Source: Elusimicrobiota bacterium
Lineage (GTDB): Bacteria > Elusimicrobiota > Elusimicrobia > UBA1565
DNA: 62,031 nucleotides
Direction of reading: 5' to 3'
Assembly (NCBI GenBank): GCA_043819795.1
Contig: JBDREN010000100.1
Coordinates: 1 to 62,031 of the forward strand
Made by a program: the position numbers and the translations under genes. Below are positions 1 through 62,031 of this stretch, one piece after another (position 1 is the first letter of the stretch; every line of letters starts with the position of its first letter). Below the pieces are notes generated by a model. It made no database searches. It saw only the letters and a list, made by a program, of their open reading frames with translations, and was not told where the DNA came from.

Positions 1-699
1 GGTTTGTCTCACGGTGATAGCTTTGGTATCATTCATACGAGCGTAGCCTCCTGGTTTTCGCCAGCTGTCACTGGCGGGTTTGAGTTTTCTCAACCAGAGG
101 TTACGCTTTTCGTATTTTGCCCATCAAGCGGGGCGCGGCCCCCACCTACGTCGCGGGTGTGAAGGCATGCATAGCTCGTGGTGGGCATCCAGCAGCCCCC
201 AGAGGATCGTTCTGGACTTGTATCAAGCGTGGTGGGCAAGAACGACTGTGCGGCCTCCTCGGCCCCGCATCTATTGCCGGAGGCCCAGACGAGAAATGTT
301 GCGTAGATCCCGCTAATGGGGGAAGTATGTGCGGCCGCTGATTTCACAATCCAGCTGCCACACACTATCGAAATCGGAGTCGCCGGGCGGTGTGTCCGCT
401 CAAGAAAGGGCTATTTGCAGACCATATTTAAGGGGAAATCGACCCGCTTGTGATTGACCGTAAAACGCATATTCTGGCCCACTAAGAACGTCGCCCGCGG
501 GTTTCCAAACCGCGGCTCGAGCTCCCTCAGCCGCCCTAGACGGAGGTGTCCGCGGAACAGCCGGGGTGCTCTCGGCGTATGTTCTCAGTCGCGGGCCGGG
601 GGATTTTCCGACGGGGCACGTGAATGCCACCTCGGGTATTGAATGTATGGCTCGGTTCGCGCATACGTGCCCTCATTTCGCCTTGGAGTCATCAGATTC

Positions 700-1015
700 G
701 GTGGGCAAACTGGCAGTAAAGACGTAGCTGTGGACATTGGCCACACCCATAATATGATTAAAGAATCTCTCATTCAGCGTCGACACCGAGGCGAGAGACC
801 GAAAAGGCCGGACAGCCTTGATGCTCGCCGCCTCTGTCGCCTCTCCCGAAGGGTTTGAACGCATGGTTAAGGATCTGTTGGCCGCGGGCGCCGACATTAG
901 GGCGAAAGACCTGGAGGGCCGGACAGCGGCGGAACATGCCCACGCAGGAGGCCAGTTCCACCTCGTGCCCATCCTTCAGGTGGTCGGCCAGCGGCCTGTC
1001 ATTCCCCCGCCCTGA
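700..1015 (+). pseudogene. Frameshifted ankyrin-repeat gene remnant
   Basis: The frame of ORF 818..1015 extends upstream as VDTEARDRKGRTALMLAAS, then MVKDLLAAGADIRAKDLEGRTAAEHA (ankyrin consensus). The preceding ankyrin-like segment VAVDIGHTHNMIKESLIQR is in another frame (ORF 643..858), implying a frameshift near 775-782. The 5' boundary is approximate. Confidence 0.65.
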
Positions 1016-1111
1016 CCCGATTGTCGCTGACCCCCAATCCCCCCCCGCGTGTGTCCGACCTGCTATAGGCTATTCAGGATCGTGGTTTTGGGAGATGCCG
1101 GGCAACGGGGT

Positions 1112-1130
1112 GGTGCAATATAGGTGCAAT
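1112..1130. repeat. GGTGCAAT direct repeat (11-nt period), candidate integrase arm-type sites
   Basis: GGTGCAAT-ATA-GGTGCAAT lies about 100 nt beyond the tRNA fragment. The function is inferred from position. Confidence 0.4.
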
Positions 1131-1227
1131 TCGGGAGTCCCGGTAGGTCAAAGACCAACAAACGGGAGAAGGGCAGTCAGGCTGAGTCTCGTCGGGGAAC
1201 GAAGGCTGTCAAGCGGGGTCAGAGAAA

Positions 1228-1275
1228 TGGGAGCCGTTTACGAAGCGATTGCTCTGCCAGTTGAGCTACCTCGGC
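1228..1275 (-). tRNA. Truncated tRNA-Thr(CGT): intact 5' half, 3' anticodon stem and T arm missing
   Basis: The minus strand reads GCCGAGG TA GCTC AACTGGCA GAGC A ATCGC TT CGT AA, then ACGGCTCCCA. The D arm and anticodon loop are canonical. The expected GCGAT and T-loop are absent, and only CGGC-T-CC(C)A of the 3' end remains. Confidence 0.8.
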
Positions 1276-1359
1276 GTCCGGTAGGGAATATAACAATTTT
1301 TCCGGGATGTTTGCGAATCTCCGAATCGGCTCGGATACGCTTGGGTCCGGGACACTACA

Positions 1360-2781
1360 CTAAGAGGAGGGTCTCTTCTTGGGGCGATAGATATGGGTGC
1401 TGCGGCCGTAGAAGACCCCGGCGGCCTCCATCAGGGTCTCCGAGAGGGTCGGGTGCGCGTGGATGCTGAGCTCGAGGTCCGAGGCCCGCGCGCCCATCTC
1501 CACGGCGAGCACGCCCTCCGCGATCAGCTCGCCGGCCCCCGGACCCGCGATCCCCACGCCGAGGACGCGCTCCGTGCCGGGGTCCAGGACCAGCTTCGTC
1601 ACGCCCTCGGTCCGGTTCAGCGTCATGGCCCGGCCTGAGGCGGCCCACGGGAAGCGGGCCGTTTCAACGGCCCGCCCCTCCTTGGCGGCCTCGGTTTCCG
1701 TCAGCCCGCACCAGGCCAGCTCGGGATCGGTGAATACGACCGCCGGGATCGCCGCCGGCTCGAACGCGGTCTTCTTGCCGGCGATCGCCTCGGCCGCCAC
1801 GCGGCCCTCGTGCGAGGCCTTGTGCGCGAGCATCGGCTCGCCGGCCACGTCCCCGATCGCGAAGATCGACGGCTCGGCCGTCCGGCGCTGCGCGTCCGTC
1901 CGCACGAAACCTCGCGCGCCGATCTCGACCTTCGTGTTCGTGAGGCCCAGGCCCGAGGAGCCGGGCTCGCGGCCCACGGCCGCGAGGACCGCGTCGAACG
2001 ACTGCTCCGGCGGGGAGTCCTTCCCCTCGAAGCGGACCTGGAGCCCGCCGCCGCTCTCCACGGCCGAGGCCACCCGGGTCTCCAGGTGCACCGCCTTGCA
2101 GAGCTTGCCCATCCGCCGAGCGAGGACCCCCGCGAGGTCCCGGTCGCAGCCGGGGAGCAGGCCGGGCATCATCTCCACGACGGTGATCTCGGAGCCGAGC
2201 GCCGCGTACACCGTCGCGATCTCGAGGCCGATGTATCCGCCGCCGATCACGAGCAGGCGCTCGGGGACGCGTTTGAGGGCGAGCGCGCCCGTCGAATCGA
2301 GGACGCGCGGCGAGACCGGCAAAAGCCCCAGGCGGACCGGCCGGGAGCCGGTCGCGAGGATCGCGTGCTCGAAGGAGAGCTTTTCCGCGCCTCCGCCAGC
2401 CTTCTCGATCGAGAGGGTATGGGCGTCGAGGAAGAAGGCGCGCCCCTGGATCGCGCGGATCCCGCGCTGCTTGGAAAGCCGGGAGAGGCCGCCGGTCAGC
2501 TTGGCGACGACCCCGTCCTTCCAGGCGCGCAGCTTGTCGAGGTCGACCTCCGGCTCGGGGAAATGGATGCCCAGGGCCTCGGCGTCCTCCGACTGCCTCA
2601 ACAGGTGGGCGGCGTGCAGAAGCGCCTTGGAGGGGATACAGCCCCGGTGCAGGCAGACTCCGCCGGGCTCCCTCTCGAGATCGATGAGCGCGGTCTCGAT
2701 GCCCAGGTCCGCGGCGTGGAACGCCGCGGTATAGCCGCCCGGTCCTCCGCCTATGACCGCGAGCTTGGTCTTCTCCATCAA
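1360..2781 (-). CDS. lpdA: Dihydrolipoyl dehydrogenase (E3)
   Basis: GGGPGGY FAD motif, redox disulfide GGVCLHRGCIPSK, GGGYIGLE, C-terminal HAHPTLSE. The start may be ATG at 2778. Confidence 0.97.
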   Translation of the reverse strand: MMEKTKLAVIGGGPGGYTAAFHAADLGIETALIDLEREPGGVCLHRGCIPSKALLHAAHLLRQSEDAEALGIHFPEPEVDLDKLRAWKDGVVAKLTGGLSRLSKQRGIRAIQGRAFFLDAHTLSIEKAGGGAEKLSFEHAILATGSRPVRLGLLPVSPRVLDSTGALALKRVPERLLVIGGGYIGLEIATVYAALGSEITVVEMMPGLLPGCDRDLAGVLARRMGKLCKAVHLETRVASAVESGGGLQVRFEGKDSPPEQSFDAVLAAVGREPGSSGLGLTNTKVEIGARGFVRTDAQRRTAEPSIFAIGDVAGEPMLAHKASHEGRVAAEAIAGKKTAFEPAAIPAVVFTDPELAWCGLTETEAAKEGRAVETARFPWAASGRAMTLNRTEGVTKLVLDPGTERVLGVGIAGPGAGELIAEGVLAVEMGARASDLELSIHAHPTLSETLMEAAGVFYGRSTHIYRPKKRPSS

Positions 2782-2804
2782 GGCCCTCCCTTAAGGCCGG
2801 ATAT

Positions 2805-2854
2805 TACAAAAGAAGCGGCGGCCCTGTCGCCGCTGTGACGAAGAGGGCCGCCGC
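2805..2854 (-). terminator. Probable intrinsic terminator after the MscS gene
   Basis: 11-bp stem GCGGCGGCCCT/AGGGCCGCCGC (2815-2854) followed by TTCTTTTG on the minus strand. Confidence 0.6.
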
Positions 2855-2864
2855 GGGAAACCGC

Positions 2865-4649
2865 CTATTTCTCGGAGGGAGGAGGGGTCTTCTTGCCGAT
2901 CCTGATCTTATTCTGCGTCAGGGAGGTGAGCGCGACGTGCCGGGTGCGGCCGTCGTCGAGGCGCAGCAGGATGAAGCGTTGCGTGATGTCTTCGACCACG
3001 CCCTTTTCCTTGCCCACCTCGATGTAATCGCCTTTCGTGAAGGGACGGTACGCGGCCACCATCAGCCCGGCCACGAGGTTGCTGGCGAGGTCCTTCGTCC
3101 AGAATCCTATCGCCGCCGAGATGATGCTCATGCTGCCGACCAGTCCCGTGACAGTGACCCCGAACATGTTCAGGATCATCCAGAGTCCGCCGAGGTAGGC
3201 CGCGTTGCCGGCCCAGCGGAGGAGCGTCGCGCGCTTCGATAGCTTCCTGAACTTCTCAGGATCCGGACGCGCTTCCTTGGCCCTCTTCTTCGCTCCGACC
3301 GCCCTGCTCTTGAAGAAATTGCCGAGCAGCACGGAGAGCGCCAAGGTCCCGAGGAGCTTGCCGGCGAACACCAGCGGCGGCGCCCAAGGGGCGCTCAAGG
3401 CCGGCAGGAACGCGAGCGCGGCCAGGGCGGCCCACCCCGCCTTCTTGGCCCCGGTCGTGATCGCATCGAGCATCAGGTCGTTCGGGATGAGGACGCGCTC
3501 GTAGTCCGCTTTGGGGTTTTGCGAGGTGTCCAGGATCACGAAGCGGGCGTTGAGATCGGCCACTATCCCTTTCTCGCCCGCCGCCTCGATCTCGTCGCCG
3601 ATCTCGAAAGGCCTGTCCTTGTACAGGGAGAGGCCGGCCATCAGTTTGCTCGCCAAGTCCTTGACGGCGAGCGTCGTCGCCAGGGTGAACGCGGTGCCGT
3701 TGAGGGCCAGGGCCTGCAACCCCCCCACCTGATACATGGCGAACCCGACCGCGGTCGCCCACGCCGCGCCCGACGCGACGTTGACGACGAAGGCCTCTCG
3801 CAGCGGGTCCCAGTCGACCCACCGGAAGACCCACTTGACCGTTTTGCTGACCACCTTCGGGAATATCCACGCCGCGGTGAAGCCGCCGGCCACCCAGGCC
3901 GAGGTCTGCGCCCATTGCGGCATGGTGGCGAATCCGGTCTGAAGCAGCTGCAGCCAGTGACGTATGGTGTCCATCGGCAGCTTCACCGGCAAGGCGGCCA
4001 GAGGAACCGCGGCGACCAGTCCCGAAAGACCCGGCCGGGCCTTGGAAGAAGGCCGCAGGCCGCGGCGCGCCGGGCTGTTGGCTAAGGTCCCATTCGCGGA
4101 CACCGGCGGGGCGTCCGTCGCGTCCGGCCGAACAGCGGCCCGGTCCCAAGTCCCGTCATGCTTCGCCTTTTGGGCCGCGGGCGCCGCCGCCCCCTTCTGG
4201 CCGGCCCGGAAACCGGACTCCATGCCTCTAAGCGTACGCCACGACGCGCGGAAGCCTTCAACGCTCGAGTCCCGCGAGCCGGGAGCAGGGAAGCGGATCG
4301 CCTCCGCGCGAGCCGCGGGAGAGTTGACGGGTGAAGCGCCCGGCAGGACTAAACGCCCCGCAGCATGGGCCCCGAGAGCGCGCGCGCCGGGAGTAACGAC
4401 CGCCGGAGCCTTATGGAGCACGAGACTTCCCCGAAGCGTGGGACCCAAGGCCAGCGAGGAGCGGGTGGCAGTCGCGCCGCCGGGGATCCCGCCTGTGACC
4501 GCGAGCCCGGCGGAGGCGGCTGGGCCCGCCACCGGCATGCCCGTCTGCACGGAGCCTACGGACATCTGCGCCCAGGCCCGGTACGATCCGATGCCCGGGG
4601 ACATGACGACTATGGCGCTACTAATAAGGAAAGCTAGTGATTGTCGCAC
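2865..4649 (-). CDS. Mechanosensitive channel (MscS family) protein with two tandem MscS modules and a long N-terminal extension
   Basis: Two copies of the MscS signature: KDLASKLMAGL..RPFEIGDEIE..KGIV and KDLASNLVAGL..RPFTKGDYIE..KGVV. It has a signal-like N-terminus and about 200 aa of Ala/Pro/Gly-rich sequence. Confidence 0.85.
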   Translation of the reverse strand: MRQSLAFLISSAIVVMSPGIGSYRAWAQMSVGSVQTGMPVAGPAASAGLAVTGGIPGGATATRSSLALGPTLRGSLVLHKAPAVVTPGARALGAHAAGRLVLPGASPVNSPAARAEAIRFPAPGSRDSSVEGFRASWRTLRGMESGFRAGQKGAAAPAAQKAKHDGTWDRAAVRPDATDAPPVSANGTLANSPARRGLRPSSKARPGLSGLVAAVPLAALPVKLPMDTIRHWLQLLQTGFATMPQWAQTSAWVAGGFTAAWIFPKVVSKTVKWVFRWVDWDPLREAFVVNVASGAAWATAVGFAMYQVGGLQALALNGTAFTLATTLAVKDLASKLMAGLSLYKDRPFEIGDEIEAAGEKGIVADLNARFVILDTSQNPKADYERVLIPNDLMLDAITTGAKKAGWAALAALAFLPALSAPWAPPLVFAGKLLGTLALSVLLGNFFKSRAVGAKKRAKEARPDPEKFRKLSKRATLLRWAGNAAYLGGLWMILNMFGVTVTGLVGSMSIISAAIGFWTKDLASNLVAGLMVAAYRPFTKGDYIEVGKEKGVVEDITQRFILLRLDDGRTRHVALTSLTQNKIRIGKKTPPPSEK

Positions 4650-4747
4650 ACAAGGATTGTATCACGCCCCCCGGCCCGACACTAGAAGCCAAGGACCCAC
4701 GTGGAATCCCGTGATGGACCCATGAAAAATTGGGACTTTCGTCTCCC

Positions 4748-5707
4748 TCAGGCGGAGCCTGACAAGGTATCGAAGTCCGCCCCCACACGAATCCCCAGGG
4801 ACTCGAGCACGCGTAGCTGGCGGTCGAAGCGGTTCGTCGCCGAGAGAGCGCGCCGATAGCGCCGGAGGGAGGCCGACCATAGACTGGGGTAGGAGAAGCA
4901 GGGGAGAGGATAGTCCGTCCCGAAGAGAAGCCGGTCGAAGACCTCGGGGTGACGGCGAAGCCTGAAGAGCGCGCCGACGCGGCTGGGCAGCGTGAGCGCC
5001 GAGGTGTCCACGAAGAAATTCTTGTAGCGGCTCACAAGATCGAGCATCGTCCCGAAATGCCTCTCGGGGAAGAAGAGGCCGCTGCTGCAGCCGTGCGCCG
5101 CGATCACCGTGACCCCCTGCTCGAGAGCGGGCACGAGCCGGCCGGGGTCGCCGAGCGACTGATCCGCGCCTTTTAGGCTGAACTCGTGGCCCACGTGACT
5201 AAGAAGCGGCATCCCCATCTCCCCCAGCCTCCGGTAGAACGGTTTAAAGCGCGGCTCGGCGGGATCGAAGATCTGCGCGTTCGGAAGAGCCTTCACGAGG
5301 ACGGCGCCCCGTTCGGCGCAGCGCTCAAGCTCCTCGACGGCGTCCCGGCGCGACGGATTGATCGAAACGCCCGGCAGCAGCCTCTGGCGGCCGGCCGCTG
5401 CCTCGAGGACGCAGTCGTTGGCGACCAGAAGGTCGGTGCGCGACTCGTCCAATCGCCCCCCCTCATCATAGGCCCCGTCCATGGCGAGCACCACCGCCCG
5501 GCTCACCGCCTCGGACGCGGCCAGCTCCCGGTCCAACAGCTCGACGTAGCGCCTGTTCGCCGCTTCGGGGTCGTCCAAGGGGATTCCCTCGCGCCAAGCG
5601 ACGAGGCGCGCCAAGGGGCTGCGCAGCATGCGCCTCGACATCAGGCAGCCGTTGGCGGGCGTCGGCAAAGCGAGGAGGTGGACGTGAACGTCGACGAGAC
5701 CCTTCAC
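4748..5707 (-). CDS. Amidohydrolase family (amidohydrolase_2-like) protein
   Basis: DVHVH, LLSHVG, IAAHG and FGTDYP motifs. The GTG start overlaps the aas stop (GTGA). Confidence 0.85.
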   Translation of the reverse strand: MKGLVDVHVHLLALPTPANGCLMSRRMLRSPLARLVAWREGIPLDDPEAANRRYVELLDRELAASEAVSRAVVLAMDGAYDEGGRLDESRTDLLVANDCVLEAAAGRQRLLPGVSINPSRRDAVEELERCAERGAVLVKALPNAQIFDPAEPRFKPFYRRLGEMGMPLLSHVGHEFSLKGADQSLGDPGRLVPALEQGVTVIAAHGCSSGLFFPERHFGTMLDLVSRYKNFFVDTSALTLPSRVGALFRLRRHPEVFDRLLFGTDYPLPCFSYPSLWSASLRRYRRALSATNRFDRQLRVLESLGIRVGADFDTLSGSA

Positions 5708-8700
5708 TCCCGTCCCGCCAGCCCGCGGGCTATCGCCCCGAGCCCGCGCATGTCGAGCTTTCCGGAGCCTAGCAGCGGGAACTCCGGGACCGCGTGGAAG
5801 GCGTCGCGGTCGGGGGTCCAGAGCCGCGGCAGGCCCGAATCCCTGAGCCGCCTGCAGAGCCCGTCGAAGTCGTCGTAGCCCTTGCATAGGACGAGGAGCC
5901 GCTCTCCCCGCTCTTCGTCCGGGACGCCCGTCACGATGAACGTCCGCTCGACGCGTCCGGCCAGCTCGTGCAGCTTCTCTTCGACCGCGATATGGGGGAC
6001 CATCTCGCCGCCTATCTTGCTGAACCGGCCGATGCGGTCGGTGATCGTGACGAAACCGTCCTCGTCAAGAGCGGCGATGTCGCCGGTCACGTAGTAGCCG
6101 TCGCGCAGGACCTCGGCGGTCTCCTCGGGCTCGCCGACGTAGCCCTTCATGACGTTGGGCCCCTTGACGAGCAGCAGCCCCGGCCGCCCGGGCGGGACGG
6201 GCTCCCCCGTTTCCGGGTCCACGACCTTCATGAGCACCCCGGGCAGGGGGTGGCCGATCGATCCGAGCTTCGTGCCCAGCTGGCGCTGCCGGGGCTTTTG
6301 AAAGTCCGGGATATTGACCGCGGCGGCCGGAGACAGCTCGGTGCATCCATAGCCCTCGAGCGGCAGAAGGTCGAACTTCTTCTCGAAGGCGCGGGCCACG
6401 TCCTCGCGCAGCTTCTCGGCGCCGACGACGACGTAGCGCAGGCTCCTGAAGCGCTCCGGCTCGACGCGGCGCAGATAGGAAAGCAGGAAAGTCGGCGTCG
6501 CCAGCAAGAAGGTAGCCCGGTACCGCTCCACAAGCGCCCCGACGACCCGGGCGTCGAGGGGATTGGAATGGTAAACGACGCCCATGCCCGCCAGCAGCGG
6601 GAACCAGAGCGCCCCGGTATGGCCGAACGCGTGGAAGAACGGCAGAACCCCGAGCACGCGGTCTTCCAGGTTCACCTGATAGATCTGCCCCAAGGCCTCG
6701 ATGTTCGCGTGGACGTTCGCGTGGCTGAGCATCGCCCCCTTCGGCGTGCCGGTCGAGCCGCTGGTGAAGATGACGGTCGCCGTGCGATCGAGTAGCCCGC
6801 GGGCCTTGGGGACGAACAACCTGATGACGATCCAAGCGGGCAAAAAAAGCATGGCGGCGGCCGCGATCCCGCCCGCCCCGGCGTCCAGGTCCTCGAGGAA
6901 TACCATGCCTTCCCGCGGCTCCCACCCGATGGCCTCCAGGAACCTCCGAGAAGTCACGATCCCGCTGACCCCGGCCTTCGCGGCGCTCCGAGCGACGAGA
7001 TCCGGGGGGGCGGTATAGTTCAGATTGACGGTGGTCTTCCCCATCATCGCGACGCCGATGTTCGCGAGCGCGGCACCGACCGACGGCGGCAGCAGCAGCC
7101 CGACGGCGTCCCCCGGAGGCAGCGACCGGACGATCGCCCGTCCCGTCGCGCGCGCCCCCGCCATGGCCTGAAGGTAGCTCAGGCGGCGGCCGGTCGAGTC
7201 CGCCATCGCCAGCCGGAAGGGATGCCGTTTGGCCTCGCGCACGAAGGCCTCCGGCAGCGGCGGCCTCTCGGCGAGCCTGTGCCGGAACGCCGCGACGCTC
7301 AGCTCCAGGATCGCCTGCCGGACGTCGTGGGACCTCGTCCCCGGACCCATGGGGCGGCCGAAGCTCACCGTGACCGGATACGGGATGCGCCGCGGACGCT
7401 TGAAGAGGAAGCGCCCCCGCTCGAAGCTGAAGATGCTGCCCCAGACCCGGTCCAGGTGGACCGGCACTATCGGCGCGTCGAGCCCCTTCACGATGCGCTC
7501 GAACCCCTTCTTGAAAGGAAGCATCTGCCCGTGCCGCGTGATCTGGCCCTCCGCGAAGATGCAGACGACCTCCCCTCTCTCCAGCTCCTCGCGGGCCTTC
7601 TGGAACGAGCCCAGGATCGCCTTGGGGCTGTCGTATTGCGATATCGGGATGCAGCCCATGGTGCGCACTAGTTGGTGCAGGACCGGGATATGGTAGTAGT
7701 CCCGGTACATCATGAAGCGGACCAGGCGCCGCGTCGCCCCCGAGATCAGGACGGCGTCGACGTGAGAGACGTGGTTCGCGACCAGCAGCGCCGGCCCCCG
7801 GAGAGGAACGTTCTCCCCTCCTTCGACCTCGATGCGGTAGACGAGGTTCGCGATGGGATAGATCCCCAAACGCAGAAGAAAATCGGGCAGGACCCGCAGC
7901 ATGACGGCGGCCACGACGACCGTCGCCAGCGCGAGGACCAGGAATATCAGGCCCGGGTGAGGGCGCACGAAGCCGCTCAGCAGCCATGCGCAGGATGAAG
8001 CCGCCAGGACCCCGAAGAACGCCGCCGCGTTGCCGGCCCCGATGAACCTGCCGCGCTCGCTCTTGGGACTGCGCTGCTGCGCGAAGGCATGCAGCGGCAC
8101 CACGAAGCAGCCGGCGCTCGCCCCGAACAGGACGAGGTCCGCCAGCGTCCGCCCGCCGGATCCGAAGGAGAACGCGAGGTCGAGCGAAAATGCCACCATG
8201 CCGAGCGCTCCCACCGGCACGAGGCCGAGCTCGACTTGCTCCCGAGAAAGGCGCCCGGCCGCGTAGCTGCCCAGAGCGACGCCCGCCGCGGCCGCGGCCT
8301 GGAGTATCCACAACCGCGCCCGGCCGAGACCCATGAGCGGAACGGCGTAAACGAGCAGGATCGCCTGCAGGAGGGCCATGACGAACCAGAAATAGGCCGA
8401 TCCCGCCAACGCCAGGAGCACGCCGCGATGCCCGCGCGCCGCGCCCAAGCCCGAGCGGACCTGCGCCGCGGCGTTCAGGCGCGGCCTCTCCAGCCCGCCG
8501 GCCGGGGCCACGTCGGGCACGCGAAGGCCGGCGAACACGCCGGCCGCCGCCGCGAGGACGAACAGGCCCGACGCCATGTGGATCCCCCAGGCGTAGGCGT
8601 CGATCAATCCCGCCGCCGCGGCGCCCAGGAGGACCCCGGAGAACGCGGCCGCCTGCATCAGGCCGTTGCCGTGCGAGAGCTTCCTGTCCTCGAGGATGTC

Positions 8701-9066
8701 GGGCAGGATCGCCAGCCGGACAGTGCCGAAGAAGGCGCCCTGAGCGCCCAGGAGGAGCAGAACGCCGAGCAGCAAAGGAACGCTCTTGGCGGCGAAAGCG
8801 GCGAGGGCCGACGCCATCAGCGCGAGCTCCGCGGCCTTGCAGAGCACGATGAGCTTCCGCTTGCCGCAGCGATCGCAAAGCGCGCCGGCGGAGGGAGAGA
8901 GGAGGACCAGAGGGAGGACGAAGAGGCCGCCGGCCAGCGCGGCCAGCCAGCCCCGCTGCTCGGTCGGGAGGCTGCCGGCGGCCCAGAGCGCGAGCAGCGT
9001 CTTGAACGCGTTGACGTTGAACGCGCCCAGGGCCTGCGCCCAAATAAGCCCTCGAAAACCCTTCAC
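5704..9066 (-). CDS. aas: MFS (LplT-like) / acyltransferase / acyl-ACP synthetase fusion (Aas-type)
   Basis: N-terminal MFS helices, PlsC motifs NHVSHVD and FAEG, and AMP-binding motifs FTSGSTGTPKG, EGYGCTE, GD and GSGK. Confidence 0.93.
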   Translation of the reverse strand: MKGFRGLIWAQALGAFNVNAFKTLLALWAAGSLPTEQRGWLAALAGGLFVLPLVLLSPSAGALCDRCGKRKLIVLCKAAELALMASALAAFAAKSVPLLLGVLLLLGAQGAFFGTVRLAILPDILEDRKLSHGNGLMQAAAFSGVLLGAAAAGLIDAYAWGIHMASGLFVLAAAAGVFAGLRVPDVAPAGGLERPRLNAAAQVRSGLGAARGHRGVLLALAGSAYFWFVMALLQAILLVYAVPLMGLGRARLWILQAAAAAGVALGSYAAGRLSREQVELGLVPVGALGMVAFSLDLAFSFGSGGRTLADLVLFGASAGCFVVPLHAFAQQRSPKSERGRFIGAGNAAAFFGVLAASSCAWLLSGFVRPHPGLIFLVLALATVVVAAVMLRVLPDFLLRLGIYPIANLVYRIEVEGGENVPLRGPALLVANHVSHVDAVLISGATRRLVRFMMYRDYYHIPVLHQLVRTMGCIPISQYDSPKAILGSFQKAREELERGEVVCIFAEGQITRHGQMLPFKKGFERIVKGLDAPIVPVHLDRVWGSIFSFERGRFLFKRPRRIPYPVTVSFGRPMGPGTRSHDVRQAILELSVAAFRHRLAERPPLPEAFVREAKRHPFRLAMADSTGRRLSYLQAMAGARATGRAIVRSLPPGDAVGLLLPPSVGAALANIGVAMMGKTTVNLNYTAPPDLVARSAAKAGVSGIVTSRRFLEAIGWEPREGMVFLEDLDAGAGGIAAAAMLFLPAWIVIRLFVPKARGLLDRTATVIFTSGSTGTPKGAMLSHANVHANIEALGQIYQVNLEDRVLGVLPFFHAFGHTGALWFPLLAGMGVVYHSNPLDARVVGALVERYRATFLLATPTFLLSYLRRVEPERFRSLRYVVVGAEKLREDVARAFEKKFDLLPLEGYGCTELSPAAAVNIPDFQKPRQRQLGTKLGSIGHPLPGVLMKVVDPETGEPVPPGRPGLLLVKGPNVMKGYVGEPEETAEVLRDGYYVTGDIAALDEDGFVTITDRIGRFSKIGGEMVPHIAVEEKLHELAGRVERTFIVTGVPDEERGERLLVLCKGYDDFDGLCRRLRDSGLPRLWTPDRDAFHAVPEFPLLGSGKLDMRGLGAIARGLAGRE

Positions 9067-9087
9067 GTTTGGGCCACGCCGGCGGGC

Positions 9088-9864
9088 TCAGGCTCTGAGG
9101 GCAAGCACGCTCAAGCGATTGTTCATGAGCCCGTAGTCGCCCCGGCGCTCGTGCAGAACGCCCGGATGCGAGACGGACATGGGACGCAGCCTCGCTTCCC
9201 GGAGCATCCGCAGGATCTCCCCTTTCGCGAATACCCGCATTTTGTAGCGGCCGTCGCGCAGCAGGCCCCTCTTGGAGCTCACGACGAGCTCGCGGACCGT
9301 GACGACGCGCCGACCCATCTCGCGTTTCCGGCAGACCACGACGTCGCCCTCCGCCTCATGCCAGGACAACGGCTTAAAGCTCCGGATGAAGCGCTCGCGA
9401 TCCGTGAGGTCCAAGAACAGCTTGCCCCCGCGCTTCAAGAGGCGCCTGGCTTCCTTAAGGATGCGAACGTTGTCCCGGTCGTCCGAGAAATAGCCGAATG
9501 AATTGGTCATCAGGAGCACGACGTCGAAAGCGTCCCCGGGGAGCGGCGTCTTGCGCGCGTCGCCGACGACGAAGCGCACGCCGCGCCCGTTCTTCCTGGA
9601 CAGCTTTCTACCCAAACGGATCAGATACGAGGAATAGTCCAGGACCGTGAGATCCTTGAAGCCGCGCCGGGACATCTCGAAGGCATGCCTCCCTTGACCG
9701 CCGCAGAGGTCCAGGATACTGTCGGACTTCCGGGGCCGCACGACGTCCTTCAGCCAATCGGTCTCCCGGCGCGTGACCTCCGCGTCCAGCACGCTGCGGG
9801 AGTCGGAAAGCAGATAGACGCTATTGAAATAGTCTTTCCACCAGTCCGAACGGACCCGGGTCAT
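9088..9864 (-). CDS. Class I SAM-dependent methyltransferase
   Basis: ILDLCGGQGRH motif I and FDVVLLMTNSFGYF. The ATG at 9864 overlaps the upstream stop (ATGA). Confidence 0.9.
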   Translation of the reverse strand: MTRVRSDWWKDYFNSVYLLSDSRSVLDAEVTRRETDWLKDVVRPRKSDSILDLCGGQGRHAFEMSRRGFKDLTVLDYSSYLIRLGRKLSRKNGRGVRFVVGDARKTPLPGDAFDVVLLMTNSFGYFSDDRDNVRILKEARRLLKRGGKLFLDLTDRERFIRSFKPLSWHEAEGDVVVCRKREMGRRVVTVRELVVSSKRGLLRDGRYKMRVFAKGEILRMLREARLRPMSVSHPGVLHERRGDYGLMNNRLSVLALRA

Positions 9865-11273
9865 CCCCGCGGACCCTCCTTCCCTCCCTCCGGCACGGGA
9901 GCCCCGAACCCGAAGAGACCGTCCGCGGCGATGAGGGCCGGGCCCCCGTTCCAGGGCTGCATCGCGGCGATCTTCATCTCCTCGGAGCTGACCGACAGGA
10001 CATGATCGAGCTTGCCTTCGGAGATCGCCTTCTCCATCCGGACGGCGTCCGTCCAAAGGTTCCGGCTGTACTCCTCCAGGGCGCCGACCTGCGCCCCGGT
10101 GACGACCCGCGGCCTCAACGTCGTCGGGATCGGCCCGAGCAGGTAGACCAGGCCCATCCGGATAGCCTCCTCCTTGATCTCCTTTTCGAGTGCCGCGAGG
10201 CGCTCATAGGGGACGGCGGTGATCGCCCGGTCGATCCGCCGCACCGCCTCCTCCAGGGGGACGTCGGACTTGAGGATCGCCAGGCTCTGGACGCCTCCTC
10301 CAGAGCCGACATTGGTGGGGATCTGCCCGAACCGGGCCACGAACCCCATGAGACCCTTGTCGGTGATAAAGCACCGGAAATCGGTCTGCCAGCGCTTCAG
10401 GACCACCTTCTTGGTCTCATGGTCGATCCAAGGGAAATACTCCGCCCACAGATCGAGCGGAACGAGCGCCTGGACGATGTAGTTCCCCTGTTCCAGCGCC
10501 TTCGCGATATCCTGGTCGCGCGTGGACTCGCGGAGCTTCCCCACGAAGATCCCGTGCCCCGAGTAGCCGTGGGCGGGCTTGAGGACCACCTCTTTCCAGT
10601 GCACGCGCGTCCATTCGACCAGATCGTCGGTCATCGTCCCTTCGGGGTCGGTCACGCGCCGCCTCGCGAACTTCCGCGACCAGGGAGTGCGCTCTCGAGT
10701 GGTCTGGGAGAGGCCGCTCCCGGGGTCGCCTGCGTACTCGAAGACGCCTTTATCCCCTCCCGGCTCCATGCCGCGGGGATTGACGACGAACCCCTTCCGG
10801 ATGGCGTGGAGCAGCGCTTCCAGATTGTGCTTCTTGCCGACCTCCAGGATCGTCGCGTTGTTGAAATCCTGGAAGATCAGGCTCACTTCCTGCCCGTCGA
10901 GGACGACCTTGCCGTCCTTCAGCGCGAGCTGCTGCGGAGCCGCCAGCGCGGCGCGCACTCCCTCGACCCGGTTCAATTTCTCGACGATGTTCTTATTCTC
11001 GATCACGGCGTCCAACGTCTCTTCTTCGGCGACGATCGCGATGAAAAGGCGGCCGGGCGCTCCCACGCGGTCGTTGGCCCGCAGAAGCAGGTCCTTGAAA
11101 CCGGCGACCGGATCGAACCGGGGGTCCTTCATCTCCAGCTCGATGTCGAGCCCGGTGATCCTCACCAACTCATCCCAGGCGCGCCTGCCCAGCTCCTGCG
11201 CCGAGCGGGCGTAGTCCCATCCCCCCGGACTTCCCAGATTCCATTCCGCATGATACCCGAAGAAACTCATCAT
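9861..11273 (-). CDS. Circularly permuted ATP-grasp (glutathione/glutathionylspermidine synthetase-like) putative amide ligase
   Basis: EWNLGSPGG (ExN), VVNP..K, PWSR, VVLKPAHGYSGHGIFVG, YIVQ, DFRCF and TNVGSGGG motifs. Confidence 0.75.
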   Translation of the reverse strand: MMSFFGYHAEWNLGSPGGWDYARSAQELGRRAWDELVRITGLDIELEMKDPRFDPVAGFKDLLLRANDRVGAPGRLFIAIVAEEETLDAVIENKNIVEKLNRVEGVRAALAAPQQLALKDGKVVLDGQEVSLIFQDFNNATILEVGKKHNLEALLHAIRKGFVVNPRGMEPGGDKGVFEYAGDPGSGLSQTTRERTPWSRKFARRRVTDPEGTMTDDLVEWTRVHWKEVVLKPAHGYSGHGIFVGKLRESTRDQDIAKALEQGNYIVQALVPLDLWAEYFPWIDHETKKVVLKRWQTDFRCFITDKGLMGFVARFGQIPTNVGSGGGVQSLAILKSDVPLEEAVRRIDRAITAVPYERLAALEKEIKEEAIRMGLVYLLGPIPTTLRPRVVTGAQVGALEEYSRNLWTDAVRMEKAISEGKLDHVLSVSSEEMKIAAMQPWNGGPALIAADGLFGFGAPVPEGGKEGPRG

Positions 11274-11287
11274 CCAGTCTCCCTTTG

Positions 11288-12955
11288 TTAGGTTGCCCGA
11301 CTGTTCAAGAGGGATCGCATCCTTTGCCCGACACGGGCGAAGGGAATCTGCCCGCCATCAAGAAGAGCCTTATGGAACCGGCGGGCTCCCAGCTTACCCT
11401 GGAATCGGCTGCGCAATCTCAAGATCTCGTAGCCGCCAAGAAAATAACACAATTGATAGCCCCGGGTCAAAGAATAGCGCCGGACCTGTTTCAGGACATC
11501 CTTCCGCCCGAAGCCGAGCTTGGCCAAGAGGCTGCAGGCGCCGCCCACGTCCAACCGGCCGGTTCCGAGCCCGACATCGATCATCGCCCGGTGGGCCCGC
11601 CACAAGGCCCGCTTCAGCAGCAGCAGCCTTTGCCTCGGATCCCGAAGGTAGCCCAAGTCGTCGATCCAGCGTTCGGCGTAGCAGGACCAGCCCTCATAAA
11701 AGAACGGGGACTCGATCTGGCGGCGCACCGGATTGCGGTGGCGCAGACGGAGGGAGTCCAGGGAGTGATGTCCGGGATAGGTCTCGTGCGCGGAGGTGAA
11801 TACGTACTCGTTGTGGACGCGGCGGATGTTTTCCCGTCTCGCGCGCGGACTCCACGACGGGTCCGTCGGGGCGATGTAGAAATAGGCGGGCTCCTCGGGA
11901 TGCCGGCTCAACGGGCTGTTGTAGGAGGCCGCCACGCGAAGCGCGTTCAGATAGCGGGGGGTCTCCGCCACGCTCACCGCGGGGCCCGACAGCAGATGGC
12001 GCATGCCCAGACCGCGGAAGAAAGCCCGCAGGGACGCCGTCTCGTCCCGGTACAGGCGCAGCAGTCCCTTCGGAGATCCGACGCCGGGATCGACTTCAGC
12101 GCTCAGCTCGACCCAACTCCGGGAAGGATCGATCGAACGGGCCGTCTTCTTCAGGCTCTTGAGGACCCGCCGCTCTTCCTCCCTGGCCAGCTCGAAGATC
12201 TCCTTCGGAGTACGACGGCAGCCGTAGCTGCGGCGCAGCAGGCCGTTGAGCACCGACGTCGCGTCGGGACGCCGCGACCCCGGCGGCAGGCTTTTCACGC
12301 GCGACCGGTACTCATCCAAAGCCTCCAGAGCGGCCCGCGCCAGCTTTCCCCAGCCGCGCCGATCGGGATGGCTCATCTCCAGGTGCCGCAAGAGGTCGCG
12401 GCGGAAAAACCCCGAGCACTGCTCGATCATCTCCAGCGTGGCGGCCTTCGCGGCGTCGGGCGCGCTTCGTAGGTTGGCGCCTCCCTGGCGGAGAAGCCTC
12501 GGGATCCCGCTCAGCCTGCGCGCGATCCATTCCTCCCGCTCGCCTCCGCGCGAAGCGCGCTTATAGAGCGTATGATTGACGCCGATCAAGGCGATCCTCA
12601 GATACAGCTGGGGCTCATGGCGGTGGACGGCGTCCGCCTCGAGTTCCGACAGGAGACGATAGGCGCTCCGCGTGAGCATCTCGACGTCGATCTCGTCCTC
12701 GATGTCGTCGCACGGAAGCTCCGAGAGGCGGGCGACGATCCCTTTCACCCGCCGGACATGGCCGGAAACGGCGTCCTGATCGAGATCGTCCAGGCGGTCC
12801 ATATAGCGTACGGCCCTCGAAGCCCGGGGGAAATTGAGGAATTCATCGCTCGCGCACTGGACCGGAAACGACCGGGCCAAGGGGCCGAAATAGGAATCCG
12901 CGCACTCGAGGATCGCGGTCCTGGCCGGAGGACGCTTCATGCGGAGGCCGTCCAT
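11288..12955 (-). CDS. DUF885 family protein (metallopeptidase-like)
   Basis: HETYPGHH, FYEGWSCYAE, RAHRAMIDVGL and YQLCYFLG motifs. Confidence 0.9.
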   Translation of the reverse strand: MDGLRMKRPPARTAILECADSYFGPLARSFPVQCASDEFLNFPRASRAVRYMDRLDDLDQDAVSGHVRRVKGIVARLSELPCDDIEDEIDVEMLTRSAYRLLSELEADAVHRHEPQLYLRIALIGVNHTLYKRASRGGEREEWIARRLSGIPRLLRQGGANLRSAPDAAKAATLEMIEQCSGFFRRDLLRHLEMSHPDRRGWGKLARAALEALDEYRSRVKSLPPGSRRPDATSVLNGLLRRSYGCRRTPKEIFELAREEERRVLKSLKKTARSIDPSRSWVELSAEVDPGVGSPKGLLRLYRDETASLRAFFRGLGMRHLLSGPAVSVAETPRYLNALRVAASYNSPLSRHPEEPAYFYIAPTDPSWSPRARRENIRRVHNEYVFTSAHETYPGHHSLDSLRLRHRNPVRRQIESPFFYEGWSCYAERWIDDLGYLRDPRQRLLLLKRALWRAHRAMIDVGLGTGRLDVGGACSLLAKLGFGRKDVLKQVRRYSLTRGYQLCYFLGGYEILRLRSRFQGKLGARRFHKALLDGGQIPFARVGQRMRSLLNSRAT

Positions 12956-12962
12956 ATCCTGC

Positions 12963-14507
12963 TCATAAACCGCCGGACCTTTCGTCCCCGGACCCCGCGG
13001 GATTGGACCCGCGGGGAGGAACTATGTCGGGGGACGGTGGCTCGGGGCTGAGGGCTCCCCAGTGGTACCGGTTCTGGGGGTTCCAGAAGATCCAGCTGTC
13101 GATACCCTGATCTCGCGCCGCCATCAGCTCGGCGCGGACCTGCTCCGGCCCGTAACGGAAGCCCAGCGAGAAGTCCTGCAGGTAGGGCCGGAGTTTATAG
13201 GCCGAACGGCCGAGCCGGCGCTTGGCGTCCCGCAGGCCCCAGAGCACGATCTTGTACGGCTCCCGATTGGGGTCTTTGAGGCCGTACGCGCCCTTCGCGT
13301 AATGCGACGGATACATCATGGGGCTCAAGGAGTCGACAAGGTCCGCCATCGTGTCCAGGTCCTGTCCGATCCCCATATCGCCTTTGGCGCTCGTCGTCAG
13401 GCCGAAGAGCGCCACCGACATGGGCGTCCCGGAGGGCGCAAGGCGGTCGTGCGCGTAGCGAAGGAACGCGGTCAGGACCTCGACGGCCGTGCCGCTCGAG
13501 TGATCGGCGCGCGAATACAAGCAGCGCCGGATGTCGCCGTCCGACGGAAAGCGGATGTAGTCGAACTGCACCTCGTCGAACCCGAGATTCACGGCGTGGA
13601 GGGCCACGTCGAGGTTGTACTCCCAGACCTCCTTCCGGTATGGGTCCACCCATGCCACGCCCTTCGCGTTCTTCCACAAGCCCCCCGTCACGTCGTGGAC
13701 GCCCCACTCCGGCCGCTTGCGCGGGAGAGTGTCGTCCTTGAAGACGACGATCCGGGCGACCGTGTAGAGCCCGCGCTCCTTCATGTCGGCGAGCATCTCG
13801 CGAGGCCGGGGGATGGCGACCCGCGTGGTCCCGTGCGCGTGCGCCGATGCGACGCCGGGGATATAGACGCGCCCATCGGTCTCCTTGACAGGCACGACGA
13901 CGGCGTTGACGAGCGTGCCGCTGATGCGGTCGAGAAAACGACGCCGGGCGGAGGCCGCCCCCGCCGCCCAGGCGGTAAGGTGGACGCCGCGGACCGGCTT
14001 GAAGCCCGGGGGCACAGCCACCCTTTGCTCGACCCGCTCGCTCGGCTTCCCGGCCCGTGCGGCCGGAGCGGAAACAGCCTCCTCGGGAACGGATACGTGA
14101 GCTGTCGGAGCCTTCTCCAACGTGACCTGGATAGGGATCTCCGCGGCCTGCGTGGAGGATTCTTGAAGCGCCTGGGCCCCGGGAGCGGGGGCGAGCGGGG
14201 CGGTCTCCGTCGAGCGGATCGTTTCCGCCACTGCCGACGCAGCGGAAGTCGATGGGACTACGACCGCTTCCGGCGACCCGAAAGGGACCTCGGCCTCCTC
14301 CCCAGGCTCCAGGGCACTTCCTGAAGGAGCCTCGCACTGCTTGCTCCCGCTCTCGGCCCCAGGCTCCAAAACATCTCCTGACGGAACCTGGGACTGCTCG
14401 CTCCCGCTCGCCGCCCCTTCAGGGATCGATTCGGGGGCGTGGGAGGGCGAAGCCGCATGGCCCAGAGAAAAAAGAAGGATGATAAAGAGGGGCGCGAGCG
14501 AATTCAC
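12963..14507 (-). CDS. Secreted putative glycoside hydrolase (DUF4015-like) with a low-complexity Ser/Glu/Pro linker
   Basis: Signal peptide, then ARIVVFKD, WVDPY, GFDEVQFDYIRFP, IGQD, SPMMYPSHY and RPYLQDF. Confidence 0.88.
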   Translation of the reverse strand: MNSLAPLFIILLFSLGHAASPSHAPESIPEGAASGSEQSQVPSGDVLEPGAESGSKQCEAPSGSALEPGEEAEVPFGSPEAVVVPSTSAASAVAETIRSTETAPLAPAPGAQALQESSTQAAEIPIQVTLEKAPTAHVSVPEEAVSAPAARAGKPSERVEQRVAVPPGFKPVRGVHLTAWAAGAASARRRFLDRISGTLVNAVVVPVKETDGRVYIPGVASAHAHGTTRVAIPRPREMLADMKERGLYTVARIVVFKDDTLPRKRPEWGVHDVTGGLWKNAKGVAWVDPYRKEVWEYNLDVALHAVNLGFDEVQFDYIRFPSDGDIRRCLYSRADHSSGTAVEVLTAFLRYAHDRLAPSGTPMSVALFGLTTSAKGDMGIGQDLDTMADLVDSLSPMMYPSHYAKGAYGLKDPNREPYKIVLWGLRDAKRRLGRSAYKLRPYLQDFSLGFRYGPEQVRAELMAARDQGIDSWIFWNPQNRYHWGALSPEPPSPDIVPPRGSNPAGSGDERSGGL

Positions 14508-14597
14508 CGCGACAGGGTATCATTTCTCCGACCGGAGCGGGGAGTCCTCTGGCCCATCCTCTGGCCAGCGGGGGTGGGAAACGCTATCATCTCCGCA

Positions 14598-16463
14598 ATG
14601 AAGCCGCGCATCCTGCTGGTGACCTCGGACAAGGCTCTCTACGAGGCGTTCGAGAAGTCCTGCGCGGAGCGGGACGCGGAGGTCCGGCGCGTGAGCTCGG
14701 CCAAAGCCACCCGCCGCGCCTGGGACGACGGGGAGTCCCGGGTCGCGGGAGTGGTCGCCGATGTGCTGTCTCTCCGCGGCAAGGAACGGCGACATCTGCT
14801 CGAGCTCCATCGCCGGAAGGACGCCCCCCCGCTGGTCCTGCTCGATCCGCCGCGCAGCTCCCCTCTCTCCGGCAAGGACTTGGTCGCATCTTTGCATTGG
14901 CCCCTGGAAGAATCCGTCCTCGAGGCGTTGGGAGGGCTCGCGCCGGCCCCGATCGTGCTCCTCAGCGATCCGACCCTTTACGTGACAGGCACGCTGCACG
15001 CGCGGCTCGATACGTGCGGTCTGCGCACCTCCTCCGCCGAGTCGACGGCCGGGCTCGCGGGCATCCTCAACGCCCCCCCCGAGGACCCCTCCCAAGCGGG
15101 GGCGGCGCGCGCCGTCATCGTCCGCTGGGCCGGCGACCTCTTCGAGGCGGAAGGCCTCGCCGAGCGCGTCCGGCAGAGCGCGCCCGCCGCGCGATTCTTC
15201 CTCGTCGAGAGCCAGGGGCCGATTCACGCGGCCGAGGTGGCGCTGCGCCGCAACCGTCCCGCTCTGCTCCCGCGCCGCTTCTTCGAGGTCTCAGTGGACC
15301 TGCTGCTCGGCAAGCCGATCGTCGACCCGATGGCCCTGGGCCGCGTGCTGCTGGTCGATCCCGTGCGGCCCGCCCTGGTCCAGCTCAGCCGGGACCTCAT
15401 GGACGAAGGCTACGAGGTAGCGGCCTGTCTGAGTACCGAAGAGGCGGTGGAGCGGGCTTCGGCCGACTACTTTCACATCGCGGTCGTAAGCGCCGCGCTC
15501 ACCTCCGGAAGGGCGGCGGGAGTCGAGCTGGCGCAGAAGCTGCGCGAGCGGGACCCCGACATGCGCATCATCCTCCTCGTGGACCGTTACCCGCTGAAGG
15601 AAGCGCTCCGCGGCGTCAGCCTGGGCGTGGAGGTGGGCCTCGACGACTGCCTGCTCAAACCCGTGGAGGCCTCGCGGCTCAAGTTCTCGATCACGCGCGC
15701 GCTGGAGCGCCGCCACCTGCTGCTGGAGAACAAGCGGCTGCTGAGCGAGCTCAAGACCACGAACCGGGAGCTCGAGCAGCTCACCGGGTTCCAGTCGAAG
15801 TTCTTCGCGATGGTCGCGCACGACGTGAAGAACCCCCTCAGCGCCATCCTGGGCTACGCCCAACTGCTCACGATGAAGACGAAGGAGCCCACGCCCCTCA
15901 CCTACGCCGGCCACATCGAGTCCTCGGCCAAGACGCTCAACGCCCTCGTCTCCGACCTCGTCGATTTCGCTGCCATCGAATCCGGCAAGCTGCGCGTGGA
16001 GATCGGAGAGCTGGACCTCGCCCGCGTGGTCTGCGAGGTACGCTCCCGCGTCCAGGTCGCGGCCGACCGGCGGCGGATCCGCCTGCGCGTGACGGTCCCG
16101 GAAGGCCTGCCGAAGCTCTCGGGCGACCCGCTGCGCATCGGCCAGGTCATCCAGAACCTGGCCACCAACGCTATCCAGTACACCCCCGAGGGAGGCGCCG
16201 TCTCCATCGAGGTCCAGCGCGGACCGGCCCTCATCACCCTCAGCGTCCGGGACACCGGCATCGGAATCGCCAAGTCCGACCTGCCGCGCATCTTCAACCG
16301 CTTCTTCCAAGCGGAGAACGCCCAGACGATGCGCCGCGGGGGCTTCGGGTTGGGCCTTAAGATCGCCCAGGAGATCGTAAAGGCGCACGGCGGGGGGATG
16401 GGTGTCGATTCCGAGCTGGGCAAAGGCTCCGCGTTCTATTTCGCCATCCCGATCCCCCGCTGA
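14598..16463 (+). CDS. Cytoplasmic hybrid histidine kinase with degenerate receiver-like domains
   Basis: HisKA AHDVKNPL; HATPase NLATNAIQYT, DTGIGI and GFGLGL. The start is set at ATG 14598 after a TATCAT -10 element. Confidence 0.9.
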   Translation: MKPRILLVTSDKALYEAFEKSCAERDAEVRRVSSAKATRRAWDDGESRVAGVVADVLSLRGKERRHLLELHRRKDAPPLVLLDPPRSSPLSGKDLVASLHWPLEESVLEALGGLAPAPIVLLSDPTLYVTGTLHARLDTCGLRTSSAESTAGLAGILNAPPEDPSQAGAARAVIVRWAGDLFEAEGLAERVRQSAPAARFFLVESQGPIHAAEVALRRNRPALLPRRFFEVSVDLLLGKPIVDPMALGRVLLVDPVRPALVQLSRDLMDEGYEVAACLSTEEAVERASADYFHIAVVSAALTSGRAAGVELAQKLRERDPDMRIILLVDRYPLKEALRGVSLGVEVGLDDCLLKPVEASRLKFSITRALERRHLLLENKRLLSELKTTNRELEQLTGFQSKFFAMVAHDVKNPLSAILGYAQLLTMKTKEPTPLTYAGHIESSAKTLNALVSDLVDFAAIESGKLRVEIGELDLARVVCEVRSRVQVAADRRRIRLRVTVPEGLPKLSGDPLRIGQVIQNLATNAIQYTPEGGAVSIEVQRGPALITLSVRDTGIGIAKSDLPRIFNRFFQAENAQTMRRGGFGLGLKIAQEIVKAHGGGMGVDSELGKGSAFYFAIPIPR

Positions 16464-16566
16464 GCGCGCCTCTCCCCCGCGGGGAGGGGCGCGGGGATTG
16501 GGAGGGGGACACCCGATTTGGAATGCTGGCCCCCCCACATGGGCGGCCCCCCGTGGGGGGGCCGCC
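16464..16566. repeat. REP-like composite palindromic repeat, copy 1
   Basis: 16464-16508 matches the reverse complement of 26358-26401 except for a 1-nt indel. It is followed by the hairpin GGCGGCCCCCC-GTG-GGGGGGCCGCC. Confidence 0.8.
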
Positions 16567-16596
16567 GACATGGGCCGCCGACATGGGCCGCCGACA
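16559..16596. repeat. Tandem 13-nt repeat GGGCCGCCGACAT x3
   Basis: gggccgccgacat gggccgccgacat gggccgccgaca read directly from the sequence. Confidence 0.85.
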
Positions 16597-16637
16597 GCAC
16601 TGGAACTCTTTCGCCGCGTCTGGTATCCTACCTGAAG

Positions 16638-18293
16638 ATGCGACCGTTGCGGCTGATCTTGATCCTGCTCGCGCTTTATCTCGCCGCGGCTCCCTACACG
16701 CTCCCGGCGTCCGGCGAAACGCGCCGTTCCGCCAAGAGCCGGACCGTCCGCAAGCCCGCCCTACCCAACACGAGCGAGATCGATCAAGTCCAGGCCGAGA
16801 TCGAGAGGCTGATCGAGGAGACGCAGCCGTATATCGGGAAGCTCAAAGAGCTCGAGGGACTCTACGAGGACGCCCCCGACCTGACAGCCCTCGCCGCCGA
16901 GCGCGAGCGGATTCGCGAGGACGCATGGAACGGCGTCCTGCTCATGCGCGAGAAACACCACCGATTCCGCTCCCTGCGCAAGGAATTCCAGTTCGTCCAG
17001 GGCTCGAAGATAATCGTTAATCTGATGGACGGCGACAGCCCCCAGGAGGCCGAGAGGGACCTCAAGGCCTTCCTGGACTTCGACTTCTTCCCCAGGAAGA
17101 TCAAGCACTTCCAAAGCCAGCTCGAGAACGCCCTCAATACCGAGAAAGCGGCCTACGACAAAGCCGTCGAGGCGCGCGCGGCCGTCGCACGCAAGCGGCT
17201 GTACCTGATCATCGGCTGCGCCTCGGCCGGCGTGCTGGCGGCCATGGTCGCAGTCCTTCTCCGGCTGGCCTCGCGGCGCAGCCAGGCCGTGACGGTGACG
17301 GCCATGCCGATCCAAATGGACCCGGAGACCGCCGCGCGCGGCGCCCTGGGCGGGCCGGGGCAGGGCCCGGCGCTGCCCCGGCGGACGCCGATGCACGCCC
17401 TCACCGGCCCCGGAGCCCACACCCCGCCTCCGGGGCACGCGGAGACCCCCGATGTGATCGGCGGGAACTACCGCATCGTGGCCGAATCAGGCAGGGGCCC
17501 CCTCGGTCCGGTGTTCGAGGCCATGGACCTGGCGACGAACCGAAAGGTCATGATCAAACGCATCCGGGAAGAGCTGCACCAGAGCGAGAAGGACGTCGAC
17601 CGCTTCCTCGAGCGGGCCCGGTCCGTCGCCGACCTCAAGCACCCGAACCTGGCCGAGGTCTACTCCGTGTTCGTCGAGGACGAACGCGTCCATCTGGCGG
17701 TGGAGCACGTCGACGGGAAGTCGCTCGCCGAGTTCCTCGAGGCCGGCAACCGGATCAACCTGCCCTCCGTGAAGCGGGTCATCCGCCAGGTCGCGAAGGT
17801 CCTCGACCACGCCCACGGCGAGAAGGTCATCCACGGGGACCTCAGCCCCGCGAGCATCCTCGTGACCCGGGAGGGCATCGTCAAGGTCATGGACTTCGGC
17901 ATCGGGATCGAGGCGCGCAAGTCGGCCGCGAAGGTTTCCTGGACCGGGCCGATCGGCAGCCCCGCCTACCTGGCGCCCGAACAGGAGCTCGGCTCGGTGT
18001 TCAAGGAGTCGGACCTCTTCTCGCTCGGCGTCGTCTTCTACGAGATGATCACCGGCAACCTGCCCTTCGAGGGTCCCAATTTCCTGGCCCAGAAACGCGA
18101 AAGGCGCTACCGGCTTCCCAGCCAAGTCTCGGCCGACATCCCGAAAGAGGTCGACTCCGTCGTGCAGAAAGCTCTGCAGCCGGAGCCGCCGTTCCGCTTC
18201 CATTCCGGCGCCGAGTTCCTGGCTGCCGTCGAGGCGGTGCCGGACAGCCGGACCTCCAAGCCCTCCCCCTCCGGCCCCGGACAAGCCGCCTAG
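16638..18293 (+). CDS. Membrane-anchored Ser/Thr protein kinase-like protein
   Basis: Signal peptide, helical extracytoplasmic region, one TM helix, then a Hanks kinase domain (GRGPLG, MIK, HGDLSPAS, DFG, APE, SDLFSLG). Confidence 0.88.
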   Translation: MRPLRLILILLALYLAAAPYTLPASGETRRSAKSRTVRKPALPNTSEIDQVQAEIERLIEETQPYIGKLKELEGLYEDAPDLTALAAERERIREDAWNGVLLMREKHHRFRSLRKEFQFVQGSKIIVNLMDGDSPQEAERDLKAFLDFDFFPRKIKHFQSQLENALNTEKAAYDKAVEARAAVARKRLYLIIGCASAGVLAAMVAVLLRLASRRSQAVTVTAMPIQMDPETAARGALGGPGQGPALPRRTPMHALTGPGAHTPPPGHAETPDVIGGNYRIVAESGRGPLGPVFEAMDLATNRKVMIKRIREELHQSEKDVDRFLERARSVADLKHPNLAEVYSVFVEDERVHLAVEHVDGKSLAEFLEAGNRINLPSVKRVIRQVAKVLDHAHGEKVIHGDLSPASILVTREGIVKVMDFGIGIEARKSAAKVSWTGPIGSPAYLAPEQELGSVFKESDLFSLGVVFYEMITGNLPFEGPNFLAQKRERRYRLPSQVSADIPKEVDSVVQKALQPEPPFRFHSGAEFLAAVEAVPDSRTSKPSPSGPGQAA

Positions 18294-18296
18294 AAA

Positions 18297-18326
18297 TTGC
18301 GAAAAAGCCTGAAAACAGTGTATAAT
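18297..18326 (+). promoter_or_regulatory. Sigma70-type promoter of the hopanoid operon
   Basis: TTGCGA-N18-TATAAT in an AT-rich intergenic stretch. Confidence 0.6.
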
Positions 18327-18374
18327 GCATAGCTTTGTCGCGCCGATGCTGAACCCGGAGAGGCACCCGCCCCT

Positions 18375-20426
18375 ATGGTGAGACGACTCGTTTCCGAATG
18401 GCTCGCCCCCTTCGGTCAGCCCCATTTCCGCAAGCCCATGCAATGGGCTGAGAACCTCCGGCCGAACGCGGAGGGCGAGCTGACCGCCGACCTTCCGCAT
18501 GCCCTGCAGGAGAGCATCCGAAACGCGCAGGCGGCCCTCCTCAGGAAGCAGAACGCCCATGACGGCTACTGGTGCGCGGAGCTGCGGGCCGACACCACGC
18601 TCGAGTCCGACACCATCATGCTGCTCAACTTCCTCGGACAGGGGGACTCCCCCAAAGTCCCGAGGCTGGCCCGGTACATCCTCGGCGAGCAGCTGCAGGA
18701 CGGGGGCTGGCCCATTTACAAGAACGGTCCCGCCGACATCTCGGCCACGGTGAAAGCCTACTGGGCCCTGAAGTTCGCCGGCTATGACGCGGACCATCCC
18801 TCTCTGGCCAAGGCGCGCGCCCGGATACGGGAGCTGGGCGGCATCCACCACGTCAACACCTACTCGAAGTTCTACATGGCGGTCTTCGGCATCTACGACT
18901 GGCGCGGCGTGCCCTCGATCCCGCCCGAGATCATGGTGTTCCCGAACTGGTTCTATTTCAACATCTACGAGATGTCGTCGTGGACGCGGGCCATCGTCGT
19001 CCCCCTATCGATCACCTGGGCCGAGCGACCGAAGGTCAGCTGCCCGCCGCACGCGCGCCTCACCGAGCTCTTCCCGGACTCGCGGCGCCACATCCCCCTC
19101 GGCGAGACCCTGCCGCCGCGCCGGTTCCTCTCGTGGACCAACTTCTTCCTGCTCTGGGACAAGGGACTCAAGGGGATGGAGGGAAGAGGCCCGCACTGGA
19201 TCCGCAAATGGGCGCTGCGGCTCGCGGAGGAATGGATCCTCGAGCGCCTCAAAGGCTCCGACGGGCTGGGCGCCATCTTCCCCGGCATCGTCAACACCAT
19301 CATGGCGATGAAGTCGCTGCGCTACAGCGACAACGACCCGCGCCTGCGCGAGCAGATACGCCTGCTCGAGGACCTCGAGATCGACCGGGGGGAGAAGCTC
19401 GAGATGGAGCCCTGCCACTCGCCGGTGTGGGACACGGCCATCGCGATGATCGGCCTGGCCGAGTCCGGGATGGATCGGCGGCATCCGGCGCTCGTGCGAG
19501 CGGCCGGCTGGCTGCTCGCCAACGAGATCCGGCGTCCCGGCGACTGGCGCATCAAGAATACCGTGGGCCCCTCCGGCGGATGGGCCTTCGAGTTCAACAA
19601 CGCGTTCTATCCGGATATCGACGATACGGCCATGGTCATGCTGGCCCTGCGCCACGTCGATCTCGAGGAAACGCTCGCCCTCCGAAGGGAGAAGGCCTGC
19701 CTGCGCGGCCTGCATTGGCTGCTCTCGATGCAGTCGAACGACGGCGGCTGGGCCGCTTTCGACAAGGACAACACGAAGCTCATCCTCACGAAGATCCCCT
19801 TCGCCGATCACAACGCGATGATCGACCCGCCGACGGTCGATATCACCGGGCGCGTCCTGGAGTTCCTCGGCTACATCGGCTACGACACGTCCTACGCCTG
19901 CGTCGGCTCGGCCGTCGACTTCCTGCGCCGCGAGCAGGAGCCGGACGGCTCCTGGTTCGGCCGGTGGTGCGTGAACTACATCTATGGGACCTGGCAGGTG
20001 CTGCGCGGCCTGCGCGCGATCGGCTACGACATGAGCCTCCCCTTCATCCAAAAGGCGGCCAACTGGCTCGTGTCGGTGCAGCAGCCCGACGGCGGATGGG
20101 GCGAGACGTGCGCCACTTATAACGACCCCGCCTTGAAGGGCCGGGGGCCGACCACGCCCTCGCAGACCGCGTGGGCCGTGATGGGGCTGATGGCGGCCGG
20201 TAGAGCGGACGATCCGGCCGTGGGACTCGGGATCGCGCACCTTATCTCGACCCAGCGGCCGGACGGCACCTGGGACGAAACCGAGTTCACCGGGACCGGG
20301 TTCCCCAAGGTATTCTACCTCGAGTACTCGCTCTATCGCGACAGCTTCCCGCTGACCGCCCTCGGCATGTTCCAGAACGAGCGCCGCAATCTGCGGCAGC
20401 CCCTGGCGCCCCTAATGATCGTGTAG
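18375..20426 (+). CDS. shc: Squalene-hopene cyclase
   Basis: YPDIDDTA (DxDD) and multiple QW motifs (QLQDGGW, QSNDGGW, QEPDGSW, QQPDGGW, QRPDGTW); GTGFPKVFYL. Confidence 0.97.
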   Translation: MVRRLVSEWLAPFGQPHFRKPMQWAENLRPNAEGELTADLPHALQESIRNAQAALLRKQNAHDGYWCAELRADTTLESDTIMLLNFLGQGDSPKVPRLARYILGEQLQDGGWPIYKNGPADISATVKAYWALKFAGYDADHPSLAKARARIRELGGIHHVNTYSKFYMAVFGIYDWRGVPSIPPEIMVFPNWFYFNIYEMSSWTRAIVVPLSITWAERPKVSCPPHARLTELFPDSRRHIPLGETLPPRRFLSWTNFFLLWDKGLKGMEGRGPHWIRKWALRLAEEWILERLKGSDGLGAIFPGIVNTIMAMKSLRYSDNDPRLREQIRLLEDLEIDRGEKLEMEPCHSPVWDTAIAMIGLAESGMDRRHPALVRAAGWLLANEIRRPGDWRIKNTVGPSGGWAFEFNNAFYPDIDDTAMVMLALRHVDLEETLALRREKACLRGLHWLLSMQSNDGGWAAFDKDNTKLILTKIPFADHNAMIDPPTVDITGRVLEFLGYIGYDTSYACVGSAVDFLRREQEPDGSWFGRWCVNYIYGTWQVLRGLRAIGYDMSLPFIQKAANWLVSVQQPDGGWGETCATYNDPALKGRGPTTPSQTAWAVMGLMAAGRADDPAVGLGIAHLISTQRPDGTWDETEFTGTGFPKVFYLEYSLYRDSFPLTALGMFQNERRNLRQPLAPLMIV

Positions 20427-20429
20427 CGT

Positions 20430-21572
20430 ATGGCGGTTCCCTTCCGGATGCAAATGGCCGTTTTCAGGTACATCCTCGCCCAGAAGCTCAAGGGAGTGGA
20501 GAAGTACCCGCTCGTCTTGATGCTCGAGCCGCTGCTCGCCTGCAACCTGCAGTGCGGCGGCTGCGGCAAGGTCCAGTACCCCGCGGACATACTCAAGAAG
20601 CGGCTGAGCCCGGAGCAGTGCTGGAAGGCGGCCGAAGAGTGCGGCGCGCCCATCGTCTCCATCGCGGGCGGCGAGCCGCTGGCCCATGCGCGGATCGACG
20701 AGATCGCGCGCGGGCTGATGGCCCGCGGCAAGTACATCTTCCTCTGCACCAACGCGATCCTGCTCGAGCGCAACCTCCACCGTTTCTCCCCCTCTGGGCA
20801 GCTCGTGTTCAACATACATCTCGACGGGGTGGAGAAGACCCACGACCGCACGGTCTCCCGGAGCGGGGTCCACAAGACCGCCGTCGCGGCGATCCGCAAG
20901 GCGAAGTCCCTGGGCCACAACGTGATGACCAACTCCACGGTCTACCAAGGCGAGAGCTCCGAGGAGTTCCGGCGGTTCTTCGACGAAACCATGTCCCTGG
21001 GCGTCGACGGGATGACGATCTCCCCCGGCTACGCCTACAGGAAAGCCCCCCGACAGGAGCTCTTCCTCGAGCGGGAGCAGACGAGGAGCTGGTTCCGGGA
21101 GACGCTCAAGGATTGGCGCAAGAAGGGATGGGAGTTCAACCACAGCCCGTTCTATCTCGATTTCCTAGAGGGCAAGCGCGATTACGACTGCACGCCTTGG
21201 GGTAATCCGCTGCGCAGCGTCTTCGGCTGGCAGCGGCCCTGCTACCTGATGGCGGACGGAGGCTACGCCGAAACGTACGAGGAATTACTCGAAACAACGC
21301 GATGGGAGACGTACGGCCAGAAGTCCGGCAACGTGAAATGCGCCAACTGCATGGTCCACGTCGGCTACGAGCCCTCGGCCGTGATCGACGCCTTCTCGAG
21401 CCCCGGGAAGTTCCTCGAGTTGGTGCTCGACATCGCGACAATCTCGGGGCCCAAGAAGGCGAAGTCCCGCGCCGGCATTCCGGCGGGTCCGCCCCCCTCG
21501 CCCCATCCCTCCGGGACGACCGTCTCCGCCGGCGATGGCTCGCCGGCCCGCGGCGGCACGGGCCCCTCCTGA
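20430..21572 (+). CDS. hpnH: Hopanoid radical SAM protein (adenosylhopane formation)
   Basis: YPLVLMLEPLLACNLQCGGCGK (CxxxCxxC), CTPWGNP, GWQRPCYL and CANCMVH. Confidence 0.95.
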   Translation: MAVPFRMQMAVFRYILAQKLKGVEKYPLVLMLEPLLACNLQCGGCGKVQYPADILKKRLSPEQCWKAAEECGAPIVSIAGGEPLAHARIDEIARGLMARGKYIFLCTNAILLERNLHRFSPSGQLVFNIHLDGVEKTHDRTVSRSGVHKTAVAAIRKAKSLGHNVMTNSTVYQGESSEEFRRFFDETMSLGVDGMTISPGYAYRKAPRQELFLEREQTRSWFRETLKDWRKKGWEFNHSPFYLDFLEGKRDYDCTPWGNPLRSVFGWQRPCYLMADGGYAETYEELLETTRWETYGQKSGNVKCANCMVHVGYEPSAVIDAFSSPGKFLELVLDIATISGPKKAKSRAGIPAGPPPSPHPSGTTVSAGDGSPARGGTGPS

Positions 21573-21582
21573 ACTCGAAACC

Positions 21583-22623
21583 ATGGACACCGCCTTCCTC
21601 ACCGGGGCGACCGGCTTCATCGGAGCCAACCTGGTCCGGACTCTTCTGGAGAAGGGCCTCAAGGTGCGGGCCCTCGCGCGCCCGGGCGGCAACCGGAAAA
21701 ACATCGAGGGCCTACCCGTCGATATCGTCGAAGGAGACCTCCTTGATCGCCGGACCCTGCTGGACGGATGCCGGGGCGCGCGATACGTCTTCCACGTGGC
21801 GGCCGACTACCGCATCTGGGTGCCGGATCCCGAGGCCATGTACGCCGCCAACGTCGAGGGCACGGTGAACGTCATGAAGGCCGCCGGCGCCGCGGGAGTC
21901 GAGCGCGTGGTCCACTGCTCGAGCGTCGCGGCCGTCAAACCGCTGCCGGGGGGCGCCGCTTCCGAGGACTCCCACTACGCGGGAGCCCGCGAGATCATCG
22001 GCCCATACAAGAAGTCCAAGTGGCTCTCCGAGCGCGCGGCCCTCGAGACGGCCCGCGAGGGCGTGCCGGTCGTCGTCGTGAACCCGGCCGCCCCTATCGG
22101 ACCCCGCGACGTCAAGCCGACACCGACCGGGAAGATCGTCGTCGATTTCCTGAACCGGCGGATGCCCTCATACGTCGACACCGGGCTCAACGTCGTCCAC
22201 GTGCGTGACGTCGCCGAGGGACACTACCTGGCCGCGCTCAAGGGCGCGGTGGGCCAACGCTACATCCTCGGCTGCGAAAACCTCACGCTGAAGCGCATCC
22301 TGGACATCCTCAGCGATGTGACGGGCCTGCCGGCGCCGCGCTTCAAGACCCCGTACGCGCTCGCCTGGGCTTTCGGAGCGCTGGATTCGGCCCGGCTTCG
22401 GCTGTTCGGGGGGACGCCGATCGCGCCTCTTGACGCGGTCCGCATGGCCCGCCACCGGATGTTCTACGATTCCGGCAAAGCCGTCCGGGAGTTGGGCCTG
22501 CCGCAGACGCCGGCGCGCACGGCGCTGCGGGACGCGGCCGACTGGTTCTGCGGCAACGGGTACGCCCCGCTTCACCCTAAAGCAGCGGACCGGGCCGCGG
22601 ACGAGCGCATCGCCGCTCCGTAA
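21583..22623 (+). CDS. hpnA: Hopanoid-associated NAD-dependent epimerase/reductase
   Basis: TGATGFIG, FHVAADYR, YKKSK, GPRDVKPTPTG, and gene context. Confidence 0.92.
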   Translation: MDTAFLTGATGFIGANLVRTLLEKGLKVRALARPGGNRKNIEGLPVDIVEGDLLDRRTLLDGCRGARYVFHVAADYRIWVPDPEAMYAANVEGTVNVMKAAGAAGVERVVHCSSVAAVKPLPGGAASEDSHYAGAREIIGPYKKSKWLSERAALETAREGVPVVVVNPAAPIGPRDVKPTPTGKIVVDFLNRRMPSYVDTGLNVVHVRDVAEGHYLAALKGAVGQRYILGCENLTLKRILDILSDVTGLPAPRFKTPYALAWAFGALDSARLRLFGGTPIAPLDAVRMARHRMFYDSGKAVRELGLPQTPARTALRDAADWFCGNGYAPLHPKAADRAADERIAAP

Positions 22624-22631
22624 AGCTCTTG

Positions 22632-23312
22632 ATGATCGTCATAACAGCCGCGACCCCCTGGGAAGCCCGGCCTCTGGCCAAGGACCTCCGGCTCACGTTC
22701 GCCGGCGGGCAGCCCCGGGTGTACCGGGGCCGGTGCCGGGGCGGGGGCCGGGACATCGCCCTGGTGGAGACGGGCGTCGGGCCCGAGAACACCGTGGCGG
22801 CTCTCAGTGGCCTGGGCGGGCCGGTCGAGACGGTGATCAGCTCGGGCCTGGCGGGCGCGCTTCAGCCCGGCATCCTCTCCGGGGACATCGTCGTGGACCC
22901 GCACGGGGCGCCCCTCCGCTACGTCCAAGACGCCCGGCGCGTGGCCGCGGACGCGGGCCTGACGCTCCACTTGGGGGTCCTTGTCTCCGCGGACCGAGTG
23001 ATCGGCTCTCCCGCCGCCAAGCGGACCCTGGGCGCCGAGAAGCGGGCGGTGGCCGTGGACATGGAAAGCTCCTGCTCCCGCGCCTGGGCCGAGGACGTCG
23101 GCGCGGAGTTCATCGTGGTGCGGGGGGTCCTGGACGCATTGGGCCAGCGCCTGCCCGAGGGCGTCCCGGAGAGCGACTCGACGGCGGACCTGGCCCGATA
23201 CGCCCTCGCGCGCTGGAGGGACCTGCCGCTTCTGCTGCGCCTGGCATGGCTCAAGCGCCGCAGCATGGGGCGGCTGGGTCGATTCCTGACGCGTTTCTTG
23301 GAGGCCGCATAG
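22632..23312 (+). CDS. hpnG: Hopanoid-associated nucleoside phosphorylase-like protein
   Basis: TGVG, SSGLAGAL and AVDMES purine-phosphorylase motifs within the hpn cluster. Confidence 0.75.
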   Translation: MIVITAATPWEARPLAKDLRLTFAGGQPRVYRGRCRGGGRDIALVETGVGPENTVAALSGLGGPVETVISSGLAGALQPGILSGDIVVDPHGAPLRYVQDARRVAADAGLTLHLGVLVSADRVIGSPAAKRTLGAEKRAVAVDMESSCSRAWAEDVGAEFIVVRGVLDALGQRLPEGVPESDSTADLARYALARWRDLPLLLRLAWLKRRSMGRLGRFLTRFLEAA

Positions 23313-23315
23313 AGT

Positions 23316-24269
23316 ATGAGGATGAAGAAGACGCTGCAGCGCTACATGAAGACCCGCGCCGCCTGGGTGGACCGGGAGATCGAACGCCTGATCGCCCACA
23401 ACGCCCCCAGCGCCATCCCCTTCCTTCAGCCGATGCCGGTCACCATGCACAACGCCATGCGCTACTCGCTTTTGGCCGGCGGCAAGCGGCTGCGCCCCGT
23501 GCTCGTCATGGCCGCGGCGGAATGCTGCGGACTCACCGCACGCCGCGTGGTCAAGACGGCCTGCGCGCTCGAGATGATCCATACCTATTCGCTCATACAC
23601 GACGACTTGCCGGCCATGGACGACGACGATCTCCGCCGCGGCCACCCGACCAGCCACAGGGTCTTCGGCGAGGCCATCGCGATCCTGGCCGGCGACGGGC
23701 TGCTGACCCTCGCTTTCGAGACGGCCGCCGAGAACGCCCTGAGCCTCCGGCTCTCCGGGCCGGCCTCGGCGGAGCTCATCCGCGTCATCGCGGCCGGCGC
23801 CGGCGTGCGCGGCATGGTCGGCGGGCAGGCAGCCGACCTCGGCGCCGAAGGCTATCCCCGGCGAGCCCTCCGCGGCGTCGGGCGCGCGAGGGCCCGAAAG
23901 CTCCTTGAGTACATCCACACCCACAAGACCGCGGCGCTCATCACGGCCAGCCTCGAGGCGGGCGCCATCCTGGCCGGGGCGAAGACGGCCAAGCGGCGGG
24001 CTCTGCGCGATTACGGCCTGGCGATCGGCCTGGCGTTCCAGATCGCCGACGATCTTCTCGACCGCGTCGGCGACAAAAGGAAGCTCGGCAAGCGCGGCTC
24101 GGACCTCGACAACGAGAAGCTCACCTACCCGCGGCTCTACGGGATGGAGGGCTCGAGCCAGCTCGCCCAGAAGCTGATCGCCCGCGCTCATCGCGACCTC
24201 ACGCGCTTCGGCCGCCGGGCGACGCCGCTCCACGAGCTGGCCGACTACATCATCACGCGCGACCGCTGA
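23316..24269 (+). CDS. ispA: Farnesyl/geranylgeranyl diphosphate synthase
   Basis: GGKRLRP, HDDLPAMDDDDLRRG, GQAAD and FQIADD motifs. Confidence 0.93.
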   Translation: MRMKKTLQRYMKTRAAWVDREIERLIAHNAPSAIPFLQPMPVTMHNAMRYSLLAGGKRLRPVLVMAAAECCGLTARRVVKTACALEMIHTYSLIHDDLPAMDDDDLRRGHPTSHRVFGEAIAILAGDGLLTLAFETAAENALSLRLSGPASAELIRVIAAGAGVRGMVGGQAADLGAEGYPRRALRGVGRARARKLLEYIHTHKTAALITASLEAGAILAGAKTAKRRALRDYGLAIGLAFQIADDLLDRVGDKRKLGKRGSDLDNEKLTYPRLYGMEGSSQLAQKLIARAHRDLTRFGRRATPLHELADYIITRDR

Positions 24270-24292
24270 GCCCTTATCGTCGCGGACCCTTA

Positions 24293-24301
24293 TGCTATAA
24301 T
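24293..24301 (+). promoter_or_regulatory. Extended -10 promoter of dxs
   Basis: TGCTATAAT, with a GGAGG RBS before ATG 24360. Confidence 0.6.
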
Positions 24302-24359
24302 CGGCGCTTATTCCCGGGGGCCGCGAGAGCGGCACGGCCGGGACGGAGGAATACCTCAG

Positions 24360-26303
24360 ATGGAGTTACTGCGGACGATCGACAGCCCCGAAGACCTGCG
24401 GGCCCTGCCCGAGGACAAACTGCAGGACACGGCCCGGGAGGTTCGCCAGTGGATACTGGACTGCGTCTCCAAAACGGGCGGGCACCTCGCCCCCAGCCTG
24501 GGCGCGACGGAGATCACTACCGCGCTCCACTACGTCTTCGATACGCCGCGCGACAGACTCGTATGGGACACCGGCCATCAGGCCTACGCGCACAAGGTCT
24601 TGACGGGCCGCCGTGAGCAGCTCAAGCGGATACGGCAGTTCGGCGGGATCTCGGGCTTCCCGAAGCGCAGCGAGTCGGAGTACGACACCTTCGGAGCCGG
24701 CCACGCCTCGACGGCCATATCCGCCTCGCTGGGCATGGCCGTGGCCCGAGACCTCAAGGGCGAGAAATCGAAAGTCGTCGCGGTCGTCTCCGACGGCTGC
24801 ATCACCGGAGGCGAATCCTACGAGGGCCTGCAGAACGCGGGACAGCTCCAGACGGATCTCATCGTCGTCCTCAACGACAACCAGATGTTCATCTCCCAGA
24901 AGGTCGGCGCGATGAGCGCCTTCCTGACGCGGCTCTTGACGCTGGGCGCCGTCCGCAACGCCCAGAAGGAGGTCGAGAAGTTCCTGGCCCGCTTCAAGTT
25001 CTGGGGCGCGGTCATCCTCCGCCTCGCCAAGCGCGCCAAGGTCCTGCTCTTCCCCGGGATGCTCTTCGAGGAGATGGGCTTCGCTTATTTCGGCCCCATC
25101 GACGGGCACGACGTCCTCCAGCTCGTGAACGTCTTCCGGCACATCAAGCACCTCAAGGGCCCGGTCCTCATCCACTGCGTGACGAAGAAAGGAAAGGGCT
25201 ACTCGATCGCCGAGAAAGATCCGACCCGGTGGCACGGCACGGGCAAGTTCGAGCTCGAGACCGGAAAGAAGATGAAATCCGCCAAGCCGTTGCCGCCGAC
25301 CTACACCGAGACCTTCTCGAAGGCGCTGGTCAAGCTGGGCGAGGAGGACCCGCGGATCGTCGCGATCACGGCCGCGATGCCCGAAGGGACCGGCACCGAC
25401 GGCTTCCGCGAGCGCTTCCCGAAGCGATTCTTCGACGTGGGCCTCGCCGAGCAGCACGCGGTCACCTTCGCCGGAGGCCTGGCCTGCGAAGGCTACCGCC
25501 CGGTCGCCGCCATCTACTCGACCTTCCTGCAGAGAGGCTTCGACCAGATCGAGAACGATATCTGCCTGCAAAAGCTGCCGGTCGTCTTCGCGCTCGACCG
25601 CGGCGGGCTCGTCGGCGGCGACGGGCCGACCCACCACGGGGCCTTCGACTACTCGTACCTGCGCATGATCCCGCACATGACGATCATGGCTCCGGCCGAC
25701 GAGAACGAGCTGCAGCACATGCTGAAGACCGCTCTCGCGCTCAACGCCCCGGCCGCGCTCCGCTACCCGCGCGGCGAGGGCGTCGGCGTGCCGATCGACC
25801 CCGTGATGGAGACCCTTCCGATCGGAAAGGGCCTGCGCGTGCGCGACGGGCACGACGTCACGATCGCGGCCATCGGCAACCGCGTTCACCCGGCGCTCGA
25901 GGCCGCTCGGATACTGGATACCTGGGGGATCTCCGCGGGCGTGCTCAACATGCGCTTCGTCAAGCCGATGGACCGGGACCTCCTTCTCCAGGCCATCGAG
26001 AAGACCCCGCTGCTCGTCACGGTCGAGGACAACGTCATCGCCGGAGGCTTCGGCTCGGCCGTTCTGGAGACCATCAACCAGGCCAACGCCCTCATCGGCC
26101 GCTCCCTGGCCTCGAAGGGGGCGAAGAGGCCGGTCTCGGTGCTGCGCCTCGGTATCGCGGACAGGTTCGTGACGCACGGCAAGCAGGAAGAGCTCTACGA
26201 TATGCTCGGGATCGACGCGAAGGGCATCGCCAAGCGGACGGCCCAGTGGCTCGGCGTCGGCGCGAAGCCTTCCGTCGAGGCGCGGGACAAGCGCCGAAAG
26301 TGA
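24360..26303 (+). CDS. dxs: 1-deoxy-D-xylulose-5-phosphate synthase
   Basis: GGHLAPSLG, WDTGHQAY, GPIDGH, AEQHAVT and DGPTHHG. Confidence 0.97.
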   Translation: MELLRTIDSPEDLRALPEDKLQDTAREVRQWILDCVSKTGGHLAPSLGATEITTALHYVFDTPRDRLVWDTGHQAYAHKVLTGRREQLKRIRQFGGISGFPKRSESEYDTFGAGHASTAISASLGMAVARDLKGEKSKVVAVVSDGCITGGESYEGLQNAGQLQTDLIVVLNDNQMFISQKVGAMSAFLTRLLTLGAVRNAQKEVEKFLARFKFWGAVILRLAKRAKVLLFPGMLFEEMGFAYFGPIDGHDVLQLVNVFRHIKHLKGPVLIHCVTKKGKGYSIAEKDPTRWHGTGKFELETGKKMKSAKPLPPTYTETFSKALVKLGEEDPRIVAITAAMPEGTGTDGFRERFPKRFFDVGLAEQHAVTFAGGLACEGYRPVAAIYSTFLQRGFDQIENDICLQKLPVVFALDRGGLVGGDGPTHHGAFDYSYLRMIPHMTIMAPADENELQHMLKTALALNAPAALRYPRGEGVGVPIDPVMETLPIGKGLRVRDGHDVTIAAIGNRVHPALEAARILDTWGISAGVLNMRFVKPMDRDLLLQAIEKTPLLVTVEDNVIAGGFGSAVLETINQANALIGRSLASKGAKRPVSVLRLGIADRFVTHGKQEELYDMLGIDAKGIAKRTAQWLGVGAKPSVEARDKRRK

Positions 26304-26307
26304 GTCA

Positions 26308-26401
26308 GCCGCCCCCCCCACGGGGGGCGGCTTAAGTAGGGGGGCGCGATGGCTCAGCCCCCTCCCATCCCCGCGCCCCTCCCCGCGGGGGAGAGGCGCG
26401 C
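26308..26401. repeat. REP-like composite palindromic repeat, copy 2 (inverted relative to copy 1)
   Basis: Hairpin GCCGCCCCCC..GGGGGGCGGC plus a 44-nt unit that is the reverse complement of 16464-16508. Confidence 0.8.
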
Positions 26402-26412
26402 ACTCCCCCCTC

Positions 26413-27156
26413 CTACTCCCGCTTCCCTCCCCCTGGGGGAGGGAAGCGTTCTGGCATCTCCAGGATCCTTCTTAGGATCTCTCCGAGCATGCCGGCCTCG
26501 TCTTTTGCGAGCCCGCGGCGGCGCAGAAGCCGGCGCACCCGCGCCCGCCGCGCCTGCGGCGTCAAGGACTTCCGATATCCGATATGGCCCAGCGCCCGTC
26601 CGGCCAGGTCCACCAGCCGCTGCACCTGAGCGGACGGCGCGCGCGGCCGCTCCGCCGCCGGGATTGAGCCTCGGGACCGCTCAGGCCTCCCCCCCAGCTC
26701 ATAGCACACGATCGCCACTGCCTGGCCGAGATTCATGGAAGGGCAGGACGGCGAGGTCGGGATGCGCAGAAGCGCGTCGCAGTGCTGCAGGTCGCGCGCC
26801 GTCAGGCCGGTCTTCTCGGGGCCGAAGACGAACGCCGTACGCCCGCTTACGAGCCTGCGGCCGGAGCCGGGAAGGTCCCAGACCGGCAGCGCCGGTCTCC
26901 GGCCTTTCAGCGAGCTTGTGGCGAGCACGAGAGTCCGGTCCGCCGTCGCACGGGCCAGGTCCGGATACACCCGCGCCGCCTTGAGGAGAGGCTCCCCTCC
27001 GGGCGCCGACCGCCGCGCCTCCGCCCATACCGGAGGATGCGGCGCGACCACGCGCAGGTCGCGGAAGCCGAAGTTCGACATGGCCCTGGCCGCCGCGCCG
27101 ATGTTGAGCGGGTTGCGCGGGCGAACCAGAACGACGGCGGGGGCCGGATTCGGCAT
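26413..27156 (-). CDS. trmJ: TrmJ/LasT-family tRNA methyltransferase (SPOUT)
   Basis: NIGAAARAMSNFG, FGPEKTGL and SMNLGQAV. Confidence 0.88.
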   Translation of the reverse strand: MPNPAPAVVLVRPRNPLNIGAAARAMSNFGFRDLRVVAPHPPVWAEARRSAPGGEPLLKAARVYPDLARATADRTLVLATSSLKGRRPALPVWDLPGSGRRLVSGRTAFVFGPEKTGLTARDLQHCDALLRIPTSPSCPSMNLGQAVAIVCYELGGRPERSRGSIPAAERPRAPSAQVQRLVDLAGRALGHIGYRKSLTPQARRARVRRLLRRRGLAKDEAGMLGEILRRILEMPERFPPPGGGKRE

Positions 27157-27193
27157 AGTGGCACGGTCCTCCGATTCCGATTATACTAATAGG

Positions 27194-27388
27194 ATGCGCG
27201 ACGGCAAGTGGCTCATGCCCCGGCACCCGAGCCGGGACGTGTTCGAAAAGGATTTCAGGAAGATCGACCTGAATCCCCTCGAGGTCTACTGCCCGGGATG
27301 CCGGTCCGTGGTCCGGATCGGGCGCAGCATGCCGAACGGAAAAGTCGGCGGCTGGTGCTCCAGATGCGACCGGGGCGTCGCGCCCTGA
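27194..27388 (+). CDS. Small zinc-ribbon-like protein (64 aa)
   Basis: MRDGKW..YCPGC..WCSRC has two CxxC pairs, fills the gap between trmJ and trmL, and has TATACT 6 nt before the ATG. Confidence 0.7.
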   Translation: MRDGKWLMPRHPSRDVFEKDFRKIDLNPLEVYCPGCRSVVRIGRSMPNGKVGGWCSRCDRGVAP

Positions 27389-27392
27389 GCCG

Positions 27393-27854
27393 CTACCCCG
27401 CGGTGAGGGTCGTCGTCCGGCGGACGGCCTCATAGAGGACGACGGCGACGGACACGGACAGGTTGAGCGAGCGTATCTTGTCCGAGTGGGGGATGCGATA
27501 GAGGCGGTCGCGATAACGCTCGCGGATCCCGGCCGGCAGCCCCACGGACTCCTTTCCGAACACGAGATAGCTGTCGGGCGCGTAGGAAGCCTCCCAGTAA
27601 AGCTGAGACGCCTCGGCCGAGAAGAACAGCAGCGAGGGGTCGGCCGGGAGGGTCGAGAGGAAGGACTCGAAGTCCTCGTGCCGCCTCACGTCGAGCTTCG
27701 GCCAGTAATCCAAACCCGAACGACGGATCTGGGCGCTGTCGAGCGAGAAGCCGAGCCCCCCCACCAGGTGCAGCGTCGCGTCCGCGCCCACGCAGGTCCT
27801 GCCGACGTTGCCGGTGTTGAAGTGAATCTCAGGCTCGACCAGGACGACGTTCAC
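27393..27854 (-). CDS. trmL: tRNA (cytidine/uridine-34 2'-O)-methyltransferase
   Basis: VLVEPEIHFNTGNVGRTC, RRSGLDYW, FGKESVGL and RSLNLS. The GTG start overlaps the upstream stop. Confidence 0.93.
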   Translation of the reverse strand: MNVVLVEPEIHFNTGNVGRTCVGADATLHLVGGLGFSLDSAQIRRSGLDYWPKLDVRRHEDFESFLSTLPADPSLLFFSAEASQLYWEASYAPDSYLVFGKESVGLPAGIRERYRDRLYRIPHSDKIRSLNLSVSVAVVLYEAVRRTTTLTAG

Positions 27855-28360
27855 GGCCGGGCCGGCTGCTTGGGCGGCGGAGCGCCCCAGACCACGCTCT
27901 CGTGGATCCAGCCCGAGGCGGACTCGAGATCCGAGACCTCGAGCCAAGCCCCCTTCTTGCCGAACACCCGCAGGGAGTATCCCCTGTCGAGGATCCAGAC
28001 GACCTTGCCTCCCGGCGACTCGCGGAGCTTGGCCTCCTTCGGGACCACCTGGACGGTCGGGATGTCCGAGACCACCGACTTATGCATCCAGCCCTCGTCG
28101 CCCTCGAAATCGCGGACGCGCACCCAGGCGCCGCGATAGCCGACGACCTCCACCGCGAAGTACTTCCACATCTTCCAAAGGATCTCGGCGCCTTCCTGGG
28201 GCGCAGCGCGGACGTTGCAGCGCTCGGTCCTCACGCTCAGGAACTCGGGCTCGGCCGCGAACTGCGCCAGGACCGGAACCGCCACGGCCAGGGCGACGGC
28301 CGCCCAGCAGGCCCCGGCCAGAAGTCCGCTTCGGTTCGCGATAGTGTCGGACGCGCTCAT
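27851..28360 (-). CDS. Secreted tandem bacterial SH3-domain protein
   Basis: Signal peptide, then two SH3b repeats (NVRAAP..WVRVRDFEGDEGWMH and LRESP..WLEVSDLESASGWIH). Confidence 0.85.
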   Translation of the reverse strand: MSASDTIANRSGLLAGACWAAVALAVAVPVLAQFAAEPEFLSVRTERCNVRAAPQEGAEILWKMWKYFAVEVVGYRGAWVRVRDFEGDEGWMHKSVVSDIPTVQVVPKEAKLRESPGGKVVWILDRGYSLRVFGKKGAWLEVSDLESASGWIHESVVWGAPPPKQPARP

Positions 28361-28453
28361 GTCTCTATAGTATAGAACCAGCGGCCGCCCAGTTTCAACC
28401 GCCTTCTTGGGAATAACGTTAATATTATATAATCCCGCTCCATTACAACTCAT

Positions 28454-29800
28454 ATGGCTGTGATTAAAATCAAACGCGGCCAGGACCTGAGGATCGCGGG
28501 CCGCCCCCTGCCGGTCGTCGCGGAAACCCCCCGTCCCGCCCGCGTGGCGCTCCAGCCTTCCGATTTCCGCTACCTGCGCCCGCGCCTGAAGGTGCGGGAA
28601 GGCGCCGCGGTGCGCGTCGGAACGCCGCTGTTCGAGAGCAAGGACGACCCCCGCGTCGTGTTCGTCTCGCCGGCAAGCGGCCGGGTCGCGGCCGTCCGCT
28701 TGGGCGAGCGGCGACGCGTCCTGGAGGTCGTCGTCGAGCTAAGCGAGACGGAGGACTTCGAGCCGTCCCCCGCCATGAGCGCCGACGATGCCCGCGGACT
28801 GGAACGCGGAGAGGTCGTCGAGCGCCTGCTGGCGGGCGGCCTCTGGCCGCTCCTGCGCCAGCGCCCCTTTTCGCGGATCGCCGACCCCGACGGCGAGCCC
28901 AAGGCCGTCTTCATCGGCGCGATGTCGGCCGAGCCGTTCGCTCCCGATCCCGACGCGCTCCTGGAGGGCCGGGAGGACGAGTTCCAGCTCGGCCTCGACA
29001 TCCTGGGGAAGCTGACCGCCGGAGAGGTCCACCTGTGCGTCGCCGCCGAGGCGAAGTCCGCCGCGCTCACGAAAGCCCGAGGGGTCCGGATCCACCGCTT
29101 CGCCGGCCCCCACCCGGCCGGCAACGTCGCCGTCCAGATCTACCACGTGGACCCGCCGCGCGGGACCGACACGGTCCTTTATACGGGAGCCCAAGAGGTC
29201 CTCGCGATCGCCCGCTCCTTCACGACGGGGCGGTTTTCCACGGAACGCGTCGTCTCTTTCTGCGGACCCGGCGCCAAGGAGCCCCGGTACCTGCGCACGC
29301 GCGTCGGCGCCTCGATCGACAGCCTCGCGCGCGGCGGAGTCCAGGAAGGGGAGCTGCGCTTCGTTTCCGGAGGAGTGCTCACCGGCAGGCAGGTCGAGCC
29401 GAGCGGCTTTCTCGGGTTCTACGACACCACCCTCTTCGTCCTGCGGGAGGGCCGCCGGCGGGAACTGCTGAGCTTCATCCTTCCCGGATTCGACAAGTAC
29501 AGCCTCTCGCGCGCCCTCTTATCCTCTTGGCTGCCCCCCGGGGACCACTCCGTGGACACGAACCTCCAGGGCGGCGTACGCCACTTCCTGATGAACGGCG
29601 TCTACGAGGACGTCTGCCCCGTCGACATCATCCCCGACCAGCTGGCCAAGGCCGTGCTGGCCGACGACGTCGAGGAGGCCGAGAAGCACGGCATCCTCGA
29701 CTGCGCCGAGTGCGGACTCTGCACCTTCGTCTGCCCGTCGAAGATCGAGATAGGGAGCATCATCCGGCGGGGATTGGACGAGATCGTGAAGGAGGGTTGA
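28454..29800 (+). CDS. nqrA: Na+-translocating NADH:quinone oxidoreductase subunit A
   Basis: IKIKRGQDLRIAG, SPASG, GPHPAGNV and CTFVCPSK; first gene of the operon. Confidence 0.95.
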   Translation: MAVIKIKRGQDLRIAGRPLPVVAETPRPARVALQPSDFRYLRPRLKVREGAAVRVGTPLFESKDDPRVVFVSPASGRVAAVRLGERRRVLEVVVELSETEDFEPSPAMSADDARGLERGEVVERLLAGGLWPLLRQRPFSRIADPDGEPKAVFIGAMSAEPFAPDPDALLEGREDEFQLGLDILGKLTAGEVHLCVAAEAKSAALTKARGVRIHRFAGPHPAGNVAVQIYHVDPPRGTDTVLYTGAQEVLAIARSFTTGRFSTERVVSFCGPGAKEPRYLRTRVGASIDSLARGGVQEGELRFVSGGVLTGRQVEPSGFLGFYDTTLFVLREGRRRELLSFILPGFDKYSLSRALLSSWLPPGDHSVDTNLQGGVRHFLMNGVYEDVCPVDIIPDQLAKAVLADDVEEAEKHGILDCAECGLCTFVCPSKIEIGSIIRRGLDEIVKEG

Positions 29801-29805
29801 GAGCC

Positions 29806-31038
29806 TTGAAGCTCATCGAGCGGCTTTTCGACGGCGTCCGGCCGAAGTTCACCGAGGGCGGCCCGTTCCAGAGGCTCTTCCCGCTCTACGAGGCGACGGA
29901 GACTTTCCTGCTGTCTTCGGCCGACGTCACGCGGGAAGGTCCCCACGTGCGGGACGCGCTCGACATGAAGCGGCTGATGAGCATCGTGGTCCTGGCGCTG
30001 ATGCCCTGCTTCCTCTTCGGCGCCTACAACGCCGGCTTTCAGTCGCTGGCCGCGCGCGGCCTGCCCACGGACCTCGCCAGCTGCCTGCTGACGGGCCTGA
30101 AGGCCGTGCTCCCGATAGTGCTGACCTCCTACGCGGTCGGCGGCGCCTGGGAGGTGCTCTTCTCGATCGTCCGGCGCCACGAGGTCGAGGAGGGTTTCTT
30201 CGTGACGGGGCTGCTCTTCCCCTTGACGCTCCCCCCCACCACCCCGCTATGGATGGTGGCGGCGGGGATCTCCTTCGGCGTCGTCCTGGGCAAAGAGATC
30301 TTCGGCGGGACGGGAATGAACGTCCTGAACCCCGCGCTCACGGCGCGCGCGTTCGTGTTTTTCGCCTACCCCGCCGCCATATCGGGCGACAAGGTCTGGA
30401 CCCTCGTGGGCGCCTCCAATAACGGCCTGATCGACGGCTACAGCGGCGCGACCCCGCTTCTGGTCGCGGCCAACGCGAGCGCCCCCGACGTCGCCGGCGC
30501 GCTGGCCCAGGCCGGCTTCACGCTGAAAGAGGCGGTCCTGGGGCTCATCCCCGGCTCGATCGGCGAGACCTCGGCGCTCGCCTGCGTCATCGGGGCCGTG
30601 GTCCTCATCGCCACCGGGATAGGCAGCTGGCGCATCATGCTCTCAACCGTACTCGGAGCTCTCGGCATGGTCTGGGTCGTGGGCGCGGCCGCCGGTCCCC
30701 AGTCCTCGGGGATCCTGGCTTTACCGGCAGCCTGGCACCTGGCGCTGGGAGGCTTCCTCTTCGGGACCGTGTTCATGGCCACCGACCCCGCCACGTCGGC
30801 TAACACCCGCGCCGGACAATGGGTCTACGGCGCGCTCCTCGGCGCGCTCTGCATCCTGATAAGGACGCTCAACCCGGCCTATCCCGAGGGGATGATGCTG
30901 GCGATCCTTTTTATGAACGTATTCGCCCCTCTGATCGACTACGCGGTGATCCGGTCCCATTTCAGAAAACGGGCCGCCCATACCGGAGCGTACCCCTCGG
31001 GCGGGGCGCTGCCCGGCCCTGGGAGGACGCGTGCATAG
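29806..31038 (+). CDS. nqrB: Na+-NQR subunit B
   Basis: PHVRDALDMKRLM, KEIFGGTG, SGATPL (FMN site) and FMATDP. TTG start inferred. Confidence 0.95.
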   Translation: MKLIERLFDGVRPKFTEGGPFQRLFPLYEATETFLLSSADVTREGPHVRDALDMKRLMSIVVLALMPCFLFGAYNAGFQSLAARGLPTDLASCLLTGLKAVLPIVLTSYAVGGAWEVLFSIVRRHEVEEGFFVTGLLFPLTLPPTTPLWMVAAGISFGVVLGKEIFGGTGMNVLNPALTARAFVFFAYPAAISGDKVWTLVGASNNGLIDGYSGATPLLVAANASAPDVAGALAQAGFTLKEAVLGLIPGSIGETSALACVIGAVVLIATGIGSWRIMLSTVLGALGMVWVVGAAAGPQSSGILALPAAWHLALGGFLFGTVFMATDPATSANTRAGQWVYGALLGALCILIRTLNPAYPEGMMLAILFMNVFAPLIDYAVIRSHFRKRAAHTGAYPSGGALPGPGRTRA

Positions 31039-31825
31039 CACCTCCTACACCCTGGGCTTCGCCGCCGCCGTCTGCGTCGCCTGCAGCCTCGTCGTCTCGA
31101 GCGCGGCCACGCTCCTGAGAGACCGCCAGGACCGCAACATCGAGGTCGATATCCAGAAGAACATCCTGCGCTCGGTGGGATTCCTGCACGACCCGAGCGG
31201 CAAGCCGGGCCCCGACGAGATCCGCGAGCTTTACCTCTCGCGCATCGAGGCGTTGGCGATCGACCGTTCGGGCTCGGCCGTGAAAGGGAAGGACCCCGCG
31301 GACCTCGACCCCTCGAGCTACCTCGATCCCAAGAAGGATCCCGAGATCATCCCCCTCTATGTCCGCAAGGACGAGGGACGCGTGGCCGCCTACGCGTTCC
31401 CCGTGGCGGGCCCGGGCCTCTGGTCGACGGTCTACGGCTACCTGGCGCTGGAGCCCGACGGGGACACCGTGAAAGGAGTCACATTCTACAAGCACGGCGA
31501 GACGCCCGGCCTCGGAGCAGAGATCGAGCAGGCGTGGTTCCGGGAGAATTTCGTCGGGAAGAAGGTCTTGGGAGCCGAGGGAGAGCTGCGATCCGTGTCC
31601 GTTGTCAAAGGCAAAGTGAAGGACGCCGTCGACGCGGACGCGGCCCCGCATTACGTCGACGGCATCAGCGGCGCGACGCTCACCGGCAAGGGCGTGACCG
31701 AGCTCCTGCGCGCCGGTCTGGAGCGCTACGAGCCCTTCCTGCGCAAGGTCCGAGAGCGGAATCGGAAGCCTTCGACGCCTGGGCCCCGCGAGCAAGGGCG
31801 AGCGGGGCGGGAGGCCCGGCCATGA
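31031..31825 (+). CDS. nqrC: Na+-NQR subunit C
   Basis: [17 protein letters not shown] and DGISGATLT (FMN site). Confidence 0.95.
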
Positions 31826-32496
31826 GCCCCGCCGCGCCCCAGGCGCCGGCGCGCAAGCGGGAGCCCTTCTTCGCGATCTCCCGCAAGGAGCGGAGGATCC
31901 TCAAGGACCCCCTGTGGGACAACAACCCGATCACGTTCCAGGTGCTCGGGATCTGCTCGGCGCTCGCGGTCACGGTCCAGATGAAGACCGCGCTTGTCAT
32001 GTGCCTGGCCCTGACCTGCGTCTTGACCTTTTCCAACACGATCATCTCCTGTATCCGCGACTACATCCCCTCGAAGATCCGCATCATCGTACAGCTCTCC
32101 GTGATCGCGTCCCTCGTCATCGTGGTCGACCAGCTGCTGAAGGCGTTCCTCTACGACATCAGCAAGCAGTTGAGCGTGTTCGTCGGCCTCATCATCACGA
32201 ACTGCATCGTCATGGGGAGAGCCGAGGGATTCGCGATGGCGAACCCTCCCCGCGAATCCTTTTTCGACGGCCTCGCCAACGGGCTCGGCTACAGCGCGAT
32301 CCTGATGGCCGTCTCCACGGCCCGGGAGCTCCTGGGCAGCGGGTCGCTCTTCGGGGTGGCCGTCCTCCCCGAAGCGCTCTACAAACTCGGCTACGTAAAC
32401 AACGGCCTCATGGTCCTGGCTCCCGGAGCGTTCATCGTCATCGGGCTGCTCACGTGGCTGCAGCGGACCTTGATGGGCGTGACGAAAGATGATTGA
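31822..32496 (+). CDS. nqrD: Na+-NQR subunit D
   Basis: [18 protein letters not shown] and [14 protein letters not shown]. Confidence 0.95.
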
Positions 32497-33100
32497 GCAC
32501 TATCTATCCCTGGCCGTCCGCACGATCTTCGTCGAGAACATACTGTTGGCCTATTTCCTGGGGATGTGCTCCTTCTTGGCCTGCTCGAAAAAGGTGGAGA
32601 CGGCCGTGGGACTCGGGATAGCCGTCACCTTCGTGCTGACGCTCACCGCGCCGCTCAACTGGCTCATCCACCATTACCTGCTGAGAGAAGGGGCGCTCGC
32701 GTGGGCGGGCCTTCCGGATGTGGACCTGAGCTTCCTCGGGTTCGTGACCTTCATCGCCATCATCGCCGCCGCCGTCCAGTTCGTCGAGATGGTCGTCGAC
32801 CGCGTCAGCCAGAAGCTTTACGCGGCGCTCGGCATCTTCCTGCCCCTGATCGCCGTCAACTGCGCGATCCTGGGAGCCTCCTTGTTCATGGTGGAGCGCA
32901 AGTACACGCTCCCGGAGAGCATCGTCTACGGCTTCAGCTCCGGGATCGGCTGGGCGCTGGCGATCGTCGCGATATCGGCCATCCGCTACAAGGTCAGGTA
33001 TTCGGACATTCCGCCGGGGCTGCGCGGCCTCGGCATGACGTTCGTGCTGACCGGCCTGATGGCGATGGCGTTCATGTGCTTCTCGGGGATCAGCTTCTGA
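32489..33100 (+). CDS. nqrE: Na+-NQR subunit E
   Basis: [13 protein letters not shown] and [12 protein letters not shown]. Confidence 0.95.
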
Positions 33101-33109
33101 GCTAGAGAA

Positions 33110-34342
33110 ATGAGCGCCGTCGGATTCATCCTCCTGAGCGTCCTCGTCTTCACCGGAGTCATCCTCCTGATGGTCGTCTTCGTCTCCCTGGCGGAGAAAC
33201 AGCTCGTCAATACCGGGGCGGTGCGCATCGTCGTCAACGAGGACGAGGAGAAGGCATTGAGCGTCCCCGCCGGATCGACCCTGCTCTCCACGTTGTCGGC
33301 CGAGAAGATCTTCCTTCCCTCGGCGTGCGGCGGCGGGGGCACCTGCGCGCAGTGCAAGTGCCAGGTACTGGAAGGAGGCGGCGACATCCTCCCCACCGAG
33401 ACCGGGCACCTCTCCCGCGCCGAGCAGAAGAGCCGCTGGCGCCTGGGCTGCCAGGTGAAGGTCCGGCGCGACATGAGCATTCGCGTCCCCGATGAGATCT
33501 TCAGCATCCAGAAGTTCGAGACCACCGTCCGATCCAACAGCAACGTCGCGACCTTCATCAAGGAGCTCGTCCTCGACATCGACGGGGGCAAGACGATCGA
33601 CTTCCGGTCCGGCGGATACGTCCAGCTTGACATCCCCGCCTACGAGAGCCTGAACTTCTCCGGATTCGACGTCGAAAAGCCGTACCGGGGCGATTGGGAC
33701 AAGTACAATCTCTGGGACCTCGCGGCCTCCAACGAGGAGCCGATCTTTCGCGCCTACTCCATGGCCAACCACCCGGCCGAGGGGAACAGGGTCATGCTCA
33801 ACGTCCGCATCGCGACCCCGCCTCCCCGGACACGAGGGATAGCGCCGGGCAAGGCATCCTCCTACATCTTCGGCCTCAAGCCCGGCGACAAGGTGACCGT
33901 CTCCGGACCCTACGGGGAGTTCTTCATCAAGGACACCGGCCGCGAGATGGTCTATATCGGCGGCGGGGCGGGCATGGCCCCCATGCGCTCGCACGTCTTC
34001 CATCTCTTCCATACCCTCAAGACCAAGCGCAAGGTCAGCTTCTGGTACGGGGCGCGCTCCCTGCGCGAGATGTTCTACGAGGATGAGTTCCGCGAGATCG
34101 CGGCCAAGTTCCCGAACTTCTCGTTCCAGATCGCGCTCTCGGAGCCTCTGCCCGAGGACGATTGGCACGGGCCCACCGGCTTCATCCACCAAGTCGTCCT
34201 CGACCGGCACCTGAGCGCCCACCCGGACCCGACGGAGGTGGAGTACTACCTCTGCGGACCGCCTTTGATGATCCAGGCGGTCAAAAAGATGCTCTATGAC
34301 CTGGGAGTCGAGAGCGACATGATCGCCCTCGACGAGTTCTAG
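33110..34342 (+). CDS. nqrF: Na+-NQR subunit F
   Basis: 2Fe-2S motif ACGGGGTCAQC, RAYSMAN, GGGAGMAP and YYLCGPP. Confidence 0.97.
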   Translation: MSAVGFILLSVLVFTGVILLMVVFVSLAEKQLVNTGAVRIVVNEDEEKALSVPAGSTLLSTLSAEKIFLPSACGGGGTCAQCKCQVLEGGGDILPTETGHLSRAEQKSRWRLGCQVKVRRDMSIRVPDEIFSIQKFETTVRSNSNVATFIKELVLDIDGGKTIDFRSGGYVQLDIPAYESLNFSGFDVEKPYRGDWDKYNLWDLAASNEEPIFRAYSMANHPAEGNRVMLNVRIATPPPRTRGIAPGKASSYIFGLKPGDKVTVSGPYGEFFIKDTGREMVYIGGGAGMAPMRSHVFHLFHTLKTKRKVSFWYGARSLREMFYEDEFREIAAKFPNFSFQIALSEPLPEDDWHGPTGFIHQVVLDRHLSAHPDPTEVEYYLCGPPLMIQAVKKMLYDLGVESDMIALDEF

Positions 34343-34352
34343 CCGCGACCGC

Positions 34353-35399
34353 ATGAGGAGAGCGTCCGGAAGCCTGCTCCTGGCCCTTCTCATTCCCATC
34401 GCCTGCGCCCCGCCCCCGGCCAAGCCGGTCGACCTCAGGGGCCGGACCATGGGCACGACGTACCGGGTGACGATCGCGGGCAGCGGACTCTCGGCCCAGG
34501 ATACGGCCAAGCTCCACGCCGAGATCGACGCCAGGCTCGCCCGCGTCAACAAGCTCATGTCCACCTACGACCCGGGCAGCGAGCTTTCCCGCTTCAACCG
34601 CCACCCGGGCGCGGAGCCCTTCCCGGTCTCCCCCGAGACCGCCGCGGTCTTGCGCGCGGCCCTGCGCTTCTCCGACGAGTCCGGAGGAGCGTTCGACGCG
34701 ACCATCGGCCCCCTGGTCGATCTCTGGGGATTCGGCTCGGACGAACGCGAGCGGCGATTGCCCTCCGAGGCCGAGATCCGCGCCGCGCTCGAAGTCGTGG
34801 GCTTCCGGCACCTGCACGTCGAGACGGACCCCCCCACGTTGCGCAAGAGCATCCCGGGGCTGCGCGTGGACCTTAACGCGATCGCGAAAGGCTACGGCGT
34901 GGACGCGGTGGCCGCGCTCTTGGCCGAGAGGGGCTTCGCGGACTTCCTGGTCGAGATCGGCGGCGAGGTCCTGGCCCGCGGAGCGAAGGCCCCCGACGCC
35001 CCCTGGCGCATCGGCATCGACCGACCCGTGGCCGGCGCCGCGCCCGGGCGGACGCTGAGCGCCATCGTCGCCCTCGACGGTTCCGCCCTCGCCACCTCGG
35101 GGGACTACCGCAACTTCTTCGTCCAGGACGGCAAACGCTACTCCCATATCTTTGATCCCGGAACGGGCCGCCCCGTGACCCACCGGCTCGCCAGCGCCTC
35201 AGTCATCGCCCCCACCTGCATGGAGGCCGACGCGGCCGCCACGGCCGTCATGGTGCTCGGGCCCCGGCGCGGCAAGGCCTTCATCGAAAGCCATCCCGGG
35301 TGGGAAGCGCTCCTGATCGTCGGAAAGCCCGATGGGAGCTTCTCGGAGCTCGCGACGGAAGGCTTCGAAGCGGCGATTCAAGGGCCCCTGGACCGGTGA
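34353..35399 (+). CDS. apbE: FAD:protein FMN transferase lipoprotein
   Basis: Lipobox PIAC, TMGT, AIAKGY, ATSGDY and SHIFDP. Confidence 0.93.
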   Translation: MRRASGSLLLALLIPIACAPPPAKPVDLRGRTMGTTYRVTIAGSGLSAQDTAKLHAEIDARLARVNKLMSTYDPGSELSRFNRHPGAEPFPVSPETAAVLRAALRFSDESGGAFDATIGPLVDLWGFGSDERERRLPSEAEIRAALEVVGFRHLHVETDPPTLRKSIPGLRVDLNAIAKGYGVDAVAALLAERGFADFLVEIGGEVLARGAKAPDAPWRIGIDRPVAGAAPGRTLSAIVALDGSALATSGDYRNFFVQDGKRYSHIFDPGTGRPVTHRLASASVIAPTCMEADAAATAVMVLGPRRGKAFIESHPGWEALLIVGKPDGSFSELATEGFEAAIQGPLDR

Positions 35400-36328
35400 G
35401 CCTCTTCCTCTGGGACAACTGGGTCTCTCCGTTCGCCAAAGACGGCCTCCTCCACCGATTCTCCCTCGCCGCGCCCAAGACTGTCGAGCCCGAAAAGAGG
35501 CATGCCCTGGCGGCCATCCATCATTGGACCTCCTCCGACGCCGGGACATGGAGCGGCCGCGGGCCGGCCATCGCGGCGGGGCCGACGGGAAGCTTCGACG
35601 ATGGCACCGTCTGGAGCGGCTCGGCCGTCGACGACGGCGGCCGTCTGGCCCTGTTCTACACCGGCCTGCGCGCCGGCCCCGGAAAGCGCCAAAGCATCGG
35701 CGTCGCCTTCTCCGAGGACGGAAGAGCGTTCCGAAAGCACGGCTCCCCCGTCCTCGAACCCGCGGCCGGCCCCGGCTACGACCCCGCCGGCGACGCCGAC
35801 GTGCCGATGGCGTGGCGAGATCCCCATGTATTCCGCGATCCGGGGACGGGCCGCTGGCACATGCTCTTCAGCGCCAGGCGGGAAGGGGCCGAGCCCAAAG
35901 GCTGCGTCGGGCACGCGGCCTCGGCCGACGCGTCGCTCAACCGCTGGCGGCTCCTCCCCCCGCTCGCCCTGCCTCGAGCCTACCTCCAGATGGAGATGCC
36001 CTCCATCCTGTTTCGCGACGGAGAGGCGTACTGCTTCTGCTCCACGACCGACGCCCCGGACGCGGACCGCCCGGACGCCAATGCGAGCGTCCGTGTCTAC
36101 AAAGCCCCCGGTCTCGAAGGCCCCTGGTCGCCCGCGGGCCCCGGCGGCGGCGACCTGCTCCTCGGTCCGGAGTCCGGGATCTACGCGGCGAGCGTGTTCC
36201 GTCTGCCCGGCCGGAAGGCCGAGGCGCGCGCGGTCGGGTTTTATACCGCGGCCCACGCGCGGCCGTACACGTGGACGCCTCTGTTGCCGGTCCGCTGGAG
36301 CGGGCGGACCACGGTGTTAGTCATCTAA
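35396..36328 (+). CDS. Glycoside hydrolase clan GH-J (GH32/GH68-like) beta-propeller
   Basis: WDNW, WSGS, WRDP and EMP catalytic motifs. The GTG start overlaps the apbE stop. Confidence 0.8.
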   Translation: MSLFLWDNWVSPFAKDGLLHRFSLAAPKTVEPEKRHALAAIHHWTSSDAGTWSGRGPAIAAGPTGSFDDGTVWSGSAVDDGGRLALFYTGLRAGPGKRQSIGVAFSEDGRAFRKHGSPVLEPAAGPGYDPAGDADVPMAWRDPHVFRDPGTGRWHMLFSARREGAEPKGCVGHAASADASLNRWRLLPPLALPRAYLQMEMPSILFRDGEAYCFCSTTDAPDADRPDANASVRVYKAPGLEGPWSPAGPGGGDLLLGPESGIYAASVFRLPGRKAEARAVGFYTAAHARPYTWTPLLPVRWSGRTTVLVI

Positions 36329-36478
36329 GAAAGCCGGCGGCGCATTGGACCCGACGGCCCATGCCATCCTGGGCTCGTCACCGGCCGCCGCCGCGCCGTC
36401 CTACGCCCCCCTGGGCCCTTTACCCCATGCGTGCGCCCGGGTTTTCAGGCAAGCTGTCCTCAAAGAGCTGGAGAAACC

Positions 36479-37264
36479 ATGGGAAGGCCCCCGTCGCTCT
36501 TGCTCGTCGCCGTGCTGATTGTTGGGCCGGCAGGATGCGGCCGGGCCCCGGACGTGTCCCGCGGCCGCATCGGGGAAGACTCCGGACCCGACGGGAGGCG
36601 GCCCACCGCGATGGTCGATTTCAAATTCGACAAGGCCGGGTCCTTCCGGCCCTTCCCCGGGACATCGATGGTCAGCATGCTGCGCCCCGAGATGTCCCAG
36701 TACGGGCTGATCGCCGAGCTCCAGCGCGGGCTCAAGGCCCTGCCGAGCGCGCGGTCCTTCGCCTTCCTTCCCCCCTCGAGCTTCCATATGACGGTAAAAG
36801 ACCTGCTCTGCGACCAGGTGCGGGAAAGCGAGCACTGGACCTCGAAAATCCCTCGCGACGCCTCCCTGGCCGCGGCGGACGCGCGCCTCGCCGAGCTCAC
36901 GCGGGGGATCGCGTTCGGAGGCGCCTTGCGCATGCGCTTCGCGGGGATCCATCCCCTCGGGCTCAGCATCAAGCTGGAGCCCGCCGACGCAGAGACCCGG
37001 GAGGCCCTGCGCGACTACCGGGAGAGGATCTCCGACGCCACGGGCATCCGCCATCCCAACCACGACGCCTACGAGTTCCATATCTCCCTGGCCTATCTGC
37101 TCTATGAGCTGAACGACGCGGAGAAGGACGCCCTGGGACGCTTCCTGGCGGAGGCAGGCAAGGACTTGGAGAGGAGGTTCGGCGTACTGGAGCTCCCCCC
37201 GCCCGAGCTCGCGTTCTTCCCGGACATGTCCCGCTTCCCGAAACGCAGGCCCCCGGCGCCGTAA
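36479..37264 (+). CDS. DUF1868 / 2H phosphoesterase family protein, possible lipoprotein
   Basis: KFDKAGSFRPFPG, PPSSFHMT and YEFHISLAY (two HxT/S motifs), with a hydrophobic N-terminus ending AGC. Confidence 0.82.
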   Translation: MGRPPSLLLVAVLIVGPAGCGRAPDVSRGRIGEDSGPDGRRPTAMVDFKFDKAGSFRPFPGTSMVSMLRPEMSQYGLIAELQRGLKALPSARSFAFLPPSSFHMTVKDLLCDQVRESEHWTSKIPRDASLAAADARLAELTRGIAFGGALRMRFAGIHPLGLSIKLEPADAETREALRDYRERISDATGIRHPNHDAYEFHISLAYLLYELNDAEKDALGRFLAEAGKDLERRFGVLELPPPELAFFPDMSRFPKRRPPAP

Positions 37265-37357
37265 CATCGGTGTTACCCAAGGTAACCTCTTTGTGACTTG
37301 ACCCGCGACCGGTCCGCGGCCATCCTATCCGGGTACTCGCCGGCATGGAGGGACATC

Positions 37358-37915
37358 GTGGGAAAAGCGATCGGGAGGAGCGCCGTCGCGTTGCTGATGA
37401 CAGGCTGGGCGTGGCGGTTCGCGCCTGCATGGGCCGAGGACGTGTCCCCGCCCTGGACGCTCTATCGCATGGAAACGGACATCGCGGACCGGATCCAGAG
37501 CAAGATCATGGACCGCATCCTCGGGCTCGGCCAGAGCTCCGTATTCGTGGCCATGGGGATCAAGACGGAGACCTCGCGCCGGACCGACGAGAGAGGCGGC
37601 ACCGGGACGAACGCCACATCCAAGGGCACCTCCAACTCCGGCAAGTCTTGGACGAAGCCGCAGGACTGGCGGCCTGACGGCGGGGGGACGGCTCGATCTC
37701 AGGCGCAGACCGCGGAGCAATCCAAGCAGATATCCCGCTCCAGTTCCACCCTCAGCGTCGCCCCGCTCGACATGTCGGTGCGCGTGCTCTACAACGCCGA
37801 ACTCCCCGAGCGCGGGGTCAAGGCCGCCCGCCGGGCCTTGATCGAGGTCTATGCGGGCCGGCTCAAGGAGAGCGACGTCAGCTTCGTGCGGGCGCCGTTC
37901 CAGCCGGCGCGCTAG
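37358..37915 (+). CDS. Hypothetical exported protein
   Basis: GGAGG RBS before GTG 37358, a signal peptide ending AWA, and GC-rich third codon positions. Confidence 0.65.
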   Translation: MGKAIGRSAVALLMTGWAWRFAPAWAEDVSPPWTLYRMETDIADRIQSKIMDRILGLGQSSVFVAMGIKTETSRRTDERGGTGTNATSKGTSNSGKSWTKPQDWRPDGGGTARSQAQTAEQSKQISRSSSTLSVAPLDMSVRVLYNAELPERGVKAARRALIEVYAGRLKESDVSFVRAPFQPAR

Positions 37916-37938
37916 CGGCCGGCAAGGCAAGAGAGGCT

Positions 37939-38157
37939 TCAGGCTCCGCCGTCTTGGGGAGGCGGCTCCGGCTTGGCCCGCCCCTCATGGGACTTGTCGG
38001 CGCAGGCCGGACAGCGCGTCTCGTCATCCGGATCCTTGGGCTCGGCGCCCCCGCCGCAGGAGCCGAGCAGGCACCGCAGTTTTCGCGAAAACAGCACCCC
38101 CACGCCCAAGCCCACGAAGCAAAGGGCCATCACGACCACCGCGAGCAGCACTTCCAT
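37939..38157 (-). CDS. nqrM: NqrM (DUF539)-like Na+-NQR maturation protein
   Basis: Single N-terminal TM helix, then GSCGG and CPAC; lies near the nqr operon; TATAAT 6 nt before the ATG. Confidence 0.72.
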   Translation of the reverse strand: MEVLLAVVVMALCFVGLGVGVLFSRKLRCLLGSCGGGAEPKDPDDETRCPACADKSHEGRAKPEPPPQDGGA

Positions 38158-38227
38158 CGCCCCATTATACCCCCCTCCTCCGACGGAGCGCAAGGCCGGA
38201 AAATATTGCTACAATATGGATAATCAC

Positions 38228-40246
38228 ATGACGTCAGCCACCAAGGCCCGGTCCGGGCCATCCCTCCACGTGCCGGACCTCTACCACCGCCGCCGCCGAA
38301 AGACGCGCGTCGTCATGGTGGGCAAGGTCGGCGTCGGAGGCGAAAATCCCATCCGCCTGCAGTCCATGACCACGACCGACACCATGGACACCGAGGCCAC
38401 CGCCGCCCAATGCGCGCGCATGGCCGAGGCGGGCTGCGAGATCGTGCGCATCACGACCCGGACGGTGGAGGACGCCCGCAACCTCGGGAGCATCAGAGAG
38501 GCGCTTTCGCGCCGCGGCATCGAGGTGCCGCTGGTGGCCGACGTCCACTTCCAGCCGAAGGCGGCGCTCGAGGCGGCCGAGTTCGCCGAGAAGGTCCGCA
38601 TCAACCCGGGGAACTTCGTCGACGCCAAACGCTTCTCCGTGCGCGAGTACACCGACGCCGAGTACGCGGCCGAGCTCGAGCGTATCGAGTCCCGGTTCAC
38701 CCCCCTCGTCGAGAAGCTCAAGCGCCTGGGGCGCTCTTTGCGGATCGGCACGAACCACGGCTCGCTCTCGGACCGCATCATGAACCGCTACGGCGACTCC
38801 CCGCTCGGCATGGTGGAGTCCGCGCTCGAGTACGTCCGGATCTGCGAGAAGAACGGCTTCCACGATATCATCCTCTCCATGAAGGCCTCCGATCCGAAGG
38901 TCATGATCCAGGCCTACCGCCTGCTCTCGGCCCGCATGGCCGGGCTCGGCATGGATTATCCGTTCCACCTCGGCGTCACCGAAGCCGGAAGCGGGGAGGA
39001 CGGCCGCGTCAAGTCGGCCATCGGCATCGGAAGCCTGCTCGAGGACGGGATCGGCGACACGATCCGCGTCTCGCTGACCGAGGATCCCGAGCGCGAGATC
39101 CCGGTCTGCCGATCTCTCGCACGGCGCTTCCAGCCGGACCGGCCCGCGCCGCGGCAGGGCGAGAGCGTCTCCGCTCCCTACGTCGAGGACCTCTTCAGCT
39201 TCCGGCGCCGCGAGACCCGGGATGTCCGCGTCGGACCCTTCACCCTCGGAGGCGGGCAGCCCGTGCGCGTGATCGCCAGATTGAGCCCGCTCACCCCCGC
39301 CGACGGCCCCTGCCCGTCCATCGCGCGCCTGCTGCGTGACCCGGCTACCCCCGATCCGGAGATCATGGAGTGGACGCTGCGAGGCCCGGAAGACCTGGAA
39401 GGTCTGCGCGCGGCGAAGAGAGAACTCGCCGGAGAAGCCTCGCGGCTGGCCCACATGGGACGCTTCGACGGATTCGAGCCTCCCGGCGAAAAAGCTCTGG
39501 CTTTGCTCGATATGGCCGTCTGGTCTGATCGGACCCCCGATGGGGACTCACTGATCGCCGCGGCCGGAAGATGCAAAACCCCCCTGCTGATCGAATCGGA
39601 GAATGTGGAGCGCGCGGTGGAACGTGAGCGCCGCTGCGCCGACTCGGGCGTCCCGGCGATCATCGCCCTGTCGGCTCGAACGCCTCGCTCTCATCTGCAC
39701 GCCCACAGACGGCTCGCCGCGCTCCTGAGATCGAATGGATCGCGAGCGCCGATCCACCTGAAAGCGCCCGCGCAGGCCGACGAGCAGGCACTGGTCCTGG
39801 AGTCCTCGCTTCTCATCGGAGGGCTGCTCTGCGACGGCATCGGCGACAGCGTCCAGGTCGCCGGCGGACAGGGTACCGGACGCGACATCGAGCTGGCCTA
39901 CGGCATCCTTCAGGCTTCGGGCGTGCGGCTCACGAGAGCCGAATACGTCTCATGCCCCTCCTGCGGCCGGACGCTCTTCGACCTGCAGAAAGCGACCGCG
40001 CGCATCCGGTCGAAGACCGGGCACCTCAAAGGGGTCAAGATCGCCGTCATGGGCTGCATCGTCAACGGCCCGGGAGAGATGTCCGACGCCGACTTCGGCT
40101 ACGTCGGCGGCGCCCCGGGCAGGATCAATCTCTACGTCGGCAAGAAGTGCGTGCGGAAAGGAATTTCGACCGAGGAGGCGGATCAGGCTCTCGTCGAGCT
40201 GATCCGGGCCGATGGGAAGTGGACCGATCCGCCGAAAAGAATCTAG
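38228..40246 (+). CDS. ispG: HMBPP synthase, long three-domain form
   Basis: IRLQSMTTT, VRINPGN, RIGTNHGSLS, GIGDTIRVSL, CPSCGRT and MGCIVNGPGE, with a large central insert. Confidence 0.96.
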   Translation: MTSATKARSGPSLHVPDLYHRRRRKTRVVMVGKVGVGGENPIRLQSMTTTDTMDTEATAAQCARMAEAGCEIVRITTRTVEDARNLGSIREALSRRGIEVPLVADVHFQPKAALEAAEFAEKVRINPGNFVDAKRFSVREYTDAEYAAELERIESRFTPLVEKLKRLGRSLRIGTNHGSLSDRIMNRYGDSPLGMVESALEYVRICEKNGFHDIILSMKASDPKVMIQAYRLLSARMAGLGMDYPFHLGVTEAGSGEDGRVKSAIGIGSLLEDGIGDTIRVSLTEDPEREIPVCRSLARRFQPDRPAPRQGESVSAPYVEDLFSFRRRETRDVRVGPFTLGGGQPVRVIARLSPLTPADGPCPSIARLLRDPATPDPEIMEWTLRGPEDLEGLRAAKRELAGEASRLAHMGRFDGFEPPGEKALALLDMAVWSDRTPDGDSLIAAAGRCKTPLLIESENVERAVERERRCADSGVPAIIALSARTPRSHLHAHRRLAALLRSNGSRAPIHLKAPAQADEQALVLESSLLIGGLLCDGIGDSVQVAGGQGTGRDIELAYGILQASGVRLTRAEYVSCPSCGRTLFDLQKATARIRSKTGHLKGVKIAVMGCIVNGPGEMSDADFGYVGGAPGRINLYVGKKCVRKGISTEEADQALVELIRADGKWTDPPKRI

Positions 40247-40259
40247 AGGAGGTGCCGCT

Positions 40260-40544
40260 ATGGCCGTTGAACCGAAGACACCCGTAGACGATCTTCTTGC
40301 CAAGACACTCGACAGGACCCGCGAGGACGACCCTATCCGAGAAGAGCATCGCACTCCTCCTTCCCGCGGCATCTGCCGCCGCTGCGGCCAGGACAAGCCG
40401 GTCAACCAGCTGATGCTCTGCTACCGTTGCTGGGTCATCACGAACCTCGAGGAGAGCGGCTGGCGCGAAGGCATGCCCCACCCGGGCTGGTGCCAGTGCC
40501 AGGGCCTCGGCGGCCATTCCGGACACCTCGGCCACGGCAACTGA
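40260..40544 (+). CDS. Small Cys/His-rich hypothetical protein (94 aa)
   Basis: Strong GAGGAGG RBS; CRRC..CYRC..CQC..H motifs. Confidence 0.75.
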   Translation: MAVEPKTPVDDLLAKTLDRTREDDPIREEHRTPPSRGICRRCGQDKPVNQLMLCYRCWVITNLEESGWREGMPHPGWCQCQGLGGHSGHLGHGN

Positions 40545-40556
40545 GCGAGGCAGGAC

Positions 40557-41204
40557 TTGCTAAAAAACCCCCGGGCGGCCTTCGCCGCCGGGCTGCTCAT
40601 CCCGCCCGCGGCCGCGCTCCTGGCATGGATGTGGGCGATCGGCTGGTGGATGGACTATTCGGACGAGCCGCAAAAGTCCGACATGATCGTCGTGATCGCA
40701 GGCGAGTTCTCCCGGCCTTTCCACGCGGCCGAGCTCTACCACGCGGGGCTGGCGCCCGAGGTCTGGGTCTCGCGCCCGTTCCGCGGCCCGGCCGAGAGCG
40801 AGGCCGTGCGCCTGAAGATCCCCATCCCCGCCGAAGAGGAGACCAGCAGGCGGATCCTCCTCAAGAAGGGAGTCCCCCCCGAGGCGATCCGGCTCTACGG
40901 CGAGGGCGTCATGAGCACCGTCAACGAGGCTCTCGCGCTCAGGCACGCGGCCAAGCCTAGCGGCAAAAAGATCCTAGCCGTGACCTCGCGCTGGCACGCC
41001 CGGCGCACCCGCCTCATCTTCCGCCGGACGCTCCCGGACGCCGAGGTGCGCGTCGTGGCCACCGACCATGAGGCGTTCAGCCGGCGGTGGTGGCGGAGCC
41101 AGGCCCTGGCCCGCGCCGCGATCCTCGAGACGGCGAAGACGGCCTTCTACCTGCTCGGCGGGCGCTTCCTGGCGCCCCTCGAGGACACCCCGAACGAGCA
41201 CTAG
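40557..41204 (+). CDS. YdcF/DUF218 family protein
   Basis: N-terminal TM, DMIVVIAG, STVNEA and VTSRWHARR. Confidence 0.85.
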   Translation: MLKNPRAAFAAGLLIPPAAALLAWMWAIGWWMDYSDEPQKSDMIVVIAGEFSRPFHAAELYHAGLAPEVWVSRPFRGPAESEAVRLKIPIPAEEETSRRILLKKGVPPEAIRLYGEGVMSTVNEALALRHAAKPSGKKILAVTSRWHARRTRLIFRRTLPDAEVRVVATDHEAFSRRWWRSQALARAAILETAKTAFYLLGGRFLAPLEDTPNEH

Positions 41205-41207
41205 TCG

Positions 41208-41420
41208 CATCCTTCGCCTTCGGCTCAGGACTGATGCCTCGCTCCGAGAGGAAGAGTCCTCCGCTCGGTGCTCCCCCCGGGGGCTGCCGCCCCCTCGGGC
41301 CCGCAAGACCCACATCGCCTTAGTGGGCCTTGCGGGTCACCCCTACTAAGGTGCGCCGGCCATGCGGCGCTCCCATAAGACGCGCACCTCCCCCGCGGGA
41401 GAGGGTCGGGGTGTGGGGCT
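41208..41420. repeat. Cluster of REP-like palindromes between convergent genes
   Basis: ATCCTTCGCCTTCGGCTCAGGA; hairpin CCCGCAAGACCCAC/GTGGGCCTTGCGGG; CTCCCCCGCGGGAGAGGG, related to the 16464 and 26358 repeats. Confidence 0.55.
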
Positions 41421-41436
41421 CCGGGCGTCGGAGACC

Positions 41437-41991
41437 TCAGGACTCGGGCAGGGGGCGGAAGAACCGGCGGCGGTACGCGGCGAGCTCGGCGATGGATTCC
41501 CGGATGTCGTCGAGCGCCAGGTGGCTTTGCTTCTTCGCGATGGGCTCGTATTCCGAAGGGTACCAGCGCTGGACGAGCTCCTTGACCGAACTCACGTCGA
41601 TGATCCGGTAGTTCAGGTACTCGTTGAGACGCGGCATGTAGCGGACCAGGAAGCGGCGGTCCTGGTGGATGGAGTTGCCGCAGAGGGGCGCCGTCTGCTC
41701 CGGACAGTACTTCCTGATGAAGCCGAGGCTCATCTTTTCGGCGTCCTCGATCGTGACGTCGGACTCGAGACAGCGCTTCGTCAGGCCCGAGGCGCCGTGG
41801 TGCTCGACGCACCAGGGGTCCATGCCCTCGAGCTGCTTCTTGGAGTGCCGGATCTCGAGGACCGGCCCCTCGGCCAGCACGTTGAGCATGCTGTCGGTGA
41901 TGATGGTGGCGGTCTCGAGGATGGTATCCCGCTCGGGATCCAGCCCCGTCATCTCAAGGTCCATCCATACCAGGTTCTGTGGATCCTGCAT
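41437..41991 (-). CDS. orn: Oligoribonuclease
   Basis: WMDLEMTGL, GNSIHQDRRFL, DVSSVKEL and HLALDDIRES. Confidence 0.96.
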   Translation of the reverse strand: MQDPQNLVWMDLEMTGLDPERDTILETATIITDSMLNVLAEGPVLEIRHSKKQLEGMDPWCVEHHGASGLTKRCLESDVTIEDAEKMSLGFIRKYCPEQTAPLCGNSIHQDRRFLVRYMPRLNEYLNYRIIDVSSVKELVQRWYPSEYEPIAKKQSHLALDDIRESIAELAAYRRRFFRPLPES

Positions 41992-42127
41992 TCTCGGCCT
42001 CCGCACCCATTCTAACAGATGCACGCACTCAACGCCATACGTGCGGCCTCGTCGCGGGCCGCGGGGCACGCCTTCCCGCGGCCTCCCGCAAAGGATACGA
42101 GCGAGCCTCCCTTTTGGTTCCCCCAAT

Positions 42128-42156
42128 TAGACAACCGACGCGGGGTTAACTAGAAT
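42128..42156 (+). promoter_or_regulatory. Sigma70-type promoter with a very short leader
   Basis: TAGACA-N17-TAGAAT, 9 nt before ATG 42166. Confidence 0.6.
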
Positions 42157-42165
42157 ATCCCCGCT

Positions 42166-42822
42166 ATGCAACGCAGCTGGATCGACCGCCTCGAGCGGCG
42201 CTTCGGGGAGTGGGGCATCCCCAACCTCGCCCTCTTCATCGTCGGCATGAACGCCGGGATCTGGGTGCTGACGCGCGCCAAGCCCGAGTTCGCGCGCCTG
42301 CTGCCCCTCGAGCCGGCCCTCGTATTCGAGGGGCAGGTCTGGCGACTCTTCACGTTCATCTTCATCCCCCCGCGTCTTTCGCCGTTATGGCTGTTTTTCT
42401 GGCTGTACCTGCTGTACATCTACGCGCAGGCGCTCGAGAACGAATGGGGCGAGTTCCGCTTCAACCTGTTCTACGGCATCGGCGCGGCGGCCACGGCCGC
42501 GGTCTCACTGATCCTCGGCGTCGGGCTCTCCAACGTCCCGCTGAACACGACCATTTTCCTGTCCTTCGCGGCCCTATACCCGGACTTCGAGCTCCTGCTC
42601 TTCTTCATCCTGCCGGTCAAGGTCAAGTGGCTGGCATGGCTCGCCTGGGCCGGGATCGCCTGGGGCTTCGCGGCGGGCGGTTGGGTCACCCGCCTCGCGC
42701 TGGCGGCCGGCCTGCTCAACTACGCCGTATTCTTCGGGAGGCGCCACCTGGAGGCGATCCAGCATTGGCTCCGGGTGCGCCGCAACCGGCGCCGGTACTG
42801 GAAGGCCTTCAAGGACGACTGA
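42166..42822 (+). CDS. Conserved multi-pass membrane protein (rhomboid-like, no clear catalytic motif)
   Basis: GQVWRLFTFIF, LENEWG and FILPVKVKWL, with several TM helices. Confidence 0.8.
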   Translation: MQRSWIDRLERRFGEWGIPNLALFIVGMNAGIWVLTRAKPEFARLLPLEPALVFEGQVWRLFTFIFIPPRLSPLWLFFWLYLLYIYAQALENEWGEFRFNLFYGIGAAATAAVSLILGVGLSNVPLNTTIFLSFAALYPDFELLLFFILPVKVKWLAWLAWAGIAWGFAAGGWVTRLALAAGLLNYAVFFGRRHLEAIQHWLRVRRNRRRYWKAFKDD

Positions 42823-43284
42823 ATGGCGGACAACAAGGAGCAGACCCTCTGGCGCGGCCGTCCCTCCTACTGGAACTGGTGGACGCAGCTCGCCATCGGC
42901 GACCTTTTCATCGTGCTGGCGATCGCGCTATGGTGGGCCGGCCGCGGCGAGTACGCTCCGTGGGCGTCGGGAGCGGCCACGTTCTTCTATCTTGTGGCTC
43001 TGGCCGGACGCTACAGCGTCCTCTACACGCTCACCGACCAGCGCGTCATCGCGCGGGCCGGGCTCTTTTCCCGCCGCGTCGACGAGGTCGAGATCCGCGA
43101 CATCCGCAACATCGTCCTCGAGCAGAGCTTCCTCCAGCGCCTGGTGGGGATAGGCGATATCGGGATCTCCTCGGCCGGCGGCGAGGGGATCGAGGTCCGC
43201 TTCGGCAGGATACCGCGGGCCGAGGCCGTCAAGGAGCGCATCCGGCAGGCCCGCATGGACAGCGGAGGCCCCCATGACCGATGA
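42823..43284 (+). CDS. Membrane protein with a bacterial PH domain
   Basis: Two TM helices, then YTLTDQRV..GLFSR..QSFLQRLVGIGDI. Confidence 0.85.
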   Translation: MADNKEQTLWRGRPSYWNWWTQLAIGDLFIVLAIALWWAGRGEYAPWASGAATFFYLVALAGRYSVLYTLTDQRVIARAGLFSRRVDEVEIRDIRNIVLEQSFLQRLVGIGDIGISSAGGEGIEVRFGRIPRAEAVKERIRQARMDSGGPHDR

Positions 43285-43606
43285 GATCGTCTATTCGACC
43301 GACCCCGGCTTCTGCCCGGCCTGCGGCCGCTCCCCCTGCACGTGCTCGGACAAAAAGAAGCGCCGCCAGCCGGAGCCGGTCCGCATCTCCTTCTCCCGCG
43401 TGTCCAAAGGCTCGGGGATGACGCGCGTCGAGCGGCTCAACATGCACCCGCGCCTCAAAGATGAGCTGCTCAAACGCTTCAAGAAGCGCCTCGGTTGCGG
43501 AGGGACCGTCAAAGACGGCGTCGTCGAGCTCCAGGGCGACCGGCGGGACTTCCTCCAGAAGGAGCTCGAGTCGGAAGGCTACAAGGTCAAGCGCGTCGGG
43601 GGCTGA
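43274..43606 (+). CDS. yciH: SUI1/YciH family translation factor
   Basis: VYSTD, KKRLGCGGTVKDGVVELQGD and VKRVGG. Confidence 0.9.
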   Translation: MTDEIVYSTDPGFCPACGRSPCTCSDKKKRRQPEPVRISFSRVSKGSGMTRVERLNMHPRLKDELLKRFKKRLGCGGTVKDGVVELQGDRRDFLQKELESEGYKVKRVGG

Positions 43607-43622
43607 ACGTTCCCAGGTCAGC

Positions 43623-45518
43623 TTAGAGGGCCCGGCGGATGGCAGCGGCCGCGGCCAGAAGGGCGTCGGTGTCCTCTTTGGCGAGCTTCTTGCCCTGCTG
43701 GGCCTTCACCGAGTTTTCGAAGGCACGGAGCTGGCCGAGGGCGGCCTGGGGATTGCCTTTTTCGATTGATTTTACAGCGTTTTCCAGTTTGGCCGTCAGG
43801 CTGTTCGCGGCCCCTTTGGGCAAGCCCATCGCTTCGATCGTCGCGATGAGGTCCTCCAGCGCCTGCCGGGGGGTCTGGACCGTCACCACCGCGGTGTCCG
43901 CGCCTTCGGCGCCGGCGTCATCAGTGACGGTCAGCGTGGCGGTGAACAATCCCGCGGCGCTGAAAGAGTGGCTCACCGTCACGCCCGAGGCGGTCGCTAG
44001 GCTGTCGGCGAATTCCCAGTCGTAGGAGACGATCGACCCGTCGGGATCCTCGGAGCCGCTCCCGTCGAACTCGACGGGAACTCCGACCAGGATCGTGCGG
44101 TCGGGCCCCGCGTCCGCGGTCGGAGGGATGTTGGGAGCGGTCTGAGCGTATTTGATCGTCGCGAAGTCGAAGTTGGTCGCCGAGCCTGAATAGGCCGCCC
44201 CCCCGACGTAGACGTTGCCCGAGCCGTCCAACGCCGCTGCGTACGGAATATCCATGTTGTTCCCTACACCGTTGTAGCGCATGACCCATTGGACGTTCCC
44301 GTCCGCGTCGTACTTGAGGGTCGCATAGTCCTCGAACGTCCCGCTCCCCACGCTGTCGCCGGTGACGTAGACGTTGCCCCGGGAGTCCACCGCCATGGCC
44401 CCGACCTGATCCACCCCGCTTCCCGGGCCGTTGTAGCTCGCGGCCCACTGCTCGTCGCCGGCGGAGTCGTACTTGACCGTCACGAAGTCATAGGAGTTCG
44501 CGCTTCCCGCGTAGCTCGCGCCCGCCACGTAGACCTCGCCCGACGCGCCAACCGCCACGGCCCTGGCGAAGTCGAACCCGTTGGCCGCGCCGTTATACCG
44601 GGCCGCCCACAGCGTGTTTCCTCCGGAGTCGTACTTGACGGTCGCGGCGTCCGCGCCTGTTCCCGCCCCGTCGCTGCGGCCCGTGACGTAGATATTGCCG
44701 GCGGCGTCCAGCGCAATGGCGAACGCCTCATCCCGGCCGTCGGCCGGGCCGTTGTACATCGAGACCCACTGCTCTTGTCCGTCGCCGTCGTACTTGATCG
44801 TCGCGTAGTCCAGCGATGATATGCCGACGCCGGCCCTTCCCGTGACGAAGACGTTGCCCGCACGGTCCACCGCGATCGCCGTGGCCTCGTCGAAGCCGCC
44901 GCCGGGGCTGTCGTAGCGAGCCGCCCATTTGAGACCGCCACCGGCGTCGTAGGCGACCGTGACGTAGTCCCGGTTCCTGCTGTCCGCTCGGCTGATACCC
45001 GCCACGAAGACGTTCCCCGCGGCGTCCACCGCGATGGCGACGCCCTGATCGAAGTTGTTGCCCGGCCCGTCATAGCGGGCCACCCACAGCTCGTTGCCGT
45101 CCGTATCGTATTTGACCGTCGCGATGTCGTTGGGGTTGGCGCCGGTGGTCCCTAGGCTCATGCCCGTCACATACGCGTGTCCCTGCGCATCTACGGCGAG
45201 GGCCAGAGCATAATCCATCATGTTTCTCGGGCCGTCGTAGCGGGCCGCCCACACCTCGTTGCCATCGGGGTCGTACTTGGCGGTCGCGTAGTCGATGCTC
45301 GTGCCCAGGCCGTAGCTGTAGCCCGTGACATATACGTTGCCTGTAGGGTCCACATCCATGGCGGTCACGACGTCCAAGCTGTTGGCCGGGCCGTCGTACC
45401 GCGCGACCCACTCCCCATCCACCAAGGGCTCGGCCGAGCGCGCCGGAACCGCCGATAAAGCGGCAAGGACCGCGCCCAAGATGGGCGCCAGCCCCCGCCT
45501 CTCTCGCGTTCTACTCAT
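43623..45518 (-). CDS. Secreted SBBP-type beta-propeller protein + PKD + C-terminal helical (FIMAH-like) domain
   Basis: Seven W(V/A)ARY(D/N)GP..D..GNVYVTG..DYATxKYD blades, then PKD (TADAGPD..DPDGSIVSYDW) and the tail LRAFENSVKAQQGKK. Confidence 0.9.
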   Translation of the reverse strand: MSRTRERRGLAPILGAVLAALSAVPARSAEPLVDGEWVARYDGPANSLDVVTAMDVDPTGNVYVTGYSYGLGTSIDYATAKYDPDGNEVWAARYDGPRNMMDYALALAVDAQGHAYVTGMSLGTTGANPNDIATVKYDTDGNELWVARYDGPGNNFDQGVAIAVDAAGNVFVAGISRADSRNRDYVTVAYDAGGGLKWAARYDSPGGGFDEATAIAVDRAGNVFVTGRAGVGISSLDYATIKYDGDGQEQWVSMYNGPADGRDEAFAIALDAAGNIYVTGRSDGAGTGADAATVKYDSGGNTLWAARYNGAANGFDFARAVAVGASGEVYVAGASYAGSANSYDFVTVKYDSAGDEQWAASYNGPGSGVDQVGAMAVDSRGNVYVTGDSVGSGTFEDYATLKYDADGNVQWVMRYNGVGNNMDIPYAAALDGSGNVYVGGAAYSGSATNFDFATIKYAQTAPNIPPTADAGPDRTILVGVPVEFDGSGSEDPDGSIVSYDWEFADSLATASGVTVSHSFSAAGLFTATLTVTDDAGAEGADTAVVTVQTPRQALEDLIATIEAMGLPKGAANSLTAKLENAVKSIEKGNPQAALGQLRAFENSVKAQQGKKLAKEDTDALLAAAAAIRRAL

Positions 45519-45556
45519 ACCTGATCACCTGATTAGATAACCGCATCCCATAGGCC

Positions 45557-45578
45557 TGTCAATGTGACTAAAGTCACA
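45557..45578 (-). promoter_or_regulatory. Perfect CRP-type box abutting a TTGACA -35 element
   Basis: TGTGA-CTAAAG-TCACA at 45563-45578, with TTGACA on the minus strand at 45562-45557, upstream of the gene starting at 45518. Confidence 0.7.
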
Positions 45579-45695
45579 CGACGCCGTTCCAGTTCGACCT
45601 TCCTTGATTATAGTCCGACAATGAGTGATCGCCGAGGCCCTTTCGTTACGCTGCCCGCTGTTTTCTGGCGAAGAAACAAGAGAAATCCTCATCCA

Positions 45696-47786
45696 CTAGG
45701 GCGCGTTGACCGAGTCGATGACGGCCTGCGCGCCCTCGGTCAATTGGTCCGCCTGCTCCTCGGTGAGCTTCTTGCCCCGCTGCGCGTCCACCTTGTTGAG
45801 GAACGCCTTGGTCTTGTTGACGGCCGCGGTCTCGTTGCCGGACGCGATGCTTTGGGCCGCGTTGTCGAGCGAGGAGCCCAACGAGGTGCTCGTCCCGGCC
45901 GGGACATCCGGCGACTCCTGGAGCACCTCCACCACGTCCCCGAGGTCGGCGAGCCCCTCCTCAGGGGTCTGCACCGCGACCGTCAACGTGTCGCTCGCCG
46001 AATCCCCGGAGTCATCGGTGACCGTCAGCATGGCCGTGAATTCGCCCGCCGATTCGTAGACATGGCTGGCCGTCCGGCCGCTCGCGGGCTCCCCGCCGTC
46101 CCCGAAATCCCACTCGTAGGAAACGATCGTCCCGTCCGGATCGCTCGAGGCGCCTGCGTCGAACTCCGCCGGCACGCCCACAAGTCCCGTCTGGTCGGGC
46201 CCGGCGTCGGCCACGGGCGGCAGGTTGCACGCCGCAGCGCTCTCGATGACGATGCCGGGTCCCGGGTCGTACTCCACCGTCCCGTCGGCGGCCACGGAGA
46301 AGGCGAACTCCTGCGAGCCGTAGTATAGAGCGTAGGTCGAGGGGATGCTGGTCAGGCAATGCACCGTGTCCGCCGCCAGGTTGGCGGCCAGCCCCCCGAT
46401 GTTGAACTGCCCCGGGCCCAGCGCGCGCGCGTCCACGATGATCCCCAGGCCGTCAACCACCAACTCCGCGGTCCCACCGCCGTCAAGGAATCTCTCGCTC
46501 GCCTCGGGATAGGAGACCATCCCGTCCCCGCCGACGGAGAAGCCCGCGGCGTGCTGGGAGTAGCTGAGCCGGAAGGCGTAGTCCCCCGGGATGACGGTCA
46601 ACGGCTGGGTCGTTTCAGTCTGCAAATAAGCGGCCGCATCGTCCACGTTGAAAAGGCGGGCGCTGAGCGAACGGGCGTCCACCGTGAAGGAGAACCCATT
46701 GACGACGAGGGCCGCGGTCCCGTTGCCCTCCGCGTAGCTCTCGAGCGAAACGTCGTAGGTGATGATGCCTTCGGACCCCAGCGTGAAGGCGAACTTCTGC
46801 GCGCCCAGGTTCGAGGCGAAGGTGTAATCCCCCGGGATCGCCGTCACGGTGTGGACCTGGTCGTTGGGCAGGTGGGAGCTGGCGTCGCCTATGAAGTACC
46901 TCCCCACCGTCAACGGCCGGGCGTCCACCGTGAAGGAGAACCCGTTGACGACGAGAGCCGCGGTCCCGTTGCCCTCCACGTAGCTCTCGAGCGAAACGTC
47001 GTAGGTGATGATGCCGTCGGGGCCCAGGGTGAACGCGAAGTTCTGCGCGCCCAGGTTCGACCGGAAGCTGTACTCCCCGGGGAGGGCGGCCATCGCGTGG
47101 ACCTGGTCGTTGGGGACCAGGCTGCTCACGTCGCTTATGGAATACCTCCCCACCGTCAGCGACAGGGCGTCCACCGTGAACGGGAACCCGCGGACCACGA
47201 GGTCCGCCGTCCCCCTGCCGTCCACGTAGGCGTCCAAGGAGCTGTCGTAGCTGATGATCCCGTCGGAGCCAAGGCGGAACGCGAAGTTCTGCGCGCCCAG
47301 GTTCGACCGGAAGCTGTAATCCCCGGGGATGGCGGCCATCGTGTGGACTTGGTCGTTGGGGACCAGGCTGCTCACGTCGCTTATGGAATACCTCCCCACC
47401 GTCAGCGACAGGGCGTCCACCGTGAAGGAGTACCCGTTGACGACGAGAGCCGTGGTCCCCGTCCCATCCACGAAGGCGTCAAGAGAGCTGTCGTAGCTGA
47501 TCAGCCCGTCGGCGCCCACCGTGAAGGCGAAATCCTGCCTTCCGAGGTTTGATTCGAAGGTATAGTCGCCGGGAGCGATGGCTATGGTGTGGACCTGGTC
47601 GTTGGGGAGCAGCCCCGTCGCGCCGCCGATGGAGAACCTGCCCGTCGTCAGCGCCCGCGCGTCGACGGTGATCGTCGCGGCCTCGGCGGGCTCAAGCGCC
47701 GCCAACGGCAGCAGAGCGGCCAATCCGGCCGAAAGCAACGATCGACGGCTCCACGTCTTCCAAATGAGAATCGAAAACCAGTTCAT
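45696..47786 (-). CDS. Secreted protein with 5 full + 1 partial 82-aa beta-rich repeats + PKD + FIMAH-like tail
   Basis: 246-nt periodicity (47161 vs 47407), SRRSLL signal peptide, tail KAFLNKVDAQRGKKLTEEQAD. Confidence 0.9.
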   Translation of the reverse strand: MNWFSILIWKTWSRRSLLSAGLAALLPLAALEPAEAATITVDARALTTGRFSIGGATGLLPNDQVHTIAIAPGDYTFESNLGRQDFAFTVGADGLISYDSSLDAFVDGTGTTALVVNGYSFTVDALSLTVGRYSISDVSSLVPNDQVHTMAAIPGDYSFRSNLGAQNFAFRLGSDGIISYDSSLDAYVDGRGTADLVVRGFPFTVDALSLTVGRYSISDVSSLVPNDQVHAMAALPGEYSFRSNLGAQNFAFTLGPDGIITYDVSLESYVEGNGTAALVVNGFSFTVDARPLTVGRYFIGDASSHLPNDQVHTVTAIPGDYTFASNLGAQKFAFTLGSEGIITYDVSLESYAEGNGTAALVVNGFSFTVDARSLSARLFNVDDAAAYLQTETTQPLTVIPGDYAFRLSYSQHAAGFSVGGDGMVSYPEASERFLDGGGTAELVVDGLGIIVDARALGPGQFNIGGLAANLAADTVHCLTSIPSTYALYYGSQEFAFSVAADGTVEYDPGPGIVIESAAACNLPPVADAGPDQTGLVGVPAEFDAGASSDPDGTIVSYEWDFGDGGEPASGRTASHVYESAGEFTAMLTVTDDSGDSASDTLTVAVQTPEEGLADLGDVVEVLQESPDVPAGTSTSLGSSLDNAAQSIASGNETAAVNKTKAFLNKVDAQRGKKLTEEQADQLTEGAQAVIDSVNAP

Positions 47787-47808
47787 GTTTCTGGCCTCCC
47801 TTGACCGG

Positions 47809-49161
47809 CTAGGGCGCGTTGACCGAGTCGATGACGGCCTGCGCGCCCTCGGTCAATTGGTCCGCCTGCTCCTCGGTGAGCTTCTTGCCCCGTTGCGCGT
47901 CCACCTTGTTGATGAACGCCTTGGTCTTGTTGACGGCCGCGGTCTCGTTACCGGACGCGATGCTTTCGACCGCGCTGTCGAGCGTGGAGCCCAAGGAGGT
48001 GCTCGTGCCGGCGGGAACGCCCGGCAGCTCCTGGAGCTCTTCCACGGTCTCGCCGAGGTCGGCGAGCCCCTCCTCAGGGGTTTGCACCGTCACTATCAGA
48101 GTATCGGCGGCCGAGTCCCCGAAGTCGTCTGTCACCGTCAGCGTGACCGCGAAGTCGCCCGCGAACTCGTAGACATGGCTGGTTGTCTCGCCGCTCGCGG
48201 GCTCGCCGCCGTCCCCGAAGTCCCACTCGTAGGAGACGATCGTCCCGTCGGGATCGCTCGAGGCGCTCCCATCGAAATCCGCCGCCACGCCCGCAAGGAC
48301 CGTCTGGTCCGGCTCGGCGTCGGCCGAAGGCGGCAGGTTGCAGGCCGCCGCGCTCTCGATGATGATGCCGGGCCCCGGATCGTATTCCACCGTCCCGTCG
48401 GCCGCCAAGGAGAAATAGAGCCTCTCCGCTCCATAGTCCAGGTTGTAGACCGCAGGGATAGCCGCCAGGCAATGCACGACGCTCGCATCCAGGTAGGCGA
48501 CCACTCCCCCGATGTTGAAGTAGCTCGCGGCGACCGCCCGGGCATCCACGGTAAAGCTCAATCCGTTGACCACGAGCTCCGTGGTCCCCGCGCCGTCCAC
48601 GAAGGCGTCAAGGGAGCTGTCGTAGCCGATCAGACCCTCGCCATCCACTGTGAAATCGAACTGCTGCGGCCCGCGTCCCGACAGGAATATGTACTCGCCG
48701 GGGATCACGCTGATGGAGTAGACCTGATCGTTGGGTGTGTAGCGCATCACGTTCCCGATGTAGAACTCGGCCGCCGTCAGCGGCTGGGCGTCCAGGCTGA
48801 ACGTGAACCCATTGACGACGAGAGACGCCGTACCCGAGCCCTCGAGGAGCCCGGCAAGCGACCCGTCGTAGCCGATCAGGCCGTCGCCATCCACGGTGAA
48901 GTCGAAACGCTGCGCCCCATGCCCCTGCAGGAACGTGTATTCGCCGGGAGCGATGGTTATGGTGTGGACCTGGTCGGTGGCCAGGTAGGGCGTCACGCCG
49001 CCGATGTAGAACACGGTTGTCGTCAGCGCCCGGGCGTCGACCGTAATCGTCGCGGCTTCGACCCCCGCCAGGCAAGCCAACGGGAGCAGAGCGGCCAATG
49101 CGGCCGAAAGCACCGCTCGCCGGCTCAGCGTCTTCGCAATGAGAATCGAAAACCCGTTCAT
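47809..49161 (-). CDS. Paralogue with 2 full + 1 partial 82-aa repeats + PKD + FIMAH-like tail
   Basis: Same architecture as its neighbour and exactly 246 aa (3 x 82) shorter; the last 84 nt are identical. Confidence 0.9.
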   Translation of the reverse strand: MNGFSILIAKTLSRRAVLSAALAALLPLACLAGVEAATITVDARALTTTVFYIGGVTPYLATDQVHTITIAPGEYTFLQGHGAQRFDFTVDGDGLIGYDGSLAGLLEGSGTASLVVNGFTFSLDAQPLTAAEFYIGNVMRYTPNDQVYSISVIPGEYIFLSGRGPQQFDFTVDGEGLIGYDSSLDAFVDGAGTTELVVNGLSFTVDARAVAASYFNIGGVVAYLDASVVHCLAAIPAVYNLDYGAERLYFSLAADGTVEYDPGPGIIIESAAACNLPPSADAEPDQTVLAGVAADFDGSASSDPDGTIVSYEWDFGDGGEPASGETTSHVYEFAGDFAVTLTVTDDFGDSAADTLIVTVQTPEEGLADLGETVEELQELPGVPAGTSTSLGSTLDSAVESIASGNETAAVNKTKAFINKVDAQRGKKLTEEQADQLTEGAQAVIDSVNAP

Positions 49162-49185
49162 GTTTCCGTACCTCCCGTTCCTCGA

Positions 49186-51294
49186 CTAGGGGGCGTTGAC
49201 CGAGTCGATGACGGCCTGCGCGCCTTGGGTCAATTGGTCGGCCTGCTCTTCCGTCAGCTTCTTGCCGCGCTGGGCGTTCACCTGGTTGATGAAGGCGCGG
49301 GTCTTGTTCACGGCCGCGGTCGTGTCGCCGGACTCCAGGCTCTCGAGGGCGTTGTCGAGCTTCGAGCCCAGCGAGCTGGTCGTGCCCGCGGGCACCTCCG
49401 GCAGGTCGCTCACCACGTCCTCGAGGTCGGCAAGCCCCTGCTCCGGCGTCCGGACCGTGACGATCAGACTGTCCGCGGCCGAGGTTCCGAGGTCGTCGGT
49501 GACCGTCAGCGTCACGGTATAGACCCCCGCTTCGGCGTACGGATGGTTGACGCTCGCTCCGGAGGCGGTGGCGCTGTCGCCGAAGTCCCAGTCGTAGGAG
49601 ACGATCGTCCCGTCCGGATCGCTCGAGCCGCTCCCGTCGAATCCGGCCGGCTGGCCCACCACGACCGTCTGGTCCGGGCCCGCGACCGCCACGGGCGGGA
49701 GGTTGAGCCACCCGGACTTGGCGCAGTATGGATTGCCGTCCACGAGGTCGGGCCTGTCGCTGTCCACTCCCGGCTCGAAGCAGGGCTCCATCGACCGTCC
49801 CCACCAGTTGCCCTCGCCCTCATAAGAGAGCTCCATCGCGGCGTCCGCCTCCACGTGATGGACGGCGTTCGAATAGAAATTGTTGTGATAGACGAGCGTC
49901 CCCGCGGCGTCGCGCAGGAACAATCCGTGATCGTTGTCGAATATCTCGTTTCCTATGACGCTGCTGTCCCGGAACCCCACGCCAAGGCCGGCCTTCACGT
50001 AGACGCCGTACTGCGATCCCGAGATCCTGTTGTTCAGAAGCCGGGTATCGTAGTTGTAGTAGTTGCAGTAGACCCCGAACTGGTAGCCGCTGATGTCGCA
50101 GCCCCGGATGGTCGTCCGGCGCGCGCCGTTTCCAAGGTATATCCCTCTCCCCGAACCGCCGCCCGTTATCGCGTGGCCCGCGCAGTCCAGCACGACTCCG
50201 GCCCTGAAAAGGTTCACCGTTCCCGACAGATCCGCCGTCAAGTCCACGTCCAGGCGCGCGGAGATATTCTCGTTGACGCAATCCAGGTCGCCGCACGGGA
50301 CAGCGGGCAGCCTCGTGACCGTGTTGTTCTCGATGGTCGTGCCGGTGGCCTCCCCCTCGATCACGATCGCCTCGACCAGCGCGTTGGTTATCGTATTGCC
50401 GCTCACCGTGCAGTAGTCGAACGTCTTGCCCAGAGACGCGCGCGCGTAGAGGGCGTGGTCCGTGAAGGAGATCGCGTTGTCCAAGGCCTGAGAGTAGTGG
50501 TTGTTGTAGTGGTAGTAGATCCCGTTCTCGAAATGGCTTATCTCGCAGTTCTTGATGACCGTATGCTGTATCACGTTCCCCAGGAATATCCCGTTGCCCG
50601 TCCCGGCGCCGGTGATCGCGTGGCCCGCGCAGTCGAGGACCACGCCGCTCCTCGTCAGGTCCACCGTCCCCGGGATGTCCGCCGCCAAGTCCACGTCCAG
50701 GCGCGCGGAGATATTCTCGTTGACGCAATCCAGGTCGCCGCACGGGACGGCGGGCAGCCTCGTGACCGTGTTGTTCTCGACCGTGGTCCCGGTCAGGTCA
50801 CCCTCGAGATACATCGGCTCGACCAGGGCGTTCGTGATCGCGTTCCCGCTCACGGTCCCGTACTGGAAGCCCGGCCCCAGCCCCCTGCGCCCGTAGATGC
50901 CGTAGGACGTGAAGGATATGCTGTTGTCCAGGACCTGCGAATACAGGTTGCGGTCGTGGTAGTAGATCCCGTTCTCGAAATGGCTTATCTCGCAGTTCTT
51001 GATGACCGTATGCTGTATCACGTTCCCCAGGAATATCCCGTTGCCCGTCCCGGCGCCGGTGATCGCGTGGCCCGCGCAGTCGAGGGTCACATAGCTCGCC
51101 CCTATCGTCAGCGCGTTGCCCAAGCACTCAAGATCGGTCGTCAGCGTCGTGTTGTTCGTCAGCGTATCGCCGCAGCTGACCTGGGCCTGCGCCATCCGTC
51201 CGGCCGCGAGGCACGCGGCCAATCCCATCGCGACGACGACGGCCGCTCTTCCGGCGGACACTCCACATCTTTTGATCCCATGCTTCCGTTCCAT
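49186..51294 (-). CDS. Secreted parallel beta-helix (NosD/CASH-like) protein with three 149-aa repeats + PKD + FIMAH-like tail
   Basis: LDCAGHAITG x3 with a 447-nt period, VYHNNF and GNWW. AGGAG RBS before ATG 51294. Confidence 0.88.
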   Translation of the reverse strand: MERKHGIKRCGVSAGRAAVVVAMGLAACLAAGRMAQAQVSCGDTLTNNTTLTTDLECLGNALTIGASYVTLDCAGHAITGAGTGNGIFLGNVIQHTVIKNCEISHFENGIYYHDRNLYSQVLDNSISFTSYGIYGRRGLGPGFQYGTVSGNAITNALVEPMYLEGDLTGTTVENNTVTRLPAVPCGDLDCVNENISARLDVDLAADIPGTVDLTRSGVVLDCAGHAITGAGTGNGIFLGNVIQHTVIKNCEISHFENGIYYHYNNHYSQALDNAISFTDHALYARASLGKTFDYCTVSGNTITNALVEAIVIEGEATGTTIENNTVTRLPAVPCGDLDCVNENISARLDVDLTADLSGTVNLFRAGVVLDCAGHAITGGGSGRGIYLGNGARRTTIRGCDISGYQFGVYCNYYNYDTRLLNNRISGSQYGVYVKAGLGVGFRDSSVIGNEIFDNDHGLFLRDAAGTLVYHNNFYSNAVHHVEADAAMELSYEGEGNWWGRSMEPCFEPGVDSDRPDLVDGNPYCAKSGWLNLPPVAVAGPDQTVVVGQPAGFDGSGSSDPDGTIVSYDWDFGDSATASGASVNHPYAEAGVYTVTLTVTDDLGTSAADSLIVTVRTPEQGLADLEDVVSDLPEVPAGTTSSLGSKLDNALESLESGDTTAAVNKTRAFINQVNAQRGKKLTEEQADQLTQGAQAVIDSVNAP

Positions 51295-51352
51295 GCTCCT
51301 TGCCTCCGAACGGGAAATCCGCACTAAGCCGGACAATACCACCTTCCCTAAA

Positions 51353-51398
51353 GATATATCCCCATAACCGCCATAAGTCAAGGACAACACGTTGACTT
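51353..51398 (-). promoter_or_regulatory. Candidate promoter and operator of the surface-protein array
   Basis: TTGACT-N17-TATATC on the minus strand. The inverted repeat AAGTCAA-N10-TTGACTT (51375-51398) overlaps the -35 element. Confidence 0.5.
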
Positions 51399-51616
51399 TT
51401 ATATAAGAATAGTTATTATTTTATCAGGACCTTTTATACCTGTCAGCGAAGCAACCGGCCTTTTCAATACCTCAATGTCAAAAAGTACGCGCGCTCGCAC
51501 GCGTACGGGAAGCTCCGACGGGAAGGCTGTCCGAACGGACCGCATCCGGAGACTCAGGGACTCTCAGGGGGGAAGGAAGATGTCAGCGCCCCCGCCAAAC
51601 GCCAGAAGCGGCGGAC

Positions 51617-53836
51617 TCAGCGGTCTCTTTCGTCCGGCTTCGCCAGCGGGTCGGCCGGCTCGCGCGGCCCGATGGGCCGGCTCGGGGCTTCCGGTCGGGC
51701 ACGCTCCGCCGAGGCGGCGGCCCGGCGCGAAGATCGGTAGGTCTCCAGGCGCGACCGCAGGGAGGCGACCTCCTTCCAGTACGCGCCGGTCAGGACGCTG
51801 CCGAACAGCCTCACTACGCAGCGAACGCCCCGCAACGAGAACAGCGCGTCGCGGGGATCCACATGGCTCCACTCGAAGAGCGCGTGGCCGACCAGTCCGG
51901 TCAGATAGGACAAAGGCAACAAGGCCAGCAGCCACGGATCGCCCTCCGCCAAGGCCCACAGCGACACGCCGAAGAAGAAGCCGACCCCGAGCATATGGCA
52001 GGCGACGTTCCAGCCGTCCTGATGCCTGAGGACGAACACCTCCCAGTGATCCGTGAAGGGATGGTCCACCACGTCGTCTGAGATCCGGTTGCGCAGCTTC
52101 CGCCGGTATGATTCGGGATCGTCGACCCGGTGGGAATGGGCGAGCAGCTCTCCCAACCGCTTGCGCCCGAGGGCCTTGCAGTGCCTCCCCTCTTCGAAAG
52201 CCAGCTTTCCGCCGATGTACACGGCCCGGACGACGCGTCCGGAGCCCCGCTTGACCATCCGAAGCGCCCCGCCCAGGGAGGGATCCTCCACGGCCACCTG
52301 TCCCGAGATGGGCTCCGCCAAGACCTCTGGATCGAGGAGCACGAGGTCCGCCCTCGCGCCCTCCCGCAGGACTCCGGCCTCCAGCCGGTACCACTGCGCG
52401 GGCTCGCCGGTGACCCGATGAACGGCCCGCTCCGGGCTCATGCAGCCGTCGGCCACCGCCTGTTTGAGAACGGAAAGCGCCGCGTCGTAGCGCCCGAAGT
52501 GGCGCAGGCACGCCCCCGCCTCGGTGAGGCCGGGCAGGACGTACCGGTTCCTCAACAGCGCCTGCCGGGGCCCGGGCCGGTCGTTGGCGATCGTCGCGAC
52601 CCAGCGCAATCCGACGTCGTAGCTCTCGAGGAGGTCCATGAAGATATCGACCGGCTCGCGCCCGAGCTCGCGGGCGATCGCCGCGAAGCTCTTTCCCTCG
52701 AGCGACGCGTCCGGACAGCGGAGCACGGTCATGCGGGCCAGGTCCCGGTGGAAGGTCCCGGGGCGCTCCCGCAGCCACTCTTTCCGGAAGCCTTCCCGGA
52801 ATCCCTCGGCCTTCCAGAGAGCGCGCCGCTCTCCGGGAGCGTCCAGGTCGTTCAATGCCGCGCCGCTGGAGAAATCCTCGAAGAGCGGGGTAACCGGCCC
52901 GTCGGAGTAGACCGTCACCGGCTCGGCCGCGGTCTGGAAGCGGATGTTGCCCCCCAGCCAGCGGTTCAACACGTAGAGCGCCGGTCCGAAGAGGCGCCAT
53001 AACTGCCGGCGATGCGCGTAGTCGAGCGCCGCCGGGGCCGTCAGGCGCAAAGCCCTCCCCTTGCGCGGCAGGCTGAGGCCCAGGAAATCGACGAGAGAGA
53101 GGATCCTTCGCGGATCGGACGAGACCTGGAACACCGCGTCGCGCGCGCGGCAGACATCGGCCAGCATCGCGTATTCCCGAAGGTCGGCCCCCTCGGAAGG
53201 GATCGACCGCCCTTTGTGGCCTCCGCCCATCCTGTGCCAGGGGACCACGTCCACAGAGACACCCACGCAACCTGCGTCCAGCGCAGCCTCCGCCAACTTC
53301 CGCATCCGGGCCAGATCCTCGCCGCCGGCGGGCGCCTCGAGGGCGCGCGCCAGGCCCATCGCCTCCAAGCGCAGGGCGCTGTGGCCCAGCATCGGAGCGA
53401 CGTTCGGGCCCAGCGGCAGCGACCGCAGGAGGTGGAAATACTCCGACATGGACCTCCAGGACGAGGCCGACTCCAGCCACCTCGAGATCACGGTCCGCGG
53501 AAGGTTGTCGACCCGCTGGAAGACGTCGATGAGGCTCCGCGGCTCGCCCACGGTCAAGGAGAGGCTCCCGTGTCCGATGACCACGCTCGTCACCCCGTGG
53601 CGGACCGATTCCTCCAGGCCCGGAGCGATCTCCACCTCCAGGTCGTAGCGGGTGTGGACGTCGACGAAGCCCGGCGTCACCCACAGGCCGGCGGCGTCCA
53701 CGTACTCTCGCGCCGGCTCGTCCACCCGCGGGGCGATGAAGAACACCCTCCCGTCGCGGATGCCCACGTCGCGCCGGGCCGGCCGCGAGCCCAGCCCGTC
53801 GAAGAAGAGCCCGCCCCGGATCACCAGGTCCAGCAT
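51617..53836 (-). CDS. N-acyl-D-amino-acid deacylase-like amidohydrolase fused to a C-terminal DUF962/Mpo1-like membrane domain
   Basis: DLVIRGG..DVGIRDG..PGFVDVHT and GARADLVLLDP, then a C-terminal H-x5-NVACH..TM..GHALFE. Confidence 0.8.
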   Translation of the reverse strand: MLDLVIRGGLFFDGLGSRPARRDVGIRDGRVFFIAPRVDEPAREYVDAAGLWVTPGFVDVHTRYDLEVEIAPGLEESVRHGVTSVVIGHGSLSLTVGEPRSLIDVFQRVDNLPRTVISRWLESASSWRSMSEYFHLLRSLPLGPNVAPMLGHSALRLEAMGLARALEAPAGGEDLARMRKLAEAALDAGCVGVSVDVVPWHRMGGGHKGRSIPSEGADLREYAMLADVCRARDAVFQVSSDPRRILSLVDFLGLSLPRKGRALRLTAPAALDYAHRRQLWRLFGPALYVLNRWLGGNIRFQTAAEPVTVYSDGPVTPLFEDFSSGAALNDLDAPGERRALWKAEGFREGFRKEWLRERPGTFHRDLARMTVLRCPDASLEGKSFAAIARELGREPVDIFMDLLESYDVGLRWVATIANDRPGPRQALLRNRYVLPGLTEAGACLRHFGRYDAALSVLKQAVADGCMSPERAVHRVTGEPAQWYRLEAGVLREGARADLVLLDPEVLAEPISGQVAVEDPSLGGALRMVKRGSGRVVRAVYIGGKLAFEEGRHCKALGRKRLGELLAHSHRVDDPESYRRKLRNRISDDVVDHPFTDHWEVFVLRHQDGWNVACHMLGVGFFFGVSLWALAEGDPWLLALLPLSYLTGLVGHALFEWSHVDPRDALFSLRGVRCVVRLFGSVLTGAYWKEVASLRSRLETYRSSRRAAASAERARPEAPSRPIGPREPADPLAKPDERDR

Positions 53837-53861
53837 GCGGCCTCCGTCATATCGCGCTCGG

Positions 53862-54722
53862 TCATCCCCTTTGCGCCGTGACGATCAGATAGTCGAAGCC
53901 CTCGAACAACGAGTCGTCCCGCACGCCGGCCTTGAAGAGAGCCCGGATCAGCGGGTTCATGCGGCGCCCGAGCTCGGCGTCCGCGAGGCGGCGGCGCGCG
54001 AAGCGCGCGAACGGCGCGAAGACGTGCTCCCGTATCGAGCGCCTCTCGATGCGCTCGAAACCCGCGGCGGCGAGCTTGTCCCGGTAGACGTCCCAAGCGT
54101 AGTGGTTCTCCCGCGGGATGCGCCAGAAGCGGCGCGCCATGCGATAGCCCAAGCGGTCCTTGAGGCGGGGCGAGTAACCGTCCCGCGCGACGATATCGGC
54201 CAAGGCGAGACGCCCCCGGGGCCTGAGGACCCGGAAAGCCTCCCGGAAGAAGTCCGCGCGGGTGTCGTAATGGAATGCGGACTCGAGCGACGTCACGACG
54301 TCGAACTCGCCCGCGCGCGCGGGGATGTTCGTGGCCGACCCGTAGCGCAGGTCGATGCGGGAGGAAAGCCCGAGCCGGTCCACCCGCAGCCGGGCCGCCC
54401 GCACCTGGGAGCCGGTGATGTTGAGCCCCACGATCCGGTCGGGACAGAAGCGGTCGAGCCAATGGATATCCTGGTCCGCGAAGCCGAAGCCCACGTCGAG
54501 GACCGCGTCGCCGGGGCCCATCCGGGCCGCGGCGCCGAGTTGGCTCGCCAGAGCCTGGCAGGCCTCGTCGAAGCTGCCGGCGCCGTCGTCCCAGTAGCCG
54601 AGGTTGAGATATTGGCTGTCCTCGGCGAGGATGTTGCGCTTCCCCAGGACGTCGTAGACGGGACTGGGGTCCGGCGTGCCGCCGGACACGCACAGGCGCA
54701 GGACTTGCAGCGTCTCGCTCAT
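53862..54722 (-). CDS. SAM-dependent O/C-methyltransferase (McyJ/EryG-like)
   Basis: YLNLGYW, VLDVGFGFADQD, GLNIT and LESAFHY. Confidence 0.85.
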   Translation of the reverse strand: MSETLQVLRLCVSGGTPDPSPVYDVLGKRNILAEDSQYLNLGYWDDGAGSFDEACQALASQLGAAARMGPGDAVLDVGFGFADQDIHWLDRFCPDRIVGLNITGSQVRAARLRVDRLGLSSRIDLRYGSATNIPARAGEFDVVTSLESAFHYDTRADFFREAFRVLRPRGRLALADIVARDGYSPRLKDRLGYRMARRFWRIPRENHYAWDVYRDKLAAAGFERIERRSIREHVFAPFARFARRRLADAELGRRMNPLIRALFKAGVRDDSLFEGFDYLIVTAQRG

Positions 54723-54744
54723 CGTATGGCCTCGACCGCCCGCC

Positions 54745-56604
54745 TCACTCCCTCACCATGAGCTCGGCCACGAGATTGGCGTAACGCGCCGGGTCCGGCA
54801 GGGGCGAGCCTTCGGTGAGCGCTCCCTGGCCGTAGAGCAGGACCGCGTAGTCCGCGAGCCGGGGGTCCTTCGGATCCTTATCGAACATCCCCCTCATCCG
54901 CTCGACCACCGGGTGGGACGCATTGATCTCGAGGATGCGCTTCGCCACGGGGACGGCCTGCTGGTTCTGCCTGAGTATCTTCTCCAGGCGGGCGCTCAGC
55001 CCCGCCTCATCGGCCACGAGGCATACGGCGCTCGAGGTGAGCCGGTCGGAGAACCGCACGTCCTTGACGTGCTCGGAAAGCTCCTCCTTGAGCCAATCGA
55101 GCAAGGAGCGATACTCCGTTTCCTTCTTCTGCCGCTCCTCCTTGTCGGACTCGAGGCCTAGGTCGCCCTTGAGCGCCGACTTGAGCGCCTTGCCGTCGTA
55201 CTCGGTGATGCGGTCGATCACGACCTCGTCGACCGGGTCGGTGAAGAAGATCACCTCGTAGCCGTTGGCCTTGAGAGCCTCGAGGTGCGGGGAGTTCTCG
55301 AGCGCCCGCCGCGATTCGCCCGAGAGATAGAAGATATCCTTCTGGCCCTCCTTCATCCTCCCCACGTAGTCCTTGAAGCCGGTGAGCTTCCCGGCCTCCG
55401 TCGCCGTCGTCTCGAAGAGCATCAGGTCCACGATGCGGCTCTGGTTCTTGCCGTCGGCGTAGAGGCCCTCCTTGAGCACCTTCCCGAACTCGGCCCAGAA
55501 GATCCGGTACTTCTCTTCCTCGCACTCCCGGAGGGACTTGAGCGAGTCCAGGACCTTGCCGACGAGACGCTCGCGGATCTGCTCGACGAGCCGGTCGTGC
55601 TGCATGGTCTCGCGCGAGATGTTCAAGGGGATGTCCGGGCAGTCCACGACGCCGCGGACGAAACGCAGGTAGTCCGGGATGAATGCCTTGCAGTCGTCCA
55701 TGACGAGCACGCGCTTGACGAAGAAATGGAGGCCCCCGCGACGCTCGGGATAAAACAGCTCGAGCGCGCCCTTTGAGGGCAGGTACAGGAGCGCGTCGTA
55801 GCGGAGCGAAGCCCCCTCCGCCGAGAAGCGGATCGAATGCAGCGGATCGTTCCAGTCGTGGGCGAGGTGCTTGTAGAACTCCGTGTGCTCCTCGGCGGAG
55901 ATATCCTTGGCCGGCCTGGTCCAAATCGCCTTCATCGAGTTGACGGGCTCGTCCTCGCCCTTCAGGCAGATCGGGTAGGTGATGTAGTCGGAGTATTTCT
56001 TGACGATCGGCTTGAGCGCGTCGCCCGAGGCGAAGTCCGGCTCGTCCTTCTCGGCTTTCTTGAGCGAGAGCGTCACGGCGGTCCCCACGGCGACGTCGGC
56101 GGCCTCCTCGATCGAGAAGCTCCCCTCGCCCTGGGAGCGCCAGACCCAGCCCTTCTCCGTGCCGGCCTTGCGCGTGGCGACGGTGATCGTGTCCGCCACC
56201 ATGAAGGCCGAGTAGAAGCCCACGCCGAACTGGCCGATCAGCTCCGGCGGGACGTTCTCCCCCTTCTTCCTCCGGATGGCGGCAAGGAACTCCCGGGTCC
56301 CGGACTTGGCGATGGTCCCCAGATTCGCGATCAGGTCGGCGCGGTCCATCCCGATGCCGTTGTCGCGGACCGTGAGGACCCGCTTCTCCGGGTCGGGCTC
56401 GAGCCGTATTTCATAGGCGTCGCCCTCGGGGGAGAGCTTCGTGTCGGTGAGCGACTCGAAGCGCCTCTTGTCGAGCGCGTCGGACGCGTTGGAGACCAGC
56501 TCGCGAAGGAAGATCTCCTTGTGGGTGTAGAGGGAGTGGACGACGATGTCGAGGACCTGTTTGACCTCGGCCTGGAAATCGATCTTTTCGACGGTCTCAG
56601 CCAT
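54745..56604 (-). CDS. htpG: Hsp90 chaperone HtpG
   Basis: EIFLRELVSNASDA, DNGIGM, IGQFGVGFYS and PLNISRE. Confidence 0.98.
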   Translation of the reverse strand: MAETVEKIDFQAEVKQVLDIVVHSLYTHKEIFLRELVSNASDALDKRRFESLTDTKLSPEGDAYEIRLEPDPEKRVLTVRDNGIGMDRADLIANLGTIAKSGTREFLAAIRRKKGENVPPELIGQFGVGFYSAFMVADTITVATRKAGTEKGWVWRSQGEGSFSIEEAADVAVGTAVTLSLKKAEKDEPDFASGDALKPIVKKYSDYITYPICLKGEDEPVNSMKAIWTRPAKDISAEEHTEFYKHLAHDWNDPLHSIRFSAEGASLRYDALLYLPSKGALELFYPERRGGLHFFVKRVLVMDDCKAFIPDYLRFVRGVVDCPDIPLNISRETMQHDRLVEQIRERLVGKVLDSLKSLRECEEEKYRIFWAEFGKVLKEGLYADGKNQSRIVDLMLFETTATEAGKLTGFKDYVGRMKEGQKDIFYLSGESRRALENSPHLEALKANGYEVIFFTDPVDEVVIDRITEYDGKALKSALKGDLGLESDKEERQKKETEYRSLLDWLKEELSEHVKDVRFSDRLTSSAVCLVADEAGLSARLEKILRQNQQAVPVAKRILEINASHPVVERMRGMFDKDPKDPRLADYAVLLYGQGALTEGSPLPDPARYANLVAELMVRE

Positions 56605-56634
56605 GGCGATCCTCCATCCGGCGTTCGCCGGATT

Positions 56635-57585
56635 CTACAAAAAATAGCGGGGCAGTTTCTCGGGGGAGAGGTCGAGATTCCCGCCGGAGAGGACGATCCC
56701 GACCTTGCGCCCGGCGAACGTCCGCGGCTCGCGCAGCACGGCCGCGAGGCCCGCGGCTCCCGATGGCTCGACGACCGTCTTGGCCCGCTCCCAGAGCAGG
56801 CGCATGGCGCCGAGGATGCCCTCCTCGCTGACGAGCACGACGCGCTCGAGCTCCTCGGCGAGGATCGCGAACGTCCTTTCGCAAAGGGGCATGCGCAGCC
56901 CGTCGGCCACGGTCAGGGGCGGACGGGGCGGCAGCACCCGCCCGGTCCTGAGCGAACGGTAGGCGTCGTCCGCCAGCTCGGGCTCGGCGCCCACGACCCG
57001 GAGGCCGGGCCTCACCCCGTGGGCCGCGATCGCGGTCCCGGAGAGGAGCCCGCCTCCCCCGAGCGGCGCCACGATGGTGTCCAGGTCCGGCACGTCCTCT
57101 AGGAGCTCGAGCGCCGCCGTCCCCTGCCCGGCGATCAGCGCGGGATTGTCATAGGAATGGATGAAGACCGCCCCGGTCTCCTTGACCACGATCTCGAGGG
57201 CCCGCTCGCGGTCGGCGGGCGTCGGCCCGCAGAGGGTGATCCGGCCGCCGTATTCCTCGATGGCCCGGCGCTTGGCGTCCGGCGAGCCACGGGGCACGAC
57301 GATATGGGCGGCGATCCCCCCGGCCTTGGCCGCGAGAGCCAGCGCCTGTCCGTGGTTGCCTGAGGAGTGGGTCGCCACCCCCGCCTCGGCCTGCTTGCTC
57401 GAAAGAAGCCGCACCGCGTTCGTCGCCCCGCGGACCTTGAAGGAGCCCGCCTTCTGCAGGTTCTCGCACTTGAAGTAAAGCCGCGCTCCCGTCATGCGGT
57501 CCAGCGTCGAGCAGGTCACTACCGGCGTCCGGTGCACGTGTCGACGGACGCGCTCCCGCGCGTTGCGGATATCGGCGAACGCCAC
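56635..57585 (-). CDS. PLP-dependent threonine/serine dehydratase (serine racemase-like)
   Basis: KCENLQKAGSFKVRGA, SSGNHG, GGGGL and SGGN. GTG start after GGAGGA. Confidence 0.92.
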   Translation of the reverse strand: MAFADIRNARERVRRHVHRTPVVTCSTLDRMTGARLYFKCENLQKAGSFKVRGATNAVRLLSSKQAEAGVATHSSGNHGQALALAAKAGGIAAHIVVPRGSPDAKRRAIEEYGGRITLCGPTPADRERALEIVVKETGAVFIHSYDNPALIAGQGTAALELLEDVPDLDTIVAPLGGGGLLSGTAIAAHGVRPGLRVVGAEPELADDAYRSLRTGRVLPPRPPLTVADGLRMPLCERTFAILAEELERVVLVSEEGILGAMRLLWERAKTVVEPSGAAGLAAVLREPRTFAGRKVGIVLSGGNLDLSPEKLPRYFL

Positions 57586-57593
57586 TCCTCCCC

Positions 57594-58868
57594 TCACGGC
57601 TCCCCTCCCCGGTCGAGCACGGCGCGCAGCGCGTATCCCCCCGCCAGAAGGACCGTCGAACCCAGGACCTCGCGCGGGCCCACCTGGGAGATCAGACACA
57701 CGGAGATCAGGCACCCCGCGGGGACGATGCCCCGCGCCCAGGGCATGCGGTAGGGGCGCGGCGCCTGGGGCCGCCGCACGCGCAAGGCCGCCAACGCCAG
57801 GCAGGAGGCGAGATACTGGCTCACGACCGCCAGATTGGAGAGGTCTATGAGCCGCCCGAAGTCGAAGGCGAGCGCCAGCAGCACCGCCGTCCCGGTCGTC
57901 GCGAGGATGGACCGGTGCGGGGTCTTGAAGCGAGCGTGCACGGCCCCCAGTCCCCAGCGGAGGAGGGACCTTTCCCCGAGCGCCGACAGGTAGCGCGGCG
58001 CGCCCAGAGCGGCGCCGGCGATGAACCCGAGCATCGAGACCACCCCGCCGACCGCCAGCAGCCCGCCCCCCCAGGAGCCCATGAAATGGGCCGCCGCGTC
58101 CGCCAGCGGACGCTCGCTGCTGCCGGCGAGCCCCGGATAGGCGCCCACAGCCACGGCCTGGATCAGCGTGTAGAGAACGGCCGCCGTCACGAGCGAGCCC
58201 ACGACCGCCCGCGGGACGTCGCGCTGGGGGCATTCGGTTTCGCCCGCCGGGATAGCGACGACCTCGAAGCCCTGCAGCGCCCACAACGCCAGGAACACCG
58301 CGTAGCCGAAGCGCATCTCGCCCGAGAAAAGAGGCGCGTAGCGTCCGGGCGAGACGGAGGACAGGCCCGCGATGACGAAGAGCAGAAGCGGCAGGACCTT
58401 CGCCGCCGTCAGGAAGTCCACGGTCCACGCCCCCGGCTTCACCCCCCGGTAATTGACGGCCCCGAAAACGACCAAGCCGCCCGCCGCCACCGCCTTTCTG
58501 ACCGCCGGCGCGTCGAAGAAGGGATGGAAGAATCCGAGATGCCCGGCCAGGATGGAAGCGACCGCGGCCCAGCTTAGCACGGCCGCGGCCCAGGCCACCA
58601 GCCCGACGCCGAAGCCGGCGGTGTCGCCGAAGGCCTCACGCGCGTAGAGGTAGCTGCCCCCGTTTCCCGGGAACATCCCCCCCAGCTCCGCGTAGCAGAG
58701 GGCCACCGTTGTCAGAAGCAGGCCGCAGACCAGGAAGGCGAGTATGGAGGCGGGGCCGGCGAGGGCCGCGAGCGTGCCCGGGAAGAGGAAGATGCCGCTG
58801 CCGATGATCGCGTTGAGGCCGAGGCAGAACACGTCGAGGAAGCTCAGCCGGCGGACGACCTTGACCAT
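57594..58868 (-). CDS. APC-family amino acid permease
   Basis: NAIIGSGIF, YAEL, GGSYLY and GFE, with about 12 TM helices. Confidence 0.92.
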   Translation of the reverse strand: MVKVVRRLSFLDVFCLGLNAIIGSGIFLFPGTLAALAGPASILAFLVCGLLLTTVALCYAELGGMFPGNGGSYLYAREAFGDTAGFGVGLVAWAAAVLSWAAVASILAGHLGFFHPFFDAPAVRKAVAAGGLVVFGAVNYRGVKPGAWTVDFLTAAKVLPLLLFVIAGLSSVSPGRYAPLFSGEMRFGYAVFLALWALQGFEVVAIPAGETECPQRDVPRAVVGSLVTAAVLYTLIQAVAVGAYPGLAGSSERPLADAAAHFMGSWGGGLLAVGGVVSMLGFIAGAALGAPRYLSALGERSLLRWGLGAVHARFKTPHRSILATTGTAVLLALAFDFGRLIDLSNLAVVSQYLASCLALAALRVRRPQAPRPYRMPWARGIVPAGCLISVCLISQVGPREVLGSTVLLAGGYALRAVLDRGGEP

Positions 58869-58899
58869 GCTCCGAAGATTGTATGAAATAACGCCTTAT

Positions 58900-59982
58900 A
58901 TGCCGCCGCGCCCGCACCCCGCCGACAGGATCGTGCTGCACGCCGACATGGACTGCTTCTTCGCGGCCGTGGAGGAGCGGGAGGACCCCTCTCTTCGCGG
59001 AAAGCCGGTCGTGGTGGGCTCAGACCCCAAGGCCGGCCACGGGCGCGGCATCGTCGCCACCGCCAACTACGCGGCGCGCCGCTGCGGGATCCGGAGCGCC
59101 ATGCCCATCTCGACCGCCTACCGCCGGTGCCCGCGCGCCGCGTACCTCAGGCCTCGGCACAAGCTCTACGCCTCGGTCAGCCGCAAGGTCATGGGCATCC
59201 TCGGCGCCCGAGCCGACGTCCTCGAGCAGGTGGGCATCGACGAGGCCTATCTCGACGCCGGAAGCCTGCGCACCTTCGAAGCGGCCCGGGAACTGGCCCG
59301 CACGCTCCAGGCAGAGGTCCTCTCCGCCGAGGGCCTGTCGGTCTCCATCGGGGTCGGCCCCAACAAGCTCGTGGCCAAGATCGCCAGCGACCACAAGAAG
59401 CCCGGAGGGATCACGGTCGTCATCCCCGCCCGCGTGCGGGAGTTCCTCGACCCCAAGCCCGTACGCGTATTGCGCGGCGTGGGGCCCAAGACGGACGCGC
59501 ATCTCGAGGGCATGGGCTACCGGACGGTGGCCCAGCTCCGGGAGGCTTCCGAGCAGCGCCTCGTGGGAGAGTTCGGCAAGTTCGGCGGATACCTTTGGCG
59601 CGAGGCGCGCGGCATGGACGACAGCCCCGTGGACCCCGCCTGGGAAGCCAAGTCCGTGGGCCGCGAGCATACCTTCCCCCAGGACACCGGCGACCTGGAC
59701 GAGGTGCGCGACACCCTGCGCGCCTGCGTGCGGCGCGTGCACCGCGACCTCATGGACGAGGGGCACTGGTGCCATACCCTGACCGTGAAGGTCCGCTTCG
59801 AGGGCTACGAGACCCACTCCAAGCAGACCACGCTCAAGCTCCCCACCGGCGCGCGCGAGCACCTCGAGAGCGGCGCGCTGTCCTTGATCGAGCCCTTCCT
59901 GGCCCGCGGCAAGCGCTTCCGGCTGGTGGGCTTCACCGCGAGCCGTCTCGTGCCGCCGGAGGACCTTCTCCCATTGCGCTAA
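58900..59982 (+). CDS. dinB: DNA polymerase IV
   Basis: HADMDCFFAAVE, ANYAAR, GIDEAYLD and NKLVAKIASD..KPGG. Confidence 0.95.
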   Translation: MPPRPHPADRIVLHADMDCFFAAVEEREDPSLRGKPVVVGSDPKAGHGRGIVATANYAARRCGIRSAMPISTAYRRCPRAAYLRPRHKLYASVSRKVMGILGARADVLEQVGIDEAYLDAGSLRTFEAARELARTLQAEVLSAEGLSVSIGVGPNKLVAKIASDHKKPGGITVVIPARVREFLDPKPVRVLRGVGPKTDAHLEGMGYRTVAQLREASEQRLVGEFGKFGGYLWREARGMDDSPVDPAWEAKSVGREHTFPQDTGDLDEVRDTLRACVRRVHRDLMDEGHWCHTLTVKVRFEGYETHSKQTTLKLPTGAREHLESGALSLIEPFLARGKRFRLVGFTASRLVPPEDLLPLR

Positions 59983-60213
59983 TGGAAAGCGGCGCCTGAC
60001 GGGCTCGGGGGCCCGTCCCAGTCCCTGTCCGGCGGGGACGCGGTCGCCTGAGCGGGCGCCGCTCGGGTCTCGGCGCGCTGTATGCGTATACGCGCCTCCG
60101 ACACGCCCCGCCGTCCGGACCTGGGCCACCCGCCGCCCCGTTGCTCACTGCCCCATGACAAAGCTATCCACAGGATATTCTGCCCACCCGGTTTTGAAGG
60201 GTCCTATCGCGTG

Positions 60214-61647
60214 CTACGTCGCTACTGGCGCCAACGGAGGGGATAGAATCGCCCAGCGAGCCTCTTCGAACAGCCTGAGGAAGGGGTACCTCTCGGGAAT
60301 TTTCAGCACCAAATACCGTGCGCGTTCTTGCACCAGCCCGGCCAACCGGATCAGCCGGAATCTCACCGTCTTGATCGTCAGCGGACGCCAGCTCATGGGC
60401 AGAGCCAGGTGCTTCATCGCCGCAAACACCGTGTTCGCCAACAACGCCACCTGGAAGTAGGCCGCGTTGGCCATCAGTTCACGGCAGGGCAATTTCGACA
60501 ACCCGAAGCCCCCCTGAAGCTCCTTGTTGACGTTCTCGGAGCCATCCTGCCGGTTCCGGTGGAATTGCAGGACCAAGCCCCCCGGCCACGCATTCAGGCT
60601 CGTCAACACCGCATGGTACTCGTACGGCTCTTTGTCGAACAGCTCCCGCTGCTCCTTCGGCCACCTCAGCACGAGAAGACGATGCGCCGGCACGTCTTTC
60701 TCCGTCGTAAACACATGCAGCGTCTCCGCGATATCAGTCTCCCGGTCCGGCCACGCAGCGCTCTCATAGCGCTTCCACGCCTTCCGGGGTATCTCGCTGA
60801 TCGTCTCCAGCACCGCATCGTCTTTCCGGGCCGTGATGGTGAAGTCCGCTCCCGCCGCGTTCAACACCCGCACCACTTTCGCCTGATACCCCGCACTGTC
60901 GGAGCGCACACGTATCTCGATCCCAGGCAACTCCGCCATCACGCGCTTCAACAGCCCGGCCAGATTGGCCATGGGCGAGGCATTCCCCGGCCGGAACAGT
61001 CCCGCCATGGGCATCTTCAGCTCAGCGCATGTCACCGCGACCGGATTGTAGCCCCACTGTCCCTCATAGTTCATTTCAACTTCGGATTTCTGGGACTCAA
61101 CGAAGAAGGCGTCCACATCCAAGATCGCGCTCTTGAGCCCGCATGCTCGAATGACCAGCGCGGCCGCTCTCAGCTGTATCTTGCCCAACCGACACAATGT
61201 CTTGCGGCTGAATCGTCTCAACCATTCGCCCAGCGTATTGGCTGCAGGCATTTCGCCCAACAGGCTCCTCATGCCTTCATCGCCCCGCAGAAGGCTCACG
61301 TCGTCCAATGCGATTCCGCCCGACTGGATGAGGCCCATCAGCGCAAACGCCGACTCTGCCGGCGCGTAACCGCGTTCACGCTTCTTGATCGGCAAGGCGT
61401 TGAGCTGCTCCTCCAATCCCAGGCGCTTGGCCATTCCCAGAAGCAGAGGAAGCCCGGCGAAAGAGGTGACGGCCTGCTTCGTCGTCGAAACTTTGAATTT
61501 TCCGAGATTCTTTATTAACATATGGCGTGCCTCGCGGTACGGTTTGGTCGCTGTCTGCGGGGCACATTCTATTTCTTTCCGGCCGCTCTCGGAAACCTGG
61601 TTTCTCGACTGAAAGGCGCAGAGCGCTCTGCGCCATTCTTTTTTCAC
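60214..61647 (-). mobile_element. IS1380-family (DDE_Tnp_1_4-like) transposase; element ends not resolved
   Basis: TSFAGL, ILDVDA, YNP, FRPGN, VRSDSAGY, ENVNKE, ANAAYF and IKTVRFRLI motifs, with visibly lower GC than flanking genes. Alternative start at ATG 61521. Confidence 0.88.
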
Positions 61648-62031
61648 CGTTTTGGTGAAGGGGGACCCGTCGGGTTCAGCGGATTACCTGATCTTCTGGG
61701 TGATCGCGACTGTTCGATAGTGTCTTTGATAATCCCACACGCGGTCATGAAGCCGGCAAGCGGAGCGAAGCATCTCGGACGACACATCGGCCACGCAGGC
61801 CGAGAAGCTTCTCCCGGCTCGATTTCCATGCGCACTCGGATGCCCATTCTTGGCCCACCTTCCCTTGCGGGGATTGATGTGCCCTATCCCATCCGGCAGC
61901 CAAACTCATGCACCATTTGGGGGGACTATCCGCTATTCCTTCTGCCCGCTTCTATGCTAGGCTCCGATCGATGGCATCTGTAGACAAGATCGCGTCGTAT
62001 TGGCACGGAGTGATCGGTTGGCTCGATGAGC

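Follow-up and report, generated by a model that had tools for sequence, protein, structure and literature searches.

An ATP-grasp ligase family whose chain order differs from both the classical and the glutathione-synthetase type, and its conserved three-gene cassette

To our knowledge, the ATP-grasp fold has two known chain orders, the classical one and that of the glutathione-synthetase type (CP order). In classical proteins the core is followed by a strand bearing a metal-binding Asp and then by the strand of the ExN motif, and in CP proteins a helical segment comes first, followed by the Asp strand, the ExN strand and the core. The ligase family described here begins with ExN and continues with the core, the helices and the Asp strand, an order different from both. 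In trypanothione synthetase, which is of the CP kind, Arg328, Asp330, Glu344, Asn346, Lys513, Lys548 and Arg613 are reported as catalytic residues (PMC2427367). Asp273 of Escherichia coli GshB binds Mg together with Glu281 and Asn283, and Asp208 and Arg210 of this enzyme lie near the γ-phosphate site (bioRxiv 2024.03.12.584671). In human glutathione synthetase (GS), R267 is the S-loop Arg that binds the glutamyl carboxylate (PMC2845819; PMC6297838). The case of Cp1B demonstrates that a CP-type ligase can accept as donor an acid which is not an amino acid (PMC12568646).

The gene studied here lies in a 62,031-nucleotide stretch of DNA from an Elusimicrobiota bacterium, the whole of which is called the window below. 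It occupies positions 9861..11273 on the minus strand, as do all features given in this text, starts with ATG and encodes 470 aa. HAEWNLGSPGG forms residues 8-18 and includes the predicted Mg ligands of the ExN motif (E10-W11-N12, 11238..11246), in agreement with the first-pass annotation, which had placed ExN near residue 10. The G-loop motif TNVGSGGG, at residues 320-327 (10293..10334 together with R314), marks the usual C-terminal end of CP-order proteins. As had also been noted, a further segment lies beyond NVxxGG: 143 residues follow the motif and contain GLVYLLGPIPTTLRPRVVT (residues 374-392, with LRPR at 386-389) and LIAADGLF (447-454, with AAD at 449-451). A wrong start codon or a lost N-terminus was considered and rejected, as GGGAG is found 6-10 nt before the ATG, only 14 nt separate the DUF885 stop codon from the ligase start, and the early ExN is family-wide. 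The Glu of this motif is residue 10 or 11 in 110 of the 120 best homologues and residue 23 at the latest, hence its early position is a family trait and not the result of truncation.

These 120 homologues were the best among 1808 of 8000 scored candidates that matched the ligase at E 0.001 or better. They measure 457-479 aa, cover the whole query at 49-55% identity (the query itself aside), and the named entries among them are labelled 'hypothetical'. Of 490 pattern matches in the genome collection, 474 code for a relative, and the 80 genome loci retained come mostly from Desulfobacterota, Omnitrophota and Planctomycetota. Within Elusimicrobiota, 8 of 201 genomes match the relatives' profile and the swapped pattern is present only in the window's own genome, which suggests a patchy spread. 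The metagenome scan made with P0135, a member of a divergent clade, gave loci only 29-36% identical to P0135, and they were taken as mainstream members; in the divergent members P0123, P0125, P0132 and P0134 catalytic residues are lost. The family is thus large and widespread, unannotated and apparently undescribed. In Pfam, the ligase reaches 16.4 bits with CP_ATPgrasp_2 (PF14403), below the cut-off of 32, there is no NCBIfam match near any cut-off, none of 11 diverse permuted members passes a Pfam cut-off, and a PDB sequence search with the ligase or its close alignment returned no significant match. The chain order probably explains the missing annotation, as the permuted arrangement passes no Pfam or NCBIfam cut-off.

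The main evidence for permutation comes from comparison with A3, an alignment of 25 CP-order relatives drawn from a set of 430-490 aa proteins among the cluster representatives, in which the elements run LRP - RxD - ExN - lid - NVxxGG. When hhalign was used, ligase residues 9-334 (10272..11249), comprising the ExN strand, the substrate-binding domain, the lid and the G-loop, were placed on A3 positions 141-465 with probability 100 and E 4.4e-42, and residues 338-458 (9900..10262), comprising the helical LRPR segment and the Asp strand, on positions 1-131 with probability 97.5 and E 7.2e-12, both being single-template E-values. The ligase therefore possesses the long LRP-type helical segment that CP proteins have. 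Comparing the two segments separately with one template was the check proposed in the first-pass annotation, and they match it in swapped order; failure of the C-terminal segment to align with the N-terminal part of CP proteins, named there as ground for refutation, was not borne out. A449 falls on R122 and D451 on D124 (R122-L123-D124 of P0203), so that AAD (9921..9929) is indeed the counterpart of RxD, as suggested earlier, with D451 as the predicted third Mg ligand.

Other comparisons gave the same picture. The last two thirds of A3-type proteins match only ligase residues up to about 335. HMMER with the A3 profile found two matches in swapped order in the window's genome, at 10275-11246 (profile 142-464) and 9960-10253 (profile 4-107), and, at E 1e-4, a swapped pair was also found in two of five other genomes. 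When residues 336-462 were made into a profile, its top match lay inside the first 119 residues in 23 of the 25 CP-order relatives, and in 19 of the 25 the score exceeded the highest among 500 shuffled sequences; since A3 was picked on the other segment, the test does not depend on how these relatives were selected. In CP proteins the helical segment and the Asp strand precede ExN and the chain ends after the G-loop strand, whereas here these elements lie at 338-458, after the loop. Nor does the ExN strand directly follow the Asp strand near the C-terminus, as in classical proteins, since ExN is at residues 10-12.

The AlphaFold2 model of the ligase, built with 141 sequences (pLDDT 91.9, pTM 0.91), contains strands at 5-12 (ExN) and 448-455 (Asp) and has the substrate domain, lid and core sheet of the ATP-grasp fold. 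The 50 VIA rows shown for it are ATP-grasp entries or tubulin complexes (Z 11.1-16.6), and chain F of the latter we take to be tubulin tyrosine ligase. The VIA ranges given here are end points only. Model residues from 1 to 334 or 335 align to CP-order structures, namely 3KAL (Z 16.6, rmsd 3.6, 304 aligned), 2HGS (Z 15.5), YgiC (Z 14.7, chain 107-386) and 3N6X (Z 14.3, rmsd 3.2, 292 aligned; model 2-335 to chain 152-472), and the alignment of the CP-type neighbours of the Atlas model is confined to ligase residues 1-338. Model residues 75-458 align to classical structures from their first residue: RimK 5ZCT (Z 13.1, chain 1-254), GshB 1GSA (Z 12.6, model 75-455 to chain 1-277) and Ddl (Z 11.7, up to residue 264). 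These classical alignments end at the metal-binding Asp strand (residue 254 in RimK and 277 in GshB). If the last strand is taken as ungapped, D451 of the model would coincide with Asp273 of GshB, the Mg ligand.

Mean-field covariation (281 rows, effective depth 138) gave no clear pairing signal between the two terminal strands, the best pair between 5-12 and 448-455 being ranked 621 of 103,740. Residues 336-460 folded alone reached pTM 0.45 and had no useful Foldseek or VIA match (best Z 4.0); this segment likely needs the core. The swapped profile matches together with the dual structural alignments make the order new relative to both known ones, and the same matches with the VIA end points place the opening of the chain between the two metal-binding strands, as the first-pass annotation had claimed. 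As hhalign, HMMER, the 336-462 profile and VIA agree on the N-terminal CP segment standing at the C-terminus, there is very little doubt that the circular permutation is real, far above what chance would give.

The ligase gene is the middle one of three. The upstream gene (11288..12955) encodes a zinc-hydrolase-like DUF885 protein of 555 aa (HETYPGHH at 390-397, E421; PF05960, E 1.5e-57), whose motif residues (HE..PGHH, EGW) are conserved in 95% or more of 84 aligned sequences. The downstream gene (9088..9864), the ATG of which shares bases with the ligase TGA (ATGA), encodes an SAM-dependent methyltransferase of 258 aa (Methyltransf_25, E 3.1e-18); its best PDB match, over residues 7-222, is 9RI2 (E 1.6e-15), that is NmbA, an enzyme N-methylating the cysteine of bacillithiol (PMC12719100). 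DUF885 accompanies the ligase in 65 of 80 genome and 47 of 77 metagenome loci, and the methyltransferase in 64 and 63, respectively; in the genome loci the order and strand are nearly always as in the window. Among loci with flanks of 1.5 kb or more upstream and 1 kb or more downstream, 47 of 54 from genomes and 26 of 36 from metagenomes had both partners, and one or both were absent within the flank in 7 and 10, counts that come from related genomes and are not independent. Other neighbours of the ligase in the window (Aas, an amidohydrolase, DUF4015) are absent from all 80 genome loci. No biochemical context for DUF885 appears in the titles and abstract openings of the literature found on it. 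The conserved association of DUF885, the ligase and an NmbA-like methyltransferase likely represents an undescribed small-molecule pathway.

Our preferred explanation, with a probability of roughly 0.6, is that the ligase is a re-permuted GS-type ATP-grasp protein, active as an amide ligase, which together with the methyltransferase and the zinc-hydrolase-like protein makes and turns over a small N-methylated amide metabolite. The acyl donor would probably be no γ-glutamyl peptide, the NmbA-like enzyme would methylate an amino group on the substrate or product of the ligase, and DUF885 would hydrolyse the amide, either for trimming or for recycling. A broader formulation is more tentative, and we would put it slightly below even odds: a third natural order of the fold, in which the first and last strands supply the Mg site and the catalytic Arg has moved to the neighbouring strand, and which with DUF885 and an NmbA-like partner serves a pathway for an N-methylated amide or thiol metabolite in anaerobic sediment bacteria.

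A rather improbable alternative would involve tagging of proteins, with the ligase adding amino acids onto a terminus or side chain, DUF885 removing them and the methyltransferase capping the amine. Pairing of a ligase with a peptidase does recur in this lineage, as genes of the TldD/PmbA type adjoin CP-order relatives (17 of 30 loci have such a cluster, two members of which were scanned), and the PDB matches of the cassette methyltransferase include the cypemycin N-terminal methyltransferase. DUF885 itself is filed by Pfam in the zinc-dependent Peptidase_MA clan (PMC12572635). However, no fourth conserved gene of at least 90 aa was found in over 10 of these 80 genome loci, real or likely alternative frames of the cassette genes aside, and the substrates of the nearest characterised relatives (GS, GspS, YgiC/YjfC, Cp1B and NmbA) are small molecules or short peptides.

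The preferred reading, with a small amide metabolite, has also to be set against that of a thiol enzyme of the glutathione or bacillithiol type, odd in its chain order and ordinary in its substrate (γ-glutamyl-cysteine, or a step towards N-methyl-bacillithiol). This we consider improbable, even though homoglutathione and glutathione synthetases are the best structural matches of the ligase, NmbA is the top PDB match of the methyltransferase and a GCS2-family gene is present in the window's genome. The position of human R267, mapped by alignment to the Arg of the YRD motif in A3 and then by counting in a printed alignment, is Q135 in the ligase; of 281 rows, 253 carry Leu or Met there and 2 carry Arg (this and the following conservation counts refer to distinct aligned rows, near-duplicates included). 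Since the Arg that binds the γ-glutamyl group is replaced, the substrate likely differs from that of glutathione synthetase. BshC was found in none of five cassette genomes (the control was positive in 3 of 14; the genomes are incomplete, the window's own being 90% complete), and the methyltransferase substrate is for this reason probably not bacillithiol. GCS2 (PF04107) was found in two of the five, in a search that covered the GCS2 family of GshA only.

As to the origin of the order, a single event in a CP-order ancestor may be proposed, in which the old termini would have been joined (linker 335-338) and the surface loop between the two strands opened. In a tree of the shared core (61 rows, 344 columns; bootstrap not settled), the 20 permuted rows stand together as one branch (100/99), a second side consists of a single CP subgroup (97/90), and the remaining rows with glutathionylspermidine-synthetase-like and COG2308-like rows a third (91/95). 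Rooted on the two latter kinds of rows, the tree indicates that the permuted order likely derives from the CP order. This direction is likely rather than settled, because the midpoint root falls on the permuted family's own branch. The opened loop is variable among CP-order relatives, one of which (L120) has about 78 aa inserted in frame in this hairpin.

Fused or duplicated intermediates (824-2350 aa) were absent among 8000 candidates, which is weak evidence; an 865-aa frame in L002 was considered as a fused form and rejected as an artefact of an N gap. Split forms gave no clear case among the 23 matching of 301 genomes in the phylum of G202, where 18 of the 28 rows span the full length and the incomplete ones appear to stem from contig edges, a frameshift or CP-order relatives. 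Two ligase copies are present in 7 of 80 genome and 7 of 77 metagenome loci. Local duplication thus occurs in the family, and the intermediate itself is not thereby demonstrated.

The order could conversely be a surviving intermediate on the way from the classical to the CP arrangement, with the ExN strand moved to the front first and the Asp segment later, which would fit the position of the midpoint root, the colinearity of model residues 75-458 with RimK, LysX, GshB and Ddl, and the retained GshB-type D-x-R motif. We find it hard to credit, since the ligase shares about 30% identity with one CP-order set and 9-16% with classical structures, has the long helical LRP segment in common with CP proteins and, under the outgroup used above (91/95, the bootstrap again not settled), groups with one CP subgroup, and D-x-R occurs in CP-order 3N6X as well. 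A CP-order ancestor therefore remains the origin that we favour.

The residues of trypanothione synthetase listed above have, in the same order, A449, D451, E10, N12, K175, K232 and R314 as motif counterparts, only the first Arg being unmatched. E10 and N12 are each kept in 277 of 281 rows, D451 and D298 in 276, and K175, K232 and R314 each within 276-278, so that the predicted Mg ligands (the Asp and ExN) and the two predicted ATP-binding lysines are all retained in 276-278 rows. Position 449 is Arg in no row, and AAD is itself a minority form, with Ser at 450 (A-S-D) in 239 of 281. The first-pass annotation had read the change from RxD to AAD as a sign of a changed substrate, a conclusion that this change does not support. 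The sequence of 3N6X has G-V-D at the RxD place and VDLR as the counterpart of D298-F299-R300 (10374..10382), GshB has Asp208 and Arg210, and R300 is kept in 279 of 281 rows. R300, on the neighbouring strand, thus likely replaces the RxD arginine, and loss of the latter is not by itself a sign of a changed substrate. Inactivity deduced from the same loss was rejected as a sufficient argument on the same grounds.

In the mechanism that we propose, D451, E10 and N12 would meet from both ends of the chain and hold two Mg ions, K175 and K232 would bind the ATP phosphates, and R300 and R314 would position the carboxylate and stabilise the acyl-phosphate, which the amine would then attack. Very probably the ligase is active and forms amides at the expense of ATP. 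A fold that is inactive or just binds a ligand, its active site broken by the opened hairpin and the lost Arg, would agree with the absence of Arg at 449 and the decayed motifs of a few divergent members, but is most improbable when every other predicted catalytic residue is kept in at least 276 of 281 rows and R300 is a likely substitute.

At the level of titles and abstract openings we found no literature on the ligase family, the cassette or the chain order, which may nevertheless be mentioned in the survey of Iyer et al. (2009) or by Polekhina et al. (1999); the passages of PMC2034487 and PMC2213659 consulted do not mention the order. What the family offers is a third ATP-grasp chain order, cut inside the metal-binding hairpin, for which close un-permuted relatives exist in databases. 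The surprise is limited, because circular permutations are common and the chain is cut within a surface loop that varies. The cassette provides a compact lead to a metabolite in Desulfobacterota, Omnitrophota and Planctomycetota and, if the proposed pathway is true, would give DUF885 a biochemical context.

Among known systems, NmbA (9RI2), the bacillithiol N-methyltransferase, is the best PDB relative of the cassette methyltransferase, but the cassette genomes searched gave no BshC. The COG2308-type CP ATP-grasp proteins (Pfam CP_ATPgrasp_1/2; Mfla_0391, PDB 3N6X) share the fold over ligase residues 2-335, and 3N6X also lacks an Arg before the metal Asp and has the D-x-R motif and an N-x-x-x-GG loop. 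They differ in that the helical segment and the Asp strand come first in 3N6X and last in the ligase, in the partners of the ligase, DUF885 and the methyltransferase, and in its Pfam score, which stays below the cut-off. The eukaryotic glutathione and homoglutathione synthetases, GspS/TryS, YgiC/YjfC and Cp1B are the best structural matches (Z 12.3-16.6) and have counterparts for the Mg ligands, the two lysines and the second arginine; compared with this group, the order of the ligase is different, the RxD Arg and the γ-glutamyl-binding Arg are missing, and identity is 11-16%. The classical enzymes GshB, RimK, LysX/ArgX and Ddl are colinear with the model over residues 75-458, as far as the metal-Asp strand (Z 11-13), and Asp208/Arg210 of GshB correspond to the D-x-R motif, whereas their ExN strand comes after the Asp strand, close to the C-terminus, rather than lying at 5-12, and the long CP-type helical segment is a feature of the ligase.

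The closest sequence relatives outside the family are the CP-order bacterial proteins of the A3 type, with about 26-35% identity over the matched core; 107 of 301 genomes in the phylum of G201 have a match to them. No characterisation of them was found in the literature searched, and within 1.5 kb flanks DUF885 or the methyltransferase accompanies them in none of 30 loci, TldD/PmbA and other genes being found instead. They keep the CP order and an intact RxD, in contrast to the ligase, and since relatives so close are un-permuted, the two groups form a natural pair for studying the origin of a permutation and whether the shift of the catalytic Arg accompanied it.

A CP-order relative of the permuted ligases, that is, one retaining the glutathione-synthetase-type chain order (L120:1498-3162, minus strand; genome G393), has approximately 78 aa inserted in frame into the hairpin that connects its RxD strand with its ExN strand, exactly in the loop at which the window's permuted family is opened. 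The inserted segment looks like putative translated repeat DNA. In the phylum of genome G201, CP-order relatives are common, with matches in 107 of 301 genomes. A divergently oriented neighbour is shared by 17 of the 30 loci inspected there (L096-L125), and was identified as TldD/PmbA in two members of this group. A second CP-order subgroup from the same phylum is flanked by genes for an amidohydrolase, a pyruvoyl arginine decarboxylase and succinyl-CoA synthetase-like proteins, the last label being read from sequence.

Two paralogous permuted ligase genes are present in cassettes L002, L003, L009, L010, L022, L041 and L045, an arrangement found at 7 of the 80 genome loci and 7 of the 77 metagenome loci; such pairs may serve two ligation steps. 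Four divergent permuted members (P0123, P0125, P0132 and P0134), in which the ExN, lysine or D-x-R motifs are decayed, are possible candidates for inactive partners.

In the window, the cassette is followed on the same strand by genes for an Aas-like MFS/acyltransferase/AMP-binding fusion and an amidohydrolase (4748-9066, minus strand), whose presence beside the cassette was conserved at none of the 80 genome loci. A separate observation is an apparent hopanoid cluster (18375-26303, plus strand), the genes of which, judged by their motifs, presumably encode a squalene-hopene cyclase, HpnH-like radical SAM, HpnA-like and phosphorylase-like proteins, a prenyl transferase and a DXP synthase.

Three divergent CP-order ATP-grasp domains are clustered with an aminotransferase gene at L092:7521-13287, in a genome (G144) of the same family as that of the window, and might constitute a biosynthetic cluster. 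Finally, fusion proteins of about 860 aa, in which a GCS2 glutamate-cysteine-ligase domain is linked to an ATP-grasp of CP order, occur at L094 (8282-10858, minus strand; Pfam scan run on this locus), L095 (4671-7244, plus strand) and L086 (genomes G019, G131 and G081), and are candidate single-chain glutathione-type synthetases. Their second domain presumably differs from that of GshF.
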